Part shown: one piece after another, positions 1 to 64,000 of the stretch
Position numbering within the stretch: the first letter of the stretch is position 1
Layout of the letters: every line of letters starts with the position of its first letter
DNA from: Candidatus Heimdallarchaeota archaeon
Lineage (GTDB): Archaea; Asgardarchaeota; Heimdallarchaeia; Hodarchaeales; Hodarchaeaceae
Assembly: GCA_011364965.1 (NCBI GenBank)
Contig: RDOB01000004.1
Location: forward strand, 1-64,000
Direction of reading: 5' to 3'
DNA: 64,000 nt
Notes under the pieces: generated by a model
What the model was told of the DNA's origin: nothing
The model's input: only the letters and a program-made list of their open reading frames with translations
Database searches by the model: none
Made by a program: the position numbers and the translations under genes

Positions 1-1
1 C

Positions 2-862
2 ATTTTTACAGCATATAGTGAAAAATTAAGTCTTACAACTCTCTTCCAAGATGCATTTACCTTGGTATCAGCCTTCAAAGCTCAAGATCAGGATTTATTA
101 GATAACCTAGGACAAAATGATCAGAAGCTGATCCTCCTAGACAATGCATTCTCTATCTTTCGCCTTCTTCCCAAGATATTGTCCTTCGATAGTGATTCTT
201 TACTTCACAGTCCCAAGATCATTGCTATTATGGATAGTACGGAATTTGAGATTTACCGTCGTTTTTGTATAATTCAGGGTGATCGCAGCTACCGATGTTT
301 ACATCGATTTCCACGATTTTCTGACGCTGAGATCGAAAAATTACTCCTAAAGCGCGTTCTTATTTGTAATGATCAAGAGGAATTAGCATCCCACACTAAA
401 ATGCTTATTAGAAACATCGCTCCAATTGCTTCTGGTAATCCTGGATTAGCAATTCGCATTTTGAGTGAAGTTCTTACTTTTACCCAAACCTTAGAAGAAA
501 TTCAATTCTCCTTTGGGCTAGATCCAACGTTGATTAATGACTTTCCTCCTAGCAAAGCTGCTATTTTACGGGAAATTTTGATTCGTGAAGTCCAAAAAAC
601 CGCTCAATTAGTAAAAGATCAAGATTATCTTATTCATAAAGAGCTTACAACCCTTATGAACAAAACTAAGAGTACTATTAGTCACCATTTAGGAGATCTT
701 CTTAATCGTAATTTAATTTATGAGCAACCAACAACACGAGATCGTAGGGTGCGAGCATATCGACCTAATTCTGCGATCTTCGGTATATTAGAACAACTTG
801 CTTTTGAAACATCTTCATTTGATGATATATTTATTTCAACAGAAGGAATAAAACGTGAATAA
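2..862 (+). CDS. AAA+/P-loop-like protein with C-terminal winged HTH (5'-truncated by window edge)
   Basis: The frame is open from base 2 to the called start at 62. Walker-B-like LILLDNA, lid motif ASGNPGLA, and C-terminal wHTH (KELTTLMNKTKSTISHHLGDLLNRNLI...RDRRVRAY). Confidence 0.6.
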   Translation: MFTAYSEKLSLTTLFQDAFTLVSAFKAQDQDLLDNLGQNDQKLILLDNAFSIFRLLPKILSFDSDSLLHSPKIIAIMDSTEFEIYRRFCIIQGDRSYRCLHRFPRFSDAEIEKLLLKRVLICNDQEELASHTKMLIRNIAPIASGNPGLAIRILSEVLTFTQTLEEIQFSFGLDPTLINDFPPSKAAILREILIREVQKTAQLVKDQDYLIHKELTTLMNKTKSTISHHLGDLLNRNLIYEQPTTRDRRVRAYRPNSAIFGILEQLAFETSSFDDIFISTEGIKRE

Positions 863-1259
863 TAATTCAGACCCAATTGCGTTAGAACAATTGACTATTG
901 AATATTGTCGCCACCGCGGATTAAACTATGAACGTCCGAGGAGGTATGGAGAGAATAAAGTAAATTATTTAATTCCCAATGGCTCGGAAAACGAGAGTAT
1001 TGGTGTTTTAATTAAAGATTGGAAGCGTGCTGTCGGTGTTGATATCATTATTCGAGCTGAACAGGTCATGAAAGCTAGTCGATATATCAACAAGATGTTG
1101 ATCATTTCCAACGTGTTTTCTGACCCTGCGCGATCATTAGCTGAGAAAATTGGTATTTTTCTGTTGACTCGAAACGATTTATTAAAGATCCTGTCTTCAG
1201 ATCTTAGTCAGGCACTGACTGAGAAACAAGAAAATCGGGAGAATGTTTTACTATACTAG
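855..1259 (+). CDS. Mrr-like PD-(D/E)XK restriction-endonuclease-fold protein (catalytic motif appears degenerate)
   Basis: LEQL...VNYLI...IGVLIKDWKRAVGVDII...IISNVFSDPARSLAEKIGIFLL follows the Mrr_cat pattern, but the D and E/QxK positions read N and LIK. Overlaps the upstream gene by 8 nt. Confidence 0.6.
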   Translation: MNNNSDPIALEQLTIEYCRHRGLNYERPRRYGENKVNYLIPNGSENESIGVLIKDWKRAVGVDIIIRAEQVMKASRYINKMLIISNVFSDPARSLAEKIGIFLLTRNDLLKILSSDLSQALTEKQENRENVLLY

Positions 1260-1274
1260 CTTTATTTATTAAAT

Positions 1275-1709
1275 TTATTTATCTAGTTTGTAAGTGAGAA
1301 AAGTTAGACTTGGAATTTCCTTCTGTATACGTCTAAAGTGATAAAAATAATAACTATTCCGGGGAGTGAACGTTTCCAATAGATAGGGAGAGTTATCAGT
1401 CATTCCTAAGATCCTTTCAATCGTCCACTTTTCAAAATTGTCTCCCAATAAATAACATAATTCCTTTTGCTTCTGAAATATGAATGGAAGCATGAGCTGG
1501 CCTGCCAGGGGACTTGGAACGTAATTTTGCAAGAACCCTAGATCTTTTTTTAATACAATTGACTTTTCTTCATTAACAAGGTTAATAACAGGATTTATTT
1601 GAAGATCCCTCAATGAAAGTTTACTTTTAGGCAAATTATTTAAGATTTTTTGTTTTTCTGCCTTCCATAATCCATCTAGGATTTTTTGGGACACAATACT
1701 AACCTTCAA
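1275..1709 (-). CDS. DUF61-family protein
   Basis: LNNLP..KLSLRDL..P..., followed by an L.LP motif; size is typical of archaeal DUF61. Confidence 0.55.
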   Translation of the reverse strand: MKVSIVSQKILDGLWKAEKQKILNNLPKSKLSLRDLQINPVINLVNEEKSIVLKKDLGFLQNYVPSPLAGQLMLPFIFQKQKELCYLLGDNFEKWTIERILGMTDNSPYLLETFTPRNSYYFYHFRRIQKEIPSLTFLTYKLDK

Positions 1710-1827
1710 TGTTTATATGCAGTTCCTGTTGAAAAATGATTCATATTCTAAAGTTATTATCCTTCGGAGCTGAGCTATGGTTCTGTTGGGTATTTTCGTA
1801 ATTCAGGTTAACAGGATAGAATAAGGA

Positions 1828-3021
1828 ATGTTAGATCTCTCTTTGTCAGAAACTCACATCATGCTACAACAAAGCATTCAAGAATTTGTAGATACAGAAA
1901 TTAGGCCCATTGTAAAAGATTATGATATTAATCAAACCTTTATTCCTCCCTTGAAAAAGATGGCGAAACTGGGGATCTTTGGAGTATGTATTCCTGAAAA
2001 ATATGGCGGATCTGGTCATGATTACCTCGCACTTGCGCTTGTGTGTGAAGAACTCGAGAGAGGGGACAGCTCATTACGAGTTGCAGTTTCTGTTCATACA
2101 GGGTTGGTCTCCTTGGCTATTTTACAATGGGGAACTGAAGCCCAAAAAATACAATTTCTCTCTCCTCTTGCTCGAGGAAAGAAAATTGCCACATTTGGAT
2201 TAACTGAGGCAACTAGTGGTTCAGATGTTGCGGGGTTACAAACAACAGCTTTAAAATCGGGAAACCATTATATATTAAATGGATCGAAGATGTGGATCTC
2301 TTTAGCTGATACTGCTGATGTTTTTCTTATTATTGCTAGGCTAGATCAAGAAAAAAGGGGAACTAGCAATTTAGCAGCTTTTATTGTGGAAAAGGATTTT
2401 AGTGGCGTTTCAACTTCTCAAATAAAAAATAAACTCGGAGTGAGAGGTATGGATACTGGAGAGGTTTATTTGAAAAACGTTCGAGTTCCTTCAACACACT
2501 TACTTGGGAAAGAGGGGGAAGGATTTAAAATAGCAATGTCAGCTCTTGATAATGGTCGCTTTACTGTTGCTGCAGGAGCAGTTGGACTGATTAAAGCTTC
2601 ATTAGAGGAGTCAAAGCGCTATGCTCTCAGCCGTCAGGCCTTTGATCAGGAGATTGGAAGATTCCAATTGATCCAAGAACATCTTGCATATATACAAGCG
2701 GGATATGATGCTTCCCAATTATTAGTCTGGAAAGTAGCTTGGATGAAAAATCAAGGAATTCGTAATACAAGGGAAACTTCCATGGCAAAATGGATTGCTA
2801 CACATTATGCTCTTGACGCAGCGGATCGTGCAATTCAAATTCATGGTGCGTATGGATATACAGCTGATTTTCCTCTAGAAAGACATTGGAGAAACGCGCG
2901 AGGAGCACAAATATATGAAGGAACAAATGAGGTTCAAAAATTAATTCAAGCGTCCTATATCTTAGGATATCGACAGGATAGACCTCTCAGATGTGAGCTC
3001 CCTTCTTATTCAGCGAATTGA
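1828..3021 (+). CDS. Acyl-CoA dehydrogenase
   Basis: FGLTE..SGSD, LNGSKMWIS, GEGFKIAMSALDNGR, QIHGAYGY, IYEGTNEVQ motifs. Confidence 0.95.
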   Translation: MLDLSLSETHIMLQQSIQEFVDTEIRPIVKDYDINQTFIPPLKKMAKLGIFGVCIPEKYGGSGHDYLALALVCEELERGDSSLRVAVSVHTGLVSLAILQWGTEAQKIQFLSPLARGKKIATFGLTEATSGSDVAGLQTTALKSGNHYILNGSKMWISLADTADVFLIIARLDQEKRGTSNLAAFIVEKDFSGVSTSQIKNKLGVRGMDTGEVYLKNVRVPSTHLLGKEGEGFKIAMSALDNGRFTVAAGAVGLIKASLEESKRYALSRQAFDQEIGRFQLIQEHLAYIQAGYDASQLLVWKVAWMKNQGIRNTRETSMAKWIATHYALDAADRAIQIHGAYGYTADFPLERHWRNARGAQIYEGTNEVQKLIQASYILGYRQDRPLRCELPSYSAN

Positions 3022-3039
3022 ATGAATTTGAGTTTAGGA

Positions 3040-3759
3040 TTATCTTCTCCGTCGAAATTTCACTTCTTTCTCTTCAGATAGTTCTTCGGATGATCTCATG
3101 GAATCTGTCAGTTCTCGTAGTTCTTTTAATTGATCTTTTTCCTTCGTGATTCTTTCTTGTCTGCTGAAACTGCTGGAACGCTCTCCAGTCATAGCAGAGC
3201 GCATAGATCGGCTGGATCGATAACTCCAATATCCAAATCCTCCCAATAAGACTAGAGCACCTCCCCCAAGGATGACTAGCGTATCAACACCTCCAATCAG
3301 GGGTTTGGAGCTCGTTGTGGATGTTGTGGAAGTAGTAGTGGTGGTATTGGCTGACGCATCATAGACTATTTCAGTAACTGTAATCCGGAAATATAAATCA
3401 GCGCCATAAAGCTCGTGTGTAGGATCATTGGCATAACCATCAGCTGCGTTGATCTTGAAGGCCTTTGGTTGATTCACTGTTGCCCCAACAATACCTTCCT
3501 TGAATTTTTCTAAGAATCCCGCGTTAGCATCTGGAACTACTTCTAATACGTATGAAGGAACTGCATATCCTGGCCCTAAATATACATTGGATATTGGTCC
3601 CTGTTCTTTCAAATTGGAATAAGCTGAATCGAGGTATAACTCATAATATACATTAACAACGTCACCCCAATTCGCAGTACTAGCTGCAGTGGCATAGATG
3701 CTCACATTCAAATAGAAACTAAGAAGGATTGTGATAAAAACAACTTTTCGGGAAAACAC
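3040..3759 (-). CDS. Exported, membrane-anchored FKBP-type PPIase-like protein
   Basis: Signal peptide; FKBP-like GDVVNVYY...FKEGIVG...I.AADGY...L.G.DLYFRITV; Thr/Ser linker; TM helix; charged cytoplasmic tail. Confidence 0.65.
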   Translation of the reverse strand: MFSRKVVFITILLSFYLNVSIYATAASTANWGDVVNVYYELYLDSAYSNLKEQGPISNVYLGPGYAVPSYVLEVVPDANAGFLEKFKEGIVGATVNQPKAFKINAADGYANDPTHELYGADLYFRITVTEIVYDASANTTTTTSTTSTTSSKPLIGGVDTLVILGGGALVLLGGFGYWSYRSSRSMRSAMTGERSSSFSRQERITKEKDQLKELRELTDSMRSSEELSEEKEVKFRRRR

Positions 3760-3958
3760 TCTTAATTACCTTGTGTATTCTGATGATGAAGCATATATTA
3801 CTTGACCTTTAATTTCTTCCATATTCACTAAGATAACATAAATGTATAAGAGGATGAAGAGGTAAATCTCACTAAACACTCATGTCGTACACAAAATAAT
3901 GATGGCTTTTTAAGAAAGTATAATAAGTTTGCATTGAGGATTTTGAAATAATCTAAGG

Positions 3959-4486
3959 ATGAAAGGAATGACCAAGCGAAAACGAAAGAGAAAAACGCTC
4001 GAATTGCAACTACCTCTCGAAGAAGGGGTAACATACCTTTTTGAGGATGAAACTATTGCTAAAGCGTATGAAATATTCGTCAATTTCCTTTCAGAAGGGG
4101 GGACTGGACTCTGTATTACACGTACTTACCCTCCACGTGTTTTAAAGCAATATAACTTGGGAAATATACCAATAATATGGTTAACTAAGCAGAAATCTGA
4201 TGAAAATTTAGATCCAGTGCAATTGAGTCTGATTTCACATACAATTCAACAATTTATCTCGAAAGAGGAGGGTAGTATGGTAATTCTAGATGGTGTGGAA
4301 TATTTGATAACTCAAAATGAGTTTAAGCCTGTTCTTCGGTTTATTCAACACATTCGAGATGAAGTATTCACACAGAAAGCTAATCTACTTATTCCGCTTT
4401 CTCCAAATGCACTAGCTACAGCTGAAGTGAAATTATTAGAACGAGATCTAGAGTTATATCATGATGATTCTCACGAGAAGGGTTGA
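3959..4486 (+). CDS. DUF835-domain protein (inactive KaiC-like ATPase fold)
   Basis: GLCITRTYP, IIWLT, VILDGVEYLITQNEF, LLERDL motifs. The true start may be ATG 3968. Confidence 0.85.
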   Translation: MKGMTKRKRKRKTLELQLPLEEGVTYLFEDETIAKAYEIFVNFLSEGGTGLCITRTYPPRVLKQYNLGNIPIIWLTKQKSDENLDPVQLSLISHTIQQFISKEEGSMVILDGVEYLITQNEFKPVLRFIQHIRDEVFTQKANLLIPLSPNALATAEVKLLERDLELYHDDSHEKG

Positions 4487-5229
4487 GACCCGCTATGTCC
4501 ACAAAGATTGAGCTCATTAAAACTGGTATTGAAGGATTAGACGCCATTTTAGGCGGAGGATTTCCTTTAGGATGGGTTATCGTAGTTGCTGGGGGGCCTG
4601 GAAGCGGAAAAACTACTCTTGCCACTGAATTCGTTGTTCAGGGATGTTTGAAGGGAGAACCTGGAATTTTGGTTACTATGAATGAACCTCGTAACCATGT
4701 TTTAACTACAATGAAAAATTTCGGTTGGGATCTGTTATTTCTTGAACGTGAAGAACTTTTAACTATTCTAGATTATTCTGCAACGAATGTTTTATATTCA
4801 ATTCATAAACAGGGGATGAAAGATGGAGGACCGAGTTTAAATTTCATGATAGACCAATTGCAGGACAAAATTGATAGCACAGGGGCGATCCGTTTGATGA
4901 TAGATCCCTTGAATGCTTTCTCCTTTTTGTTTCATGATAAATTTTCAATGAGAAGAGAACTCCATAAGCTATTTGGTATGCTCGCAGGACGCAAAACTGT
5001 TTCTCTGACTACTTTAGAATTGGGATCGAGTGATGCTCCATTTACAGTAGAAGAATTTCTTGCTTATGGAGTAGTTAGGATTTACAATAAAAAAATCGGA
5101 AGACATCGTGAAAGATCTATTGAAGTGATTAAATTAAGAGGACTTAATCAGGAAAGATCTACCTATCCTTTTGAAATTGGTGCAAATGGATGCCGTGTGT
5201 ATGAAAGTACTGAAACTTTCGATTTCTAG
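4483..5229 (+). CDS. KaiC/RAD55-family single-domain ATPase
   Basis: TGIEGLDAILGGG, Walker A GGPGSGKT, RLMID, R.IEVIKLRG. Confidence 0.9.
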   Translation: MRPAMSTKIELIKTGIEGLDAILGGGFPLGWVIVVAGGPGSGKTTLATEFVVQGCLKGEPGILVTMNEPRNHVLTTMKNFGWDLLFLEREELLTILDYSATNVLYSIHKQGMKDGGPSLNFMIDQLQDKIDSTGAIRLMIDPLNAFSFLFHDKFSMRRELHKLFGMLAGRKTVSLTTLELGSSDAPFTVEEFLAYGVVRIYNKKIGRHRERSIEVIKLRGLNQERSTYPFEIGANGCRVYESTETFDF

Positions 5230-5252
5230 AAAGAAATGCTAGTCTAAAAATG

Positions 5253-6557
5253 CTAGTTCATCGAATGAGAAAATGAAATTTTTAGTTTCACTTCATAAAA
5301 TTGTAAACAGATTTGTCCATTTTGTAGATTAATTTCGATTTCTCCTTGATTGATCCAGATCCAAATTAATTCAGCTGTAGCAATGGGGAAGATGTTAACA
5401 GAAATTGGAATTTCAACCAATTCATGATAGTCTACCTGTGTTGTGACATTGGAACTACCATTTCCAACTACCTGAAGTTCATCGCCACCCAGTTTGTGTG
5501 AAAAATCAAAAGAGATTGCCCAAGGTTCTCCCATTGTAGGTGTAATATTATAACCCCACAGTGGTTCTCCTTGAAGCCCAATGTCTATATCAAAGGCAAT
5601 TGTACTCCCTTCTATTGCGAGATTTCGTATTCCTAAAATTTCAAGACTCGGTTCAAATCCGTTTTTCATATTAGGACCGTCATCTAAAGAAATTGTGATC
5701 AAATTTTGTCCGATGGCAAGTGTAACTGAAAAATCTGTAACCTCAAGTGTTGGTATTCCATCATTTAAGACCTGTTCGAATAACCAAGATAGTTCGGACT
5801 CCCCACTTTCGAATTGTATATCTATTGAAGACTTTTGTGTTGCTATTATTAAATTAGTCATATTTACTGTTCCTAGAATACCAAAATTAGGCGTAAAAAC
5901 GTCAAAACTTATTTTGGTGAGATTAAAATCAATTAAATGAGGATTAAAAGTTTCAATAGTGATTTCCAGTATATTTCCTGGATAAACTGGATGCATATCT
6001 ATTATTTTCAATGAAGGGAAGAAAGATACTTCTATTTTGTCAGATTCTATCTCAAACGATGAAGAAAATCCAAATAAAAAAATAAGTTCTCCTTTCAATG
6101 AAAAATTATCTCCTTCTGCCAATCTTGTTATTAAATTTTGAATATCTGATGTTATAAACTGAAAAGAGATGTTAACTACTTTTTGATTGGATTTTATATT
6201 AGTTATTGACTCTGTTGTGCCCTCAGCAATTATTTTCTCCATTCCTTGAGTGTGATCAATAATTTTACATTTGATTTGTCTGATTTGTATATCGAAGAAA
6301 GATGGAGTAGATAATTCTAGGGATATATCAGCTTTAATAGAATTATTTTCCAATTCTGTTATTTGAAATTCTGTTAATTCGAAATTAGGAAATGATGCGA
6401 GAGAAGTAAGATAATTGATGAGAATTAAGCCTGCAAACGAAAATAGGAAAATTAAGGTAATTATTACAACAGAGAATCCCCTGTGAGTAAAGAGGAATAT
6501 TTGAATTAATTTTAATTTGCCTTTTATCGAAGTAGGAATCATTGTTTTACGATCCAA
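5253..6557 (-). CDS. Single-pass membrane protein with tandem LEA_2-like beta-sandwich domains
   Basis: N-terminal TM helix followed by repeated beta-rich units (e.g. ITIETFNPHLIDFNLTKISFDV). Confidence 0.5.
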   Translation of the reverse strand: MDRKTMIPTSIKGKLKLIQIFLFTHRGFSVVIITLIFLFSFAGLILINYLTSLASFPNFELTEFQITELENNSIKADISLELSTPSFFDIQIRQIKCKIIDHTQGMEKIIAEGTTESITNIKSNQKVVNISFQFITSDIQNLITRLAEGDNFSLKGELIFLFGFSSSFEIESDKIEVSFFPSLKIIDMHPVYPGNILEITIETFNPHLIDFNLTKISFDVFTPNFGILGTVNMTNLIIATQKSSIDIQFESGESELSWLFEQVLNDGIPTLEVTDFSVTLAIGQNLITISLDDGPNMKNGFEPSLEILGIRNLAIEGSTIAFDIDIGLQGEPLWGYNITPTMGEPWAISFDFSHKLGGDELQVVGNGSSNVTTQVDYHELVEIPISVNIFPIATAELIWIWINQGEIEINLQNGQICLQFYEVKLKISFSHSMN

Positions 6558-6702
6558 ATTCTCTAAGTAATTTCAAGTTCATTGAATTTGTTCCGATACC
6601 AATTATATACAAAATATTTTTTAATTGTTATAGCATTATTCTCATTTAGTTTTCACGGTTTAAAATTGTTATCTAATAAACTATTCCAAAAGAGGTGAAA
6701 AT

Positions 6703-7485
6703 ATGGATAATGAATCATCATCAGAATTAGTTCTGCGATCGGATCCAGATAAGACTATTTGTGAATGTACGACTGAAATATCTCCTGATTGGATCGTAGT
6801 AGGATTTCCTGGACATGGATTAGTAGGTAATATTGCAGCAAAACACATAATTAAAGAACTTAATTTAAAATGGATTGGCTCTATACGTTCTCCATTGATT
6901 CCGCCTGTTTCAGTATTTATTGACGGAGTACTAGCATACCCTTACCGAATTTATGGATGTAAAGAAAGGAGAATTGTTGTTTTAATTGGAGAGGCTCCCT
7001 GTCCACCGCAAGCATATTACTATATGGCACATGCTACACTTTCTTGGGCAAAATCTATAGGAACGAAACAGGTCGTGTGCCTTGATGGTTTTATGGCAGA
7101 TCCTCGGGAAGGAAAAACAGATGGGGTCTTTTTAGTTGCAGAACCCGAGCTTTATGAAGGGGATAATGAATTAACTCGTTTAGGATTTCCTAAACCGCAT
7201 ACTGGATTCATTTCTGGACTTTCTGGAGCAATTATGAATGAAGCATTACTTACTTCGATTCAAGGTTATTCGCTGCTTGTACCTCTAACCAACCCCTATC
7301 CAGATCCAGGAGGAGCTGCCTTACTTATAGAGGCATTAAATAAAATAAAAGGGCTTGAAATTGACACAACGCCTCTACTAGAAGACGCAGAAAGAATCCA
7401 AAAATCTTTACTTGAACTAGCAGAAAAGAATCAAGCAATTTCCCAAGGAGAGGTATTAACTCCAAGTAAAGGATTATATGTCTAA
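6703..7485 (+). CDS. PAC2-family proteasome assembly chaperone
   Basis: VGFPGHGLVGNIAAKHII, P.RIY, ISGLSGA, YPDPGGAA. SD-like GAGGTG upstream. Confidence 0.9.
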   Translation: MDNESSSELVLRSDPDKTICECTTEISPDWIVVGFPGHGLVGNIAAKHIIKELNLKWIGSIRSPLIPPVSVFIDGVLAYPYRIYGCKERRIVVLIGEAPCPPQAYYYMAHATLSWAKSIGTKQVVCLDGFMADPREGKTDGVFLVAEPELYEGDNELTRLGFPKPHTGFISGLSGAIMNEALLTSIQGYSLLVPLTNPYPDPGGAALLIEALNKIKGLEIDTTPLLEDAERIQKSLLELAEKNQAISQGEVLTPSKGLYV

Positions 7486-7501
7486 ACTATAGTAGTAATT
7501 C

Positions 7502-8011
7502 TTACTTCGAGACTCTCCAATCAAGTAAAAGATCCCAGTTATCAAAGAAAGGCATTAGAGCTTTTGAAATCTTATTAGTATATTTTGCTTTGACCCCTTT
7601 TTTGATAAGTTCCATATCTTCGATAGGGAGGGAGAGAATCCATTTATCTTCCTTAATTTCCATTTTGTGTTTTTTTGTAAGACTCAGGAATTCAGTTGAT
7701 GAAATGACAAAATGGTGTTTTTGCATACTTCCTTCTTCATCTGGAAGTCTTATAGCTAATATGATGAAGCTTTCATTACTCATGAAAAATGAGATCTCTA
7801 ATTCCCATGTAACATCTACTTCAGTTTTATGGGGACTGCAAACCTTAATGTCTGCATACCGTACTAAATCCCCGTTCTCAGACCGTATTACCATATCCAC
7901 TTTTCCTGAACTTGCATACGGACTGAATGACTCAACACCCATTTGATACAAAATAATCTGAGTATCTAATTCGTCAAGACCCTCTAATGAGAATTCTTCT
8001 CCTGGTTCCAT
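7502..8011 (-). CDS. Hypothetical protein, possible PD-(D/E)XK fold
   Basis: KVDMVIR...YADIKVC resembles a PD-(D/E)XK core; weak. Confidence 0.4.
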   Translation of the reverse strand: MEPGEEFSLEGLDELDTQIILYQMGVESFSPYASSGKVDMVIRSENGDLVRYADIKVCSPHKTEVDVTWELEISFFMSNESFIILAIRLPDEEGSMQKHHFVISSTEFLSLTKKHKMEIKEDKWILSLPIEDMELIKKGVKAKYTNKISKALMPFFDNWDLLLDWRVSK

Positions 8012-8270
8012 TAATTTTTGACCCCGAGCTGACCCTAAGTGAAATTATTTACTCTGTTCTTTATCAGGTATGGATGTTCATGAGCTAGATAATTTATCCT
8101 TATGTCAAAAATTATCATGATTTGTCTAATAAAAAGGTTTTGAAATTTATTTCAAGAAGAGTAAATTCCGCTTTATTTATCTAACCATTCAAATCTAGCA
8201 ATTTGGGGAGAACCTAATGTAAAATTTTCACCCTAACCATTTTGCCAATCAATTCTAGCTCTACCATTTA

Positions 8271-9278
8271 TTATCTTGGTATATGACGGGGAGAGATCCT
8301 TTCATGACAAATAGGACAATGTCCGAACACTTTCAACCATTCTAAAAGATGATTACTATGGAAGGCATTCTCACAATGAGGACATGTTATACGGGGTTCT
8401 GAAGACTGAATGTTATGTCTACATATAACGCAATGGCTTATTTCTGTTCTTGATATGGTTTGTACCCGAGAACTGGTTCGAATTATTTGGTTAACTGCTA
8501 AAATTGAATCCCCGTTTGTTTTTTGAAATAAACTCCCACTTATTTCTCCTTGATCTAATGCATGATTTAATATCTGGTTTATTAATTGAGAATCTATCGT
8601 TTTGTCTTTAAAGTACTTCATTACCTTATAGACAAGGTAATCTGACTCAATTTGATTCCTAGGACGATTAATAATCTTATCAATCGAGTTGTATAAAATT
8701 CTTTTTGTATCAATCAGAAAGAGGATCTTTTCTCGTTTTACTTCTATCGTATCCAAGGTATTAGAAGCAAATTTTTGTATCGCATGCAGAATTGATTGTA
8801 TCTCTTCTGTATTCATTGGAGCTGAATTTATATAGAGTTCAGTTGAACAGTCATCCATCAACGTTTTTATTTCAGAATGTAGTTCTTCTAGTTGCAATAA
8901 TACTTCCTTGAAAACACTTAATGGTTGCATAGGTTCAACTAATTCCACTAAAACAGCTGTTTTTTGAACTTTAAGTCTTCTTTCTCCTAATTCTTCAATA
9001 TAACGAGAAACTTCAATAAAAAAGGGCTTTCTAAAATGCTTATTAATTAGATAAACGCCAGTTATTATTGCTAAACAGCTTCCGAGTATAAAGATTTGAT
9101 CAATATTAGTGATTACACCTGAATTGAATCCAGTAAGAAGAATAAACCCACTGGATACTAAAACAATTAGAATGATGACATTTCCTGTGGTTTTATTCCG
9201 TGCGAGTCGAGAAAGTTTGGTGATGTTTGAAGCCATACCTACACCTTTAATAACACAGGAGCAAATGAAATAGATCAC
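8271..9278 (-). CDS. Membrane-anchored RING-finger protein (putative E3 ligase)
   Basis: Two N-terminal TM helices, a coiled/helical middle region, and C-terminal CVIC...CPHC...FH..H..EWL...CPIC. Likely start is ATG at 9236. Confidence 0.8.
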   Translation of the reverse strand: MIYFICSCVIKGVGMASNITKLSRLARNKTTGNVIILIVLVSSGFILLTGFNSGVITNIDQIFILGSCLAIITGVYLINKHFRKPFFIEVSRYIEELGERRLKVQKTAVLVELVEPMQPLSVFKEVLLQLEELHSEIKTLMDDCSTELYINSAPMNTEEIQSILHAIQKFASNTLDTIEVKREKILFLIDTKRILYNSIDKIINRPRNQIESDYLVYKVMKYFKDKTIDSQLINQILNHALDQGEISGSLFQKTNGDSILAVNQIIRTSSRVQTISRTEISHCVICRHNIQSSEPRITCPHCENAFHSNHLLEWLKVFGHCPICHERISPRHIPR

Positions 9279-9353
9279 TATATTTCTAACTGGAAACTTA
9301 ATAAGCTCGTCTAGAAAGTCTTTCCGAATGAAATTTAGGAAATAGCGGGAAAG

Positions 9354-10286
9354 CTAAAATTCTTGAAAATGAGGAGTTTTAACCAGTGAATTGCGATAAT
9401 TGCGATCTATTGTTGAATTGGACAAAACTACTGTATGATTTATGTTTAAGTTTTGTTTAACTTCCGTATTATCCCCGATAATTGAATTTTTTATAGTCGA
9501 AGAAGCATCAATTTCAACATTAGAGCCAATGATATTACGATTTTTGGCCAATTTCTTTGTTCTTGAAAGAAATTGCATATTATGCCACCATAGATCAAAC
9601 GGAGTACTTATGTGACAAACCCTCTTTGTTATGACACCTCCAACTCTATGGCCTTGTGTTATCGTTTGATTTATTGCGGTCGCCATCTCATATTCATCCC
9701 GTTTACTTTTTTCTATTCCCTTTAAAATGTCAAAGATTCCAGATTTAAAGGCATAAAAAGCTGAGGAATTATACTTACTTAATACCTGTTCTGGAGTTTC
9801 AGGTTTCTCTCTTATTTGCCAAACCCGTCCATTTTGATATTCCACTGTTGACGAATAGCGCATCTGTTCAAAATTCATATACTCTAATGATAGTGTTATA
9901 GCGTTTATGTCTTTTTGATGGATTTTTGCCAATTTTTTGATGAATTTGGAAGAAAAAAGAGAATCCCCTGCAATTACAAGAAAATCCTCAGTTGAAAGCT
10001 GTTTTTCAATTTGTAAGACAGCATGTGCTGTTCCAAGTGGTTTTTCTTGAACTATGAAGTTAATCCCAAAATCAGGGAAATTGCGTTGTATGTAAGTGGG
10101 GATCTGATTCTCCTGCTTTGAAATGATTATTCCAATAATATCTATTCCTGCGTTAATCAGCCGTAGAAGTGAATGTTCAAGTAATGGTTTATTAAGAATA
10201 GGCAAAAGGGGTTTTGGAATGCTTTCAGAAAATGGTAAGAGCCTAGTACCCTTCCCGGCAGCTAGAATAAAAGCAGATATTGACAT
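9354..10286 (-). CDS. Sugar-phosphate nucleotidyltransferase
   Basis: ILAAGKGTRLLP...PKPLLPI, QEKPLGTAHA, EKP, and a C-terminal left-handed beta-helix. Confidence 0.92.
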   Translation of the reverse strand: MSISAFILAAGKGTRLLPFSESIPKPLLPILNKPLLEHSLLRLINAGIDIIGIIISKQENQIPTYIQRNFPDFGINFIVQEKPLGTAHAVLQIEKQLSTEDFLVIAGDSLFSSKFIKKLAKIHQKDINAITLSLEYMNFEQMRYSSTVEYQNGRVWQIREKPETPEQVLSKYNSSAFYAFKSGIFDILKGIEKSKRDEYEMATAINQTITQGHRVGGVITKRVCHISTPFDLWWHNMQFLSRTKKLAKNRNIIGSNVEIDASSTIKNSIIGDNTEVKQNLNINHTVVLSNSTIDRNYRNSLVKTPHFQEF

Positions 10287-10463
10287 AAATCCGTCATGTA
10301 TACTGCTCTAATTGAGTTGAAAATCGTTTTTGAATTCAAAAGCTTAAAAATATCATTCAGATATATACCTTGATTAGAGGTTTTTTAATAATCTCATTAA
10401 TCTTATCTCCAACAAGATAATCTTTATCGGTTATTTACTCATAAATCGATCCTTGGAAAGTAA

Positions 10464-11219
10464 TTGAGAATGGTTCGACTGAAAGCAGTACATATCATCA
10501 CTGAAGAAGGGTTTACTATCTATAATCAATCTTTTGGAGCCACAGAACAGGATCAGGATATGGTAGGTTCTTTGATTATGGCTCTAACCTCATTTGGAAA
10601 GGAGGCTATGGGAGAATCATTATCCTCGTTAGCTTTTGGAAAAGAGGAGGAGGGCAAAGGGGGAGCAGATATGATATTGGAATCAGGAGATAGAATTATT
10701 TCTATCGCGATTGTTGTTCTTGATAAAGATCATAAAGAAAGAGAGGAATATAAAATTCGTAATGACTTGCGAAGATTCACAAAAGAAGTGGAAAGAATCT
10801 ATGCAGACGATTTGAATGACCCCATTTTTCAAAAAAGTGCATTTTCGGGAGTAGGAACGCTTATCTTTTCCATATTCTTCCGCGACATGATGTCACGTAT
10901 TTATAACCAAGATTTTGCGAGCCTAAGTGAATATATTCGGTTCCCAACTACTTTACTTTTTGAAATTACACCTCGTGGCCCAAAACTCTATGGTTTCTAT
11001 CGTGAGTTTCCAGCATTTAAAGAGGCAATGCTAGGGATCCCCATTGAAGAATTTGACAAAATAATTGAAAACATGCAAGACAGAAATAGTATGGTTTCCT
11101 TCAAGGACTGCTTAGAAAGTTTTGGTATAGAAAAAGGTGGTCAAATACTGGAAGTTTTCAAATTTCTTACAAAACGAGGTATGTTTGAGGCATATAATTT
11201 TGAACGAATCGACTCGTAA
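10464..11219 (+). CDS. Longin-like domain protein with C-terminal helical/wH-like domain
   Basis: AVHIITEEGFTIYNQSF...DMVGSLIMALTSFGKE...F.KEVE..Y matches the longin-like pattern common in Asgard proteins. Confidence 0.65.
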   Translation: MRMVRLKAVHIITEEGFTIYNQSFGATEQDQDMVGSLIMALTSFGKEAMGESLSSLAFGKEEEGKGGADMILESGDRIISIAIVVLDKDHKEREEYKIRNDLRRFTKEVERIYADDLNDPIFQKSAFSGVGTLIFSIFFRDMMSRIYNQDFASLSEYIRFPTTLLFEITPRGPKLYGFYREFPAFKEAMLGIPIEEFDKIIENMQDRNSMVSFKDCLESFGIEKGGQILEVFKFLTKRGMFEAYNFERIDS

Positions 11220-11227
11220 GGATTTCT

Positions 11228-12058
11228 CTATTTTTCGGATGCTTTCATTGCATTAATTATAAGAGCGGTCATTTTTTTCACTTCCTTCCGAGTTTCGGAC
11301 AATTCTGACTTTATTTCGCTCTCTATGACAGCGTTCATTTCTTGTTTCATTGCTTCAGGAAGATTTGCAACACGATTTATTAGCTGATCGGTTTTTAGTG
11401 TTAACTGTTTAATTGCAGTCTCTTGGGACACTAAACGTTCTGTTACAGATGTTTTTAATTCGTTCACGGATGCTTCGAGATAAATAGCAATTCTATCTCT
11501 TAAAGATGCTAATTCAACCTGAATTATAGCATTTACACGATCGCGCAGGTCTGCAACCGTTGCTAGTTGATCAGTCTGATTTTGAATCAAAGCATTTAGA
11601 CTATCTTCTATTCTTTTGACTTGTTCAAGAATAGACACAAAATTATTCACAGTTGCCTCATATTGCCCTTTAGTAGTAGATGCAGCCTCTTTTACAATTT
11701 CCGTTATCTCATTCGATAAATTACGCATACTAACGACAACGTCTTCTACATAACTTACCTTTATAAACTTCAAATCGTTTCGGGTTTCTTCAGTGGTCTT
11801 TTCAAAGGTTCTTTGGATCGCATTTAATGCTTCTGTAAGATTAGAGATCATTGTTGGGAGGTTTTTAATTGAATTTTGCAAAGAAGTATCAATTTTTGAA
11901 TCTTCTAGAATTGAAGTTATCACAAGCATTTGTCTCTGTAGTTCATGGGCACTTGCTTGGAATTCTTCTGTCAAATTACTTGATCCAAACCTATCAATGC
12001 TCTCCTTAAGCTTCAATGTCATTCGTAAGATTTCATTGACATTATCTTCTAGACCCAT
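11228..12058 (-). CDS. Long coiled-coil/helical protein
   Basis: Heptad-like hydrophobic periodicity over most of its length; no TM segment. SD-like GAGGGT upstream. Confidence 0.7.
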   Translation of the reverse strand: MGLEDNVNEILRMTLKLKESIDRFGSSNLTEEFQASAHELQRQMLVITSILEDSKIDTSLQNSIKNLPTMISNLTEALNAIQRTFEKTTEETRNDLKFIKVSYVEDVVVSMRNLSNEITEIVKEAASTTKGQYEATVNNFVSILEQVKRIEDSLNALIQNQTDQLATVADLRDRVNAIIQVELASLRDRIAIYLEASVNELKTSVTERLVSQETAIKQLTLKTDQLINRVANLPEAMKQEMNAVIESEIKSELSETRKEVKKMTALIINAMKASEK

Positions 12059-12169
12059 ATTTTACCCTCGCATAGGATTTTAATTCGTTTAATACTAAGA
12101 TTAAAGATTAGATATGATATTTCATTTTTTGCTTTGAAATTCGATTCTATTCTTTATCCTTTTGGGATA

Positions 12170-13195
12170 TTATTTGAGACTTCTTAAAAATGTTTTAAAT
12201 CGGTTATTGTTCAATATTGAATCATTTAGTCGATGAATCAAAATTACTGTTTCCGAATTGATCAACTGCTTGAAATCATTTCCGATACTCTCATTGAGAT
12301 CATTATACGTTTCTTTGGCTATTATATATGATATATTTGGAATTCTTGATTCTAAATCCCCCGCTCCTAGATTGTAATTCTGGAGGATACCTTCCGATAT
12401 CCGAAATGAATCACTTAAAGAATAACTACCCTCCGCGTATTTTGAAATGCTCTCAAAGTATCTTTTTACCACATTCATTATATCTAACTCATCATCGGGA
12501 GTTAGTAATGAGGCTTCATCATTAGGATACATCTTTTTTAAATTCTGGAGAAGTCTAGCGGAAGGAGCCTCTCTAAGTAATTTGGCGATTAGAGCTTGAA
12601 TTCGCAAAACTGGAATTTGAATTACCTCATTACTATTGATTAAAGCTTGAATCGATCCTGATTCATACTTCAACAATTCCTGACAAGCGGTAAAATAATA
12701 CTTGGGAATTGCTAGATGAGATAAATTCGAATATCCAGTAAAAAGGGTAGTAATGTGTTCAAGAATCCCCCATCGATCTGTAAAATCAATGTTTCTCGAA
12801 AATAATCCTATTTTTTCAGTTTCTTCTTCTAATATTCTCCTAGGTGACCTTAAAATGCTTTTATCTATTATTTTTCCCTCTAAAATAGTAATTAGCAAAT
12901 TATTTAATTTTTCTACTTGGTCATGTAATTGAGGAGTTGATTTTGGATTTTCTAACAGTTTTTCAGTAATAGATTTTATATTATTTAATTCTTCTATTGT
13001 TTGGTTAGATAATATTTTTGAATTTTCAAGATCAAGAACCAATGATGATAGTAGATGAAGTATTGAAACATTGAAACCCAAAATTATATTCATTTTCTCT
13101 CCAAGATTTCCTCTGCTAGTCCAGAAATCAATTTCACCTAACTTAGAGGATTCGTTTCCTGTTTGATTTTTTATCTGGGAATGTTCATCATCCAA
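12170..13195 (-). CDS. Helical hypothetical protein, co-operonic with the tubulin-like gene
   Basis: TTG start 14 nt after the tubulin-like stop, preceded by GAGGT. Confidence 0.7.
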   Translation of the reverse strand: MDDEHSQIKNQTGNESSKLGEIDFWTSRGNLGEKMNIILGFNVSILHLLSSLVLDLENSKILSNQTIEELNNIKSITEKLLENPKSTPQLHDQVEKLNNLLITILEGKIIDKSILRSPRRILEEETEKIGLFSRNIDFTDRWGILEHITTLFTGYSNLSHLAIPKYYFTACQELLKYESGSIQALINSNEVIQIPVLRIQALIAKLLREAPSARLLQNLKKMYPNDEASLLTPDDELDIMNVVKRYFESISKYAEGSYSLSDSFRISEGILQNYNLGAGDLESRIPNISYIIAKETYNDLNESIGNDFKQLINSETVILIHRLNDSILNNNRFKTFLRSLK

Positions 13196-13209
13196 AATGG
13201 TCTAACCTC

Positions 13210-14574
13210 TTATTTTTGTTCTGGTTTCATATAATATCCGAATAATTTTTCCAAATCTTGAACTGCGTTCTGTAATTCCGCTTGTGTAGTCCCTTTTGAA
13301 CGCTTAAACCAATGTTGTTTTAGTTCTGAATCACCACTATGTAGCTCTATCAAAGACTTTGCCTCCTCAAGTAAATTATATAACTCAGGCACTTTGGGTA
13401 ATCCGAATAATAATAAAAGTGATGATTTTATCTTATCATCATCAAAAGCACAATAAGTTGGAGATATGCTAGCACCTTTTGCTAAGAAAGGAGTTAATGC
13501 CTTTTTTAGAAGTGGGTCGAATTCCACCCTTGCAATATCTTTGGGTCCACTGAGAACAGAGAAAACAGAGGATGCTCCTGGATTAGTACCCATATATGTT
13601 AAGCTACAATTCGCGGCAGTATATTCTACGGCAGTAGAGAGCTGAGAACCGACTCCACCGATTTCTGGAAAAATAGATAAATCATCATACATTGCAGGTA
13701 CAACAACACTATCCAATTTCAACGCAAAATCACCAATATCAGTAGTGGGTAAAACCTCCTTTCCAATTTCTGGAACACCAGGAGAAAGCATTTCTGCAAT
13801 GCAATCCAAAGCTAAAGGATTAATTAATTCAACAAATTCTTCTTCCATCTTTACAGGGAGGTCTGTTGATACTTGTCCTAAAACATTAGGGGTTGATGTC
13901 CTTCTTACCTCTGCACTTACATCTGCTAAGTCTAAACCAGTTTTACTCAGCAGATCGACTGATTCTCCTCGCTGCATACTCAAGACACGATTAAGCATTG
14001 TACGATTTGATAGGAGAAGAATTAAATCTGGTCCCATATTTCCCTCTTCAAGTTGAAGACGAAGAAGACGAGATAATGCCCAGATACTATTAACTGCCTC
14101 CGATGATTGATTGTCGAACGGAAGAACCCCAAAAACATAGATGAAAATTTTTCGTTTTTCCTCTTTTGCAAATCGCTCACGAAGTAACCTAATTAAAGCA
14201 GGGGTTCCCCCACATCCAGTACCTCCACCAAAGGAAGTAAAAATGCAAAAACCGCTAATCCCCTCATATCCTAATCCTTGTAATTGGTTTAGTATAATAT
14301 CTTGAGAATTCATTACTGCATCATAACCAGCAGAAAATTTTCCTCCGACACCTATTTCAGCGTCTGAATAGAGTAAAGTTCGTTTTTTAGATATAGAATA
14401 TTTTTTTCGTGCTTTAAGAAGATCCCCGCGATCAGTATTCATTACCAAGTATTCTCGGATTCTGGGGGGAAGTTCTCCTTTTTTTGATTTTGCTAAATAA
14501 CTTCCTACAAGATTTGAACCGCATTCACCAATTCCAATTGCAAAAATTTCAGATTCTGGAGCTTCAACTGTCAT
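13210..14574 (-). CDS. Divergent tubulin/FtsZ-superfamily GTPase
   Basis: T1 GIGECGSNL, T2 NTDRGDL, T3 GVGG, T4 signature GGGTGCGG, VLPF, T7-like TDIGDF, and a tubulin-like C-terminal HWF...G....EL..A..DL..L...Y. SD GGAGGA at 14581-14586. Confidence 0.92.
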   Translation of the reverse strand: MTVEAPESEIFAIGIGECGSNLVGSYLAKSKKGELPPRIREYLVMNTDRGDLLKARKKYSISKKRTLLYSDAEIGVGGKFSAGYDAVMNSQDIILNQLQGLGYEGISGFCIFTSFGGGTGCGGTPALIRLLRERFAKEEKRKIFIYVFGVLPFDNQSSEAVNSIWALSRLLRLQLEEGNMGPDLILLLSNRTMLNRVLSMQRGESVDLLSKTGLDLADVSAEVRRTSTPNVLGQVSTDLPVKMEEEFVELINPLALDCIAEMLSPGVPEIGKEVLPTTDIGDFALKLDSVVVPAMYDDLSIFPEIGGVGSQLSTAVEYTAANCSLTYMGTNPGASSVFSVLSGPKDIARVEFDPLLKKALTPFLAKGASISPTYCAFDDDKIKSSLLLLFGLPKVPELYNLLEEAKSLIELHSGDSELKQHWFKRSKGTTQAELQNAVQDLEKLFGYYMKPEQK

Positions 14575-14585
14575 TTAAAATCCTC

Positions 14586-17500
14586 CTAAACATCCAGCTT
14601 TGTATTACTTTTTATTTCGATTAATAATTTCATAACAAGAGACAAGTATGCCTGAATCACCTCATTATGAGGATAAGTTTCTTTAATTTTCTTTGATATT
14701 TCTTTATATTGACGAATGTTCTCTTCTGCATTATCAGTAGGGGTATAACGCGGACGAAACATTCGGATAGCTCTATGCCAGCGATTTAACTGGATAGATA
14801 CATCTTTCCATTTCTCCCTTTGGGTATCAATTTCTGGTAATAAATCTAATATAAATCGTAAATTATGAGAATCCATCAAATCTTCTCTCAATTCGATTAA
14901 GGTGGACAACGGGAAAATTTTACTAGATGCTTCTTCTATGTACCGTTTAAATACTTCTTGAATGCTCGTATAATATTCTAATTGCCCTAAAGATCCTTGA
15001 AGAGTAGTATTTCGATCTTTTTCTATAGTTTTCATCAATTGAATAATCGTACTGCGAACGTGAGCAACTTCTAATATTGCAGTTGTCAGATGTCCTATAT
15101 GGTTTGTCGTGGCTGTTGTTTGAAATCTGTTCAAATAAGATAAATCGACTCGTTCATCGCGTCTAAGATCTTGTTGATAATTCAAAAAAACATACTCTAT
15201 GCTTTCTTGTATCTCTGCTATATATTGCTCTCCCATCTTACGGATCTCATTACATGCATTTGGATCTGTCTGGAGGTTGTCAATTTCCACAAAAACTTCC
15301 GTAATTTCCTTGATCTCTACATCTTCTTGATTCTTTACAATTATTTGTGAAAATCTCTCAATATAGCCTCCAACATGAGAAATTATGTTGATTCCCACTT
15401 CTTTTAAATCATTGACATTTTTCAATACTTTGCGAGATTCTTGGACAGCCTGAGCTAATAATTCTGATACTATTTCTGTATCATAGAGGAAAATCAATTG
15501 TCGTAAGTTATTTGCTATTCGCTCATGAGAAATCTCATCTATCTGAAAATTAAGGATTTTTTGCTCCGCAGCATAAACCCTAGGATCTAAGGGTATTATT
15601 TCATTTATTCTGGGTAAACTTACACGTAACCAACTATATAGATTTTGGTGAAGGCCAGCTAAACAATCTTTTGCCATTTGCAAACTTTCTAAGCTATAAC
15701 TCTCAAAAACATTGACTAATCGTGTAATATCCTTATGAGTTTTGATCTCTTTTCTTTTATCTTCCATAAGTTTGACTAAATCATTAAAAAAGTGTCCATA
15801 TTGAAGTGGTAATTTAGAATAATCTTGTATGTGAGAGGAAAGCTCACGTTCCATCTGTTCAGCGATGGTAGAAATTCTTCGATCTATATAGGCTTGTAAT
15901 TGCCAATATTCGGTCAAAGCTTCTGAATAATCAAGATTACTTAATTCTTTTTCGGCGGGGTACTTCACACTACCTGTTTGAGATTGAAGAAGCCTGCTGA
16001 GCCTTTTATCAACTCTTTCAAGGTTTTCAATATGCTTTTTTATTTCAACCAAAATTTCATTTTTATTTTCTTCAATTGCTTCTAGGAACGTTATGTATTC
16101 TTTAATCACAGCTTCCACATTTCCAGTTTCTGCGTGTTTATCGATAAGAGAAATGAACTGGTTTCTCTTTTCTCTTAAATCAAACTCAGTTTCGATTGGT
16201 AACAGCGGAAACGGAATATTTTTTAGATTATCTCTTACCCGGGAAATTATTTTAAATTTCCAAACGGGTATCTTTTCATATTCATCTAATAGGCTTTGAA
16301 TACTGTCATCTGCTGCAATGTTTAGATCTTCACGAATAGTCTTCAAATCCTCTAGGTCTAATGGGGGAACATGTGCCTTAAGTTTGGGAGGGATTGTTTC
16401 TAAGTTAGTGAATTGATTAAAAATTGGGTGGATTTCTTGGTCAATCGAGGTCCATATTTCAATTTTAATGTCAGCATTAAGACGATTAAGCACCTCAATT
16501 TCCTTAACAAGCTCACGAATTTCTTTATCCTCAACCTCTTTACGATTCTTTTGCTCTTGTATGCGTTTGGTTAGTTCTTCTGAGAGGATTCCTCGTAAAC
16601 TTTCACGTGAATCATATAAATTGAACAGGTTTTGACGCATTGCCATTTGGGCTGGTTTTGAGAAATATGCAATTAACCGAGTCTCCCAATCTTTAATTTC
16701 TCGCACTTTATTAACTAATTCACTTGGTGAAAGCGTTTCAAAGTCACGGACTGTGGGGACTTGAGGACCATCGCTTACATTAATTACTTCTTGTATGTAG
16801 GGATTCTCTAACAATCTGAAGAAATAATTTTGGCATTCCTCACTTAATTGCGATTTTATATCGTAGTATTGTTTAATTATATGTACCCAATCTTGAAGGT
16901 CAGTTATTTTTTCAGCATCTTTCTCAATCTGCCGAATTAAATCAACAAAACCTTCAGGAAGGGGTATTTTCATTGCATTTATGGTTTTGCCTGCGTTGAT
17001 TAGCTCAGCAGGGGTAATAATTTTTTTTACTGCTATTATTTGTTGTTGATGCCAAGAACGTACCTTTTCTATATCTTGGATTATACTAGGAATTGAAGAG
17101 GAAGAAACATCAATTTCAGGAGCAGGTTTTAAATTCGATTCAGAAGATTCTTTACCTATTATTTGCATGATTCTACCAATTTGATCATCCGTTTCAGTTT
17201 TCAAAGCGATCTCATAGGTTCTTAATGCGTTTATAAGCTCATTTGCGTGATTATTTAGCGTTTTTTCAATCTCTAATAGATTTTCTACCGATTTTGCATT
17301 ATCTGCTTCAGATTGAATATCTTTAATTTGCTGTTTCAATGCTTGGGGCTTATCTCCTAAATCTAGCCCTATTGAAGAGATGGTATCTAAATGCTGTAAT
17401 ATTTCAGATGACAGTTGAACAATAGCAACTTGAATTTTACCCTTTGTTCCTTTGCGACGCTGTTTCAAGTAAGCATTCTCTGCTTCAAGCTGATCGTATA

Positions 17501-18095
17501 GATTGAGAAGATCGGAAATTGATAAGACATGAATACTTGTTTTAGTAGTCTGACTTGTAATACGAATTTTCTCTTCGTCAAAATCGACGAATTTCTCGTA
17601 TAATTCGATAACTTCGCGATTAAAAGCTAATACAGATAAATTTTTTCCTCTCAAAACTTCTGAAATCTCGTTGTAGGTTTTTAGTACACTAGCACTGAAT
17701 TTTACGATCTGAGAGGGATCGAAACTTGGGATTTGCAATTTTTTAATGGTTTCTGTTTCTTGAGGTATGAATTTCGCTATTTCCTTGATGTTATTTGCCA
17801 AGTCAAAGTAAATTTTACGATACCCAACAAGTAGAGTATTAAGTAGGCTTTCATTTAATTGATTATACTTCTCCATATATTGCTGATAATTTCTTTTCAA
17901 TCCTCTTTTCTTGAGAAAACCAGCTGAAGGAATATCATTTTGAAGCTTTTCTATTTCTCCCATTAATCTTTGGGCTTCGTTTAAGGATGGGACAACTTGT
18001 ACCGTGGGATCTAATGATCGAAGCTCTGTTGCCAAATCTCTTATTTTAAGGAGTACTTCTTTAGAAACAAGAAGTCCTTCAGTTTCTGAAGACAT
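14586..18095 (-). CDS. Giant all-alpha helical-repeat protein (1169 aa)
   Basis: Long ORF with no TM segment and recurring helix-capping/amphipathic units about every 65-70 aa. Its stop overlaps the SD of the tubulin-like gene. Confidence 0.8.
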   Translation of the reverse strand: MSSETEGLLVSKEVLLKIRDLATELRSLDPTVQVVPSLNEAQRLMGEIEKLQNDIPSAGFLKKRGLKRNYQQYMEKYNQLNESLLNTLLVGYRKIYFDLANNIKEIAKFIPQETETIKKLQIPSFDPSQIVKFSASVLKTYNEISEVLRGKNLSVLAFNREVIELYEKFVDFDEEKIRITSQTTKTSIHVLSISDLLNLYDQLEAENAYLKQRRKGTKGKIQVAIVQLSSEILQHLDTISSIGLDLGDKPQALKQQIKDIQSEADNAKSVENLLEIEKTLNNHANELINALRTYEIALKTETDDQIGRIMQIIGKESSESNLKPAPEIDVSSSSIPSIIQDIEKVRSWHQQQIIAVKKIITPAELINAGKTINAMKIPLPEGFVDLIRQIEKDAEKITDLQDWVHIIKQYYDIKSQLSEECQNYFFRLLENPYIQEVINVSDGPQVPTVRDFETLSPSELVNKVREIKDWETRLIAYFSKPAQMAMRQNLFNLYDSRESLRGILSEELTKRIQEQKNRKEVEDKEIRELVKEIEVLNRLNADIKIEIWTSIDQEIHPIFNQFTNLETIPPKLKAHVPPLDLEDLKTIREDLNIAADDSIQSLLDEYEKIPVWKFKIISRVRDNLKNIPFPLLPIETEFDLREKRNQFISLIDKHAETGNVEAVIKEYITFLEAIEENKNEILVEIKKHIENLERVDKRLSRLLQSQTGSVKYPAEKELSNLDYSEALTEYWQLQAYIDRRISTIAEQMERELSSHIQDYSKLPLQYGHFFNDLVKLMEDKRKEIKTHKDITRLVNVFESYSLESLQMAKDCLAGLHQNLYSWLRVSLPRINEIIPLDPRVYAAEQKILNFQIDEISHERIANNLRQLIFLYDTEIVSELLAQAVQESRKVLKNVNDLKEVGINIISHVGGYIERFSQIIVKNQEDVEIKEITEVFVEIDNLQTDPNACNEIRKMGEQYIAEIQESIEYVFLNYQQDLRRDERVDLSYLNRFQTTATTNHIGHLTTAILEVAHVRSTIIQLMKTIEKDRNTTLQGSLGQLEYYTSIQEVFKRYIEEASSKIFPLSTLIELREDLMDSHNLRFILDLLPEIDTQREKWKDVSIQLNRWHRAIRMFRPRYTPTDNAEENIRQYKEISKKIKETYPHNEVIQAYLSLVMKLLIEIKSNTKLDV

Positions 18096-18294
18096 GTAAA
18101 TTCATCCAATGTATGTAAAATGAGAATTCTCTCTTATACGTTCATTTCAATAATAAATCGTTTAAGCTACAATAATATTTCTAAATTATATTTTTAATTA
18201 TTAAAAGCGTTTTAAATGAAATCAAATTTGAGAACGAAATTTTGCCCAAAAATCATATATTCAATTCTTCAGAGAAGAAAATGGTGTTTGTTAA

Positions 18295-19101
18295 ATGGTT
18301 TCAGCTTTATTAATTTCAATTGGTAATGAGCTATTATCAGGAAAAACAATTAATACTAATGCAACGTTTTTAGCAAAAAAATTGACTCAAATCGGCTTTA
18401 TAGTAAAAAAAATTGTAACCATCCCAGATAAAGAAGATATTGTTGTCGCAGAAATTCGAAATGCCCTTGAAAATGAAAATTATGGAATATTAATTCTTAC
18501 TGGTGGATTGGGTCCTACTTGGGATGACTCCACTGCTAAATTCCTCGGAACCGCCTTAAAAGTGGAGGTTCAGATCAATAACAAGGCACTAGAAATTGTA
18601 ACTCGTCGTTACCAAGAATTATATCGAGAGAAACTTGTTGATACTGCTGATATTACACCGGCTAGGGAAAAAATGGCCTATATACCGCTAGGAGGGAAAC
18701 CCATTGATAATAAAATAGGAACAGCACCAGGGATTTATTATTACCATCAAATATCTAATACTAAGATTTTTTGTCTTCCAGGTGTCCCTCGGGAAATGGA
18801 AAGTATGTTTTTCTCTATCGAAGACAATTTATTAACACTCGTGAGGACAGAAAAAACAGGATACTTCGAAATGGAATATTTAACTCATTTTAAGGATGAG
18901 TCTCTGCTGGCGCCTTATATTGACGAGGTTCTCCAAAAATTCAATGTCTGGATAAAATCTTTACCAGAAACATATCAAGAATACAAGAGTATTAAAGTTA
19001 TTATTTCTAAGACTGCAAATTCTAATAAAGAGGCAAAAAAGGAAGTTTTAGCAGCAAAACAATTATTAGAAGAATTATTATTGCATTCAAAAGGAAATTA
19101 A
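18295..19101 (+). CDS. CinA N-terminal-like molybdopterin-binding-fold protein
   Basis: IGNELLSGKTINTNA, TGGLGPTWDD, N.IGTAPG, LPGVPREM. Confidence 0.9.
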   Translation: MVSALLISIGNELLSGKTINTNATFLAKKLTQIGFIVKKIVTIPDKEDIVVAEIRNALENENYGILILTGGLGPTWDDSTAKFLGTALKVEVQINNKALEIVTRRYQELYREKLVDTADITPAREKMAYIPLGGKPIDNKIGTAPGIYYYHQISNTKIFCLPGVPREMESMFFSIEDNLLTLVRTEKTGYFEMEYLTHFKDESLLAPYIDEVLQKFNVWIKSLPETYQEYKSIKVIISKTANSNKEAKKEVLAAKQLLEELLLHSKGN

Positions 19102-19237
19102 TTCAGATCAATCAGCTACAAAGACTTCTCTACATTGCATATTTCTACTCCTTAGGTGATAATATATCTAAATATTTAAGGAAGAAAAAAATCAATTCTT
19201 CCTTGATAATCAACTTAAATAAGAAAAATGATGTCTT

Positions 19238-21541
19238 ATGTCTGATGAATCTATTAAACCCCTCTTCTTAAAAGTGGCCGAAGCAAACCAAGGTGACGTT
19301 GGAAGAGGACTAGTCCGTATTGATTACCAGATAATGCGAGAACACAATCTCGAGACTGGGGATATCGTCGAAATATCTACTGATAGAGCAGGTGGAAGAA
19401 AAACTGGGGCATTAGTAATCCCTGGGAGAAGAGAAGATCGGGGAAAAAGGATTATTCGAATGGATGGCCTAATTAGAGGTAATGTTGGAACATCTTTAGG
19501 GGAAACTGTGAAAATAAGACCAATAAAGAAAAAAAAGGCGAAGAGGATTACGATAGCTCCAGCAGAAGAACGAATAAGGTTACTGGTCCGCTCTGACATA
19601 ATTCGTGAACGTTTACAGAATCATCCTATATCACGTGGGGATCTATTAGTTATTACGGGTCAGATCCGTAAAGTTCCACCTTCTGGTGGCCCAAGTGGAA
19701 CTGGTATGGATGACTTCATTTCTCGGTTTTTTGGAGCATCAAGTCCTGTAAGTTTGGGTGAAATCAAAGTCGTAGTTGTATCAACAGAACCAGAGGGAAT
19801 TGTTACAGTTGGGGAAACTACAGAAGTCAACATCATCGAAGAAGCACCAAAAGATTTGCGCATGATGCCTCGTGTGACTTATGAGGACATTGGAGGACTT
19901 TCAGAGGAAATTAAAAGGGTAAGGGAAATGATCGAATTACCCATGAAACATCCAGAGTTATTTGAGCGTCTTGGCATTGAACCTCCAAAAGGAGTGCTTC
20001 TTCATGGACCTCCAGGAACAGGAAAAACATTACTTGCCAAAGCAGTCGCAAATGAATCAGGGGTGAATTTTGTTTCAATTGCTGGACCTGAAATTATGTC
20101 CAAATTTTATGGTGAAAGTGAACAAAGAATCCGTGAGATCTTCCAGCAATCAGAAAAAGAAGCACCTAGTATTATATTTATTGATGAGCTGGATTCAATA
20201 GCAGCCAAACGGGAAGAGGTAACTGGAGAAGTTGAGCGACGGGTGGTTGCGCAATTACTTGCATTAATGGATGGATTGAAAAGCCGAGGAAAAGTAATTG
20301 TAATTGGTGCAACAAACCGTCCAAACGCACTTGACCCTGCTCTGAGACGCCCTGGGAGATTTGATCGTGAAATTGAGATTGGAGTTCCTGATAGAAATGG
20401 ACGCTACGAAGTGCTCTTAGTGCATACACGGGGAATGCCTCTTGCTGACGATGTAGATTTAGAACAAATTGCAGCGATAACACATGGATTTGTTGGCGCA
20501 GACATAGCAGCATTAGCAAAAGAAGCAGCAATGCATACACTACGCAAAATTCTTCCTAAAATTGACTTTGATAAACCTTTGTCTCCAGAAATTTTGCTTA
20601 AATTAGTAGTTTCAGAGGAGAATTTTGAAGAAGCACTAAAAGTCACTGAACCGTCAGCTATGAGAGAGGTATTATTGGAAATTCCCAACGTGAGATGGGA
20701 GGATGTCGGGGGTCTTGATGATGTTAAACAAAAACTTATAGAAGCAGTCGAATGGCCAATAGCCAATCCAGAAATCTTTAAACGCCATGGAATTCGACCC
20801 CCTCATGGTATCCTATTGTATGGCCCGCCAGGGACAGGAAAAACATTATTAGCGAAAGCTGTAGCTACAGAGAGCCAAGCAAATTTTATTGCAATCAGGG
20901 GCCCTGAATTGCTTTCCAAATGGGTGGGAGAAAGTGAAAAAGCAATAAGAGAAGTGTTCCGAAAAGCCAAACAAGCTGCTCCATCCATCATCTTTCTAGA
21001 TGAACTTGATGCTATAGCTCCACGAAGAGGAGCATTTACTGGAGGAAGTCATGTGATGGAAAGTGTTGTTAATCAAATTTTGTCCTTAATAGATGGATTG
21101 GAAAACTTAAGAGATGTAGTCATTTTAGCAGCAAGTAACAGACCTGATATGATTGATCCAGCTTTACTACGGCCAGGCCGATTTGATAGAGTCCTTTTAG
21201 TTAAACCACCTGACACAGAATCAAGAGAAAAGATACTAAAAATCCATACAAAAGGAATGAAATTAGCAAAAAATGTAGATCTTCCCCAGCTGGCTAAAGA
21301 TTTAGAATGGTACGTTGGTGCTGATATTGAAGCCATCTGTCGTGAAGCAGTTATGACAGCACTTCGTGAAGATATCAACACTGATTTTATTACTATCGAT
21401 CATTTCAAAGAAGCTTCTAAGGCTATTCACCCGAGTACTAGTGAGGATATAATCAAAAAATTTGAGGAAATGGAAAGACAATTACTTGGAAAATCAGAAA
21501 TTGGGCGAAAGGATTTACTAGGGTTAAAAGATTACCTCTAA
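19238..21541 (+). CDS. cdc48: CDC48/VCP AAA+ ATPase
   Basis: N-domain plus two AAA modules (GPPGTGKT twice, IIFIDELD / [17 protein letters not shown] / ALLRPGRFD). Confidence 0.97.
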
Positions 21542-22473
21542 GGCGATTTATAGATATCTAGAGGCCATTGCTTTTGCATTAATTTTAATAAAATTCGAGA
21601 GTCAAATTGATCCATTTCTATCGGACTGGTAGAAGTTTTCATCAGTCTCTCCGCTATTAATTTTGCACGAACCACTGAATCTGAATATCCTATAATAAGT
21701 CCTATTACTAATGGATGATTCTTCACAACAACTAATTGTAAATCAGAGGCGGTTAACACTTCCATCCCTGTTGATTCTTTGTTCAACTCGCTCATTGTTT
21801 CATTAATGCCCTTATTCAGCTGATCAAGTACAGTTGTAGAGATATTTGTGAATTTAGTTGTGTAGATTTGATTCGTTTCAAGATCTATCAGTATTACAAC
21901 CCGAACTTTGCATTTAAAACGAGATTCTTCTCCAGCTATGACATCTGCTAACCAATCAAATGCATCATAAAAATTTTCACCAGTTTTAGCTGAAATCCTA
22001 AACAATCCGACTGGTCTTGCCGATCTTGCAGCTCTGGGGAGATCTAAGTCCTTAACGATCAAATCAAATGACCGTGAACCAGGGAGATCAATTTTATTGG
22101 CAATGAAAAGAACGGGAACCTTATCATTCTGCTGTATTGAGTTCCAAAATGCTTCTGATGCTTCTGATATTCTTATATCAGCACTATCAAGCACAAATAC
22201 TATTGCTGATGCCTTTTTTATTGAGTCATGCCAGAGAAGATTACGATAGATTTGTTGTCCACCCAAATCAACTAAATTAAATTCAATTTGTCTATAACGA
22301 ACGGTACGGTAATTCACTCCTAGAGTTCGTGTGGTAGGAATAAATTCAGAACGAAGTAAACGATTAACAATTGTGGTTTTCCCAGCACCATCAAGACCAA
22401 TAATTGCGATCTCGTATTTCTCGGATTCTTTTGCATGGAATATCCGCCGGAGGATGCTTGACACAGTTATCAC
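21538..22473 (-). CDS. Arf-like small GTPase fused to a C-terminal roadblock/longin-like domain
   Basis: GLDGAGKTT, TRTLG, DLGGQ, NKID, ISAK; N-terminal amphipathic SSILRRIF; about 125-aa alpha/beta C-terminal extension. Confidence 0.88.
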   Translation of the reverse strand: MITVSSILRRIFHAKESEKYEIAIIGLDGAGKTTIVNRLLRSEFIPTTRTLGVNYRTVRYRQIEFNLVDLGGQQIYRNLLWHDSIKKASAIVFVLDSADIRISEASEAFWNSIQQNDKVPVLFIANKIDLPGSRSFDLIVKDLDLPRAARSARPVGLFRISAKTGENFYDAFDWLADVIAGEESRFKCKVRVVILIDLETNQIYTTKFTNISTTVLDQLNKGINETMSELNKESTGMEVLTASDLQLVVVKNHPLVIGLIIGYSDSVVRAKLIAERLMKTSTSPIEMDQFDSRILLKLMQKQWPLDIYKSP

Positions 22474-22891
22474 CGAGTACCTGCAGTCTAAATTATATTC
22501 AAAAAATGATGAATGAGAAAATTACTGCAAAGATGGGACTTTTAATCTATTCAAGTAATTCATTGTCTTTGCTGATAAATCTTTACTAATATTAATTTTC
22601 TAATCTAGGCAAAATTTCAATTTTCAAACAATTTGAGTCCTCCACCATAGTTTTTTGAAAAAAAATATTGCAATTGGAGACAGTTTTGAAAACATCTATC
22701 AATTTTTTCTTTATAATACCAAATAAGATTTGAACTCCAAAATAAATACTTTTTAAGATCACACTGTGAACTTTGAATTTTTCTTAAGCAAAAAAAAGGG
22801 ATAATTTCTATAAACTCAGATTAACACATATGAAGAAATTTAATATCATTATGAGCAAGCTCAAAAAACTAAATCTTGGAGGCTATCCGTC

Positions 22892-23839
22892 TTGAATATA
22901 AGTTTTCCCGAAACGACAGAATATCATGACCTTAAAAATACAATGAATGAAATTAAAAATTTAAAAATACAAGGAGCGACAAATGTAGCGATATTTGGGG
23001 TCAGAGCGTTTGCTAAACACGCAACAACTGTTCCATTAAAAGATAAAGAATTACAAGCCCATTTAGAAACTGTTGTTGATGAATTAAGTAGTTTGAGAGT
23101 TACAGAGCCAGCACTTAGAAATGGATTAAGATATATTTTAACGGGGATTAGACTAGATGGAAAAGACAACGCGGAAATGCATGGCGAAAAATACATCAAT
23201 CTAATAAATGAAGCAAAGCATAAAATATTTCGGATTGGAGCGGAGAGAATTCGAGATGGGTCTGTCATGTTTACCCATTGCCATTCCTCAATTACAGTTG
23301 GTATATTCTTAGAAGCTGCAAAACAGGGAAAAGAATTCGAGGTTATTAACACAGAGACACGCCCTCTGTTTCAGGGTCGGAAAACGGCTAAAACATTACT
23401 TGAAAATAATATTAAGGTTATTCACATTGTTGACTCGGCGATGAGATGGGCAATGAATCGATTTAATCCCCATATGATCTTGCTAGGCGCCGATGCTATT
23501 ACAGTAGAGGGAGTAGCTCTCAATAAAATCGGTTCCCGTTTATGTGCTCTTGCGTCGGAAGAAGAGCATATTCCTCTCTATATATGTACGTCGTTGTTAA
23601 AATATGATCAAGCGACTAGTATAGGACGACTAAGTGAAATCGAAATGCGAGATCCATTTGAAATATGGGGTGAAGATGCCCCTGTTGGTATAAAAGTACT
23701 GAATCCGGCCTTTGAAACCATTGATAGAGGAAATATTTCAGCTTACATAACAGAGGCAGGATTGATCCCTCCACAAAGCATTCACATAACTTTTGAGCAA
23801 TTATATGGAAAGAAAATAAAAGATTATCATCATTGGTAA
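22892..23839 (+). CDS. Ribose-1,5-bisphosphate isomerase (eIF2B-like family)
   Basis: IQGA, THCHS (catalytic Cys), ETRP..QG, GADAI (catalytic Asp), NKIGS, NPAFE. Confidence 0.88.
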   Translation: MNISFPETTEYHDLKNTMNEIKNLKIQGATNVAIFGVRAFAKHATTVPLKDKELQAHLETVVDELSSLRVTEPALRNGLRYILTGIRLDGKDNAEMHGEKYINLINEAKHKIFRIGAERIRDGSVMFTHCHSSITVGIFLEAAKQGKEFEVINTETRPLFQGRKTAKTLLENNIKVIHIVDSAMRWAMNRFNPHMILLGADAITVEGVALNKIGSRLCALASEEEHIPLYICTSLLKYDQATSIGRLSEIEMRDPFEIWGEDAPVGIKVLNPAFETIDRGNISAYITEAGLIPPQSIHITFEQLYGKKIKDYHHW

Positions 23840-23852
23840 ATGTTTTCTCTAA

Positions 23853-24272
23853 TTAGCGGATATCAGGGCCATCACCTAAATAATAAGTATCATCTTGAAT
23901 GAAGCCTGCCTTCTCGAGTTCATCGCTTACAGATTTGAGAATAAGCTCTTCTTCTGACTCGTCATCCTCATAAGGCCATAACGTAAAGCCCACAATTATC
24001 TCGCAGCTATATGTTTCTTCATCATAGCTATCTAATTCTATTTTAAAAACTCGAGCGGTACCAACATATTCTTGATCTAAAGCTTTGGCTACCTCAATTA
24101 GATTAGCATCAACCTCTTCAAATGATAATTCATCTCCCTCCCGAAATATTCCATTAAAATCGTAATACCGCGTTATTGCTGAAGTTAAAGATTCAGGACT
24201 AGCCAAGTGAAAACACTTCCTAATTATTACTCTTTTTGTTTTGTTATTATTTATTTCTATAGAAGAATTCAT
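23853..24272 (-). CDS. Acidic hypothetical protein
   Basis: 139-aa ORF overlapping the end of nre; the true start may be slightly downstream. Confidence 0.6.
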   Translation of the reverse strand: MNSSIEINNNKTKRVIIRKCFHLASPESLTSAITRYYDFNGIFREGDELSFEEVDANLIEVAKALDQEYVGTARVFKIELDSYDEETYSCEIIVGFTLWPYEDDESEEELILKSVSDELEKAGFIQDDTYYLGDGPDIR

Positions 24273-25512
24273 TTAAGGTTTTTTGATTTAAGATTGGAGA
24301 TTTTCGTCTGTAATATTGCATGGGAATTGTTAAATTAGGACTAATGAAATCTAGTGCCGCGTTTAAATCCGTAAATGATCTAATGGGTTGCTTGAGAGCT
24401 TGTCGTACATTTTCTCTCACCTGCCAAACTCCCAACGGGATTGCATATCCTTTTCCCACCTCACGAATTGCCAGAACTGCAGCTTTTCTTTTTAATTTGA
24501 ATAACCTTTCAAGAACAGCTAATCTAGCAGCATAATATCCACCAACAGTATTTGAAGCATAAGTTTTTCTACCAAATGCACCTTCATAATCAGATGAAAT
24601 AGATGGAGTCTCTCCAGTCAAGTTCCAAGCGCTTTCTTGTTTCCAAGCTTCGTGATAATCAAAAAACCAATTTCTTTCTGGAAGGAATAATATCCAAAAA
24701 TCATTATCTAGATATGAATTGTAATAAATCGTGTAATCTTGAACCTCAGGAAAGTCTTTAATAATATTTCGGATATTATTTCCAATAGTATCATCCACAG
24801 CAGTTATACTCCATCGTGTAGGGACAAATTTTCGCCGTTTATTCGTTCCAAGTAACCCTGCTGAAAAAATTCTTGAGATCTGAGTCACAGATGATTTATC
24901 TGAATAAAGACTGTTGATTGCAGATGTTGCATGAAGATCTGTATCTGACACGATCCGTTCTATTTTGAAATTAATCTTTGGTGATGAAGCTAATTCTATT
25001 GAATCAATATTTACTCTTGCTCCCATTGGTTGAGTAAATTGGTTGAAACTAAGATTAAGTTGTGGTTTTTTGGAAAATTTTACTTCCAGATCAACTGGTG
25101 ATGATGCTTGAACCTGTTCTCGAGTAATTTCTAGTAATTTGGGAATTTTAGGGTCACTGATCCACTTGATATTAACTGGATCTCCCATAAAACGAAAAAG
25201 CTTTGCTCTAAGAGAAACAATTTCTTGAAGAGTCATTCCCGTTTTCCATAAGTCAGGTTCATCAATAATGGTAATATTATCCCAATCAATAGCCCCCATT
25301 GGCCCTATTCTAACGTCAGGATATCCATATCGGCCTACAAATAGACTTGGAGGACTTGGACCAAAATAACTACTTTTTAACTTCGGTAAAAGTTTCCTAA
25401 CTGGTATTAAAGCCTTAGTTCTGATTAGAATGGGGCAGTAAGTTAAACCACAAAGATATTTTCCTCCTTTACACCGCAAACAAAGCTTCTCATCAGTAGG
25501 AGCTTTAACCAT
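24247..25512 (-). CDS. nreA: Nre DNA-repair protein
   Basis: N-terminal C..CKG...CG...CP, SPPS.FVG..GYP, VPTRWSITAVD, GGYYAARL, PLGVWQVRE; C-terminal PIP box QKTLNEFF. Confidence 0.93.
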   Translation of the reverse strand: MVKAPTDEKLCLRCKGGKYLCGLTYCPILIRTKALIPVRKLLPKLKSSYFGPSPPSLFVGRYGYPDVRIGPMGAIDWDNITIIDEPDLWKTGMTLQEIVSLRAKLFRFMGDPVNIKWISDPKIPKLLEITREQVQASSPVDLEVKFSKKPQLNLSFNQFTQPMGARVNIDSIELASSPKINFKIERIVSDTDLHATSAINSLYSDKSSVTQISRIFSAGLLGTNKRRKFVPTRWSITAVDDTIGNNIRNIIKDFPEVQDYTIYYNSYLDNDFWILFLPERNWFFDYHEAWKQESAWNLTGETPSISSDYEGAFGRKTYASNTVGGYYAARLAVLERLFKLKRKAAVLAIREVGKGYAIPLGVWQVRENVRQALKQPIRSFTDLNAALDFISPNLTIPMQYYRRKSPILNQKTLNEFFYRNK

Positions 25513-25541
25513 TTTTCCACCTTTCGATCATGTAAAATTCT

Positions 25542-26930
25542 TCATTTTAGGAATTCAGTTAGCGCTTTATTAGAGCGCGAAGAATTAATCACTTTAACAT
25601 CTTTATAGTTTCCTCTCTGGCCAATTTCCAATGAACCATACTCACCATCATACCCATATGGCTTGAAGGTAAAGTTACCAGCTTTTACCTCTAATATTGC
25701 GCTAAGAATTGGCTCGGAGATTACCCCTTCCAATTTACTCCTTATTTCAGCTGAAGAAATTTGCCATAAGTGACTCTCTGGACCTAAAATTTCAACAATT
25801 TTTTGATAATGACTAATTATTGATTTAGATGTCTTTGTTTTGATAATCAATATATGTGAAAGAATATCAATTAATGGAACCATATGAATGAAATGTTGCT
25901 TAGGTTTAACATCAATCAGATTTCTATGGGCGCCTTGGGCTCGACCAATTTCAACGCATCTCTGAAAAACTCCTATAGTTAGAGATTTATGGCAAATAGG
26001 GCACCGATCGTTATCTGGAACATGTTGAGGGGAGAAAAAACAATATTCGTTCTCGTGATGCAGACCAGGTTTCTTTCTACCTCCTCGATGTCCTGTTAGG
26101 AAGAATCGTCCCTCTTCTGGGGGAAATTCAGCTGTAAATACAATTTTACCTTTTCTCAATGAGTCTAAAATGCTCGAATATGTTCTATCATGACAAGAAA
26201 TAACGGTAAATTCCCGTCCCATTCTATGCAACGAACTTGAATGAGCATCAGAGTTCGATATTAATATTTTATCATCGAGTTCAGGGATTAGCCCCAAGAA
26301 AACAGGATCAGCTGACAATCCTGTCTCAAAAATTTTTAACCGAGGACTAGCAGTTCCAAAAAATTTATCTAGTTTATTTATTCGGATGTTTGAACCAAAA
26401 ACTCCTTGTGGGGTCATTATATGGGCAGGAATCGCGTCAATTAGTGAATCGATGTCTAATATCGAATTTATTCGCTTACCAACCTCTCCAGGATCACCGC
26501 ATTTGATAAATGGACGTGCCATTTTCTTTTGCTTTACTTCCCACTTCTCCAATAGATCATTTAAGCTATCAATTGTGCTAAAATCTGGAAAAAGAAAAAC
26601 AACATGAACAATTTTGGATCTTTTCCCAATTGGGGCAGTAAAAATTAATTCTGTTTGTAACATAAAAGCGGGAGTGGATGATCCTTGAAATATATAAATC
26701 CCTGATTTCTCTTCAGTTAATTCTGATTTGAGAATTTCAGTCCATTGAGTAAATTGAGAATCTCCAGTTCCGATAACATCAATGCCTTTTAATGGCATTG
26801 TCTCTGTGATCTTTGTTAAATGCTCTAATGCTTTTTTACGATTGCTAGAAATCGTTTCAGGGCTAATCTTGAGAGATTGAGTTCCACCAGCAAATACTGA
26901 ATGTGAATGTAGATCCAATGCCAATTCCAA
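25542..26930 (-). CDS. Endonuclease Q family (PHP domain plus Zn finger)
   Basis: DLHSHS, KG...GTGD, PAHIMTP, ETGLSAD, SNSDAHS, GRE, CPIC...GV..R, GYDGEYG; PIP-like NKALTEFL at the C-terminus. Confidence 0.9.
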   Translation of the reverse strand: MELALDLHSHSVFAGGTQSLKISPETISSNRKKALEHLTKITETMPLKGIDVIGTGDSQFTQWTEILKSELTEEKSGIYIFQGSSTPAFMLQTELIFTAPIGKRSKIVHVVFLFPDFSTIDSLNDLLEKWEVKQKKMARPFIKCGDPGEVGKRINSILDIDSLIDAIPAHIMTPQGVFGSNIRINKLDKFFGTASPRLKIFETGLSADPVFLGLIPELDDKILISNSDAHSSSLHRMGREFTVISCHDRTYSSILDSLRKGKIVFTAEFPPEEGRFFLTGHRGGRKKPGLHHENEYCFFSPQHVPDNDRCPICHKSLTIGVFQRCVEIGRAQGAHRNLIDVKPKQHFIHMVPLIDILSHILIIKTKTSKSIISHYQKIVEILGPESHLWQISSAEIRSKLEGVISEPILSAILEVKAGNFTFKPYGYDGEYGSLEIGQRGNYKDVKVINSSRSNKALTEFLK

Positions 26931-26954
26931 TTTTAAAATTCCCTCATGATGAAA

Positions 26955-28247
26955 TTAGTGTTCTTCGATCCTTTCAGTGGATTTGTTTGACCGAAATTCA
27001 AGCATTTGTTCACTAACCAATTTTAATAATCCAACTCCTTTAGTTGACTCTCCAACCATAAATAAGAATGTATCCTCTTTCGAATTAACCCCCCATTTCA
27101 GAACTATAGAATTAGAACCATGCTGTGACAAAACTAATTGTACTAAATCAGAACGAAAGAGACGTGAGCTGGTTTGATTCATTAACATGAATATCTGACA
27201 TATAAAAGAATGTTTCCGAAAAACATGTGGAGAGGAACCCCTTAATGTATCAACTCTCTTTCCTCTTGCTCTTAGAATAGAGACATCAGTAACTATAGGA
27301 TGAAATGCATGAAATAACTGAAAACTATTAGAGATAAATTGATTCTCAAGGAATTTCTGGCTAAAATCAGAGAAAGTAGGAGAGGGACTGGGAAAATAAT
27401 CTGTATATGAAAAAGGTGTTTGCATCTTTAAATCCCATACAATCTCTCGAAAACTCCTAAAAAGACTTCCTAAGCGCCCTTTACTAGAGCTAAAAGCGAT
27501 AATAAAAATATTCTCAATGGAAATCAAATAAAATTGCTGTTTGTTAAATGTTCTTCCGTGGATTTCAATTGGTAGAACATCGAAAAATGCTCCGAACGAC
27601 TTTAATTCATCTTGATAATGTTGAAGAACGTTGGGAATGTCTTCTACTAAGGATATAATTTCAGGTGACAGAACGATGTTATGAACTGCACGAATAGTTC
27701 CATCTGAAATTAGCACGGTTTCTTGATCTGTACATATTTCACTGATTCGATTCTGAATAGTATTGTCTATTTTGGTCAATAATATTTTTTTTATATTATT
27801 AAAGAGAGTTTCAAGAGAGAAATTATCGTAATAATTAGTATTTTGATATTTTATTTCCGTTATAGCATCTTGCAGAATATTGCTAAAAGCTAAGGAATGC
27901 TGTAAGAGTTTATCTTGATGAGATCTCGGTATAAAAAGCATAAAACTTTCTATTCTGTTTTTTCCTCTCACGCTAGGATCTTCAATCGCAAATGAATGAA
28001 TTAAAACCCTCCCTTGAATTCCCGTGACGTTTATTGGGATAATAGCAGTATCAGGTTCTCCTGTGGGTTCACCAACTCCTATTGCCATAGTAAATAAGGT
28101 TGTTGTTATCCCTTGGAGGATAATCTTCGGAATGTCTAATCCATGTTCCATAGAAGATTTTAGTACTGGGCCTTGCTCGTCATGAAAACTAATGTGAGCT
28201 AAAAAGAATTGTACAGGAATTGAATCTCCATTTTGATGCAACTTCAT
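26955..28247 (-). CDS. uDENN/longin-like domain protein with additional roadblock-like domain(s)
   Basis: N-terminal LAHISFHDEQGPVL matches the F-x4-GP start of uDENN/longin folds; HSF.I.DP..RG motif; alpha/beta C-terminal domains. Confidence 0.6.
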   Translation of the reverse strand: MKLHQNGDSIPVQFFLAHISFHDEQGPVLKSSMEHGLDIPKIILQGITTTLFTMAIGVGEPTGEPDTAIIPINVTGIQGRVLIHSFAIEDPSVRGKNRIESFMLFIPRSHQDKLLQHSLAFSNILQDAITEIKYQNTNYYDNFSLETLFNNIKKILLTKIDNTIQNRISEICTDQETVLISDGTIRAVHNIVLSPEIISLVEDIPNVLQHYQDELKSFGAFFDVLPIEIHGRTFNKQQFYLISIENIFIIAFSSSKGRLGSLFRSFREIVWDLKMQTPFSYTDYFPSPSPTFSDFSQKFLENQFISNSFQLFHAFHPIVTDVSILRARGKRVDTLRGSSPHVFRKHSFICQIFMLMNQTSSRLFRSDLVQLVLSQHGSNSIVLKWGVNSKEDTFLFMVGESTKGVGLLKLVSEQMLEFRSNKSTERIEEH

Positions 28248-28331
28248 ATTATTATGCCTACAATATACTTCATCGATTTTTTTTCAAGTATTTTTTGTTT
28301 TTTAAATCAAAAATTCTGCTATGGAGGTATG

Positions 28332-28664
28332 TCAAGGTTTATCATCTTTCTTTTCCTTTTTTTTAATCAGAGATTCGACATCCTCCCATAATTTCTCTTG
28401 TTTAGTTTTCTTTTTTTGTTTCAGTTCATCTTCAATACCGAGGATATCTAGTGCCCATTGCCTCTCTTGTTCCCTCATTAATTTCTTTTTCTTTTGACGG
28501 TGTTCAGCAGCACCAATCCAAGTCTTTAAGGCGGCTTCTTGAATTCCACATTTAGTACATACATATAATTTTGCGTCTGGTCTCCAATAAAGTGTCCCCT
28601 GTTTACAGTTAGGACAAGGAATACGGGAGTCCCTGATCGTAGGATTGGACATTGTATTAATCAT
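28332..28664 (-). CDS. Zinc-ribbon protein with basic helical tail
   Basis: CPNC...CTKC followed by a Lys-rich helix; overlaps the upstream roadblock gene. Confidence 0.7.
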   Translation of the reverse strand: MINTMSNPTIRDSRIPCPNCKQGTLYWRPDAKLYVCTKCGIQEAALKTWIGAAEHRQKKKKLMREQERQWALDILGIEDELKQKKKTKQEKLWEDVESLIKKKEKKDDKP

Positions 28665-29154
28665 CCATAAGTAAGAGATGATCTAAATCTTGTTGATTTA
28701 TCTCGAGTTCAGACAGTTGTGTTTTAGATTTATCGATTTTAGGCCACTGCTGGAGAAGCTGAAGGATTGTATCAACAGCTGGTCCAATAATTAATTTTAA
28801 CAATTCAAGATCTACATAAGGATCAGTTAAAACCCCTAAAAATGCGATTTTTCCAATAGTTCTCAAAAAAATTTTATAATTTTGGCTTTCTGACGTAAAG
28901 GAGACCCATGGAGAACTCCCAATCTCCTGACCGATTGTAGTCATATTTGATTGAATTCCAGCTATTAGAGAACATAGAATAAGACTACTTTCCTTTCCTA
29001 ATGTTCCCTCTAAGTTGACTTCTTCAATTATTAACCCATCAGCATCAACACAGAAACAGGAATACATTCCGTCCAATGAATTTACGATGTCTTTGAGAAC
29101 CTGCCTTAAAGTGATGGAATGTCTTGCTGTATCATCTGAGAAGGACAACCACAT
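28657..29154 (-). CDS. Roadblock/LC7-domain protein
   Basis: L..I...DG...CVDADGLII...LGVLT....L..L pattern. Confidence 0.8.
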   Translation of the reverse strand: MWLSFSDDTARHSITLRQVLKDIVNSLDGMYSCFCVDADGLIIEEVNLEGTLGKESSLILCSLIAGIQSNMTTIGQEIGSSPWVSFTSESQNYKIFLRTIGKIAFLGVLTDPYVDLELLKLIIGPAVDTILQLLQQWPKIDKSKTQLSELEINQQDLDHLLLMDD

Positions 29155-29479
29155 ACACCAATGAATGATTTGTTTCTGAAAATAATTTATATTCCACTAT
29201 AGCTAGGGGGAACCAAGTGGGTCAAGATAAATTCGTAATTTATAAGTAATACATCTATTCTAGAATATTAGCATTACTATTAGTTTTCAAATCAGCAGAA
29301 TTTCCAGTATTGGAAAATTACCCCCTAGTGATTTCGCCAAAAATAGAGTACCTGATTTTTCTTAATCATTTGAGAAATTCGATTTAGGTGACTGAGATAA
29401 TTTATTTTCAATTTTAGTAAGAAGTAAGTCTTTCTGGTAAAGGAAATCTGGCCAAATATGTTAGCTTTAGATAATGTAA

Positions 29480-29489
29480 TTTATAAATA
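29480..29489 (+). promoter_or_regulatory. TATA box of the SRP RNA gene
   Basis: TTTATAAATA about 20-29 nt upstream of the predicted 5' end (29509), consistent with archaeal promoter spacing. Confidence 0.6.
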
Positions 29490-29508
29490 AATTCCCTTAG
29501 AGGCTCAT

Positions 29509-29857
29509 GGAGCAGTAGGCCGGCTGAGTTAGCGGCTCAGCTACAACGTAACGCTAGATGACGGGCTTAATTCCAGAATTGAGGCATCGAAACCTAGAGA
29601 GGTTTCTTGGTTAGCTGTAATGATGTACCTCCCTTCATGGTGGCTTCTTGCTGAGATTCTTCTGGAGAGAAGAATAAGAATGGAAGGTCAAAATGGGCTA
29701 GGCTGGGATCAGCTAGCTAACAAAGCAAGACAATTTGGCTATCTGCCAGAAACAGAGCAACCCTAAGGCCGTGAGGTTACGCTTGAAGGTTCAGGGTATT
29801 GAACACTGCCAAGTTCGGCCGATCTGGTGTGAACTTGTCGACACTCTGGTCTGCTCC
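29509..29857 (+). ncRNA. ffs: Archaeal SRP (7S) RNA, intron-containing precursor
   Basis: Terminal helix GGAGCAG (29509-15)/CTGCTCC (29851-57). Alu-like start TAGGCCGG. Helix 6 ATTCTTCT-GGAG-AGAAGAAT (29656-75) with GNAR loop. Helix 8 arms GGGCTAGGCTG and CAGAGCAACCC. Length without the insertion is 306 nt. Confidence 0.9.
29709..29751 (+). other. 43-nt bulge-helix-bulge (BHB) intron in SRP RNA helix 8
   Basis: Central helix CTGG(29703-06)/CCAG(29746-49), 3-nt bulges GAT(29707-09) and AAA(29750-52), and an intron stem. Splicing gives CTG-GGAA-CAG. Confidence 0.8.
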
Positions 29858-30091
29858 TCTTTAATTATAAAGAATAAGTTAGTTTTAATTTGCTTTTCCC
29901 GTTCGTTTACACTTCAGAGAATAGGTTATTGAAATGAACCAATTCAGCATCTTTAGTCACTTTGTAAAAAAACTAAAGCCTAGCTGTTTTTCTGAACTTT
30001 CTTAAGAGAGAGACCGAATATCTCAAAATAGAGTGTTTAGCAGAATTTCCCAAGATTCTTCGGAGATTATAACTAATAAAGTAAAGTTCCT

Positions 30092-30736
30092 TTGAAGATA
30101 ATGATAAGAAGTTTGAAGTTTATTCCTAAATATTTCAAGAGGTATAGAGAATCGAAAACTGAAGACGAGGTTCCGAAAGATTGGAAGAATCACCTCATTT
30201 CACTTTATTTGATTCGGAATAATGATGGAATCTGTCTATTTTCACATCATTTCCAACTTGCTGCAATATCCCAGATCGAAAACCAGCTAATAGGTATGGG
30301 ATTTTCCGCAATATCCAAAATGATGCGTGAAGTCGTGGATAAATCAGCTCAACTCTCTTTAATTGATTTGGGAGAAAAAAAAGTCTTAATCGAGCATCAA
30401 CCAAAAATATTGGCAGTATTGATTACCACTTTTGACCTGAAACATATTCGTAACAAACTTAGAGAATTTGCAATATATTTTGAGCGAATGTTTGAGTTAC
30501 AACAAAGAATAAGTTTAGTAACACACGTTTGCCCAGAAGATTATGCTCTCGCGTCTGAATTAGTTTCATTTATTTTTAATGACCATCCCTCCCGTGTGTT
30601 GGAGATTGTTCCCCTAATCTTTAAGTCAATTCGTATGGATAAAGGGGGAGGAAGTCAATTTTCTTTCAATAAAAAGAAGGAAAATTGGTTTAACTCAAAT
30701 GCCAAGGTAGCTGAAATCCACGAGAAAGGAATGTAA
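30092..30736 (+). CDS. Longin-like domain protein
   Basis: SLYLIRNNDGICLFSHHF...QLIGMGFSAI..MM.E...L.LI..GEKKVLIE...FERMF. Confidence 0.65.
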   Translation: MKIMIRSLKFIPKYFKRYRESKTEDEVPKDWKNHLISLYLIRNNDGICLFSHHFQLAAISQIENQLIGMGFSAISKMMREVVDKSAQLSLIDLGEKKVLIEHQPKILAVLITTFDLKHIRNKLREFAIYFERMFELQQRISLVTHVCPEDYALASELVSFIFNDHPSRVLEIVPLIFKSIRMDKGGGSQFSFNKKKENWFNSNAKVAEIHEKGM

Positions 30737-30950
30737 AGTCATAGATATCTCTCCTTCAAGAATGATAAGAAAATAGATATCCATAATATTTCCTTTAATT
30801 CTAAAAACCGCAATCTAGCCCTCTTAATAAGGTAGCAGGCGGAATTAACAGATATTACAGTATTTTGGGCCTTTTGTACTTCTTAATGCATAGAGGAAAA
30901 GGTTTTTATACTACCAACAACACAAACAACATGGGCAACACCAACTTAAT

Positions 30951-31253
30951 TTGGTGAGGAAAGACGTGTTAGAACTCCAGCATAAAGAAAATGAAGAATT
31001 AAATGAACTAAATAAGATATCCATCTCTTTGGAGGAGCTATCCATTCCTCAAAGTGCAAAAAAGGTTTATGAAATATTAATTAGTGAAGGACCTCTTACT
31101 TCAGGCGATCTTGAAGATCGATGTACTTATTCTGACCGAACAATTAGAAATGCACTAAAACATTTAATGAAAATAGGATTAGTTCGAAAAGTGGCGAACT
31201 TTAGTGACATGAGGACATCCCTCTTTCATGCTCACTTTGGAACCGTCGCTTAA
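30951..31253 (+). CDS. Winged-HTH transcriptional regulator
   Basis: SAKKVYEIL..EGPLT..DL......RTIRNALK.L...GLV......DMR; TATA-like TTTTATA near 30904. Confidence 0.85.
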   Translation: MVRKDVLELQHKENEELNELNKISISLEELSIPQSAKKVYEILISEGPLTSGDLEDRCTYSDRTIRNALKHLMKIGLVRKVANFSDMRTSLFHAHFGTVA

Positions 31254-31498
31254 CCCTTTTCAATTTAATACAACGGATATTGTCTTTCTTCTTCTCCTAA
31301 CATTCTTAATCAATATTATATAACCCTATCTCATTCTTCTATATCTCTATTCTTTGCTTCTGTTATTTATGGAGCTCAGTTATAGGTTTTTTTTTCATAG
31401 AAACACAGAAAAAAGGACTATAATCAAGAATTACGCAAAAATTAGGACATTTGGGAAATTTTTACAAAAAATAAATGGCTTAAGGAGAGAAAAATTGT

Positions 31499-32116
31499 TT
31501 AGCTCGTCTGATTTTCAAGAATCCAAGGAATTCCTAGCTGTTCAACTAGAACTTCCCAGAAAAATGTAAGAGGGAATCCAATTACGTTATAATAGTCGCC
31601 TATAATCTCTTCCACCAAAATAGCTCCAAGACCTTGAATTGCATAGCTACCTGCTTTGTTCCACCATTCCCCTTTTTCCAAATAAAAATTAATTTCATTT
31701 GTTGTGAGATTCCTAAATTTTACTAAAGTTGACACGATTTTCTGTTTAATCTGCATAGTAGGATAATTAATGATTGTAAAACCTGTTAGAACAGTATGAA
31801 TGTTTCCTGAAAGTGAATAAAGCATATTAGATGCATCTTGTCTGTTTTTTGGTTTCCCTATAATGGTTTGAAATGGATCCATGACCACAGTGTCGCAACC
31901 AATGACTATGAACGCATCATACCTTTTTGAAGCTACTTCTACAACTCTTTCAGCTTTTTTCTCTGATAAGTTTAACACAAATTGTCGTGGATCTAATTCA
32001 GATATTATTTCATCAATCTCACTAGGAATAATGATGAAAGGAATGTTTAATTGACTTAATACTGCAGCTCGTGCAGGAGATTTTGAAGCTAAGATAAGGA
32101 TTGGATTGGAAACCAT
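31499..32116 (-). CDS. maf: Maf-family nucleoside triphosphate pyrophosphatase
   Basis: ILASKSPAR, IGCDTVV, IGKP, KAGSYAIQG, GDYYNVIG. Confidence 0.93.
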   Translation of the reverse strand: MVSNPILILASKSPARAAVLSQLNIPFIIIPSEIDEIISELDPRQFVLNLSEKKAERVVEVASKRYDAFIVIGCDTVVMDPFQTIIGKPKNRQDASNMLYSLSGNIHTVLTGFTIINYPTMQIKQKIVSTLVKFRNLTTNEINFYLEKGEWWNKAGSYAIQGLGAILVEEIIGDYYNVIGFPLTFFWEVLVEQLGIPWILENQTS

Positions 32117-32208
32117 TGTTATTCAGCTCAAATAAATCGAATACTAACCCTAGAAATTAACTATTTAGTCTTCACATTGCTTGAACGCAAAAGGTCTTAA
32201 AGGGGCTA

Positions 32209-33459
32209 GTGTTTCTCGGGCAAATTAGGAATAATTTACTTTTTACTCAAAAGGATCAGATTAAAAGAATGCCTACTAGTAATTTAAATCGACATTTAGG
32301 CAAAATCTCTTCTCGTATGACTCAAATTCAACCTTCGGGTTTACGAGAGTTATTTGATCTAGAACATAAAATTGCCAAATCCTCCTCCAATACAATTCTT
32401 TCTTTTGGATTAGGAAATCTCAATATCCCCACACTTTCAGAAATAATTGAAGAAATGAAAATTGTATTAGATAATCCAGTCTCTCATAGATATTCTTCAA
32501 ATGCAGGAATTCTAGCTTTGCGTGAAGCCTTATCGGAAAGATATTTTTCCAAATATCAGCTTGAATATACCACAGAACAGATACTTGTAACTGGAGGTTC
32601 TTTAGAGGCGCTATTTGATGTATTTATTGCCCTCTTAGATCCTGGAGATGAAGTTCTAATTCAAGATCCAACCTTTAACCCCTATTACTCTAATCAGATA
32701 ACTATTGCGGGAGGAAGAGTAAAACCTATTAAATTAAATGAGAAATTTCAGCTTGACCCGGAAAGTATCATTGAATCCCTAACTCCGAAAACTAAAGCAA
32801 TATTACTCAATTTTCCTAGTAATCCTACTGGTAGCGTAATGACTCGTTCTCAGATAAAAGATGTTGTTGAAACCGCGGCTGATAATAAAATTGTGGTTAT
32901 ATCGGATGAAGCATATGAGGATATTGTTTATGATAAGCATAAACATACATGTGCGGCTGAAATCGATTATGAAAATGTAATTGTTATTTCTTCGTTCTCT
33001 AAAACGTTTTCAATGACTGGATTTAGATTAGGGTATGTTTTAGGTATCCAAGAACTAATCAAACCGATCTCATTGGTACATCAACAAAATACAGCCTGTG
33101 CAAATACCCCAAGTCAAATGGCAGCAATTAAAGCTCTGCATCTTCATCCATCGATCCGTGATCCGATGATGCTTGAATTAAATAAACGGAGAAAGGAAAC
33201 AATTAAAGTTTTTACCTCAATTGAGGGAATTTCACTCCAAAATGATCCTTTAGGGGCCTTTTATATTTTCCCGAATGTTTCTGATACTGGAATGAATGGA
33301 GATGAATTTTCCAAATTTTTACTTGAAAAATGCCAAGTTGTTGTAGTTCCTGGAAGTGGATTTGGAAATACAACAAAAGATTTTGTACGAGTATCATATG
33401 GCTTTTTAAATCCAGAGGAGATCCAAGAAGCAGGTTCTCGAATCAAATCATTAATATAA
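32209..33459 (+). CDS. PLP-dependent aminotransferase class I/II
   Basis: NFPSNPTG, SDEAY, SFSKTFSMTGFRLG, GAFY, PGSGFG. The true start is probably ATG 32269. Confidence 0.92.
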   Translation: MFLGQIRNNLLFTQKDQIKRMPTSNLNRHLGKISSRMTQIQPSGLRELFDLEHKIAKSSSNTILSFGLGNLNIPTLSEIIEEMKIVLDNPVSHRYSSNAGILALREALSERYFSKYQLEYTTEQILVTGGSLEALFDVFIALLDPGDEVLIQDPTFNPYYSNQITIAGGRVKPIKLNEKFQLDPESIIESLTPKTKAILLNFPSNPTGSVMTRSQIKDVVETAADNKIVVISDEAYEDIVYDKHKHTCAAEIDYENVIVISSFSKTFSMTGFRLGYVLGIQELIKPISLVHQQNTACANTPSQMAAIKALHLHPSIRDPMMLELNKRRKETIKVFTSIEGISLQNDPLGAFYIFPNVSDTGMNGDEFSKFLLEKCQVVVVPGSGFGNTTKDFVRVSYGFLNPEEIQEAGSRIKSLI

Positions 33460-33460
33460 A

Positions 33461-34855
33461 GTGTTACAAATGACTAAACTAGATAGAAGACTCCCTCCAC
33501 CTCCTTTCAAAATCAAAGTAGTGGAACCTATTAAAATTATTCCTCAAAAAGAACGCAAATTGAGCTTAGAAGCTGCAGGATACAATATATTCAATGTAGC
33601 ATCGGAAAATGTCTATATCGATTTATTAACAGACTCAGGTACCTCTGCGATGTCTGATTTCCAATGGGCAGGACTTCTTCAGGGAGACGAAGCATATGCT
33701 CAATGTAAGAACTTTTTCCATCTTGAAAAAGTCATTAAGGAAATAACAGGCTATAAATATGTAATTCCGACTCATCAGGGTCGTAGCGCTGAAAATTTGA
33801 TATGTTTTGCTTATAATCTCAATAATGCCAAAATGGCGGTATCTAATCAATTTTTCGACACAACAAAAGCTAATATTGAAACCACAGGAGCGAAAACATT
33901 AGATCTTGTTATCCATGAAGCTTATGATACATCTTTAGTATTGGATTTCAAAGGAAATTTGGATACTAATGCATTGAAAAACACAATTGAAAAATATGAA
34001 AATATTGCCCTTATTGTATTAACTATTACCAATAACACAGGGGGAGGACAACCTGTTTCAATGAAAAATATAGCAGAAGTATCTAAAATAGCTAAATCTA
34101 ATAATATACCATTTATTTTGGATGCTGCAAGATTTGCGGAAAATGCATATTTCATTAAACTTCGTGAGAAAGGATATGGAGAAAAAACCCCAAGAGCTAT
34201 TGCGCGCGAGATGTTTTCCTATGCTGATGGTTGTATGGTAAGCGCAAAAAAAGATGGATTGGTTAATATTGGAGGATTCATCGCACTTAACGATGAGAAC
34301 ATGTTTAACAAAATTAAAGAACGTATGGTCATAATTGAAGGTTTCCCAACGTATGGAGGACTGGCAGGAAGGGATTTAGAGGCTATGGCTCGAGGATTAG
34401 AGGAAGTTCTATCAGAAGATTACCTAGAATACAGATATAATCAACTACAATATCTAGGTAACTCTCTCGCTGAGTTTGGAATCCCAGTTCTACAGCCGAT
34501 CGGGGGACATTCCGTTAATTTGGACGCACTGAAATTTTTACCTCATATCCCTCAATCGCAATTTCCAGCATGGGCTCTTGTAAATACTCTTTATGAGAGA
34601 TATGGAATAAGAGCTGTTGAGCTAGGATCAGTGATGTTTGCTAGGAAGGAAAACAATATTTGGATTTATCCTAAACTTGAACTTGTTAGATTGGCAATTC
34701 CTCGTCGAGTATACTCACAGGAACATCTAAATTATGTAATTGACTCTATCGTTGATTTATACCAGCATGGATCAGAAATTTCGGGTTATGAAATCACATA
34801 TGATCCTGGGGTACTTAGGCATTTTAATGCACGATTTAAACCTATTGTAAAATAG
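33461..34855 (+). CDS. tnaA: Tryptophanase (beta-eliminating lyase)
   Basis: IDLLTDSGT, THQGR.AE, GGQPVS, SAKKD, YGGLAGRD. SAKKD and LRHF favour tryptophanase over tyrosine phenol-lyase (SGKKD, LRFF). Confidence 0.85.
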   Translation: MLQMTKLDRRLPPPPFKIKVVEPIKIIPQKERKLSLEAAGYNIFNVASENVYIDLLTDSGTSAMSDFQWAGLLQGDEAYAQCKNFFHLEKVIKEITGYKYVIPTHQGRSAENLICFAYNLNNAKMAVSNQFFDTTKANIETTGAKTLDLVIHEAYDTSLVLDFKGNLDTNALKNTIEKYENIALIVLTITNNTGGGQPVSMKNIAEVSKIAKSNNIPFILDAARFAENAYFIKLREKGYGEKTPRAIAREMFSYADGCMVSAKKDGLVNIGGFIALNDENMFNKIKERMVIIEGFPTYGGLAGRDLEAMARGLEEVLSEDYLEYRYNQLQYLGNSLAEFGIPVLQPIGGHSVNLDALKFLPHIPQSQFPAWALVNTLYERYGIRAVELGSVMFARKENNIWIYPKLELVRLAIPRRVYSQEHLNYVIDSIVDLYQHGSEISGYEITYDPGVLRHFNARFKPIVK

Positions 34856-34943
34856 AAAGAGGTTTCAAGGAGAGGAAACTCTCCAAAAACCGTATAACAA
34901 CGAGAACTCCAATCTCCCATGCATTCTCGTGGCAATTTGGTAT

Positions 34944-35156
34944 TTAGGCAATTAGACGACGTGATAGGTAGTCAGATAGTTTTTTACTACGTGGAATTTT
35001 AGTGACAAAAGCATCCATACCGCATTCTCCACATTTTAATCGAAGAGTGCTATGGTTAACGATGGTTGTAATACTATGAGTTTGACACCAAGGGCACACG
35101 AGTTCCATTTCTGCCTGATGATGTAAATCAACATTTTCTTCAATTTCGATGGTCAT
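34944..35156 (-). CDS. Small zinc-ribbon protein
   Basis: CPWC...CGEC; strong SD GGAGGT at 35163-35168. Confidence 0.75.
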   Translation of the reverse strand: MTIEIEENVDLHHQAEMELVCPWCQTHSITTIVNHSTLRLKCGECGMDAFVTKIPRSKKLSDYLSRRLIA

Positions 35157-35169
35157 TTATTAACCTCCT

Positions 35170-35300
35170 GTCTTTTTCAAGGATGGAAAACTTCCCATTT
35201 CTGGCTTGTTTTCCGATACAGCATGGCTGTATCACACCGAGACACTCTCGGGAAACCCTTTCCTGCACGGAAACGCCACCAACTAGAAGCTAGTAGCGGG
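35170..35300 (-). promoter_or_regulatory. Structured GC-enriched 5' leader (putative cis-regulatory RNA)
   Basis: Consecutive inverted repeats at 35185-35214, 35215-35233, 35237-35251 and 35259-35273; TATA-like TTTTTATAG on the minus strand at about 35322-35330. Confidence 0.45.
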
Positions 35301-35517
35301 ATTAGAATCTTACTTTTATCACTATAAAAACATTCTGATAAGTAATATTGTAAGAATTTACAAAATGTATATTATTTGAAGAATTATGAAATGTATTTGT
35401 CGGACGGGTTTTAAAAAAACCTTGATCAAGTTGTATTCTAGTTGAAATAAAATATTATCAGGCTTATACATATAATATTAATTCTATTCAAAACACATAA
35501 CACAACACTTTATAGGA

Positions 35518-36714
35518 ATGAATGTGGATTCAGTGAGTTCAGATGAAAATATAAATCAAATTGGATGCAAATTTGCATTGGTAGGACCTGAATTAAAATT
35601 ACAAAAAAATGTTATTCTAGAATTAAATGAAAATGGAACTATTTTAAAAATTACTCCTAATGCGAACATAAAAAGAAGATCTGCTAATGTCAGCTTTCCA
35701 CACCACTTAATTATACCTAAGCTAATAAATTCGCATATTCATCTGGGGGATAGTGCATTAAAAGACCAAGCATTTAATTTATCTTTAGATGAAGCGGTAG
35801 GGAAAACAGGACTTAAATATCAAGTAAATTCCTACTCAAAATCTGAAAGGATTGCTGCAATGAAAAATTCAATTAAAGAAATGATTTATTCAGGAACTTC
35901 AACCTGCTTAGATTTTCGAGAAGGAGGAATTGAGGGAATTAAAGAATTAATTGTAGCAAAGGAAAACTTACCTATTAATATTCAATGTTTTGGTAGATTT
36001 AACAATTCTAAAATCTTAATTGATGAAATTAGTTTATATAATGGTCTTGGCTTGTCAACTCCGATCGATTATACACTTAAGGAAATGGAGAAATTAAAAC
36101 TAATTTCTCAAGAGAACAATCTTGCTATAGCTACCCATATTGGAGAAAATGAAATGGTGATTAGCGAAGCTACGAATCAATTTGGGGATTCAGATCTTAA
36201 CATCGCTCTAAATTATTTAGATCCCAAAATTTTGGTTCATTTAATCGTTACTAGTGAAGCAGACAGAAAAAAAATCCCTAAATCTAAGTTCTTGGTATTC
36301 TGTCCAAGAGCAAATGCGTATTTTGGTCTAGGGTTTCCTCCAGTTGATTATTTCGTTCAAGCAGGATATAAAATTGGATTAGGAACCGATAACGTCATGA
36401 TTACATCTCCAAATATAATTGAAGAATTAAAATGGACATTATTGAGATTAAGGGAGAAAAAGTTATTTCTGGATCCTATTGAAGCATTAAAAATGATAAC
36501 AATTAATCCAGCTTTTAATTTAAATATCAATTCAGGTTGCTTGTATCCAAATTTCAGCGGAGATGCTTTGATAGTCAACTTAAAGACAGCAAGGACAAAT
36601 TTTAGTGAAGATCCTATTAAAAATCTTCTATTTAGAGCCCAATTCCCTTCAGATATCGATATGAATCTCTTTCATGGGAAACAAATTGGAAATGAAGAAA
36701 TTGCTTGTAAATAA
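35518..36714 (+). CDS. Metal-dependent amidohydrolase/deaminase
   Basis: P.LINSHIHLGDS, DFREGG, THIGE, VH, CPRAN, GLGTDN, T.NPA. Confidence 0.88.
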   Translation: MNVDSVSSDENINQIGCKFALVGPELKLQKNVILELNENGTILKITPNANIKRRSANVSFPHHLIIPKLINSHIHLGDSALKDQAFNLSLDEAVGKTGLKYQVNSYSKSERIAAMKNSIKEMIYSGTSTCLDFREGGIEGIKELIVAKENLPINIQCFGRFNNSKILIDEISLYNGLGLSTPIDYTLKEMEKLKLISQENNLAIATHIGENEMVISEATNQFGDSDLNIALNYLDPKILVHLIVTSEADRKKIPKSKFLVFCPRANAYFGLGFPPVDYFVQAGYKIGLGTDNVMITSPNIIEELKWTLLRLREKKLFLDPIEALKMITINPAFNLNINSGCLYPNFSGDALIVNLKTARTNFSEDPIKNLLFRAQFPSDIDMNLFHGKQIGNEEIACK

Positions 36715-37396
36715 ACCCTGGGTAATACTTTCTGCAGCCATTAGTCTAGATGGAAAAATTTCCACCTTGTATGAAAATTCAGAGCTTTCAAATCTTGAGG
36801 ATTGGAGTCGAGTCCATAAACTTAGAGCTAATTCAGACGCAATTATGGTGGGAAGTGGAACTATACGAACAGATAATTCCAAACTTACTGTGAAAGATGA
36901 ATTAATCGGAAGAAAACCTAAAAACCATCCTATCCGCATTGTTGTTAGTTCTAGGGGAGATCTTCCCTTTGATGCCCGTATATTTACAAATATTCCAGAA
37001 AATCCTTTAACGATATTAGCTACAACTAAACTTTGCCCTACTAATGTTAAAAAGAAGTTTGAGAATCTGGGTGTTGAGGTTCTCATTTGTGGAGATGGAC
37101 CTTTAACTGATTTGCCTCTGTTATTAGAAAAACTCTACATTGACTACAATATTAGAAATTTGATGGTAGAAGGGGGAAGTAAGTTGAATGGGAGTTTATT
37201 GGAGCAAAAATTAATAGATGAAGTTCAACTCGCAATAGCTCCAGTCATTTGTGGAGAAGGTATTCCTCTTTTTTCTTTAAAACAGCCTATCGAAAATTTC
37301 TCAGAATCCCCCACGTTCTCCTTTCAAAATTTAAAGTCTATTGGAGATATGATTTGGATCAGGATTCTCATAGATTATAAAAAAAGGGAAGTGTAA
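36692..37396 (+). CDS. RibD C-terminal-type pyrimidine reductase (ArfC-like)
   Basis: A.SLDGKI, VH.LRA.SDAIMVG.GT...DN..LT, P.RIVV, LMVEGG..L, AP...G; no deaminase domain. ATG 36692 preferred over 36674. Confidence 0.88.
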   Translation: MKKLLVNKPWVILSAAISLDGKISTLYENSELSNLEDWSRVHKLRANSDAIMVGSGTIRTDNSKLTVKDELIGRKPKNHPIRIVVSSRGDLPFDARIFTNIPENPLTILATTKLCPTNVKKKFENLGVEVLICGDGPLTDLPLLLEKLYIDYNIRNLMVEGGSKLNGSLLEQKLIDEVQLAIAPVICGEGIPLFSLKQPIENFSESPTFSFQNLKSIGDMIWIRILIDYKKREV

Positions 37397-37433
37397 TCCT
37401 TCCCATTGGTTTTCAAATGATAAAATTGATCCC

Positions 37434-38390
37434 CTATATAAATGAAGAAGCTGCAAAAAGAGAAATAAATGTCAAAATATATGGGATAATTGCATAAATT
37501 AGTGCAATGAATATAGCATGAGATCCTTGATTATCAATGGCTTTAGCAGCAAAATATATTAGAATAACACCTAACAGATGAAAGATTATTCCCAAAACGA
37601 AAAATATAATTCCTGTCTCCCCAGAAGTTCCAATTGTATCGATTGCAATTAAGTCAGCACTACTATTGACAGTTAGAGTCATTGGTTCAATAAAAAAAGC
37701 ATAATATGCTAGATTGAATATCTCTTCTATTATTGAAGGGAGATAGGTCCAACCTATGATTGTTGCCGCAGTTTTAAAATTTCTTTGATATGACGGGATT
37801 GAGGATGAAATAATTGCAAATAGTCCCCAAAGAATTAAGGAATTAATAATCCATTCAAATAAAAAATTCAATGGAGCCGTGAAAGCCCCTAGTAGTAAAG
37901 AAAATTGCATTATATCAGCAAGTGTACTAGGATCAAGAGGTCCAGATGGATCCATCCCCATACTTTCAAAGAAAGCGGATGAAAAAGTTATGTTCATTTT
38001 ACTAAAGAGAATATATGATGCAAAACCACCAATTAACCCTACTATAACAATCAAAATGATTGGTTGTCCTAGATTTGGCCTTTTTGCGATTTCTGCCATT
38101 TCTTTTTGAGGTGCTGTGATTACTCCACGGAAATGTTGGAGAAACGGAAGGGGTGGTTCTCTTCTATCCCCATATTGATAAGGAAAACTTCTTCCTGAAT
38201 CATATGGAATCGTTGAAATTCTGCTAGAATCAGAATATGAAGAGGACGGAGTTTTGATTACACCTTGTGAGTCGATTTGGGGAACTTTTTCCCCACAATA
38301 AGCGCAGAATGTAGCATTCTGGAGAATTTCCTTACCACAATTTCCACAATATCTTGGTGATTGAAAGTGAGAATTCAATATTCTAAACAT
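37434..38390 (-). CDS. Zinc-ribbon plus Yip1-domain membrane protein
   Basis: CGNCG...FCAYCG, then 'V..AP......I' and about 5 TM helices including F......GW..LP, as in Yip1. Confidence 0.75.
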   Translation of the reverse strand: MFRILNSHFQSPRYCGNCGKEILQNATFCAYCGEKVPQIDSQGVIKTPSSSYSDSSRISTIPYDSGRSFPYQYGDRREPPLPFLQHFRGVITAPQKEMAEIAKRPNLGQPIILIVIVGLIGGFASYILFSKMNITFSSAFFESMGMDPSGPLDPSTLADIMQFSLLLGAFTAPLNFLFEWIINSLILWGLFAIISSSIPSYQRNFKTAATIIGWTYLPSIIEEIFNLAYYAFFIEPMTLTVNSSADLIAIDTIGTSGETGIIFFVLGIIFHLLGVILIYFAAKAIDNQGSHAIFIALIYAIIPYILTFISLFAASSFI

Positions 38391-38576
38391 CCTTTAAAAT
38401 TATGCTTTGAAGTATAGTTGAATATTTTCTTCTGTGAAATAAAAGTGTTGTTTTTACAGAAAGCATAATGTTAATTTCAAAAGAAAACAAAAAAATAATT
38501 CAATTAAGAGATTATTGTTTTTAAAAGAAAAGAAAGCATAATAGAAAGAGGTATAGGATATTTAATGGAAAAAAGC

Positions 38577-38891
38577 TTATGATCGATCCTTTAGCACAAC
38601 AATTGTAAAACTTGCTGCCTCATCAGGGGTAATTATCAATTCTGATTGGGGCATTTCTATATAAACGCTTTGAAGCTTCCCGTGATTTAAAGCATCAGAC
38701 ACACTTCTGACTTTTTTCACCAAAGATGCAACATGGGCTGATACTCGTTCAGCATCGGATTGTGGTAGGTTACTTTGTAGTGGCAATCCATCTTCATCAC
38801 ATACAAGGATTCCTTTCACTCCACGTCGGGCTGCAAGTCGTTTAATCGTATTTTGAAGAACTGAAGGTATTACATATTCATCATTGGACAT
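38577..38891 (-). CDS. Roadblock/LC7 protein (dynein light chain roadblock-like)
   Basis: TIKRL..RRGVKGILVCDEDGLPLQSNL...ELIITPD..FTIVVL. Confidence 0.92.
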   Translation of the reverse strand: MSNDEYVIPSVLQNTIKRLAARRGVKGILVCDEDGLPLQSNLPQSDAERVSAHVASLVKKVRSVSDALNHGKLQSVYIEMPQSELIITPDEAASFTIVVLKDRS

Positions 38892-38899
38892 TTTATCAC

Positions 38900-39241
38900 C
38901 TATTTTAATGTTGAGGGACCACCTTCCCTCTTGACAAGAGCAACAATTATTATTTCAGAGTCAAAATCAGGAATGATTTCGACATCACCAACTTCTAATT
39001 CTAATCTGATACTGCGAGCCACTTCCTTAGAAATCTCTTTAGATATATATTTCACCTTACCCACTAATGAGGCCACATTCGCTGCTACATTTTCTGTATC
39101 CTCTGATGGTAAACTTGATTGAAGTGGTAATCCATCTGTATCACATAGAACTGCTCCATATACTCCCTTGTGTTTTCCTACTGATTCTATTACTTTTTCC
39201 AGTGCTTGTTGGGATAAATATCCTGCTCCTTGTTGTGACAT
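38900..39241 (-). CDS. Roadblock/LC7 protein (paralogue of the adjacent gene)
   Basis: HKGVYGAVLCDTDGLPLQSSL...VASLVGKV...IIPD; 8-nt gap to the next gene. Confidence 0.92.
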   Translation of the reverse strand: MSQQGAGYLSQQALEKVIESVGKHKGVYGAVLCDTDGLPLQSSLPSEDTENVAANVASLVGKVKYISKEISKEVARSIRLELEVGDVEIIPDFDSEIIIVALVKREGGPSTLK

Positions 39242-39574
39242 TTTTCTTCAGAATCCGTATTATTTAAGGATACTTTTAACCTTTTGCTTTCTAATCCTAT
39301 TTTATTAGATTCTTATTTCTCTGTGCTTCAAGTAAGCTATAATGTAGATCAAAAGAAATAGAGAATGGATAAACTTTTATGACATATAATTTAGTATAAT
39401 TCTAATAAAAAATTTAATTTCATCGGTTTCCCACTGAATTAATAGACCTAACGTCAAGAAATGGAAATCATTCGATATTTCAGTATGAATACTAAAAATT
39501 CAGAGAAAAATATAGGGCTTTCAAACAAAGTTCCGTCACAGATAGCTTTAAATGTCAAAGACTTGTAGGGTCAT

Positions 39575-40024
39575 ATGATAAAATACTTGTGTGTGACATT
39601 TATGTCTGATAACAAGAAAAAGGTAAATCAAGAGCCAGAGGATAAATTGAATCTGATTTTAGACGCAATGAACACTCTAGCTGAACGTATTTCTAGTTTA
39701 GATAATAGAATTTCGAAGATAGAAGAAAAAATTGCCTCTACAGAAATTATAAATGAGGTGAATTTTGAAGGAAACGATAACGACCAAAGACAAAGTAAAT
39801 TTAATTTTAATGAACTAGACAAACATTTACGGGATACTTATGACATTTTATCTAACTCTAACAAACCCATGACCGCTTCAGATGTCGCGGAGAGAAGAGG
39901 ATTGAGTCGAAGTACGATCAGTTATCACTTGAACCAATTAGTTACTTATGGATTAGCAAGTAAGGATCAAGGAAGAGCACCAGATTCTAAAAAAGTATTT
40001 TTCCAACCGAAAGATCCTGAATAA
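39575..40024 (+). CDS. Coiled-coil plus winged-HTH regulator
   Basis: N-terminal coiled coil; MTASDVAERRGLSRSTISYHLNQLV..GL...KVFF. The true start is probably ATG 39602. Confidence 0.8.
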   Translation: MIKYLCVTFMSDNKKKVNQEPEDKLNLILDAMNTLAERISSLDNRISKIEEKIASTEIINEVNFEGNDNDQRQSKFNFNELDKHLRDTYDILSNSNKPMTASDVAERRGLSRSTISYHLNQLVTYGLASKDQGRAPDSKKVFFQPKDPE

Positions 40025-40071
40025 CATCAATAATCAGAAAAAAAGAGAAAATGGGGGAAAAAAAGAGGATA

Positions 40072-40617
40072 TTATTGAGAAGTGTATGATAGAATGTCTT
40101 CCCCAAGATAAGCAAAAGCCTTCTTTACTCCTTCTCCAGTTTTAGCTGATGTTTCTATGAATTTTATGCCGAGTTTTGCGGCCAATTTGCTACCTTCTTC
40201 CGTAGAAACCGTTTCAGCTCCTTCCTCACGAAGGTCTATTTTATTCGCTAGAAGAACTACTGGTACTTTTGTTTCACGGCCAGAATTTGCCCAGAGGTCA
40301 TTTAGCCATTTCTCTGCATTCTCAAAAGTTTGGCGACGAGTAACATCATATACAAGTACACCACCAAATATCTTTGTATAGTAGGCTTTTACGACTTCTT
40401 TAAAGACAGGTTGACCTGCTAAGTCCCAAATTTGCCACCGAATTTGAGTACTCCCAATCTCGGTATCATATAGGGCAAAATCAGCTCCCATTGTACTCAA
40501 ATAGTCAGTATCAAAACCTTCACCAAGATATCGTTTTCGTAAAGAAGTTTTCCCGACAGCTCCATCACCAGCTAATACTATTTTCCATAATCGTCGATCG
40601 TCTGAAATTTTTCTCAC
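40072..40617 (-). CDS. Rab-like small GTPase
   Basis: GDGAVGKT, YLSTMG, WDLAGQ, NKID, ETSAK; no C-terminal prenylation motif. Confidence 0.95.
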   Translation of the reverse strand: MRKISDDRRLWKIVLAGDGAVGKTSLRKRYLGEGFDTDYLSTMGADFALYDTEIGSTQIRWQIWDLAGQPVFKEVVKAYYTKIFGGVLVYDVTRRQTFENAEKWLNDLWANSGRETKVPVVLLANKIDLREEGAETVSTEEGSKLAAKLGIKFIETSAKTGEGVKKAFAYLGEDILSYTSQ

Positions 40618-40622
40618 CTTTC

Positions 40623-41369
40623 CTAATTAGGTAATTTTAATGATATCAAGGTATCTCGTACCCATTGTGTGAATGTAATATCGTTACTTACAATCCGATC
40701 TACTTGAATTTTGTAATCAGAGGCTGCAATTTCGGTAGGAATGATTATAAATGAATCCTTATTTGCAACAGGTTGCAAACGAATCATAGGTTTCTCAACT
40801 TTGGATGCATCATCAGCAGCAGCTAATTCCAACTCAAGTAAAAATAGAAAATCCTTTGTTTTTATATCATCGAATCCATATTTAACCATATTGTCTTCAG
40901 GTTTTAAATCTAGTAACACCCGACTCCATTCGCTAATCCAATATTCATCTGTAAACCAGTGTTCTAGGTATTCCTTTCTTCGAGCTCGTAATTCGCTCAA
41001 AACAACCATATAACGGATCATCCCTTCCCGAACTCTTTTCATTAAGTTCAATCCTGGTTTATCATACAGTTCATTTAACTTAGCTCGCTCTTTACTTAGG
41101 AGGACCATAATTTTTACAATTTCCTCAAGTTCCCGATCACTAGCGATGGGAACGTACTTTGATACTTTTTCTAACCAAGAAATCGTATTTACAACTTCCT
41201 GTTCTGAAACTTCCTTACCACGAATTGCAGCAAGGGTCTTTTGAATCAGACCTTTATTTTTGATTATTTCAATATGCTCTTTCTTCTGAGCCATCTTACG
41301 ATTTTTTATCATTTCCTCAACTTTAATCGTAGCATACTGGTCGTGTTGTCGTTCCAATTTCGATTTCAC
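40623..41369 (-). CDS. Hypothetical protein co-operonic with the Rab-like GTPase
   Basis: 248-aa, mostly helical ORF ending 5 nt before the GTPase start. Confidence 0.7.
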   Translation of the reverse strand: MKSKLERQHDQYATIKVEEMIKNRKMAQKKEHIEIIKNKGLIQKTLAAIRGKEVSEQEVVNTISWLEKVSKYVPIASDRELEEIVKIMVLLSKERAKLNELYDKPGLNLMKRVREGMIRYMVVLSELRARRKEYLEHWFTDEYWISEWSRVLLDLKPEDNMVKYGFDDIKTKDFLFLLELELAAADDASKVEKPMIRLQPVANKDSFIIIPTEIAASDYKIQVDRIVSNDITFTQWVRDTLISLKLPN

Positions 41370-41571
41370 CTTCTCTTATATCAAGGTAACGAAAAATAAT
41401 AAAAAATACCTTCGTTTAGAATCATTCGGAGTCATTTAACTGCTTAGAATTCGTGAATGTTATCACATAAATAAATGTTGATACTGCCAAATTTGTAGTT
41501 TTGTATTTAAAAGATTTTTAACGCGGAGAGTAATGCTTACTAATTCATTCTTCTTCTTTTTTAATGTTAAA

Positions 41572-43263
41572 TTACTCTGAATATGTATCAACTCGTTTTA
41601 CATATCCTAATTTGCGTAATTGCTCCAATGATTGTTGTTCAATTTCATGATCTCTCTTAGTTATTTTAGCAGCTGTTTCGGGAGATAGAATATTTGAGGT
41701 AAACAAAGCCCTAACAGTGGGTCTTAATTCCTCTGGAAGAGAAAGCATCCCTAATGTGTCAAACGCTTGGATTTGGATGTATTTAGGTGGTTCTGTACAA
41801 TCACAAATCTTCTTACCAATTTTCTCTTCTAGACTTCGACGTTTAGCACGTGGATTAATACCCACTTCCCGAAGAAAATCATGTCTTGCATTATGAGGTG
41901 TTGTAAATTCAAAAAAGAGAAGCTCTTGGACCTCAGGGTTTTGGTAATTTTTCCTCACAAAGTCTTTGAATAATTCTTCAGGATCTCCCCGTAATAAGTC
42001 TTTTTCTCCTCCATAAGAGAGAATCTTACTTCGTAAAGAATCAGAAACAGTAGTTATATCGAAAATAAAACTTTCAAAGATCTCCTCTACTAATTTATTA
42101 GCCCCTTTAAACCCTCCTAATCTTCCTGTATTTCCAAAATCATTTATTGCATCATTGTATTCAAGTTCAAATTTCTTGATAAAATTAAACAACATATCTG
42201 TCAATGACTCATTCATTGTAGGGCTATATAAAATTCCCACAACTTTTTTACCTTTTCTCTGAATAATTTTAATGTTGCCATTATCAATATAGCGCAAATC
42301 TCCTCTTCTGCCAGCAGTTTCGGAAACCATAAGAGCAATACTTGCCATTGCGGCTGTAATCAAAGCTGGATTTTTCATTTCGTCTTCAGATTTGCCAAAA
42401 AAATAATAGTACATTGTAGAACCTGAACTTATTCCAGTAATAAACAAAGCAATTGGTGGAGCTTCAGATTCATCAACTTGTTCAATAAAAGTTCCTTTCT
42501 CAGCACTCTGATAATACTTATTGCTCAAATCATCAAAAATGTCATTAAATCTGGATTCAGGATTTTCTATGACGAAAACACCTTTGTCTGGGAATTCATT
42601 TAATTCATTAGACCAAGGAATAGAATAGAATACAGGATGTCGTAACTTTGTCTCTAAACTTTCGATATATTGATCATATTGGTTAAAAACAATTGGAGGC
42701 CTAATCATATTAAGTATTAAAAGGCTGGGCTTTGTTAAGAAGGTGAAGAAGTTTTTAATTGTAGATTTTGTGAGATTAAGGGTAGGATATTTTTCTGTTG
42801 ATATAGTCCAAACTATATCACTATTTAAGATAGCACTCATTGAAATTGATTTATCCTCGAGGCTAGAAGGAAGAATAAAAACTAGGAGGTTGATCGTGTC
42901 TTTAAAAAATAGACTATTAGTCCTATACCTTATCTTCTCATGTAGATCAGTATCTGGGATAGCACAGCCTGAAGATGGCAAAACACGTAAAAAAGAGTCT
43001 TCATTTGCATCTTCAAAGATAACTAATGCCTCTTCTACAAGTATATCATCAGAGATCTCACGAATGAAATCAGAACTAGTAAAATGAGACTTTCCATAAG
43101 ATAATAAGCTATATCGTAGTTTTTCCGTAATGGAAAAATCTACTATCAAAATTCGTGACCCTGGATTCGAACGTGCATAAGATGTGAAAACATTCAGCGC
43201 AATAGTCTTTTTTCCACATCCTGAAGTTCTTGAATAGATACTAATAATTTTGGGGGGAACCAA
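41572..43263 (-). CDS. Degenerate MinD/ParA-like ATPase fused to longin-like and wHTH-like domains
   Basis: IISIYSRTSGCGKKT, ILIVD, ILNM, IPW; middle ALFIT..SG..MY...LITA.M..I...E...IDNG..KI; C-terminal wHTH-like L.QL..LGYV. Confidence 0.7.
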   Translation of the reverse strand: MVPPKIISIYSRTSGCGKKTIALNVFTSYARSNPGSRILIVDFSITEKLRYSLLSYGKSHFTSSDFIREISDDILVEEALVIFEDANEDSFLRVLPSSGCAIPDTDLHEKIRYRTNSLFFKDTINLLVFILPSSLEDKSISMSAILNSDIVWTISTEKYPTLNLTKSTIKNFFTFLTKPSLLILNMIRPPIVFNQYDQYIESLETKLRHPVFYSIPWSNELNEFPDKGVFVIENPESRFNDIFDDLSNKYYQSAEKGTFIEQVDESEAPPIALFITGISSGSTMYYYFFGKSEDEMKNPALITAAMASIALMVSETAGRRGDLRYIDNGNIKIIQRKGKKVVGILYSPTMNESLTDMLFNFIKKFELEYNDAINDFGNTGRLGGFKGANKLVEEIFESFIFDITTVSDSLRSKILSYGGEKDLLRGDPEELFKDFVRKNYQNPEVQELLFFEFTTPHNARHDFLREVGINPRAKRRSLEEKIGKKICDCTEPPKYIQIQAFDTLGMLSLPEELRPTVRALFTSNILSPETAAKITKRDHEIEQQSLEQLRKLGYVKRVDTYSE

Positions 43264-43398
43264 TTCCTTAACAGCTCAGATTGTGCTAGTTCAAACTAGT
43301 AATAGTGGTGATATCTCTAAAAAATGCATTAATTTCGATATTCTTTGAAGCTTGTATATGTATATGCTATTCGTACTTTTTCTACTTTTCGATAGCGG

Positions 43399-44244
43399 TC
43401 AATATTTATAGAATCCTTCTCCTGATTTTCGACCCAATTTTCCTGCACGAACCATTTTTCTTAATAGAGGACAAGCTTGGAATTTAGGCCCAAATTCGTC
43501 TCTTAAGTAGTCCAAAATATGTAGAGCCGTATCTAAACCTATCAAATCTCCAAGAGTCAGTGGACCCATAGGATGTGCAAGTCCTAGCTTGATTGATTTA
43601 TCAATCTCCTCTACAGATCCTAATCCATCTTGCAACATAAACACCGCCTCATTAAGTATAATAACTGCAAGTCGTGTTGTAGCAAAACCGGGTAGATCAT
43701 TAATTACAACAGTTTCCTTCTGGATAATTTTGCAGTATTCAATTGAAGTGTTTAAAGTATCTTCAGAAGTGACTTCTCCCTTGATAACCTCAACCAGTTT
43801 CATCATTGGAACTGGATTAAAGAAATGTAATCCAATGAACTTTGTTTGACGTTCAGCTGAAACAGAGGATGCTAAATCGGTTATACTGATAGCAGATGTA
43901 TTAGATGCAATTATACAATCTTTCTTACAAATAATGTCTAATTTAGCGAAAGTTTCCTTCTTTAATGAAATTATTTCAGGAATGGCCTCTATTATTAGAT
44001 CACAATCCTTAAAATCCTTCAAATCCAAGGATGCTTTAATTTTACCCATGATCTTAGGAACATCAGTCTCAAGTAATTTTTCCTTTTTAACCATCCTACT
44101 GAGAGACTTTTCCATCTCGGTTAGTCCCCTGTCGATGAATTTTTGTTCTATATCATATAATAGAACATTATATCCAGCAATTGCACTAACCTGGGCAATT
44201 CCATTGCCCATAATCCCTGCACCAAGAATTCCTATAGTTTGCAT
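43399..44244 (-). CDS. hbd: 3-hydroxybutyryl-CoA / 3-hydroxyacyl-CoA dehydrogenase
   Basis: GAGIMGNGIA, IEAIPE, SNTS, GLHFFNP, HPMGPL...D.IGLD, LGRKSGEGFY. Start reassigned to ATG 44244. Confidence 0.93.
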   Translation of the reverse strand: MQTIGILGAGIMGNGIAQVSAIAGYNVLLYDIEQKFIDRGLTEMEKSLSRMVKKEKLLETDVPKIMGKIKASLDLKDFKDCDLIIEAIPEIISLKKETFAKLDIICKKDCIIASNTSAISITDLASSVSAERQTKFIGLHFFNPVPMMKLVEVIKGEVTSEDTLNTSIEYCKIIQKETVVINDLPGFATTRLAVIILNEAVFMLQDGLGSVEEIDKSIKLGLAHPMGPLTLGDLIGLDTALHILDYLRDEFGPKFQACPLLRKMVRAGKLGRKSGEGFYKY

Positions 44245-44432
44245 TTTTATTCCCTTTTTTTCTTTAATAATACAGTCATGAAAATTAATTTCCAGTGGAA
44301 GTATAAGAATTTTGACCAATTTTGGCAATCATTATTAACTGCGGAAAATAACCAACTCTAATTTCGGTAGCTAGCAGAAATTAAGTAAATCATGATGGTT
44401 TATTATATATCTATTAATTGGATTTTTACTGG

Positions 44433-45971
44433 CTATTTCCTTCTCATTAATATAACTAGAGGTGGGAAGCTATTCAAAAGAATAAGAATAGCGGGAACCA
44501 AAATGAAAAAAGAGTATAAATCCAGAAATTCATTAAGCACTTCTAATTCATCATATCCTCTTTTAATCACTGCAGATGGATCTTTTAGGAACAGAATGAA
44601 GATTGATGAGTTCTCTTCTACAGGAAATTCATCTGATAAATTGACAGAACAGTTTACACCAAGATTATTGTACTCTCTTTGATTCGATTTCCAGAAAAAG
44701 ACACGAATTGTTGTAATGATATAATTGTAAGTTTCTGGTTCTCCTATTAGATGAATTTGCGTACTTTCTATGAATATTTGACTTGGAATAGTATTATAAG
44801 AAATTCCCCCGTCGGAAATCAACGGTTCATCAATATATTCCTCAGAAGAAACATTATAAAAGCTAAAAGACAATTCTATCTCTCGGTTTGGTAGTGGTTG
44901 TTTCTCGATCTTTAAAATGACCATATAGGTCATATCAACATCGAATCGGAACTCTCCGAGATACTGAGGAGAATTATTATATAGCGATATCGAGTTTTCT
45001 GATATTAAAAATTCATTGTCATTTAGAGCTTGCGAATATGAGCGATTTATTTCCATTGATCTCAAGTTTATGGCAAATGGAGTGATTAAAAATAGTAGAA
45101 GAAAAAATATACTTAAAACAGTTGGTATAGCATAATATTTCCTAGAAAAATATCTTATTCTGTCAGTCCTAATGAATAGCAAGATAGTCATTATTAATCC
45201 CAATAAACCCACAATTATACCCCCAAGAACAGCTAACAATGTAGGTAACAAAATAAACGCTAATCCAATTCTTGCATCGCTTCTAAACCAAGGATTGCTT
45301 ATATTCATTCTATATGTTGAAGAAGTTACAAGTATAACACTGAATAATGAAAAACCTAAAACAAGAACTAGAAATAAAATGAAACTGAAACGTAAAGAAT
45401 CAGATTTAATACTTATGGAGTTTAAATGTTTTTCAGAACTTGCTAGACTAGTTTTGGTCTTATCTAAGTCTGGAGGAGTACCTTCAGGAATTGGAGAGGC
45501 TCCTCTCCTTATTAAGGTATCAAGTACAATATAAAATATAATTATTGGGATGAAAAGGGCAATAGTCCAAGGAAAAACGGGATTTAATATTCCAGGTTCT
45601 AATAACATCGGAATGAAGAAAGATTCCGTTTTTAAAAAGAAGAAGAAGAGAAGGAGAATATAAATAAGATAAATATAAAGAAATGATGTTATATATTTGG
45701 ATTTTAATCTTTCTTGACGAAATTTTTCTAATCTATCAATTAAATTGTCTAGTGGGAATAAAATAAAAAGGGAATAAATACTTGCTAGTATGATCAAAAT
45801 GATTGGATGAATAACAATATGAAAAGGAGGGGAATTCTCAATCACCAAATCTATTTGGGATAAAAAAGTAGCCAATATTAAGGAAAAAAAATATATTGGA
45901 TAAACGTACTTAAGATGAGGAAATTTCGAACACAGGTCATAAATTTTTTCTTTTAACAACATGAAATTCAC
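44433..45971 (-). CDS. Multi-pass membrane protein with extracytoplasmic beta domain
   Basis: About 7 N-terminal hydrophobic helices, a soluble beta-rich domain, and a C-terminal TM helix. Confidence 0.65.
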   Translation of the reverse strand: MNFMLLKEKIYDLCSKFPHLKYVYPIYFFSLILATFLSQIDLVIENSPPFHIVIHPIILIILASIYSLFILFPLDNLIDRLEKFRQERLKSKYITSFLYIYLIYILLLFFFFLKTESFFIPMLLEPGILNPVFPWTIALFIPIIIFYIVLDTLIRRGASPIPEGTPPDLDKTKTSLASSEKHLNSISIKSDSLRFSFILFLVLVLGFSLFSVILVTSSTYRMNISNPWFRSDARIGLAFILLPTLLAVLGGIIVGLLGLIMTILLFIRTDRIRYFSRKYYAIPTVLSIFFLLLFLITPFAINLRSMEINRSYSQALNDNEFLISENSISLYNNSPQYLGEFRFDVDMTYMVILKIEKQPLPNREIELSFSFYNVSSEEYIDEPLISDGGISYNTIPSQIFIESTQIHLIGEPETYNYIITTIRVFFWKSNQREYNNLGVNCSVNLSDEFPVEENSSIFILFLKDPSAVIKRGYDELEVLNEFLDLYSFFILVPAILILLNSFPPLVILMRRK

Positions 45972-46285
45972 CTTTTAAAACAGATTTGATGAAATTTTAT
46001 TTAATTGAGGATTCCTAGTTTATGAACTTTTATTCTATTGAGGAAAAAAAGGATTTCTAGAGTAATTTAGCATTATATTAATAGAATTATCTCACAAGAG
46101 AATAAATAAATCACCAACATCTATCCGACATTCTCATAACTAGATAAAAGTATTAACAGATTCATTCCCATATAAGAATCTCACAATCGATTCAAATCCA
46201 TATAAAATATTCTTTTGCATTAGCAAAAGTAGATTGGAATAAATAATCTGAAACGAATATTCCATTAAAAAGGAAAAAATGCTTA

Positions 46286-47116
46286 GTGGTGAACCGAACA
46301 TTGACCCAAGATATGCAAGATGAAGAACCGAAATATCATCTTTCTTTAGATGAAGTGGGCGTAACTGACTTTTACACACAAATTTCAGTGACTAGAGGGA
46401 CCAAGATATATCGATATACGTTGAAAATTACTGTAGTTATTAATTTGCCATCTTCGCGAAAAGGAGCGCATTTATCACGATTTGTTGAAGCAATCGCAGA
46501 CATATTAAGTAGCGAAGAGCAATCATATTATTCCCTCGAAGAAATGTCAATTCATATATTGAAAACCTTGAATGAACGCCATCCGTTCGAAAAAGGGTCA
46601 ATTACATTAGATTTCATTTTCTTTGCCTCGAGATTGACTCCTGCATCCAAGAAAAAGACAAAGGAGAGCTATATTGCAAAATTAATAACCACTTGGGAGC
46701 TCGGCAATACCCTCCATGAATTACAGCTAGGAACATATGGAAATACTGTTTGTCCACACGCACTTTCATTAAATAAAACTGGAAACACCCACATTCAACG
46801 AGCCTATGGAGAGGTTAGAGTTAAAGGACGAACTGAAGATATTCCAGATATGGAAGAACTCTCTAGGGTCTTAGATCAAAGTTTTTCAGCTCCAACATAT
46901 AGCTTGTTGAAATCCGAAGATGAACTGTGGATTGTTAATCAAATGCATAAAAATCCGCTATTTGTTGAAGATGTGACGAGAAATATCTTAGAATTTACCA
47001 AAGAGAAATTCTCGCATCACGATCTTGAGATACAAGCAAAAACTGTTTCACAAGAATCTATTCACAAACATAATGTTGTCTCAAAAGGGAGTATTCGAAT
47101 AAATAAAAAAAATTAA
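46286..47116 (+). CDS. mptA: GTP cyclohydrolase FolE2/MptA family
   Basis: D.Q, VGV, KGAHLSRF, TVCP, H.QR, LLK.EDE, NP.FVED..R, ESIHKH. Confidence 0.88.
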   Translation: MVNRTLTQDMQDEEPKYHLSLDEVGVTDFYTQISVTRGTKIYRYTLKITVVINLPSSRKGAHLSRFVEAIADILSSEEQSYYSLEEMSIHILKTLNERHPFEKGSITLDFIFFASRLTPASKKKTKESYIAKLITTWELGNTLHELQLGTYGNTVCPHALSLNKTGNTHIQRAYGEVRVKGRTEDIPDMEELSRVLDQSFSAPTYSLLKSEDELWIVNQMHKNPLFVEDVTRNILEFTKEKFSHHDLEIQAKTVSQESIHKHNVVSKGSIRINKKN

Positions 47117-47142
47117 GCCTCCTCTATATTATTGAAGCTGAT

Positions 47143-48495
47143 TTAATCGTTATCTCCGAAAATTCTGTCTCTAAATTTCCTCGCGGCGGCAAAAATACCT
47201 ACACTACCAGCGGACATAGCTTTTTTGCCCGCAGTTATAACTAGATCTGTTTTAGTTATCTCGCCAGTTTTTAATCTTTCTAAATAATCTACAAGATTAT
47301 CATATGGAGGTAAAAAGTCAAATCTATAAATTTCGGATTCCCAATATCCACCACCTCTCTGTATGGTATAGAAGGCCATAACAACTAACAAGATTATTAC
47401 CATAAATATGAGTGTGATGTCATGATAAGCTTCAGAGAAATCCAACCCCCCGAAAAGAGTTTCATAAACGGAAGCATATCCACTTAAAATCTGTAATTGG
47501 ATTAGATGAAAACCTAGGGCTAATCCTAGGTATATTAAAACAACCCCTTCTCCCCCTACAAACCCAATAAATCGACCAATTCGAAAGGGATCTTCCTTTG
47601 CTTGTTTATCACTTTTTATAGTAGGATCATGAACTACACCTTTCATTTTAATGCGACGAGATATGTTTTGGGCACTATATAGCAAAGAAAAAGTTACTAA
47701 AATGAAATCAAAACTCGTAATGATATTTTCAGATCCACTAACCGATGTAAAGAAAATCATTATCTGATTTGGGAGAGTCATGATAAAGAAAAATCCAATA
47801 CTGGTATTGAATACATCATCTGTAAATATCCACCCGCGAACACACAAAATAACTATTATTCCGACTGCTGTACCAAATATTCCAACTAAGGAATAACTGA
47901 AATGGTTTTGAGTAAATCCAAGATAGGTAATAATTAGATTCCAAATTATTGAAAGAAACGCGATAAGTGCCATAATACCTGAAAATATTGATTTTTGATC
48001 TGAACGCGGTTTCCCAAGAAAAAGGATGCTTCCTGTTATTTTATTAGAAAACATGCCTTTAGAAAAGGCGAATGAAGCTAAGGGAACAAGAAGGGCCCAG
48101 CTGAAAAATGTAAATAAGGGAAAAAGCTGAATCAATAGATCAGAGAAGATTGCAAGAGCCTCAATTCCTTGAGATAACAGGTAGAATGCCTGTACAACAA
48201 TTACAAGTATCAAGAGAAGAAGGAAACGGAGAATTAAGTTCAATTTCTTTGAAACTAGGCCAGAAAGTATCAATCCTATAGCAATGCTGATTTGAAGCAC
48301 AAAAATAAAACGAAGCAACTCTGGGGTAACCAAAGATGAATTCTGGCCTTGTATTACTACTAATCCAGTGGAGAACAATGATGTTAGAAATAAAATTACA
48401 GAGAATAAGATCATTCTACGAGATAGTAGAATTCTAATCCCACCAAACATAACAGATTTCAAATAATCATAGAAAGCTCGTTCTACATAACTCAA
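47143..48495 (-). CDS. Polytopic membrane protein of unknown function
   Basis: About 10 hydrophobic helices. Confidence 0.7.
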   Translation of the reverse strand: MSYVERAFYDYLKSVMFGGIRILLSRRMILFSVILFLTSLFSTGLVVIQGQNSSLVTPELLRFIFVLQISIAIGLILSGLVSKKLNLILRFLLLLILVIVVQAFYLLSQGIEALAIFSDLLIQLFPLFTFFSWALLVPLASFAFSKGMFSNKITGSILFLGKPRSDQKSIFSGIMALIAFLSIIWNLIITYLGFTQNHFSYSLVGIFGTAVGIIVILCVRGWIFTDDVFNTSIGFFFIMTLPNQIMIFFTSVSGSENIITSFDFILVTFSLLYSAQNISRRIKMKGVVHDPTIKSDKQAKEDPFRIGRFIGFVGGEGVVLIYLGLALGFHLIQLQILSGYASVYETLFGGLDFSEAYHDITLIFMVIILLVVMAFYTIQRGGGYWESEIYRFDFLPPYDNLVDYLERLKTGEITKTDLVITAGKKAMSAGSVGIFAAARKFRDRIFGDND

Positions 48496-48606
48496 ATCTA
48501 TCGCTCCAAATATTTTTTCAGATCATTTAGATTAACCTAGCTATATTAATAGAAATTTTAAATTCTTCGTATAGAGGAATTAAAAAATTTCAAATGGTGA
48601 GAAAAA

Positions 48607-48903
48607 ATGAATTTAGAAGAAATATCCAAGCACATTGACGAATTTATTCAGGAACAAGGGGGTTACTGGGATATTCCATGGTTACTCTCTGCTATAACTG
48701 AAGAGGTTGGAGAACTATCCCGTGCGCTTCAAATTTTCTCAAAAATTAGAAAAACTGCTCCTAGAGAGCCAAAAAATGATAAAAATCTTATTGAAGAAGA
48801 AGTGGGAGACATATTATTCGCTTTAACTTGTTTAACAAATTTTTTAAAAATCGATTTGGAAATCGCAGTTTTAAAAACGCTTAACAAGTATAGAAATCGA
48901 TAA
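48607..48903 (+). CDS. MazG-like nucleotide pyrophosphohydrolase
   Basis: GGYW, EEVGEL, EEVGD.LF, ID.E.A...LNKY. Confidence 0.9.
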   Translation: MNLEEISKHIDEFIQEQGGYWDIPWLLSAITEEVGELSRALQIFSKIRKTAPREPKNDKNLIEEEVGDILFALTCLTNFLKIDLEIAVLKTLNKYRNR

Positions 48904-49131
48904 ATTACCCATAAATGGAGAATTCTACCCAGAGATTTCAAAAGCTCTTGAATGAAGAGAAAAGAAAGGGCTTTCGATACCGCTAGCTGACGCTTTTTAT
49001 TAGTAAAATTTTATTATTAAATCAGTCAAAAAAACCGTATAAATATGTGGGGAATTGTTTGAAATTAGTTGAAACCCTCCTAAAACGGTTAGAACAATAA
49101 AAAAAATATATTAGAGTAAAAGGTTTTTAAA

Positions 49132-50580
49132 ATGGCAAGTGTATTAAAACTAATTGCGGGCTTTTTTATATTAATAATTGGATTCCCGATCTTTATTGGA
49201 GGTAGTGCGGTTCTCTTGGTCGTTCCAATCTTTACTGATAATGATGGTTACTTCATGACTAGAAGCATGAATATCCAGCAAGATGGAGTAGCTGCAGTAA
49301 GAATGGATATTCCTCTTGAAGATATTCAAGTTGGGATTCGCATTGATCCTTCAAAATTTGTGACGATAAAAGTGAATGTTCAGGATAACAATTCTACTCC
49401 AGTATTTTTTGGTATAACAACAAGTACATACGCAAGTGAATATCTTAGTTCCATTTCTTATATTCGTATCACGAACTTTAACTACTTTGATGGCTGGGAA
49501 TTTGGTGATGAAGATCCAAGTTTCTCATACACAATAGATTGGCAAGTAATTCAAAATATAACAACATGGGCTAATCCCTTAACTGATCCAGTAACAACAC
49601 CAACATGGATCGTAGGTGGGGAATTAGGAGATTCATTTATTTGGGAACCTAGTGTTTCAGATCTTGAACAAGGAACACTTTCTTTGATCATTATTGGAGA
49701 AGTAGGTACTACTACAGTAGATAGCTGGGTGAGTATAACTTTCAGTCTAGGAGCAAAAGTACCAATCATTAATGCAATTGGTTGGTTCCTTCTTGTTTTC
49801 GGAGGATTAATCACCATTTTTGGTATTATTGTCGTTTGGAGTGGATTAAGAACAACTCACCGCCGATCAGAACGTGTACGATATTATCAAGGAGCTCCAA
49901 CAAGGCGAGTTGAACCAGTGCAAAGAGCTCCAGCTACTTATCAATTGCAGTGCTCTAATTGCGGATCCTTAAACGAAGCGGATTCTTCTTTCTGTTCACA
50001 ATGCGGAGAGGTACTGTTATCTGAAGATATGAAAACTGTAGGTGCTGTAACGGAGAAAAAGGCTCTAGAAATGGTTGAACCATCATCTGATCGTCTTATT
50101 ATTGCAGATTGGTGGTCTCGTTTTTGGGCATTCCTTATTGATTACTTCATTGTAAGTACTGTGTCTAGCACTATCAGTTCTTTATTTGTTTTTGCTTTTG
50201 GCAATTGGACCTGGTATTCTTCTGGAATTTGGAATCCAATCCCCTGGGTTTTCAATTTTGGACCATTTTCAATTTTCTTCTTCCTGTACTTCTTATTAAT
50301 GGAATATTATTATGGTCAAACCCTTGGAAAAATGGTTCTAAATTTGGAAACTGTTTCGCAAACAACTGGTCAAAGACCTACAATTCAGGAATTCGCTATT
50401 TCGGCAGCAGGAAAAGCATTCTTCTTGCCTTTTGACTGCATAATTGGGGTATTAGCTAAGCCTAAAGACCAAATTCCAGATTTGAATCAAAGATTTTCAC
50501 AACAGTTAGCAAAAACGGTTGTTATTAGACAACAAAAGGAAAAAGATGAGAAAGTACAATTTATATCTTCTAAATTCTAA
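49132..50580 (+). CDS. Membrane protein with zinc ribbon and C-terminal RDD domain
   Basis: Two TM helices flanking an exported domain; CSNCG...FCSQCG; RDD signature W.SRFWAFLID...GQTLGK...QR....AKT.V. Confidence 0.8.
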   Translation: MASVLKLIAGFFILIIGFPIFIGGSAVLLVVPIFTDNDGYFMTRSMNIQQDGVAAVRMDIPLEDIQVGIRIDPSKFVTIKVNVQDNNSTPVFFGITTSTYASEYLSSISYIRITNFNYFDGWEFGDEDPSFSYTIDWQVIQNITTWANPLTDPVTTPTWIVGGELGDSFIWEPSVSDLEQGTLSLIIIGEVGTTTVDSWVSITFSLGAKVPIINAIGWFLLVFGGLITIFGIIVVWSGLRTTHRRSERVRYYQGAPTRRVEPVQRAPATYQLQCSNCGSLNEADSSFCSQCGEVLLSEDMKTVGAVTEKKALEMVEPSSDRLIIADWWSRFWAFLIDYFIVSTVSSTISSLFVFAFGNWTWYSSGIWNPIPWVFNFGPFSIFFFLYFLLMEYYYGQTLGKMVLNLETVSQTTGQRPTIQEFAISAAGKAFFLPFDCIIGVLAKPKDQIPDLNQRFSQQLAKTVVIRQQKEKDEKVQFISSKF

Positions 50581-50626
50581 TCTCTCTTTTTCTCTCTTTT
50601 TTTTAAATTTAATAACCCTAATACTT

Positions 50627-51109
50627 CTAAGAGTCACTTATTAAGGCTTCCCGTGATTCTTGCAATACTCTATGATAATCATCGAAGGTTAATAAAGATT
50701 TTGCTTCTTCATATGTTACCCAACGATAATTAACATGTTCTTTCGAAAGATTGATGTCTTTTGAGTGGAACTGAACTAAGAAAAAAACAACCTTTTTCAC
50801 AATTGTCTTGGAACCTCTCTTGGGAAAATAAATAGAATCACTTATCAACCGTTTTAGGAGAGTGAAGTTTTTTTGCCCTGTTTCTTCTTGAATTTCTCGA
50901 ATAGCTGTCTGTTCATATGTTTCTCCCTCTACTTGTCTTCCTTTAGGGAAAGCCCAGTACTGAAAAGGACCATTGTGAAGTACGAGTAAAAATAAGGGAT
51001 TAGCTCGATTTTTTTCGAAATAAATGGGAACACCGCCACAAGAAACCTCGTCAAATTCTTTTTTTGGTTTCATTCCGCGTTTTATTCGAACCACTTTCGA
51101 TTTCCTCAA
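50627..51109 (-). CDS. Nudix hydrolase (Ap4A hydrolase-like)
   Basis: WAFPKG...GET..QTAIREIQEETG Nudix box; LSKEH..Y.W. Confidence 0.9.
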   Translation of the reverse strand: MRKSKVVRIKRGMKPKKEFDEVSCGGVPIYFEKNRANPLFLLVLHNGPFQYWAFPKGRQVEGETYEQTAIREIQEETGQKNFTLLKRLISDSIYFPKRGSKTIVKKVVFFLVQFHSKDINLSKEHVNYRWVTYEEAKSLLTFDDYHRVLQESREALISDS

Positions 51110-51294
51110 TTTTTTATAGGTAAATTTTCTTCTCCAGCATATAATGTATATTAGCTCATTTTTATTTATATGCTATCAAAAAGATTTCAGAAATCAAAAT
51201 AAAAAGTATTGGATAGGATATTCCGAACCTTTTCCATGGAATTCATCTTTGAGATTTTATTTCCTCTAATCCAAAAACTTATCTAAATATCACA

Positions 51295-52239
51295 ATGAGG
51301 AGGTTTTACTGTAGTGAAAAGGAAGGTGAAAGTGTTTTGGGAGAAAATGACATAATTGGACAATTTCGAGTAGTTTTAAAGCAGGAATATCCCTCCAGTA
51401 ATATCAGAAACACACATGGAACTCTGAAACTTGAGAAAAAAGCTATTCACTTTATTCCACATACCAATGAAGAAAGTTATGAAAGAATATATGAAATGAA
51501 TGATCTTAACTCTGCGAATGTTAATATTAATCGTGAATGGATGCGTAAAAAGAAAACAGTGGAGTTGAAATTTATAAAGAAGCAAGTATCAGTTACAATA
51601 GATATTGAACCCATAGATGTTTCTCCAGAATTCCTTTTACAAGAGATAATTCGATATCGTGATGAAATAAGAAGGAATTCACCAGCTGGAATTTTTGGGT
51701 CTTTGATAGAAAAAATTGGAATCGAAGGACAGAAAATAGTCAAAGAAGTTGGCGCTGTCATTCAATCTTCGACTCAAGATTTAAGTCATGCAATTGATCA
51801 ATCAATTCAATTCATTAGAGAAGCCACTAGAGCATCAAATATACTTGAATCAATTGAAATTAAGGGGGATGATAAAACAATAAATTTAGACACTTCTGAC
51901 ATTGATGAGATTTTAAAAAGGTCTCTTGCTTCTGATAAAATAGAAGCCATGATTGCAGGATTAATAGCAAAAGGATTACTTTCTGCTAAAGATCAAAAGT
52001 TCGATGAAGCATTAGAAGCGCTTAAAATTGCCCAAGAAGCTGCTAAAAAGGAGAATATGACCGAATATTCAGATGTCGCTAAAGAAAATATTAACCAAAT
52101 AGAGGCAGCAGAATCTCGCTTTGATGGTTTAGATCCAAACTTAGGAGAAAAAGCAGCAAAATATGCCAAAGAAGCAAGAGATATTGTTGCAGAATGGGAA
52201 AAATCTAAAAAGGAAGGAGAAGAAAATTCCACACCATAA
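51295..52239 (+). CDS. Hypothetical protein: possible PH/GRAM-like N-terminal domain plus helical C-terminus
   Basis: GTLKL....IHF......I....L....V......VEL.F pattern followed by a helix. Confidence 0.5.
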   Translation: MRRFYCSEKEGESVLGENDIIGQFRVVLKQEYPSSNIRNTHGTLKLEKKAIHFIPHTNEESYERIYEMNDLNSANVNINREWMRKKKTVELKFIKKQVSVTIDIEPIDVSPEFLLQEIIRYRDEIRRNSPAGIFGSLIEKIGIEGQKIVKEVGAVIQSSTQDLSHAIDQSIQFIREATRASNILESIEIKGDDKTINLDTSDIDEILKRSLASDKIEAMIAGLIAKGLLSAKDQKFDEALEALKIAQEAAKKENMTEYSDVAKENINQIEAAESRFDGLDPNLGEKAAKYAKEARDIVAEWEKSKKEGEENSTP

Positions 52240-52240
52240 T

Positions 52241-53356
52241 TTGGATAGAGTACTTTTTTTTTTACTTCTTTTTTCTTCTTCAATAAATTTGCTACATCTA
52301 CCTTCTCATGCTGAATTTGATTGTGTGGGAGCATCAGTTCAAAAATTTAATTTTAAATTCAATGCTTCAAATGCCTATGAAACTATAAAAAAGCAAGTCA
52401 ATTATGGAGCAAGATATCCAGGGTCTCTTGGAATAGAAAAAACCAGGAAATTAATAGCCAATGAGCTTCAGTCGAGCATTAATTGGGATATCAATTTTCA
52501 AAACTTTACTAAAAAGTGGAACGAGGAGGATGTAAAATTAGTGAATATTATCTGCCAACCTCCAAATTTTGATGTATCAACACCTAATTTTCTGTTAATG
52601 GCGCATTATGACACTCGTTTATGGGCAACAAGTGATCCTGATCCAGAGAGAAGAAGAGACTCTGTTCCTGGTGCTAATGATGGGGCATCTGGAGTGGGAA
52701 TATTATTAGAACTCGGCAAAGTTTTAGTTGAATATGGTATCACAAATTTTCGTCTAATTTTTTTTGATGCTGAGGATCAGGGTGGGATATTAGGGTGGGA
52801 TTGGCTTGTAGGATCACGTTATTATGTATCATCTAAGGACTCTGAACTTCAAGATATTTCATGGGCAATCCTTCTTGACATGGTAGGGGCTATAAATGCA
52901 ACTTTCAAAAGGGAAAGAAATTCCGATATGTACGCGAAGGTTCTTCTAGATCAAATCTGGGATGAGGCAGCAAATCTTAATTATAGTAATTATTTCATTA
53001 ATGAATCATGGAAAACTATACTAGATGATCATGTACCTTTTTTACAAGCTGGTATTCCTGCAATTGATATAATCGATGATTTTTCTTCTCGTTACAACCC
53101 TTGGCATACAACTTATGATAATCTTACTTATATCGATGTTGATACATTAGAAGCAGTTGGCTACACTTTAGAGAGTGCGCTACAAAAGTTGGTACAATCA
53201 ACAGATTGGATGAATGGTCTCACGAGGTTCAATTATGTTTCCAAATTTACTATAACAGTTGTACTTGGGAGTATTATAATGATATCACTAATTGTTCGAT
53301 CTTCTGGGAAAGATGCAAGGAAGATTGGTAAAAGTAATAAGATCAATAACTCCTAA
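52241..53356 (+). CDS. M28-family peptidase / glutaminyl cyclase-like, exported and membrane-anchored
   Basis: AHYDTR, GANDGASG, FFDAED, GSR, LDMVG, DDH.PF, WHT..D. Signal peptide follows TTG 52241; C-terminal TM helix. Confidence 0.88.
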   Translation: MDRVLFFLLLFSSSINLLHLPSHAEFDCVGASVQKFNFKFNASNAYETIKKQVNYGARYPGSLGIEKTRKLIANELQSSINWDINFQNFTKKWNEEDVKLVNIICQPPNFDVSTPNFLLMAHYDTRLWATSDPDPERRRDSVPGANDGASGVGILLELGKVLVEYGITNFRLIFFDAEDQGGILGWDWLVGSRYYVSSKDSELQDISWAILLDMVGAINATFKRERNSDMYAKVLLDQIWDEAANLNYSNYFINESWKTILDDHVPFLQAGIPAIDIIDDFSSRYNPWHTTYDNLTYIDVDTLEAVGYTLESALQKLVQSTDWMNGLTRFNYVSKFTITVVLGSIIMISLIVRSSGKDARKIGKSNKINNS

Positions 53357-53568
53357 AACCGATACTTTTCTCCAAAATTTAGTTCAATTAAAAATTCATT
53401 TTGTAAGGACAAACAAAGTATTTATTTTATCACCTCAAGTGAGTTAAAATGAAACTAGTGGAAAAAATATAAAATCATTTGCATATCAAACCTATATTAT
53501 TCAGCCATAACTCTCTTAATAGAAAAATAAATTCACCTAGATAAACTAAGGAAATTGTAATTGGATAG

Positions 53569-54054
53569 ATGACGATTATGAATTCAATAAAAGAATTAGG
53601 GTCAAAATTAACTTTTCGTCCATTAACAGTTGACGATGTAAGTACAATTATCGACATCGATGAAAAAATCGTACGTAGAAAAAGATCAGAGGATTTTAGA
53701 ACCCAATTAACTGAGCAGATAGAAAAACATGGTGATGAAAGCTTTGGTGCTATCTCTCCATCGGGTCAATTAATTGGATATTTACTTGCAGAGACAAAAG
53801 TTTACATTTATGGATCTGATGATATCAGTGCATGGATTATTCTACTGGGAATAAATCCTGATTTTCAGGACCAAGGCGTAGGGACAGCATTAGCTAAACA
53901 AGCTATTACTCACTTCTCACAAAAGGGGATTAGTACCATTAGAACTATCACAGCATGGGATTGGGGTGATCTAGTTGAATTCTTCAGTTCGGTCGGTTTC
54001 AAACTCTCTGATTATTTAACATTGGAATTGAATATTGGACAAAAAACCCGTTAG
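53569..54054 (+). CDS. GNAT-family N-acetyltransferase
   Basis: LGINPDFQDQGVG..L acetyl-CoA binding motif; FFSSVGF. Confidence 0.88.
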   Translation: MTIMNSIKELGSKLTFRPLTVDDVSTIIDIDEKIVRRKRSEDFRTQLTEQIEKHGDESFGAISPSGQLIGYLLAETKVYIYGSDDISAWIILLGINPDFQDQGVGTALAKQAITHFSQKGISTIRTITAWDWGDLVEFFSSVGFKLSDYLTLELNIGQKTR

Positions 54055-54065
54055 GAGCAGATAAA

Positions 54066-54212
54066 ATGACTGAACAATATTCAAGATCAAAATTTGAAGT
54101 TTACGGGGAAGAGATGCTCGAGAAAGAAGTTAAGAAAAGTGGGAACAGTGGTAGAGTATATTTACCTCCTTCGTGGATAGGTAAGAGAGTAAAGATAATA
54201 AGAATGGACTAA
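54066..54212 (+). CDS. DUF2080-like small protein (48 aa, absent from the ORF track)
   Basis: MTEQYSRSKFEVYGEEMLEKEVKKSGNSGRVYLPPSWIGKRVKIIRMD; SD AGGAG overlapping the GNAT stop. Confidence 0.85.
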   Translation: MTEQYSRSKFEVYGEEMLEKEVKKSGNSGRVYLPPSWIGKRVKIIRMD

Positions 54213-54230
54213 AATCAAATACCTCTTCTG

Positions 54231-55544
54231 TTATTGCGAACTATCTTCAGATTGCTGCTCTAGTGCTTTCCTTGCTTCTTCATCCTTCTTCTTACCTAAA
54301 AGAAGTTGGGCATTATCCCTCAATTCGGAAACCATGACCCCCGACTCTTTATAAAGACTGTTTATTTGGTCTAATTCAAAAAAGAGATCATTTTCAAGCC
54401 ATTTATGTTTTCGATACTTATAAAGGGAAATGTTGGCAATACGATTTTCGATTTCAGGGAGTTCGAGCATCATAGATGAAATTTCTTCAGACCTCATATT
54501 ACGAAGTTTGGAAAAGGATTCTTCAACAAAAACCTTACAACTTGCCAATTCAGCCTTAATATTTTCGAGTTCTCCTTTATAATTATCAATAATTGGTAAT
54601 TTTATTTCCATCACTTTTTTAGTTATCTCAGGATTGTCAACATTGAATAAAAAGTTGTCATAGTATTTTATAGCGATCTGAGGATCCCCTGCTGCTGCTT
54701 TTTCAATTTCAGAGATCACCACGCTTGAAGAGTATTGTTTTAACGCCCAGATTGCTTTTGCTTGAACTTCAACAACCATATCCTTTGAGGCTTCCAATAG
54801 CGGGATAACGGATTCATAGTGTTTGATCTTCCCCATAGCCTCTGCGGCGTTTGCTCTGGTATCCTTATCTTTGTTTTTCAACATTTTTAGTAGGATCCCA
54901 CTAGCTTTGGAATCTTGTAATTCCCCAAGGCTCCAGCACATTGCTCTTCTTGCATATTCATCTTTTTCGATCTCCAGAGTAGAAATCAAAGGTTCAATGG
55001 CATCTTTGATTTTAATTTTACCTAAAGCAGTCGCAGCATTCTCTCTTATTTCGCTACTTCCTTGGTCCTTTAAAGCTGCTATCAAACCAGGACCAGCAGA
55101 AACCGCGATAGACCCCATTTCACCAAACTGCTTTGCTACCATTGCGCGAAAATCAGGGTCTTTATCTTCCTTCAAAAACTTGAGTAATGAATTTATAGAG
55201 TTAGGACTTGCTATTTCGCCAAGAGCTTCCAAGGCGCCAAATCTGACAGTCCAATAGTCAACTTCAGGATTCAAAGCAGCCAATATTCTTGGAAGAGCCA
55301 TTTGTGGTACTTTTTTACCCAAACTTACCAATTGATGCACCGCAGACGCACGAATAAGTAGTTGGTGACTTTCTAATGCTCTAATCATCACATCACATAG
55401 CGCATCATCAGGTAATTCTTGATCATCAGGAATATCCATGATTTTCCGAATAGCAGGATCTATTGGTTCTTTATCTTCTGACATATACATCCCATATTTC
55501 AGGAAAAGGTTTTTCTTCAATATTTTTCTTAGAAACTCATCCAA
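54231..55544 (-). CDS. HEAT-repeat (PBS lyase-like) protein with C-terminal coiled region
   Basis: Repeated 'R..AA.ALG.I....A..PL...L.D' units. The true start is probably at one of the downstream Met codons. Confidence 0.85.
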   Translation of the reverse strand: MDEFLRKILKKNLFLKYGMYMSEDKEPIDPAIRKIMDIPDDQELPDDALCDVMIRALESHQLLIRASAVHQLVSLGKKVPQMALPRILAALNPEVDYWTVRFGALEALGEIASPNSINSLLKFLKEDKDPDFRAMVAKQFGEMGSIAVSAGPGLIAALKDQGSSEIRENAATALGKIKIKDAIEPLISTLEIEKDEYARRAMCWSLGELQDSKASGILLKMLKNKDKDTRANAAEAMGKIKHYESVIPLLEASKDMVVEVQAKAIWALKQYSSSVVISEIEKAAAGDPQIAIKYYDNFLFNVDNPEITKKVMEIKLPIIDNYKGELENIKAELASCKVFVEESFSKLRNMRSEEISSMMLELPEIENRIANISLYKYRKHKWLENDLFFELDQINSLYKESGVMVSELRDNAQLLLGKKKDEEARKALEQQSEDSSQ

Positions 55545-56028
55545 TACGAACTTCTACAATTTGCTGTTTTGTCCTTAATTTTGAGGAGAGAAATCGTCCT
55601 TCTGTAGAGGAAACTTCAAGCATTAATGGATTATTTGACCATGAACACTTTATTGAAGCTCCTTCAAATGAATGATCTGTAAATTCGGGATTTCCACGAA
55701 TAATCACCGGTTCTTGAAATTTATAACCATCCTCTCCTTCAATTATTCTCAAAGAAAATACAGATAAAGCTATTCCTCGTTTCATCATGCTAGAAACGTT
55801 TTCTTCAATCTCAATGGCCTGATTTTCTGCATTCCATGAAATTCGTGCACGAATCCGTCTTGGTTCAGGTTGCTCAATATTGATGAAACGCATTCCAGTT
55901 ATGAAAAATCCTGTTCTATTTCTGCCGTCCTCATCTTTCAGTCCTTTTACATTTAAATGACTCTCAAGGCCAATAATTGGGAATAATTCAATTTTCTTTA
56001 TCTCATCTATCCGGGTCATATTCATCAC
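55537..56028 (-). CDS. Hypothetical beta-rich protein
   Basis: 163-aa ORF lying between two co-oriented genes. Confidence 0.6.
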   Translation of the reverse strand: MMNMTRIDEIKKIELFPIIGLESHLNVKGLKDEDGRNRTGFFITGMRFINIEQPEPRRIRARISWNAENQAIEIEENVSSMMKRGIALSVFSLRIIEGEDGYKFQEPVIIRGNPEFTDHSFEGASIKCSWSNNPLMLEVSSTEGRFLSSKLRTKQQIVEVRIG

Positions 56029-56033
56029 ATAAA

Positions 56034-57218
56034 TTAATAATTCAAAGTTTTCATGTAATTTTCTACAAGATCTAGAGCTTTTTCCATCGTTTCAATATCA
56101 GGTAACAAAACAGAGCGGAAATGACCATTACCTAGTTCTCCAAATCCACTTCCGAACACAAATAATACGCCTGTCGATTTTAACAAATCGATTACAAATT
56201 CCCTATCACCGATATCTTTTTTTATTAGTGGAAAGGCATAGAATGCTCCTTTAGGAGGAATAACAGACAAATCATCCATTTCATTTATCCTTTTAGAGAA
56301 ATAGGCTGATCTTTCCCTTAGTTTTTTAATCACAGGAGTTAAGTAATCACTTTCTTTATTCAGGATTTTACTTACAGCTACCTGAATAGGGGAGCTCGCG
56401 CATAATCGAATCCGCGATTGCTTCGCAAGAGCTTCCCAAAATGCATCATATTTTCCAGTATTATCTCTAAGTATTGCCCACCCTAACCTCCATCCTGGTG
56501 ATATCAATGTCTTTGAGATACCATTAAGCTCTAGTACGGGAACATCAGTAAGGGAAGTAGTAGATTTGAAACTTCCCTTGTCAAAAGTTAATAGATCATA
56601 TATCTCATCGGAAATGATAAGAAGGTTATATTCTCCCGCAATATCTGTAATTTTCTTAACTGTGTTTGGGGAGTAAACTGCACCTGTTGGATTGTTGGGA
56701 TTAATGATTACAATAGCTTGTGTTTTGGGTGTGATTTTTCTACGAATATCCTCTACATCTGGTTGCCAATTTTCGTTTTCTATAGTCCTATATTGAATAG
56801 GGGTAATATCATTGAAAGTAAAATAAGAAAGATAAGAGGGATATAATGGTGAAGGGACTAGAATTTCCGTACCTGGAGCAAGGGCTGATCCAATGAAGGA
56901 TATCGCTTCAGATACTCCTGTAGTAACTAAAACCTGATTTAGATCCAAATCTGTCCCCCAAAGTCGTTTCTGGCGATTAATAATTTCCTGTCGAAGTTGA
57001 GAATCGCCGGCAGAATCACTATAATAGTTGGCTTTATCGTGAGTTATTGCCTCTATTAGAGCCTCTTTCAGAAAATCGGGGGTATCAAAGTCAAATTTAT
57101 TGGGATCACCAATATTGAAATAGTAGAGCTTTTTTCCTTGTTTTTCTACTTCTTTGGCAGTAATTACAATATCTCTAATTGCATATTTAATACGTTGAAC
57201 GTTGGGGGACAATTCCAC
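56034..57218 (-). CDS. Aminotransferase class I (alanine aminotransferase-like)
   Basis: YAIR, NIGDP, TTGVSE, INPNNPTG, SDEIY, NGISK....PGWRLG, GSGFG. Confidence 0.9.
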   Translation of the reverse strand: MELSPNVQRIKYAIRDIVITAKEVEKQGKKLYYFNIGDPNKFDFDTPDFLKEALIEAITHDKANYYSDSAGDSQLRQEIINRQKRLWGTDLDLNQVLVTTGVSEAISFIGSALAPGTEILVPSPLYPSYLSYFTFNDITPIQYRTIENENWQPDVEDIRRKITPKTQAIVIINPNNPTGAVYSPNTVKKITDIAGEYNLLIISDEIYDLLTFDKGSFKSTTSLTDVPVLELNGISKTLISPGWRLGWAILRDNTGKYDAFWEALAKQSRIRLCASSPIQVAVSKILNKESDYLTPVIKKLRERSAYFSKRINEMDDLSVIPPKGAFYAFPLIKKDIGDREFVIDLLKSTGVLFVFGSGFGELGNGHFRSVLLPDIETMEKALDLVENYMKTLNY

Positions 57219-57635
57219 TTTAATTTACCTTCTTATCTTGCCAACAAGTTGTGAAAAGCTAGTCTGATTTATTATTTTACCTCAATGAAAGCTGAGGAAG
57301 GATTAACAACACCTTTTAATCATCTTTTACTTAAACTTTTGCGTTTTGATCTAAACATAGGCAGCAAACTATCATGCTTCAATTGATGATAATTCTCAGA
57401 AATGAAATCATTGACATTATGACCCCCTCCTATCCTCAATATTGTAATTTAAGATAAATGGATTTGTGCATATAACAAAAAATCTTCAAATCCCAGATTA
57501 ATATGCAAAACTTTTTGAAAAACTGAAAATACTTAATATCAATCCAAAATAAATTGAATAGATTCATATTGAACTTGAATCGTTTTTTTAATTGAAAAAA
57601 TAGCATTTGGTACAAGTAAAAGAAGGCAGGATTTC

Positions 57636-58325
57636 ATGAGTACAGATGTTGAATCACTTTCCGTTCTTATAGGTTCGATTGTTGATCTAGGAGCAAAAAT
57701 TTGTGTATTAAGTGACATCTCAGGATTACCAATAGTAACTAGGTCTAAAATTGACGTTGAAGACGTTGAAATAGCACTCAGTGCTCTCAGTAGCATCGTA
57801 ATTTCAACAGGAGACACAATCGCACGAGAATTAGATGGAAACTTTGCGAATATGACCGTCCGTACAACTGGAGGTCTTCTTCTTTCAATTGTTATTGATT
57901 CCATCCCAAAAGTAGTGTTAACTGCAATAGTTGATGAAAATCTGGAAACCACCATTATTCACGAGATGAAACGAGTTCAACCTATTATTTCAAATGCTAT
58001 TGAAGGGATTGCTGTAGAGATAAGAGAAAGAGAAAAATTCCAGGGGACAGATGACCGAAAAATCAATGCATTCTTTGATTCATTTGCTCATAAAATCAAA
58101 CAAGCAGTCACAGCGAATGACATAGTCAGTATCATTAGAGCAGCAAAGGATGATCTATTCACACTGGTTAATTCAGGAACTATCTCTTATGAAATGAACC
58201 AGTTCGCATTAAAACTAGAGAAATTAACAAGAAATAAAACGGTTTCTCCAGAAGCACTATTAAAGATAAAAGAGGGTATTCTAACATCAATTACGGATTG
58301 GAAAAAAAGATTAACGACACAATAA
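57636..58325 (+). CDS. Roadblock-domain protein with C-terminal helical bundle
   Basis: CVLSDISGLPI......SALSS...G..I..EL.G roadblock pattern, then about 90 aa of helices. Confidence 0.75.
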   Translation: MSTDVESLSVLIGSIVDLGAKICVLSDISGLPIVTRSKIDVEDVEIALSALSSIVISTGDTIARELDGNFANMTVRTTGGLLLSIVIDSIPKVVLTAIVDENLETTIIHEMKRVQPIISNAIEGIAVEIREREKFQGTDDRKINAFFDSFAHKIKQAVTANDIVSIIRAAKDDLFTLVNSGTISYEMNQFALKLEKLTRNKTVSPEALLKIKEGILTSITDWKKRLTTQ

Positions 58326-59343
58326 TTACCTTAAAAGTCAGAGAGCTACTATTATAGAGACTAGAAAAAAAATTTTTTCATATGTATAAAAATGAGTTGC
58401 TAATTCTATATGGATCTTTAACTAGTGAATAATCTTCAGATTAGCATTAGACCTATAATAGCATAAGTCAGGAGTACTTCAACATGAAAGTTGACTAACA
58501 TTAATGAGTTGGTATCCGCGCAAAATGAAAAACAAAATTGATAATGTTCCAAGCAGGTTTTTAACTTCTTCAATCCATATTTATGACACAATCAATTATG
58601 AGATGCTACTCACACGCTCAACAAACAGGAAAGTAAAACCGCTGGAATAACTCTATTTTTAGAAAAAACGGTTTTTTTTGTATCATAATCTTTATATAAT
58701 AAGATGATATTTATTTGAATGAAGAAAGGAAAGGTTCCTGTTTGTTAATCTTGCTTTTATGCTCATAGCAAACCGCCATTCCTTTCACCCTTTTCTCCAA
58801 GATGATTCTTCTTTTTCCTAGTCTGTTTATATGATTCCACATTTGTTTATGGATTTTCCGCCATTTTTGGCCACCGCCATTTTTATGATGGAAGAAAATA
58901 ATATGGAACTTTATCATCTCTACTCTTTATAGATTGATGGTTAGTCATTCCCACCACTAGGATAATCCGATTTACCAACAAACCAAAACCTTTTTTGTCG
59001 GCTTCTTTAATGACTTTTCTGATTTAATTAGCCTTTTTATAATTTGAAAACTCGACAAAAATAATCATTGTCAGTGTATTTCAATCTTCCATGATTTATA
59101 CGTTTTTATTGCACCCAAGCTGATAAGTTCCTTTTATTGGAATCGTTGCTAAAATATGTTTCACCTGATCGAGCTTTGATAGAAAATTTTGCGTTAAAAG
59201 TAGTTAATTGACGTTGATAAAGATCCTAAATCCTGAAAGGTAATATTTACGAATCCTGTTCAGCTTTCTCTTAATGACATAAGTGATAAGTAATTACTGT
59301 AAATCTAATTTTTCCAATGACGGTAAGGAGGGAAAAAACAAAG

Positions 59344-60045
59344 TTATTGGGCCTCAAGTCCTTGCATAAAGGTCATGATCTCTCCAGCAGACTTTGGATC
59401 TTCGTGTTGAATTCCGCAATTGGAACAAACCAGATAATTAATAACTTTAACTTTGTCCCAGTATTTGATTTGATACTGACCCTGCATTAATTTTCCCCCA
59501 CAATCGCATGCTCCTTGTGAAGATTCTGAAAAATCTCTTGATACTTCCCTTACTTGACCGACTACTTTTCTTAAATAGATATTTGGATTACCAATTTTAT
59601 GAACAGCTTCGGTATCAAATCTTACCTCTAGAAATGTTATTTCACTTAATCCGGTATATCGACCGAGAAAATCATTCATTAAAAGAGAGGGAGTTAATAT
59701 TCCATTTGTGGCAAAAATGAAGTGGAATTCAGGGATTTTCTCTGTTAACTTCTGTAAACTAGAATTTAATGCCATATCTCCACTGAAATGAGCAACAAGT
59801 TCTTCATATTGCATACATTTGATGAATGTTTTACGACTTTCTGGGTCTAATGTCAATATATCCGCGATTTCTCCGTTAATAAGCTCTAATAAAGGATTAA
59901 TGTCATTTCTTGATGAAAGGGGAGTACTTGTTCTTGATAACGAATGATGAGCTATTCTATGGCCATTTACTTTCAAATAATCTATTGTTGCAGTTAGATA
60001 GAAAAGACGGTGTCGATCTACTGCAGTTGGTCTTGAATCATACAT
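59344..60045 (-). CDS. Hypothetical protein with C-terminal YgiT/MqsA-like zinc finger
   Basis: CDCGG...VCSNCG at the C-terminus. Confidence 0.55.
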   Translation of the reverse strand: MYDSRPTAVDRHRLFYLTATIDYLKVNGHRIAHHSLSRTSTPLSSRNDINPLLELINGEIADILTLDPESRKTFIKCMQYEELVAHFSGDMALNSSLQKLTEKIPEFHFIFATNGILTPSLLMNDFLGRYTGLSEITFLEVRFDTEAVHKIGNPNIYLRKVVGQVREVSRDFSESSQGACDCGGKLMQGQYQIKYWDKVKVINYLVCSNCGIQHEDPKSAGEIMTFMQGLEAQ

Positions 60046-60175
60046 AATTATACCCTAACAGAATTCTCATATAAGAATCGAATCTTGGCTTTTTCAATAT
60101 TTGTTTATTAACAATATTAATATTTAGAATTAATCTAAAATTCTTATTCTCAAATCCTTTTTTATTTGGGTAATA

Positions 60176-61336
60176 TTGATGATCCTATCAGATACTTCGG
60201 AGAGGGGTTTGCTGGTTGGGAGAGAGACTGGACCTATCGCAGAAGTTATAAAAAGAAATTATCCAAAAATAAAATTAGGCTCAGTAGATATTCTAGGAAA
60301 TCTCGAAACACGGAAATACTCAGATTGGAGTTTTTCTGTTGAAAGACAAATCTCTAACCAACCCCTTCATCGAAAAAAACACCGATCATTATTGGATCTA
60401 ATAGAGGGACTAACAGCTATTATTATGGAGGAACATGATTTCGATTTCTTTCTCCCTCTAACATTAATGCAAAAAAATCCAGATTTGATTGTAAGATTAA
60501 CAAAGAAAATGAAAACAGAATTTATTCGCAGAGATTTACTTGAAATCAGCTCTTCTGGCTATTCTTTCCTAAAAAATATATTGAAAGTTATGCCTGAGTT
60601 ACTGGAATATCCTGAAAGCTTGCTTAACGCTAAGTCTCAGATTAATCAGCAAGTTGTAATTACTCCTCATCAAATGGACATTAAGAATAGTATTTTTATC
60701 AATGATAACCCACCTTCCAATTCCTTTATTCTACCATATGTCCCAGTCTATTGTATGGCGTTTATTCGGACGAATGAAATACTAAATTATATCGGAATGC
60801 AGAGAGTGGTTCCTCCTTTGAATAAAGAACTTTCTGTTAATGCCTTTGAAAAAAATGGACTAATTCCAGCAAATTCAGTTTCTGAGTCTAATATTGCCAG
60901 AACTAAGGAGGTTTTCCAGAAATTAATTAATGTATTGAATCTATTTGGAATAATTACTATATATTTTGGATTGCTAGACTCATTAATAGTTCCTTATAAA
61001 TGCAATTTGTTACCTGATGAAAATTTTGATCTCTGGAATGTCAAATCAAGCCATACACTTTGCAGATTCCTATTAACTAAAAATAAAGAAAAGATTTTGC
61101 CAGTACAATCTAATTATTATGCTTTTAAGTTGCCTATATACCTAGCTCAGTCTATAAAAGTCCCGAAAATTATGAGCTCAATCGCTACGCAAAGAAATAT
61201 CCCTGGTACTATTTCTATGCCAAAATACCCTCTATGTTCAATTTTTGGATATGCAAACACATTAAATGAAACTAAACAGATTCTGAGAGAAAAAAAACAA
61301 TTGATTTTAAAAAATTTAAACTTTAATATGATCTAG
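60176..61336 (+). CDS. Divergent ATP-grasp-fold protein (COG2232-like)
   Basis: N-terminal LVG...P.A...VD..G.L. and C-terminal IPGT....YPLCSI match this archaeal family; the central ATP-binding motifs look eroded. Confidence 0.5.
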   Translation: MMILSDTSERGLLVGRETGPIAEVIKRNYPKIKLGSVDILGNLETRKYSDWSFSVERQISNQPLHRKKHRSLLDLIEGLTAIIMEEHDFDFFLPLTLMQKNPDLIVRLTKKMKTEFIRRDLLEISSSGYSFLKNILKVMPELLEYPESLLNAKSQINQQVVITPHQMDIKNSIFINDNPPSNSFILPYVPVYCMAFIRTNEILNYIGMQRVVPPLNKELSVNAFEKNGLIPANSVSESNIARTKEVFQKLINVLNLFGIITIYFGLLDSLIVPYKCNLLPDENFDLWNVKSSHTLCRFLLTKNKEKILPVQSNYYAFKLPIYLAQSIKVPKIMSSIATQRNIPGTISMPKYPLCSIFGYANTLNETKQILREKKQLILKNLNFNMI

Positions 61337-61626
61337 TAATTAATTTCTTGCCGTTTTTTCTGTAATAGTTTAAATTTTGAGAGAGATTCCTCTTCTTCCC
61401 AACTTTTTTCCTTAATTTCCAGCATAGAGGGGGTATATAATCCTAGCTGTATCGCTCTTACCAGATCTCTCTCAGTTTGTTCTATTTTTTCAATAAAACG
61501 AGTGTAAATGCGAGAAACGTTATTTTCATGAGAAATACCGTATTTTTGAGCTAACTCAGCATTTTTTTGATGTTCTAAAGCTTTTCCTTTCGCTATTTCC
61601 CATTCGATTTGTTTTATAGGAGCCAT
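61333..61626 (-). CDS. Hypothetical helical protein
   Basis: 97-aa ORF with SD GAGGT upstream. Confidence 0.6.
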   Translation of the reverse strand: MAPIKQIEWEIAKGKALEHQKNAELAQKYGISHENNVSRIYTRFIEKIEQTERDLVRAIQLGLYTPSMLEIKEKSWEEEESLSKFKLLQKKRQEINY

Positions 61627-61948
61627 TATTGTACCTCAAAAAAGAGTAATTGGAACAAAAATCCTGAATTAAACTTGAATACGCCTTCTTTATATTACAT
61701 TTATCTTTTCATTTATATTTTCTAGTGTTTCTGCAAAAGGATGAGATATTCCAACTTCTTCCTAATCAAAATAACAAGGGAAATTTTCTTTATTTTCTCA
61801 ACAATGGTGAGTCTAGAATGATATTTCAGAATGGATCAAGAAACTGAACTTGAATCAACTTATTCTTTAGTAGAAAAGGCTAAAGGTGGTAGTGAGAATA
61901 TCCCAAGTTTTAATAACCTTGGTTTTTTAAGGCTACACAGGGATATAT

Positions 61949-62356
61949 GTGGTTGGCACTGATTCTATAGAAAATATAGCTCGCGAAAGTTTTCGCAAAT
62001 GCCCCCCTGAATTAGCTTTCCGTTTTTATGGGAGTAATGGCAAAATTATAGCCTCAACATCAAATTTATCTGAATTAATCTCAACTCTTCCCGAAATCCC
62101 TGCTACGATAGCCCAATTCCATGTCTATCGAGAAACTACGCAAGGTATCTTTGATGAACCAGCAGAACTAGACGGACCTGTTGTACGTTCGGATCTTGCG
62201 CTTTGGATCAATTATGTGCTGGGAGATATAGAGCTCTCCCGTTGTGTATATGAACTAGGTAAGGAATTTGCCAATAATCCCGAAGAATTAAAGCAGAAAG
62301 TCATCGAAGTTTTGAAAGAACGCGAACAAGAGCTAATCAGACTTATTAAAGCATAA
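61949..62356 (+). CDS. DUF5752-like protein
   Basis: F.FY......A.NL.EL...L..IP.....FH..R...DLA.WI..VLGD.EL pattern. Confidence 0.6.
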   Translation: MVGTDSIENIARESFRKCPPELAFRFYGSNGKIIASTSNLSELISTLPEIPATIAQFHVYRETTQGIFDEPAELDGPVVRSDLALWINYVLGDIELSRCVYELGKEFANNPEELKQKVIEVLKEREQELIRLIKA

Positions 62357-62487
62357 TGTGGACAATAGTGGAATGGAATTCCATTCCTTATCCATTTTGA
62401 ATAATTTTCAATAATTTTAATATTTAGCGATAATTAGCTATTATTAAACTGTAATTCCTTTTAATTCATTTAAGAGTCCGTGATATC

Positions 62488-63726
62488 ATGTTTATTAAAA
62501 AATACCTTCAACGAGACCCAAAGATTCAATTTACAAAGGCGCGTGAAGCATTCGATAGGGGCCAGTATGAAAAAGCGTCTAAAATGTATGAAAATGTTTA
62601 TTTAAAATTAGAAACGCTTGAAATGAGAATCATTTCTTTAGAAAATGCCGCAATTGCTGCAGAATTTGCAGAAAGATATGAACATTCACAATGGCTATAC
62701 CTTCAATTAATACTCTACAAGCTTGTAAATGGATATAAGACGACTAAGGAAATTCTAGGGGACTTAGATAAGGCAATTCAACTCACCAGATTCATACAAA
62801 AATCAGGGATTTCCGTAAATAAATTGAATTACATGAAATTCTTAATTTTTCTATCAGAGAAGCAGTTTGATAAGGTTTCTAATTTCTATGAACAAATCAA
62901 ATCTAATCCCGCAGATAAATATTCTAAAGCCATAGATGAAGCTTGGAATCTGATTTATTCTTATGAAACTTTCGAAGAGCAAGACCATCTTCCCCAATTA
63001 GACTTACCAGTAGAATTTGAGAGTATTTTTAGAGAAGCTGAAAAAGTAATGCAAAGATGTTCTCTTTGTGAAATCCACTTGTCTGTAGATGAAAATCAAA
63101 CTTTAGAAAAAGGAAGCAAATTTGAATTAGCATGCAAATTGACTGCTCATGCTCAAATCTCAATTCACGATATCAAATTAAAAACTGGAACACGAGGGCG
63201 CACGATTAGCAATACTCTACCTGATCTCCCATTGAAAATGAGTACTGGAGAGAATTATTCAATTATCTATATTTTAATCCCCAATCTTCCAGGCTCTTGG
63301 GAACTAGGTCCTTTGTCAGTAACTTATAATGTTCTTTCCGAGGAAGGCGAATACCCAACAGGATCTAAACCAATAGGTATTGATGTGAAAGAAGCTTCCC
63401 CCGAATTCAAAATTATCATGGAACCAGAAACTATAGAAGAAGATTTAGATTATATCATTAGGATTACCGCAGAAAATATCGGAAAGACCGTCCTCCAAGA
63501 TGTGAAAATTGTAATAGATACTCCTGAAACGGTTAAAATTACAGAAGGTACCAATGAAAAGTACTTAAGCACATTAGTTGAAGGAGAGAAATTTTCTTAT
63601 GAAATTAGAATTCAATTTGCTCTTGATAAAACCCATTTCGAGGGTAACATTATAAGAGTAAATGGCTACATTGGGGAAAATATTAGACTAGCTAAGACTT
63701 CCTTAAAAATTGGAGGAAAAAATTAA
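62488..63726 (+). CDS. TPR/alpha-solenoid plus two Ig-like beta-sandwich domains
   Basis: N-terminal TPR-like helices (A..AF..GQYEKA..MY); Ig-like L..GE.YS..Y.L.P..PG.WELGPL.VTY and I.AENIG...L.DV.I. Confidence 0.65.
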   Translation: MFIKKYLQRDPKIQFTKAREAFDRGQYEKASKMYENVYLKLETLEMRIISLENAAIAAEFAERYEHSQWLYLQLILYKLVNGYKTTKEILGDLDKAIQLTRFIQKSGISVNKLNYMKFLIFLSEKQFDKVSNFYEQIKSNPADKYSKAIDEAWNLIYSYETFEEQDHLPQLDLPVEFESIFREAEKVMQRCSLCEIHLSVDENQTLEKGSKFELACKLTAHAQISIHDIKLKTGTRGRTISNTLPDLPLKMSTGENYSIIYILIPNLPGSWELGPLSVTYNVLSEEGEYPTGSKPIGIDVKEASPEFKIIMEPETIEEDLDYIIRITAENIGKTVLQDVKIVIDTPETVKITEGTNEKYLSTLVEGEKFSYEIRIQFALDKTHFEGNIIRVNGYIGENIRLAKTSLKIGGKN

Positions 63727-63784
63727 AAATAATAAAAATTGCACTACGTAGTTAAAATTTGTCATGAAAAAATAGGCTTATAAT

Positions 63785-64000
63785 TTATTGGAATCGTCGG
63801 AGAGCCATCATTTCGCCTTTAAGACGGTTAGCATTTGCAGAATATAATGTTTGTCTCATATCCTTGAGACACGGGCGTCTCTCAACAAAATCATCATCCA
63901 ATAGCCTTTTCAAAGCGTATCTAACAGAACGGGTGGAACAAGAAACGCGTGTGACTATTTCCTTCGAACTCAGAGGTCCTTCTTCCACAATAACGTTGAA
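63785..64000 (-). CDS. Winged-HTH regulator (5'-truncated by window edge), paralogue of 30951..31253
   Basis: EGPLS..EI.......RSVRYALKRL......DMRQTLY; the frame is open to the window end. Confidence 0.8.
   Translation of the reverse strand, partial: FNVIVEEGPLSSKEIVTRVSCSTRSVRYALKRLLDDDFVERRPCLKDMRQTLYSANANRLKGEMMALRRFQ

Follow-up and report, generated by a model that had tools for sequence, protein, structure and literature searches.

A conserved three-gene module around a tubulin-family GTPase in Asgard archaea, proposed as a membrane-tethered filament system

A 64,000-nt stretch of the genome of a Hodarchaeales (Asgard) archaeon, here called the window, encodes on its minus strand a tubulin/FtsZ-superfamily GTPase (gene B) between the genes of two helical proteins (A and C), and this A-B-C unit, with B in the middle, is carried by about one third of Asgard archaea. 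We put the odds at about even (probability roughly 0.5) that A, B and C represent a GTP-driven filament system in which A would be the membrane tether and which would shape the cell, not divide it. Work on Asgard tubulins has so far centred on AtubAB and OdinTubulin; the family PF03953 was found in 7 of 341 genomes, and Asg.Tub, the group to which B was assigned, in about 126 of 400. If the model holds, the module would be the commonest non-FtsZ tubulin-family system of Asgard archaea, together with two partner families without known kin; no experiments on it were found in the literature searched.

Gene A (positions 14586 to 18095; 1169 aa) is separated by 11 nt from gene B (13210 to 14574; 454 aa), B by 14 nt from gene C (12170 to 13195; 341 aa, TTG start), and C by 111 nt from a fourth gene, D (11228 to 12058; 276-aa long-helix protein). 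An SD-like motif, GGAGGA (14581 to 14586), precedes B and overlaps the last G of the TAG stop codon of A, and another, GAGGT (13205 to 13209), lies after the TAA stop of B, 9 nt before the TTG of C. This TTG start is credible, since a TTG or GTG start 14 nt past the stop codon of B recurs in many orthologues. The minus-strand open reading frames and motif positions thus confirm what a sequence-only reading had described, i.e. four co-oriented genes with these gaps and SD motifs. Its statement that no canonical division genes are adjacent was also correct: neither sepF nor ftsZ is among the genes flanking the locus, which are unrelated (CinA-like, Cdc48-like AAA, Arf GTPase and RING protein genes, and a convergent 251-aa gene). 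A, C and D matched no family above cut-off in Pfam, NCBIfam or PHROGs, in agreement with the claimed lack of a recognisable enzyme motif, and in PADLOC only D obtained a match, a weak one to a coiled-coil-type ZorA. Likewise, no clear transmembrane helix was found in A, C or D in a 19-residue hydropathy scan (best values 1.1 for A, 0.75 for D, and a borderline 1.8 for C, in a segment that forms one of its N-terminal helices in the AF2 model).

Of 400 Asgard genomes, 129 contain the A family, 126 B and 123 C, all three within one set of nine families, and among the sampled Hodarchaeales and Thorarchaeia nearly all genomes carry the module; B and C occur together in 121 genomes, and the exceptions that could be placed are at contig ends. 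The A-B gap is below 150 nt in 65 of the 67 loci holding both genes and the B-C gap in 58 of 60, and order and tight spacing are kept across the nine families, with flanks that differ between families. The linkage is far beyond chance. Related genomes do not count independently, which leaves about nine families as independent observations. Strict coupling of A and B is not essential, since large, unrelated genes separate A from B or lie upstream of B in three genomes of this genus. Sequence identity between families is 38–72% for B and 15–41% for A. Three deep groups recur in the trees of A and B, and in both trees the adjoining Hodarchaeales paralogues A' and B' branch at the same place; the A-B pair was duplicated together. 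Agreement of the two trees is also expected from plain vertical descent. In the preferred reading, A-B-C is an ancient cytoskeletal module of Asgard archaea, passed on mostly by vertical descent.

That a tubulin-family protein and its helical accessory proteins form a dedicated module is supported by the order and spacing in nine families, the concordant trees and the modelled A-B complex (below), but the extension of this proposal to a four-gene system is not: D was found in 20 of the 400 genomes, all within this genus, and lies 90–302 nt past C among relatives, and several relatives show a T-run directly past C. The neighbourhood comparison that had been suggested as a check thus upheld A-B-C and left D aside as a lineage-specific neighbour, probably outside the core; on these comparisons, the conserved unit comprises three genes. 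D had also been called a coiled coil; its hydrophobic periodicity is 3.6–3.7, as against 3.5 for a clean heptad, so 'long amphipathic helix' is the safer label.

The B protein, ~440–480 aa in all families, matches the Pfam Tubulin family (PF00091) with 65.7 bits (cut-off 33); against PF13809 it scores 18 bits, below the cut-off of 27. It contains a T1 loop GIGECG (14518 to 14535; GxGECG conserved in 65 orthologues), a T4 signature loop GGGTGCGG (residues 116–123; 14206 to 14229; invariant or nearly so in the 65 orthologues), and a T7 loop PTTDIGD (residues 276–282; 13729 to 13749) with acids at the catalytic position, D279 and D282, both invariant among the 65; this loop aligns with T7 of the CetZ structure 3zid and is collinear with that of OdinTubulin. 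With these motifs, B is expected to bind GTP and, as judged from its family, to stack head to tail into dynamic protofilaments, in which the T7 aspartates of each subunit would activate the GTP of its neighbour. The nearest solved relatives are CetZs (4b46, E 5.5e-14; 3zid; 4b45), for the GTPase domain only. B shares 55% identity over 98% length with OLS26264.1 (P0081), a founding Asg.Tub member, its C-terminal half matches the published alignment (PMC9871819), and its named matches, among those listed, are all Asgard; by sequence, B is a member of this already named, CetZ-like and functionally uncharacterised clade. Two other assignments were rejected: as FtsZ, B scores 31.9 against a cut-off of 295.2 (TIGR00065), and as a bona fide tubulin it has no PF03953 match. 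PF03953 has no match in the host genome or in any family bearing Asg.Tub; OdinTubulin-like and AtubAB-like genes pass. A conserved C-terminal segment of B (residues 414–452; 13219 to 13335; W422, F423, K427 and G428 invariant) resembles, as a lead only, the H11'-H12 region of tubulins, whose mark is a hairpin with an aromatic-x-x-x-G loop, given 64.7% in pairwise hhalign against the OdinTubulin/AtubAB tails (reversed control, 0.5%) and a PDB-wide search that listed no tubulin and ranked a chance proteasome match first.

A canonical FtsZ is encoded on another contig of this genome (377.7 bits, TIGR00065), and this separate gene was counted in favour of the preferred reading of A-B-C. It is the only canonical FtsZ, and no SepF match (PF04472) was found in this 87%-complete genome, so that B might act in cytokinesis beside FtsZ, with A, which is laid out like an anchor, replacing SepF at the membrane. 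Such a second division filament is unlikely: B was not found in many Asgard families (e.g. 0 of 135 genomes in the largest), is far below the FtsZ cut-off (31.9 versus 295.2) and has CetZs, which do not divide cells (PMC12583498), as its nearest solved relatives; the SepF blank may stem from divergence or genome incompleteness.

The AF2 model of A consists of helices only (pLDDT 84.7, pTM 0.40), and offsets of ~130 aa between internal profile matches indicate degenerate ~130-aa units; orthologue lengths cluster near 900, 1025, 1140–1185, 1310–1330 and 1400 aa. A is pictured, as a proposal, as a flexible repeat rod of great length that would serve as both tether and spacer and would differ in size by whole repeats between lineages. 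Spectrin/plakin-like rods are built of tandem three-helix repeats of ~106 aa with the spectrin fold; the comparison of A with EzrA/spectrin-like rods is one of working principle, and no sequence relation was found. Both ends of A are conserved, an N-terminal hairpin and a C-terminal domain. The hairpin tip (residues 57–68, SAGFLKKRGLKR; 17892 to 17927), a turn between helices 35–54 and 60–101 in the AF2 model, is hydrophobic and basic: here each of the 62 orthologues has a net charge of +2 or more (mean +4.5) and two or more hydrophobic residues, and in 42 of the 62 it is the most basic 12-mer of an overall acidic protein. The tip is a candidate membrane anchor, which may dip into the membrane's inner face. 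Such a tip could alternatively target DNA or an acidic protein in place of lipid.

Two alternatives assign A another task. First, A may cross-link or space B filaments in the manner of MAP65/PRC1, with C regulating turnover, as a cytoplasmic lattice or bundle without a membrane anchor. The scaffold and cross-linker roles proposed by the sequence-only reading agree with the form of A, a long rod of repeats predicted to bind B at one end, and with the lack of a clear transmembrane helix; we rank them below the membrane tether, as a possible but distinctly less probable reading, since they leave the conserved tip at the other end of A without a target and cross-linking would require dimerisation of A. 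Second, three-gene cassettes around a tubulin homologue are known from TubZ systems, and this layout, the basic tip and the single copy of B in most genomes would fit DNA segregation or positioning like TubZRC/PhuZ, i.e. B filaments moving the chromosome and C or the tip of A binding DNA. This, too, is improbable, as no iteron or centromere-like repeat array lies near the operon, A and C match no DNA-binding family, C is acidic, the module has no match in plasmids or PHROGs, and the operon resembles the remainder of the window in base composition, in a chromosomal context with housekeeping genes around.

Modelling of the tubulin homologue with its partners, which had been suggested earlier, placed A on B. 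With B as the partner the score was 0.74, against 0.00 for the best of three controls, one of which retained B and C with A replaced. In the calibration, 58 of 80 solved complexes and two of 110 mismatched pairs attained the score mark; it was set up differently from the A-B complex, which was modelled as three chains with custom alignments. The runs share at least 60% of contacts, with a partner pLDDT of at least 78. The predicted B-binding surface is A 1105–1147 (14655 to 14783; W1106, T1140, Y1141), which ranks within the top four of 1125 43-residue windows of A by conservation, and A contact residues are more conserved than the remaining folded fragment (0.54 versus 0.41; permutation p 0.005). 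On B, the predicted face is residues 298–322 (13609 to 13683), the M-loop and helix H9 by collinear alignment; the mean conservation of its contact residues is below that of the whole protein (0.47 versus 0.65), with G306, D298 and Q311 as conserved ones. The model supports binding of the conserved A C-terminus to the M-loop/H9 face; A would thereby dock on the side of B, leave the head-to-tail faces free, and probably also limit sideways bundling. A lateral position could also block sheet formation, and operons are occasionally split, as if A were an inhibitor or chaperone keeping B monomeric, or as if the linkage were regulatory only, without a stable complex. We consider this highly improbable: sequestering B would hardly call for a rod of 900–1400 aa whose far end is conserved, the T7 and GTP faces lie outside the contact, and the modelled complex passes its controls.

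The membrane-tethered filament would likely serve to control cell shape or remodel the membrane, in the way of CetZ1, rather than to divide the cell; the M-loop of CetZ1 is required for envelope association and rod shape (10.1101/2024.04.08.588506). C would be a dedicated accessory factor, i.e. a regulator, nucleator or adaptor; the duplicated A'-B' pair has no adjoining C. C (AF2 pLDDT 80) comprises three low-confidence N-terminal helices and a conserved, confident domain (~130–341, mostly >90), and its family is small and closed, with ~50 clusters among 1.8 billion representatives.

Asg.Tub was introduced as a CetZ-like Asgard group by Santana-Molina et al. 2023 (PMC9871819) from four sequences; the group was called sparse, and unknown coiled-coil neighbours were mentioned, but no conserved operon, partner families or function were described, whereas here it is found in 126 of 400 genomes with a fixed A-B-C order and a predicted A-B interface. 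The 'CetZ-related Asgard archaeal clade' that serves as an outgroup in 10.64898/2026.02.15.705738 is probably this group as well. By the published tree and HMM, Asg.Tub falls outside canonical CetZ, and the CetZ C-terminal HMM does not match it. CetZ1 and CetZ2 (cell shape, Haloferax volcanii) are, like B, single-subunit GTPases with the M-loop region as a functional surface, but their similarity to B is confined to the GTPase domain; no A- or C-type partners of cetZ were found in those parts of the CetZ literature that were searched.

The sequence-only reading had likened the locus to FtsZ-like operons with coiled-coil partners, from which it would differ in lacking vWA or kinase genes. The FtsZl1 operons (Makarova and Koonin 2010, PMC2875224) likewise combine a divergent FtsZ/tubulin homologue with helical components and a proposed membrane-remodelling role, and no vWA, kinase or OmpA genes, with which FtsZl1 sits, were found at the window locus or in annotated relatives. 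The comparison is loose, as B stands alone with an intact T7 loop and, at ~440–480 aa, is far shorter than FtsZl1, which carries its own coiled coil in a fusion of ~1000 aa and is without a recognisable T6-H7/T7 region (PMC2875224). The AtubAB and BtubABC mini-microtubules are also encoded in operons, BtubC being a helical binder encoded next door, but are alpha/beta-like heterodimers, whereas B is one divergent subunit without a PF03953 match; such genes occur in ~1% of Asgard genomes. FtsZ with its SepF or FtsA anchors resembles the module in working principle only, in that a tubulin-family polymer is held at the membrane by a soluble adaptor whose end is amphipathic; these anchors bind a C-terminal tail peptide, whereas A would bind the M-loop/H9 face.

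Cultures of Hodarchaeales are now available (10.1101/2025.02.26.640444), and cells from the environment have an elongated form with a polar bulge (PMC12077186); which factors other than actin give these cells their shape can thus be tested directly. The A-B model names exact residues for filament-binding and membrane-anchoring tests, and a widespread, uncharacterised cytoskeleton of the closest relatives of eukaryotes thereby becomes testable.

The OdinTubulin cassette of Odinarchaeia (~545-aa helical gene, tubulin, ~485-aa coiled-coil gene) has a layout like A-B-C, conserved in six genomes, and was found in two families without Asg.Tub, but OdinTubulin is a bona fide tubulin (PF03953), unlike B. 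That both derive from a single ancestral Asgard unit, made up of a membrane-tipped helical rod, a tubulin homologue and another helical partner, is a doubtful reading; Asg.Tub, having a tubulin-like H11-H12 tail and a side-binding tether of its own, would then have survived as an intermediate between CetZ and true tubulins, and A would be the oldest tubulin-binding cortical linker, still found in Hodarchaeales. C has no detectable relation to the downstream Odin gene (11.7%, out of register). The upstream Odin partner also starts with a hairpin ending G-hydrophobic-G-x-x-KK; with an HMM rank within background, the N-terminus of A reaches 42% against it in hhalign (controls up to 5.5%).

Four co-oriented genes lie on the minus strand of the window: gene A (14586-18095; 1169 aa), encoding a giant helical rod, gene B (13210-14574; 454 aa), encoding a tubulin-like GTPase, gene C (12170-13195; 341 aa, TTG start) and gene D (11228-12058; 276 aa). 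The intergenic gaps are 11 nt (A-B), 14 nt (B-C) and 111 nt (C-D), and two SD-like motifs, GGAGGA and GAGGT, are present; these positions, gaps and motifs are as described in a sequence-only reading, which had proposed a four-gene cytoskeletal operon. Base composition is uniform throughout the window. The host belongs to the Asgard order Hodarchaeales, as judged from the labels on close relatives of B.

Profiles of A, B, C and D were searched against one common set of 400 Asgard genomes. The numbers of genomes with a match were 129 for A, 126 for B and 123 for C, and the nine families concerned were identical for all three; B and C occurred together in 121 genomes, and each of the three was present in 32 of the 90 near-complete genomes. 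In the fetched loci the gene order was A-B-C without exception. Of the 67 loci holding both A and B, 65 had an A-B gap below 150 nt; for B-C the figure was 58 of 60. In effect, this linkage samples about nine lineages rather than 120 genomes. The genes flanking A-B-C vary between families, and the same three deep groups were found in the trees of A and B. Source labels assign some of the members to Hodarchaeales, Thorarchaeia, Baldrarchaeia and Asgardarchaeia. Neither the largest sampled family (0/135; probably Lokiarchaeia) nor the other searched families of Heimdallarchaeia yielded the module. A-B-C is thus a unit of three genes inherited together, and represents a real system. The neighbourhood comparison across Asgard genomes that the sequence-only reading had suggested upheld order, tight spacing and adjacency for A-B-C in nine families, but not the inclusion of D, which was found in 20 of the 400 genomes, every one from the genus of the window.

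D starts 90-302 nt after C across the relatives, a T-run directly follows the stop of C in several of them, and a link of D to the module was undetectable beyond the genus; D may be transcribed from a promoter of its own. Several relatives (L023, L025, L026, L037) share a conserved ~35-nt block (TTCGAAAATCTTTTAGAATC...) in the C-D gap, and a conserved GTGAGG precedes the start of D.

Eight genomes of the genus carry a second, adjacent pair, A'-B', with no C beside it; the genome of the window itself lacks this second copy. Both paralogues branch deep inside the Hodarchaeales clade, so the two were duplicated as a pair. A'-B' (L044-L051, e.g. L046:5562-13601) usually lies between a conserved 311-aa gene on its upstream side, co-oriented and assigned to no family, which may replace C, and a convergent downstream gene of about 740 aa with a RagA-like GTPase domain. 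In three genomes, related large Glu/Lys-rich genes (511-1202 aa, with internal duplication and no Pfam match) lie immediately upstream of B (L033:6166-9774, L030:5496-9622, L040:1634-5421), and A, where placeable, is 4-10 kb from B.

B matched the Pfam Tubulin model (65.7 bits; cut-off, 33), was below the cut-off of the FtsZ model (31.9 vs 295.2) and had no Tubulin_C match. Its closest solved relatives are CetZs, with the similarity confined to the GTPase domain. B is 55% identical, across 98% of its length, to OLS26264.1, a founding member of Asg.Tub, a group defined from four sequences and placed, with unstable support, between CetZ and tubulin; coiled-coil neighbours of unknown kind were remarked on (Santana-Molina et al. 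2023, PMC9871819). The GTPase clade is already named; in the literature searched, we found no second paper using the name, no experiments on the group, and no account of the conserved triplet, its reach, its partner families or the predicted interface. In 65 B orthologues, little or no variation is seen in motifs T1 (GxGECG) and T4 (GGGTGCGG) or at the T7 acids D279/D282; from this conservation, and by analogy with the family, B is expected to behave as an active, self-activating polymer. A separate, canonical FtsZ is encoded elsewhere in the genome. That B forms a second division filament is quite unlikely, even with one FtsZ and no SepF match (PF04472) in this 87%-complete genome.

Two observations are leads to a connection with true tubulins, one in B itself and one in the distribution and layout of tubulin genes. 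The last 40 residues of B, with invariant W422, F423, K427 and G428, align with H11'-H12 of OdinTubulin/AtubAB (64.7% vs 0.5% when reversed), a match that a PDB-wide search did not recover. Bona fide tubulins were found in 7 of 341 genomes, all from families without Asg.Tub. The six OdinTubulin-like genes each lie inside a conserved triplet of their own (L105-L110; about 545 aa, tubulin, about 485 aa; two families, six genomes); a published account describes the OdinTubulin neighbours as specific to a single genome. The upstream partner in this cassette opens with a hairpin (GIKGLFGAKKK) similar to that of A; the N-termini scored 42% in a profile comparison (controls at most 5.5%), with HMM searches within background, and common descent is possible. 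A tandem AtubAB-like tubulin pair was observed in a Heimdallarchaeia-class genome without Asg.Tub (L111:7098-9681).

A is helical throughout in its model (pLDDT 84.7, pTM 0.40), the pieces being confident and the overall shape uncertain. Its internal profile matches repeat every ~130 residues and orthologue lengths group near 900, 1025, 1140-1185, 1310-1330 and 1400, which indicates that the rod lengthens or shortens by whole units with both ends retained. The N-terminal end is a modelled helical hairpin with the turn SAGFLKKR; in 62 of 62 orthologues this turn carries two or more hydrophobic residues together with a net charge no lower than +2, and outside it A is acidic. A hydrophobic-plus-basic make-up is usual for peripheral membrane anchors, and the tip is a candidate for such an anchor; a purely cytoplasmic, cross-linked scaffold is an unlikely alternative reading of the assembly. 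DNA segregation is also quite unlikely, given that neither a repeat array nor a DNA-binding domain was found. Conservation in A is highest at the C-terminal end (about 1105-1155). For C, the model is confident over a helical domain at about 130-341, and the relatives of C form a small, closed family; no named family was found for A or C. One C orthologue (L057:11421-13229; 602 aa) is extended at its N-terminus by a long, acidic stretch of low complexity that is unrelated to D.

Modelling of the tubulin homologue with its partners, also suggested by the sequence-only reading, was performed with B 6-448, A 850-1165 and C 124-341, and B was scored. The complex scored 0.74 (best of three controls, 0.00, as also with A replaced), with at least 60% of contacts common to runs and partner pLDDT of at least 78. 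Among solved complexes, 58 of 80 attained the score mark, compared with 2 of 110 mismatched pairs; these counts are approximate here because three chains and our own alignments were used, unlike in the calibration. Every confident contact joins residues 1105-1147 of A to residues 199-203 or 298-322 of B. No solved relative of A was found, and recall of a known complex is therefore unlikely. Conservation of the A contact residues exceeds that of the remaining fragment (0.54 vs 0.41, p 0.005); the contact residues of B are no better conserved than B as a whole (0.47 vs 0.65). The model supports binding of the A C-terminus to B; sequestration or mere co-regulation of the two is very improbable. 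Read against OdinTubulin from T7 to S8, in an alignment made by eye without a model of B alone, B 298-322 corresponds to the M-loop and helix H9; with this lateral face occupied, A could attach along the protofilament without capping it. The M-loop of CetZ1 is required for envelope association and rod shape (10.1101/2024.04.08.588506).

A joint role of A and B in some kind of filament system is quite probable. In the full mechanism, to which we assign a probability of about 0.5, B, whose GTPase is intact, would polymerise, the C-terminus of A would sit on the side of B and its N-terminal tip would bind the membrane; the assembly would shape the cell or remodel membranes, with C as an accessory.

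In the surroundings, a convergent 251-aa gene (10464-11219, plus strand; no Pfam match) adjoins D in every case within the genus; it looks longin/roadblock-like by eye, and two weak paralogues in the genome match its N-terminal 125 residues. An Arf-family GTPase gene (21538-22473, minus strand; E 5e-34), encoding an additional C-terminal domain of about 130 aa, is convergent with a Cdc48/VAT-like AAA ATPase gene (19238-21541). A 335-aa protein (8271-9278, minus strand) combines two hydrophobic segments at its N-terminus and a helical central part with a RING finger at its C-terminus, and is possibly a membrane-anchored E3-like protein.

Follow-up and report, generated by a model that had tools for sequence, protein, structure and literature searches.

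In tubulin, the Trp and Phe residues of helix H11' form a longitudinal contact, the T7 loop completes the active site of the neighboring subunit, and the H6-H7 loop lies near the longitudinal interface. Eukaryotic tubulin carries an acidic H11-H12 surface, which is what motors read. The mini-microtubules of AtubAB use the M-loops as their sole lateral contact, and assembly of CetZ1 requires the M-loop. Several non-canonical archaeal families, including Halo.Tub and the artubulins, form the same grade between CetZ and the tubulins as the Asg.Tub proteins of the Asgard archaea.

Santana-Molina, del Saz-Navarro and Devos (2023; PMC9871819) describe Asg.Tub as a "CetZ-like group in Asgardarchaeota" with an unstable position between CetZ and the tubulins, nearer to CetZ, and regard the artubulins as closer to tubulins. 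According to the portions of that paper and its supplement drawn on here, four Asg.Tub sequences were used (OLS26264.1, PWI48967.1, KXH77455.1, and OLS30664.1), a C-terminal HMM match to tubulins was not found, and coiled-coil neighbors are mentioned generally for such groups. The protein described below belongs to the same family and takes the same intermediate, unstable tree position, whereas H11'-H12 packing, a fixed three-gene operon, a spread over ∼30% of Asgard genomes, and a partner interface do not appear in those portions of the text. The "CetZ-related Asgard archaeal clade" serving as an outgroup in a recent preprint (bioRxiv 10.64898/2026.02.15.705738) is probably Asg.Tub. The literature searched yielded no bench study with polymerization, GTPase, or localization data for members of the family.

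The window considered here, a stretch of 64,000 nucleotides from a Hodarchaeales genome (contig RDOB01000004.1), encodes an Asg.Tub protein in a reading frame of 454 codons that is open throughout and has GGAGGA shortly upstream. A sigma-70 promoter scan, which uses a model unsuited to archaea, gave only chance-level matches. The frame and all motifs listed in an earlier note on this DNA are found at the positions given there:

13210..14574, reverse strand: Asg.Tub tubulin-superfamily GTPase of 454 amino acids (P0001), assigned by PF00091 (65.7 bits) and homologs
14509..14529, reverse strand: T1 loop GECGSNL with an invariant Glu17 in place of the Gln of tubulin and CetZ (family alignment)
14419..14439, reverse strand: T2 loop NTDRGDL (motif position in the reading frame)
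14341..14352, reverse strand: T3 loop GVGG (motif position in the reading frame)
14209..14229, reverse strand: T4 signature GGGTGCG; Cys121 invariant across the Asg.Tub family (family alignment)
13996..14013, reverse strand: LSNRTM (motif position in the reading frame)
13846..13989, reverse strand: H6-H7 insertion of ∼40 to 44 amino acids (residues ∼196 to 243), conserved and helical at its start, variable in the remainder, pLDDT mostly below 50 (alignment and model)
13726..13743, reverse strand: T7 catalytic motif; Asp279 and Asp282 invariant and in register with the acidic T7 positions of FtsZ and tubulin, preceded by a long loop of CetZ length (family alignment)
13609..13683, reverse strand: M-loop and H9 (residues 298 to 322), the predicted docking face for the upstream rod; Gly306 and Gln311 invariant, Asp298 conserved at 91% (model, complex prediction, and conservation)

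P0001 is 83% identical over 453 amino acids to PWI48967.1, a value measured against the full-length protein of locus L055 (B3_Heim), whose C-terminal residues match PWI48967.1, and 55% identical to OLS26264.1 (P0081). Judged by these identities to founding members, it is a Hodarchaeales member of the named Asg.Tub family, and the lineage is not new. The earlier note had proposed a novel lineage unless the protein nested within a described clade, and it nests within the published Asg.Tub clade. Homologs at 52 to 85% identity occur in records from Hodarchaeales and from Thor-, Hermod-, Borr-, Sif-, and Baldrarchaeia, and the distribution of Asg.Tub matches the Asgard pattern of Heimdall/Hodarchaeales plus Thorarchaeia.

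The Tubulin/FtsZ GTPase domain (PF00091) covers residues 9 to 170, a region that also gives a weak, subthreshold Tubulin_2 match. The Pfam scan matched nothing in the C-terminal half, neither Tubulin_C nor FtsZ_C, and a search of P0001 for Tubulin_C (PF03953) found no match at an E value of ≤0.1. Searched by genome, Tubulin_C gives 0 matches in the organism's own genome and scores of 50 to 100 bits in the Atub and Odin genomes. The FtsZ equivalog model TIGR00065 scores 31.9 bits, far below its cutoff of 295.2, and canonical FtsZ is encoded separately on contig C13 of the same genome. Asg.Tub is present as a single copy in this genome, which is 87% complete, and no tandem A/B-type tubulin pair occurs here or in any of the 81 Asg.Tub loci.

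The core mixes CetZ-like and FtsZ-like traits, as the earlier note had read it. T2 is of the FtsZ type (NTD), T3 is of the CetZ type (GVGGKF), and the tubulin types DLEP and GAxNNW are absent; the CetZ consensus sequences of T1 (GQAGGK) and T2 (NTA or NSA) are not matched, with GECGSN and NTD found instead. The H7-T7 span comprises 29 amino acids, compared to 30 in CetZ and 25 in tubulin and FtsZ, and the T7-like TDIGDF keeps the acidic residues noted earlier. Loops T1 to T4, Asp279, and Asp282 are invariant in the family alignment, so that, at the level of sequence, the GTP-binding loops are intact and both T7 aspartates are retained. The Cys of T1, which had been taken for a tubulin trait, is ruled out as a marker by Methanothrix CetZ (3ZID) with GQCGNR; the invariant oddity of this loop is Glu17 rather than the Cys. 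The T4 loop had been called unusual, which holds for its invariant Cys121, but Cys-containing T4 loops occur in other archaeal families as well. The insertion after LSNRTM, previously put at about 45 residues, is borne out by a T6-H7 span of 67 amino acids in P0001, compared to 23 to 28 in the sampled CetZ proteins and tubulins and 25 to 30 in FtsZ. A segment of M-loop length is present.

The CetZ proteins (Haloferax CetZ1, 4B46, and CetZ2, 4B45; Methanothrix 3ZID) resemble Asg.Tub in the GTPase core, the GVGG-type T3, the long T7 loop without Asn, H11, and the single-subunit design, with structural Z scores of 33.8 to 34.8. Asg.Tub differs from them in T1 and T2, in the ∼40-residue H6-H7 insertion, in its dedicated partners, in its position outside the core clade, and in the additional helices H11' and H12 at the C terminus:

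13342..13389, reverse strand: H11 (residues 396 to 411), with a beginning like that of CetZ H11 (model and profile)
13231..13326, reverse strand: tubulin-like H11' (residues 417 to 427) and H12 (residues 431 to 448), including the C-terminal stretch 13231..13314; Trp422, Phe423, Lys427, Gly428, and Phe445 invariant, net charge about neutral (model, profile, and conservation)

Asg.Tub is predicted to adopt the tubulin fold with H11-H11'-H12. The AlphaFold2 model of P0001 (pLDDT of 83.9) contains helices at residues 396 to 411, 417 to 427, and 431 to 448. It superposes on OdinTubulin with a Z score of 35.8 (rmsd of 3.1 over 364 residues, model residues 6 to 453), on beta-tubulin with 34.7 (3.2 over 360, residues 7 to 450), and on CetZ2 with 34.8 (2.8 over 327, residues 8 to 414), and the top Z scores are tied at ∼34 to 36. 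The alignments reach residues 450 to 454 with OdinTubulin, beta- and gamma-tubulin, BtubA, and AtubAB (355 to 368 residues, rmsd of 3.0 to 3.9) and end at 410 to 421 with CetZ (317 to 327 residues), 416 to 417 with Bacillus TubZ, and 393 with FtsZ. Since tubulins were already known to AlphaFold and the superposition ranges are end points only, these values support, rather than prove, H11-H12 packing. In hhalign, the Asg.Tub profile of residues 393 to 450 matches a tubulin H11-H12 profile (built from beta, Atub, and Odin tubulins and two divergent eukaryotic rows) with a score of 23.8 over 27 columns, compared to a mean of 11.2 (standard deviation of 2.6, maximum of 20.3) for 144 helical or reversed decoys and 9.4 for the reversed profile. 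The tubulin-like arrangement of H11' and H12 claimed in the earlier note thus agrees with both model and profile. That note had compared an alpha-tubulin string and listed six identical residues (G, E, A, D, L, and Y), of which Gly428, Ala437, Asp440, and Leu444 are conserved at 96 to 100% and Tyr448 at 85%, whereas Glu433 reaches only 50%; His421 is conserved at 43%.

The median net charge of H11'-H12 is +1 in Asg.Tub, compared to −8 in beta-tubulins, and the tail is short and not acidic. With a neutral to basic hairpin and no acidic tail, the surface read by motors in eukaryotes is absent. The H11 profile matches CetZ H11 at 50%, the hairpin of the archaeal P0134 family matches that of Asg.Tub with 91% probability, and similar pairs of helices close the C termini of further archaeal families. 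The hairpin is therefore no marker of tubulins: H11 is already present in CetZ, the same hairpin recurs in a Thermoproteota/Korarchaeota family, and the acidic surface is missing in Asg.Tub. The true tubulins (eukaryotic alpha-, beta-, and gamma-tubulin, OdinTubulin, AtubA/B/C, and BtubA/B; PMC13394414, PMC8956254) share with Asg.Tub the full fold including H11-H11'-H12, with 355 to 368 residues superposed, the W, G, A, L, and Y of the H11'-H12 pattern, and an M-loop-length segment. They are set apart by only 14 to 19% identity, by Tubulin_C, DLEP, GAGNNW, the A/B pair, and the acidic H12 and tail, all missing in Asg.Tub, and by a long 100/100 stem between the two.

The maximum likelihood (ML) tree of 56 sequences (LG+C20, FtsZ root) contains long stems, lacks verified rows for artubulins, Halo.Tub, TubZ, and alpha-tubulin, and has CetZ rows labeled by motif only. 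A reduced tree leaves out the columns of H11'-H12 and of the insertion, together with the longest rows and one damaged gamma-like row. Asg.Tub is monophyletic with P0081 in both (100/97 in the main tree and 93/80 in the reduced tree). The true tubulins form a 100/100 clade that excludes Asg.Tub in both trees, and Asg.Tub likewise lies outside core CetZ (99/96 in the main tree and 100/96 in the reduced tree). A clade of Asg.Tub, the tubulins, and several other archaeal groups receives 95/90 and, without the hairpin columns, 98/90; the survival of this node suggests a single origin of the hairpin below it. An exclusive grouping of Asg.Tub with the tubulins has a P value of 0.028 in the AU test, compared to 0.25 for Asg.Tub with its sisters and the tubulins and 0.098 for Asg.Tub with core CetZ. 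Asg.Tub therefore lies outside true tubulins and outside core CetZ in the ML trees, while the AU tests reject neither the placement with its sisters and the tubulins nor that with core CetZ. Trees and superposition agree with the earlier note, which had suggested a place for the protein between CetZ/FtsZ and true tubulins and a divergence greater than that of OdinTubulin or AtubAB.

Several other tubulin-like proteins deserve mention on their own. P0126 (L125:8001-9374), P0137, and P0153 are the closest sister sequences of Asg.Tub (100/100); the rod gene is absent, and L125 lies near smc and scpA. P0134 (L126:8001-9308), P0151, and P0259 form a separate tubulin-like family with Thermoproteota/Korarchaeota annotations and a tubulin-like H11-H12 hairpin, and L126 adjoins a ubiquitin-type cluster (ThiF, JAB, E2, YukD-like, and RING) and a beta-propeller gene. 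A large non-canonical clade, partly from Methanosarcinales, comprises P0141, P0142, P0147, P0166, P0184, P0193, and relatives, with GEG in T1, a tubulin-resembling T3 with Asn-Asn/aromatic, and a C-terminal helix pair. These families differ from Asg.Tub in their neighbors, and no homologs of the two Asg.Tub partners described next were detected beside P0126 or P0134.

The gene lies in a tightly spaced group on the reverse strand:

14586..18095, reverse strand: upstream rod of 1,169 amino acids, helical, with ∼130-residue internal repeats, no transmembrane segment, and no recognized family; ends 11 bp before the GTPase gene (locus comparison and searches)
12170..13195, reverse strand: downstream partner of 341 amino acids, helical, with no recognized family or fold; starts 14 bp after the GTPase gene (locus comparison and searches)
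11228..12058, reverse strand: coiled-coil-like gene of 276 amino acids, following the trio in Hodarchaeales loci only and probably peripheral (locus comparison)

Of 81 loci, the window included, 76 have an upstream gene for a helical protein of 900 to 1,185 amino acids and 73 a downstream gene for a protein of ∼350 amino acids, with short gaps; several of the absences fall at contig ends. A Baldrarchaeia locus has both partners (E values of 1e-77 and 7e-33). Asg.Tub occurs in 126 of 400 Asgard genomes and the downstream partner in 123, in the same families, and 20 of the 21 genomes of the organism's own Hodarchaeales genus carry Asg.Tub genes. Gene order thus reveals a conserved three-gene operon in ∼30% of Asgard genomes. 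True tubulins are found in 8 of the 400 genomes, from four families and all without Asg.Tub, a non-overlap that rests on few genomes of related taxa. Pfam, PDB profile, and Atlas feature searches gave no usable match for either partner. Foldseek returned nothing at an E value of ≤0.001 for the predicted structure of the downstream partner; its best VIA match, to small helical bundles, has a Z score of 8.4, and Atlas TM scores by query are ≤0.26, which does not imply a new fold. One of 41 rod homologs matched GCP_C weakly, at an E value of 0.003. The match did not recur in later scans, GCP being absent among the 25 families listed for the C-terminal 400 residues of 67 members and from the PDB profile search, and a GCP-like rod was provisionally set aside.

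The Hodarchaeales rod is ∼270 residues longer than the Thorarchaeia rod, corresponding to about two extra repeats at residues 350 to 650; close to its N terminus lies a conserved basic patch, GFxKKR. At L055 (2201-9991) and L052, both from Hodarchaeales, the GTPase gene is immediately preceded by a large gene from another family (773 to 1,202 amino acids), which at L055 stands between it and the rod gene. A second Asg.Tub paralog of ∼440 to 448 amino acids and ∼53% identity is found in 8 of the 21 genus genomes (L115, L116, L119, L120, L122, and L123), on another contig or far off. It keeps a rod gene of its own but no downstream partner; next comes a convergent gene for a small-GTPase-domain protein, which in most loci has ∼730 to 740 amino acids. 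Some of these loci encode a further GTPase of ∼300 amino acids with an N terminus that looks Rag/Gtr-like by eye. An alpha/beta-like pair was rejected, as this genome has no second copy and elsewhere the paralog is distant, with its own rod gene. In 12 Hodarchaeales loci, the region 1 to 3.5 kb upstream of the operon encodes a CDC48/p97 ATPase and, in convergent orientation, an Arf-family GTPase extended at its C terminus (19238 to 22473 in the window). Also syntenic with the operon in Hodarchaeales are a 251-residue protein without a Pfam match, longin-like by eye at its N terminus (10464 to 11219, forward strand), and a membrane protein ending in a RING-like finger (8271 to 9278, reverse strand).

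A complex was predicted from three chains (rod residues 880 to 1169, downstream residues 125 to 341, and the GTPase) with author-built alignments. The score, which is a model confidence and not a measurement, is 0.78, compared to 0.00 for the best control, and the signal is gone once the upstream chain is replaced. The score mark is attained by 58 of 80 solved pairs and also by 2 of 110 mismatched ones, counts that apply only roughly to a three-chain job with its own alignments. The runs share at least 52% of contacts, with partner pLDDT values of at least 79. The confident contacts join rod residues 1105 to 1115 and 1136 to 1147 with GTPase residues 199 to 203 and 298 to 322 (H6 extension, M-loop, and H9), not H11-H12:

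14655..14783, reverse strand: predicted Asg.Tub-binding patch of the rod (residues 1105 to 1147), with invariant Trp1106 (complex prediction and conservation)

The C-terminal helical domain of the rod is therefore predicted to bind the M-loop/H9 face. Rod interface residues are more conserved than the domain average (0.66 compared to 0.49, P = 0.0006, with no correction for burial), and the GTPase side is less conserved than a protein average that includes the core (0.53 compared to 0.68). No confident contacts are listed for the downstream partner, which scores 0.00 when paired alone with the GTPase; this is not evidence against binding. Sequence searches turned up no similar complex of solved structure. 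Occupation of the M-loop face by a partner speaks against a wall of the microtubule type, at any rate in the rod-bound state. The MAP- or motor-type outer surface proposed in the earlier note fits poorly with this docking site, with the charge of H11'-H12 and the nonacidic tail, and with the occurrence of H11 in CetZ and of the hairpin in other families.

The tubulin-type outer helices and the predicted binding of the neighboring rod suggest that the gene probably belongs to an unstudied filament system. The reading favored here, with a probability of about one half, is a three-gene cytoskeletal module with the GTPase at its core: a GTP-driven protofilament of a single kind of subunit, which the rod tethers or cross-links via the M-loop face and which serves cell shape or internal organization. 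The subunits would polymerize head to tail on GTP, Asp279 and Asp282 of T7 would complete the active site of the neighboring subunit, and Trp422 and Phe423 of H11' would provide the tubulin-type longitudinal contact. The M-loop face, which closes the microtubule wall in tubulin, would be occupied instead by the rod, which would tether, space, or cross-link protofilaments and might, as a guess, be membrane linked via the conserved basic N-terminal patch; the 341-residue protein may act as an accessory factor. Cell shape or internal organization is likelier than division because another contig of the genome carries a gene for canonical FtsZ. On the other side, the ∼40-residue H6-H7 insertion could hinder polymerization, and hydrolysis might be slower with Glu17, Cys121, and no Asn in T7. 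Together with the strict linkage to a helical scaffold of ∼900 to 1,180 amino acids, retained in the duplicated paralog, and the confident rod interface, the same insertion near the plus-end face and the unusual T1 Glu and T4 Cys might indicate a non-polymerizing or short-oligomer Asg.Tub. Such a protein would be a GTP-sensing switch or a nucleation or capping template bound 1:1 on the rod, loosely like gamma-tubulin on GCPs, as the one GCP_C match would suggest. This is doubtful, however, as that match is unrepeated, the genome holds no second tubulin to nucleate besides FtsZ, and both T7 aspartates and the H11' Trp and Phe are invariant, as for an active longitudinal interface.

A divergent CetZ working like CetZ1, with dynamic envelope-associated filaments for shape control, would mean that H12 is an amphipathic helix of incidental or convergent origin and that the partner contact is a modeling artifact. 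CetZ proteins are the best PDB sequence matches, the long T7 loop, GVGG, and the start of H11 are CetZ-like, the grouping with core CetZ is not rejected by the AU test, and both PMC9871819 and the bioRxiv preprint, in the portions drawn on here, name the clade CetZ-like or CetZ-related. That interpretation is nonetheless unlikely given the placement outside core CetZ in both ML trees, a hairpin that maps onto a clade recovered without the hairpin columns, strictly co-inherited operon partners, and a predicted complex that passes its controls and uses the invariant Trp1106. Even harder to sustain is a specific precursor of the true tubulins forming microtubule-like tubes with an outward H11-H12 that binds MAP- or motor-like proteins. 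The H11'-H12 match by profile and superposition, the 95/90 and 98/90 groupings with tubulins apart from core CetZ, the AU result for Asg.Tub with sisters and tubulins, and the M-loop-length segment speak for it; against it stand the lack of a Tubulin_C match, T2 and T3 loops not of the tubulin type, the CetZ-length T7, the nonacidic H12, and the M-loop face predicted to be occupied. At least four other archaeal groups also share the node, at least one of them with the same hairpin, the exclusive clade is disfavored, and PMC9871819, in the portions drawn on here, judges artubulins to be closer.

The Asg.Tub lineage itself is already published. With 126 compared to 8 of 400 Asgard genomes, Asg.Tub is far more common than true tubulins in these close relatives of eukaryotes. 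Tentatively, Asg.Tub and a few other archaeal families may preserve a pre-microtubule stage in which H11'-H12 already served as a longitudinal contact. In Asgard archaea (Hodarchaeales, Thor-, Hermod-, Sif/Borr-, and Baldrarchaeia), this stage may have become a dedicated three-protein cytoskeleton, in which the giant repeat rod, docked on the M-loop face, would organize protofilaments as a filament-associated protein of prokaryotes. If the predictions hold, the outer helices of tubulin would be older than microtubules and the acidic motor-binding surface, and archaea would possess a dedicated filament-binding partner protein, a question raised as open in PMC13394414.

Follow-up and report, generated by a model that had tools for sequence, protein, structure and literature searches.

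The window analysed here, a stretch of DNA of 64,000 nucleotides from an Asgard archaeon of the Hodarchaeales type, carries a gene for the RNA of the signal recognition particle (SRP) in which the tetraloop of helix 8 is interrupted by a block of 43 nucleotides. The gene, its parts and the predicted bulge-helix-bulge (BHB) structure are listed in Table 1, and all positions are those of the window.

Table 1. Parts of the SRP RNA locus and of the predicted intron structure
Feature	Position	Strand	Basis or remark
TATA box TTTATAAA	29480..29487	+	some 29 nt upstream of the 5' end of the SRP RNA
SRP (7S) RNA gene, intron included	29509..29857	+	349 nt; end-to-end alignment with 15 congeneric genes
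Predicted 5' exon: Alu domain, helix 5, helix 6, 5' strand of helix 8 through tetraloop GGA	29509..29708	+	genus alignment and BHB cleavage rule
Putative BHB intron, 43 nt	29709..29751	+	alignment block found in this genome alone
Predicted 3' exon: last tetraloop A, 3' strand of helix 8 with AGCA motif, helix 5, helix 1	29752..29857	+	genus alignment
Outer closing pair	G29702-C29753		pair list
Central 4-bp helix H, exon strand CUGG	29703..29706	+	pairs with 29746-29749; pair list and minimum-energy fold
Central 4-bp helix H, intron strand CCAG	29746..29749	+	pair list and minimum-energy fold
5' bulge GAU, predicted cut after A29708	29707..29709	+	geometry; rule checked against tRNA introns in this genome
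3' bulge AAA, predicted cut after A29751	29750..29752	+	geometry; rule checked against tRNA introns in this genome
Intron hairpin h'	29710..29745	+	pair list and minimum-energy fold
h' stem 1, CAG/CUG	29710-12/29743-45		followed by a 1x1 mismatch
h' stem 2, UAGCUAA/UUGGCUA	29714-20/29735-41		7 bp, one U-G pair
h' loop	29721-34		14 nt

We searched the window with Rfam at the gathering threshold and obtained no match of any kind, and searches with RF01857, RF01856 and RF00017 returned no SRP RNA in the whole 2.97-Mb assembly, which is 87.5% complete. An Rfam search of 700 nt around the gene gave a full-length match to Protozoa_SRP of 38.2 bits, in which 45 nt were left unaligned within the helix-8 loop. 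The gene did not reach the gathering score of Archaea_SRP (RF01857), which is 96.5 bits. Congeneric genes that contain no intron were scored with the same model: seven of the eight that were scanned (L002, L004, L006, L008, L010, L016 and L017) obtained 66.6-87.1 bits, all below the gathering score, and the eighth (L015) gave no match to Archaea_SRP at an E value of 0.01 or better. As the congeners also fall under it, the cut-off is too strict for this genus, and the presence of the intron reduces the score still more. Standard annotation would thus overlook the SRP RNA of the whole genus, with or without an intron. The earlier note had suggested that such an arrangement could hide SRP genes from covariance models. 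This held in so far as Rfam finds nothing genome-wide, but the intron-less congeners are sub-threshold as well; introns of this kind and the over-strict cut-off together leave the SRP RNA unannotated in these genomes.

A covariance model of the S domain was built from the 15 intron-less congeneric genes (R1). This model gave one hit in the window, at 29625-29799, with a score of 111.3 bits (E ~1e-30) and a single 45-nt insertion in the helix-8 loop. The genus alignment shows a helix-6 loop of the GNAR type, GGAG, as well as the motifs AGG and AGCA. The gene thus shows the conserved secondary structure of archaeal SRP RNA, with the GNRA tip appearing only once the 43 nt are removed.

The remainder of the locus is well preserved. 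The octamer TTTATAAA is kept at an equal distance upstream in most congeners, which indicates an intact archaeal promoter. Of the 79 consensus pairs in the genus alignment, 74 are kept (72-79 in the relatives), and the kept pairs include compensatory changes, for example in helix 1, where a G-C pair stands in place of the A-U pair of the others. Upstream of the SRP RNA gene and transcribed divergently from it, the minus strand at 26955-29154 encodes a Roadblock/LC7 protein, a zinc-ribbon protein and a third protein of 430 aa that gave a weak hit to the Folliculin family. The Roadblock/LC7 and zinc-ribbon genes adjoin the SRP RNA gene in all congeners, and this conserved synteny makes the locus a positional orthologue of the relatives' SRP RNA genes. 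A second SRP RNA was not found genome-wide in the 87.5%-complete assembly, either with the three Rfam models or with R1, which gave one match through the first-look filter of our survey. Judged by these features, the gene looks live.

Comparison of the interrupted gene with congeneric genes

A BLAST search of 60 relatives recovered a homologous SRP RNA gene in 18 of the 21 congeneric genomes. The matches stop at query position 203/204 and restart at 250/251, with 2-3 subject bases between them. We then aligned the window gene with 15 complete congeneric SRP RNA genes of 301-310 nt. A single block of 43 columns, located in the helix-8 tetraloop, sets the window gene apart from the 15 congeners, and there is no other notable difference in length. 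When the block is left out, the window gene reads AGG-CUG-GGAA-CAG-AGCA, and the congeners read AGG-CAU-GGGA-AUG-AACA or AGG-GCC-GGAA-GGC-AACA, a stem of 3 bp with a GNRA loop being present throughout.

The earlier note had proposed that removal of 29709-29751 from a linear, unpermuted gene would give a GNRA-capped helix 8 in an RNA of about 306 nt. Both parts of this proposal agree with the 15 congeners: excision of these positions yields a 306-nt RNA with CUG-GGAA-CAG, the same in length and architecture as the congeneric RNAs, and the gene is collinear with the relatives over its entire length. Excision of 29708-29750 gives an identical product, so the sequence alone leaves the position of the intron ambiguous by 1 nt, which is resolved by the BHB rule.

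Geometry of the bulge-helix-bulge motif and the cleavage rule

The block in the tetraloop folds into a near-canonical BHB motif. Two bulges of 3 nt lie on opposite strands and flank the central helix of 4 bp, giving the 3-4-3 arrangement, and every pairing and coordinate put forward in the earlier note reappeared in our pair list. Of the two flanking helices, the intron helix h' is good, with 3 bp, a mismatch and 7 bp. The outer exon helix h is weak: a single G-C pair is followed by a tandem G.A/A.G mismatch and by 3 bp. A helix of this kind is tolerable for a relaxed-specificity (alpha-beta)2 endonuclease (PMC5829648), although it is not the strict hBHBh' form. When positions 29703-29752 were folded alone, the BHB core was the minimum-energy structure, with -12.5 kcal/mol and 48% of the ensemble. 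In a context of 79 nt, the BHB fold had an energy of -15.0 kcal/mol, whereas the minimum, at -19.2 kcal/mol, was a hairpin that pairs exon positions 29696-29705 with intron positions 29710-29718 under a GGAU cap. This hairpin (29696-29718), about 4 kcal/mol more stable in the folding model, may be a competing conformation of the precursor.

The archaeal tRNA splicing endonuclease (EndA) cuts after the second nucleotide of each bulge. We coded this rule as a succession of h, a 4-bp H, a 3-nt bulge cut after its second base and h', followed by h', H, bulge and h on the other side, and applied it to the genes for tRNA-Asp(GUC), tRNA-Met and tRNA-Leu (called Phe by ARAGORN) of the same genome. The rule picked introns of 28, 23 and 30 nt, respectively, the lengths being equal to those of ARAGORN in all three genes, and the spliced products were normal tRNAs, with cleavage at the canonical 37/38 site. 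Because loose BHBs are frequent by chance if all positions are scanned, the test was narrowed to this site and to the register that restores the mature sequence. Among shuffled or random 43-nt inserts placed here, 0.07-0.15% gave a BHB of at least equal quality in that register.

ARAGORN reported just 35 tRNA genes in this genome, several of them with implausible introns of more than 1 kb. In addition, the gene that it calls tRNA-Phe(GAA) (G000 C13:83791-83907, minus strand) reads tRNA-Leu(GAG) after BHB-guided removal of the 30-nt intron. These observations suggest that many interrupted tRNA genes in the genome are mis-called or missed.

Proposed maturation and competing explanations

The genome encodes two EndA paralogues (PF01974, tRNA_int_endo), with scores of 92 and 65 bits; the two genes lie in the regions G000 C13:74167-74421 and C13:105545-105805. 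One possesses catalytic motifs of the Tyr/His/Lys type and the other lacks the His, and from their sequences they appear to be the alpha (catalytic) and beta (structural) subunits, respectively. RtcB is encoded as well (553 bits), as are SRP19 and SRP54, the latter with its M domain. The EndA of Asgard archaea is reported as an (alpha-beta)2 enzyme, and its L1 loop gives it a broad substrate range (PMC5829648). The prediction of the earlier note that this SRP RNA is matured by EndA and RtcB gains support from the presence of both EndA paralogues and RtcB, together with the comparison, the geometry and the statistics. From the anatomy of the locus, its relatives and the gene content, we infer cleavage, ligation and the dependence of SRP function on both, and we consider it likely that the 43 nt are a BHB intron spliced from the SRP RNA by EndA and RtcB.

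In the maturation that we propose, the gene's own TATA promoter would direct a precursor transcript of 349 nt, in which the tip of helix 8 would be replaced by the BHB, formed by the exon CUGG and the 3'-terminal CCAG of the intron and closed by the intron hairpin. An EndA of the heterotetramer type (alpha + beta) would cut after A29708 and A29751, and RtcB would join the exons and probably circularise the 43-nt intron. The product would be an SRP RNA of 306 nt with helix 8 ending in CUG-GGAA-CAG, the GNRA tip that SRP19-assisted binding of SRP54 requires. Because the sole detectable SRP RNA gene is interrupted and the relatives are intron-less, the SRP of this archaeon very probably works only after splicing of the tRNA type. 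In Thermoproteus, the BHB at the tip of SRP RNA helix 8 is cut by recombinant EndA, the loop is restored by ligation as EndA defines it, and the open form of helix 8 has a significantly lower affinity for SRP19 and SRP54 (PMC4731332). By analogy with these data (PMC4731332), an intact tip of helix 8 would also be needed here.

Several other explanations of the block were weighed. It is conceivable that the 43 nt are retained and that the mature SRP RNA works with a longer, bulged helix 8, since the insert folds as a continuous extension of this helix. However, retention would destroy a GNRA tetraloop that is invariant in the 15 congeners, the other full-length matches in the class span 129-137 nt and have no room for an insert, and the open tip lowered the binding of SRP19 and SRP54 in Thermoproteus (PMC4731332). 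An exact 3-4-3 BHB in the register that restores the tetraloop (P ~0.001) would also go unexplained, and we regard retention as quite unlikely. With the assembly 87.5% complete, a working SRP RNA gene might lie in the unassembled 12-13% of the genome, and the copy in the window might be disrupted, silent or decaying. This explanation is very unlikely given that by position the locus is orthologous to the relatives' single gene, that its TATA box is conserved and its 74 of 79 pairs are kept with compensatory changes and no other lesion, and that no second SRP RNA copy was found in the assembly.

The insertion comes from a single metagenome-assembled genome (MAG), and no independent contig with the junction was found in the public metagenome collection that was searched, which would fit an artefact of assembly or binning or a rare allele picked up by the assembler. 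We give this very little credence, because the 43 nt are unique in the genome and neither form a repeat nor duplicate the sequence next to them, an artefact would not produce a canonical BHB in the register that restores the mature RNA, and the contig is long, with other features beyond 500 kb on C12. Fragmented structural RNAs occur in other systems, and the two halves could stay associated through helices 5 and 8 if EndA cut the precursor and the exons stayed unjoined, the SRP RNA working as two base-paired fragments. However, RtcB is encoded, and the un-ligated helix-8 tip of Thermoproteus binds SRP19 and SRP54 with significantly less affinity (PMC4731332), both of which make unjoined exons very unlikely.

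Known systems, distribution and origin of the predicted intron

The predicted splicing of this SRP RNA resembles the maturation of the permuted SRP RNA of T. tenax and T. uzoniensis, in which the helix-8 tip is made via EndA acting on a BHB and ligation of the RtcB type, and the Thermoproteus host likewise has a heterotetrameric EndA of relaxed specificity (PMC4731332). In Thermoproteus, however, the two halves of the gene have changed places, the leader and the trailer together make up the BHB, and the product is circular (PMC4731332), whereas the gene described here is collinear, with an internal 43-nt intron in a BHB and an expected linear product, and its host is an Asgard archaeon rather than a crenarchaeon. 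Collinearity with the 15 relatives thus separates it from permuted genes of the Thermoproteus type. An intron-bearing ancestor of the permuted Thermoproteus genes has been postulated only (Plagens et al. 2015, eLife, PMC4731332), and the suggestion of the earlier note that the arrangement could resemble a precursor of permuted genes echoes this hypothesis. If spliced as predicted, the gene would supply the intermediate postulated by Plagens et al. In addition, a universally essential ribonucleoprotein of an Asgard archaeon would then require EndA and RtcB.

BHB introns are a textbook feature of archaeal tRNA genes, and many of them are present in the tRNA genes of the same genome. The SRP intron is similar to archaeal pre-tRNA introns, with their hBHBh' motif (Marck and Grosjean 2003, as cited in a preprint), in its 3-4-3 geometry, cut positions and typical size. 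It differs from them in that the host gene is not a tRNA gene and the outer helix is helix 8 of the SRP RNA and is weak, and the intron has no sequence relative in tRNA genes or elsewhere in the 83 genomes of the class. BHB introns also occur in the rRNA genes and the cbf5 pre-mRNA of Crenarchaeota, EndA acting on any RNA that presents a BHB. These are likewise non-tRNA substrates of EndA, although their host genes and phylum differ from those described here, and introns in rRNA are often of considerable length and can include ORFs for homing endonucleases, whereas the SRP intron has 43 nt and no ORF. In the full-text literature, we found no published report of an intron within an SRP RNA gene, nor is SRP RNA mentioned in a 2026 preprint that deals with the tRNA introns of Asgard archaea; maturation of SRP RNA by the tRNA-splicing machinery has been published only for the permuted circular form of Thermoproteus.

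To survey the class, we searched its 83 genomes with R1. Matches were obtained in 66 genomes, and this genome alone was interrupted, its match spanning 175 nt and the full-length matches in the other genomes 129-137 nt. A degenerate helix-8 pattern with a gap of 21-51 nt revealed no interrupted relative among species-representative genomes and JGI metagenome contigs, and the positive control with a gap of 0-30 nt recovered 13 MAGs of Hodarchaeota, Heimdallarchaeota and Promethearchaeota, all with the uninterrupted spacing of 6 nt. Public metagenome contigs lacked a 23-mer that has the 5' splice site at its end and fits both the spliced and the unspliced forms. The 43-nt sequence has no further copy in its own genome and none at up to 3 mismatches in the 83 genomes of the class. 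As the interruption is found in this genome alone, its gain is species-specific among everything searched. The most parsimonious explanation is that the intron was gained once, probably on the branch of this species after the split from the sampled congeners, and the class offers a natural comparison between one species with the intron and 65 relatives without it, so that the gain can be placed on a single branch. The earlier note had suggested looking in related genomes for covariation that keeps the BHB; with the intron in 1 of 66 matching genomes, covariation lends the BHB no support.

A local direct or inverted duplication of the helix-8 exon was considered as the origin of the intron and rejected, the local alignment of the intron with its flanks being no better than that of shuffled introns (p ~0.3). 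A group I or group II intron, an IS element and a MITE were also rejected, since the sequence has just 43 nt, no Rfam match and no copy in its own or the 82 other class genomes. A small-RNA function of the intron, of the C/D-box or another type, was likewise considered and rejected: inspection by eye revealed neither a C nor a D box, and the Rfam snoRNA hits were at chance level and in the exon.

A broader reading would combine three elements, namely splicing as a checkpoint of SRP assembly, a fresh birth of the intron, and the simple-intron stage that has been postulated for the ancestry of permuted SRP RNA genes. In this combination, the precursor would lack the GNRA tip needed for loading of SRP19 and SRP54, so that membrane and secretory protein targeting would be tied to the tRNA-splicing capacity of the cell and the intron would be more than a tolerated parasite. 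The presence of the intron in one species only would be taken as a fresh birth, here in a non-tRNA gene that is essential, and in the group of archaea that stands nearest to the eukaryotes. We consider the combination as a whole unlikely, and the idea, already raised in the earlier note, that splicing serves as a control point of protein targeting is speculation.

Some further observations were made during the survey. One genome of the class (L071) has two full-length S-domain matches on a single contig, separated by about 560 nt (G071:C152:902-1034 and 1466-1598), and its SRP RNA gene may have been duplicated in tandem. In the class family f5, R1 matched 3 of 12 genomes (G026, G081 and G082), with weak scores of 33-36 bits and an uninterrupted length; the SRP RNA of this family is either very divergent or differently arranged. 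In two congeneric assemblies, G018 (C199 and C144) and G020 (C230 and C158), contigs end inside the SRP RNA gene and overlapping pieces lie on two contigs, both pieces being without the intron (L003, L005, L021 and L023), which looks like strain heterogeneity breaking the assembly.
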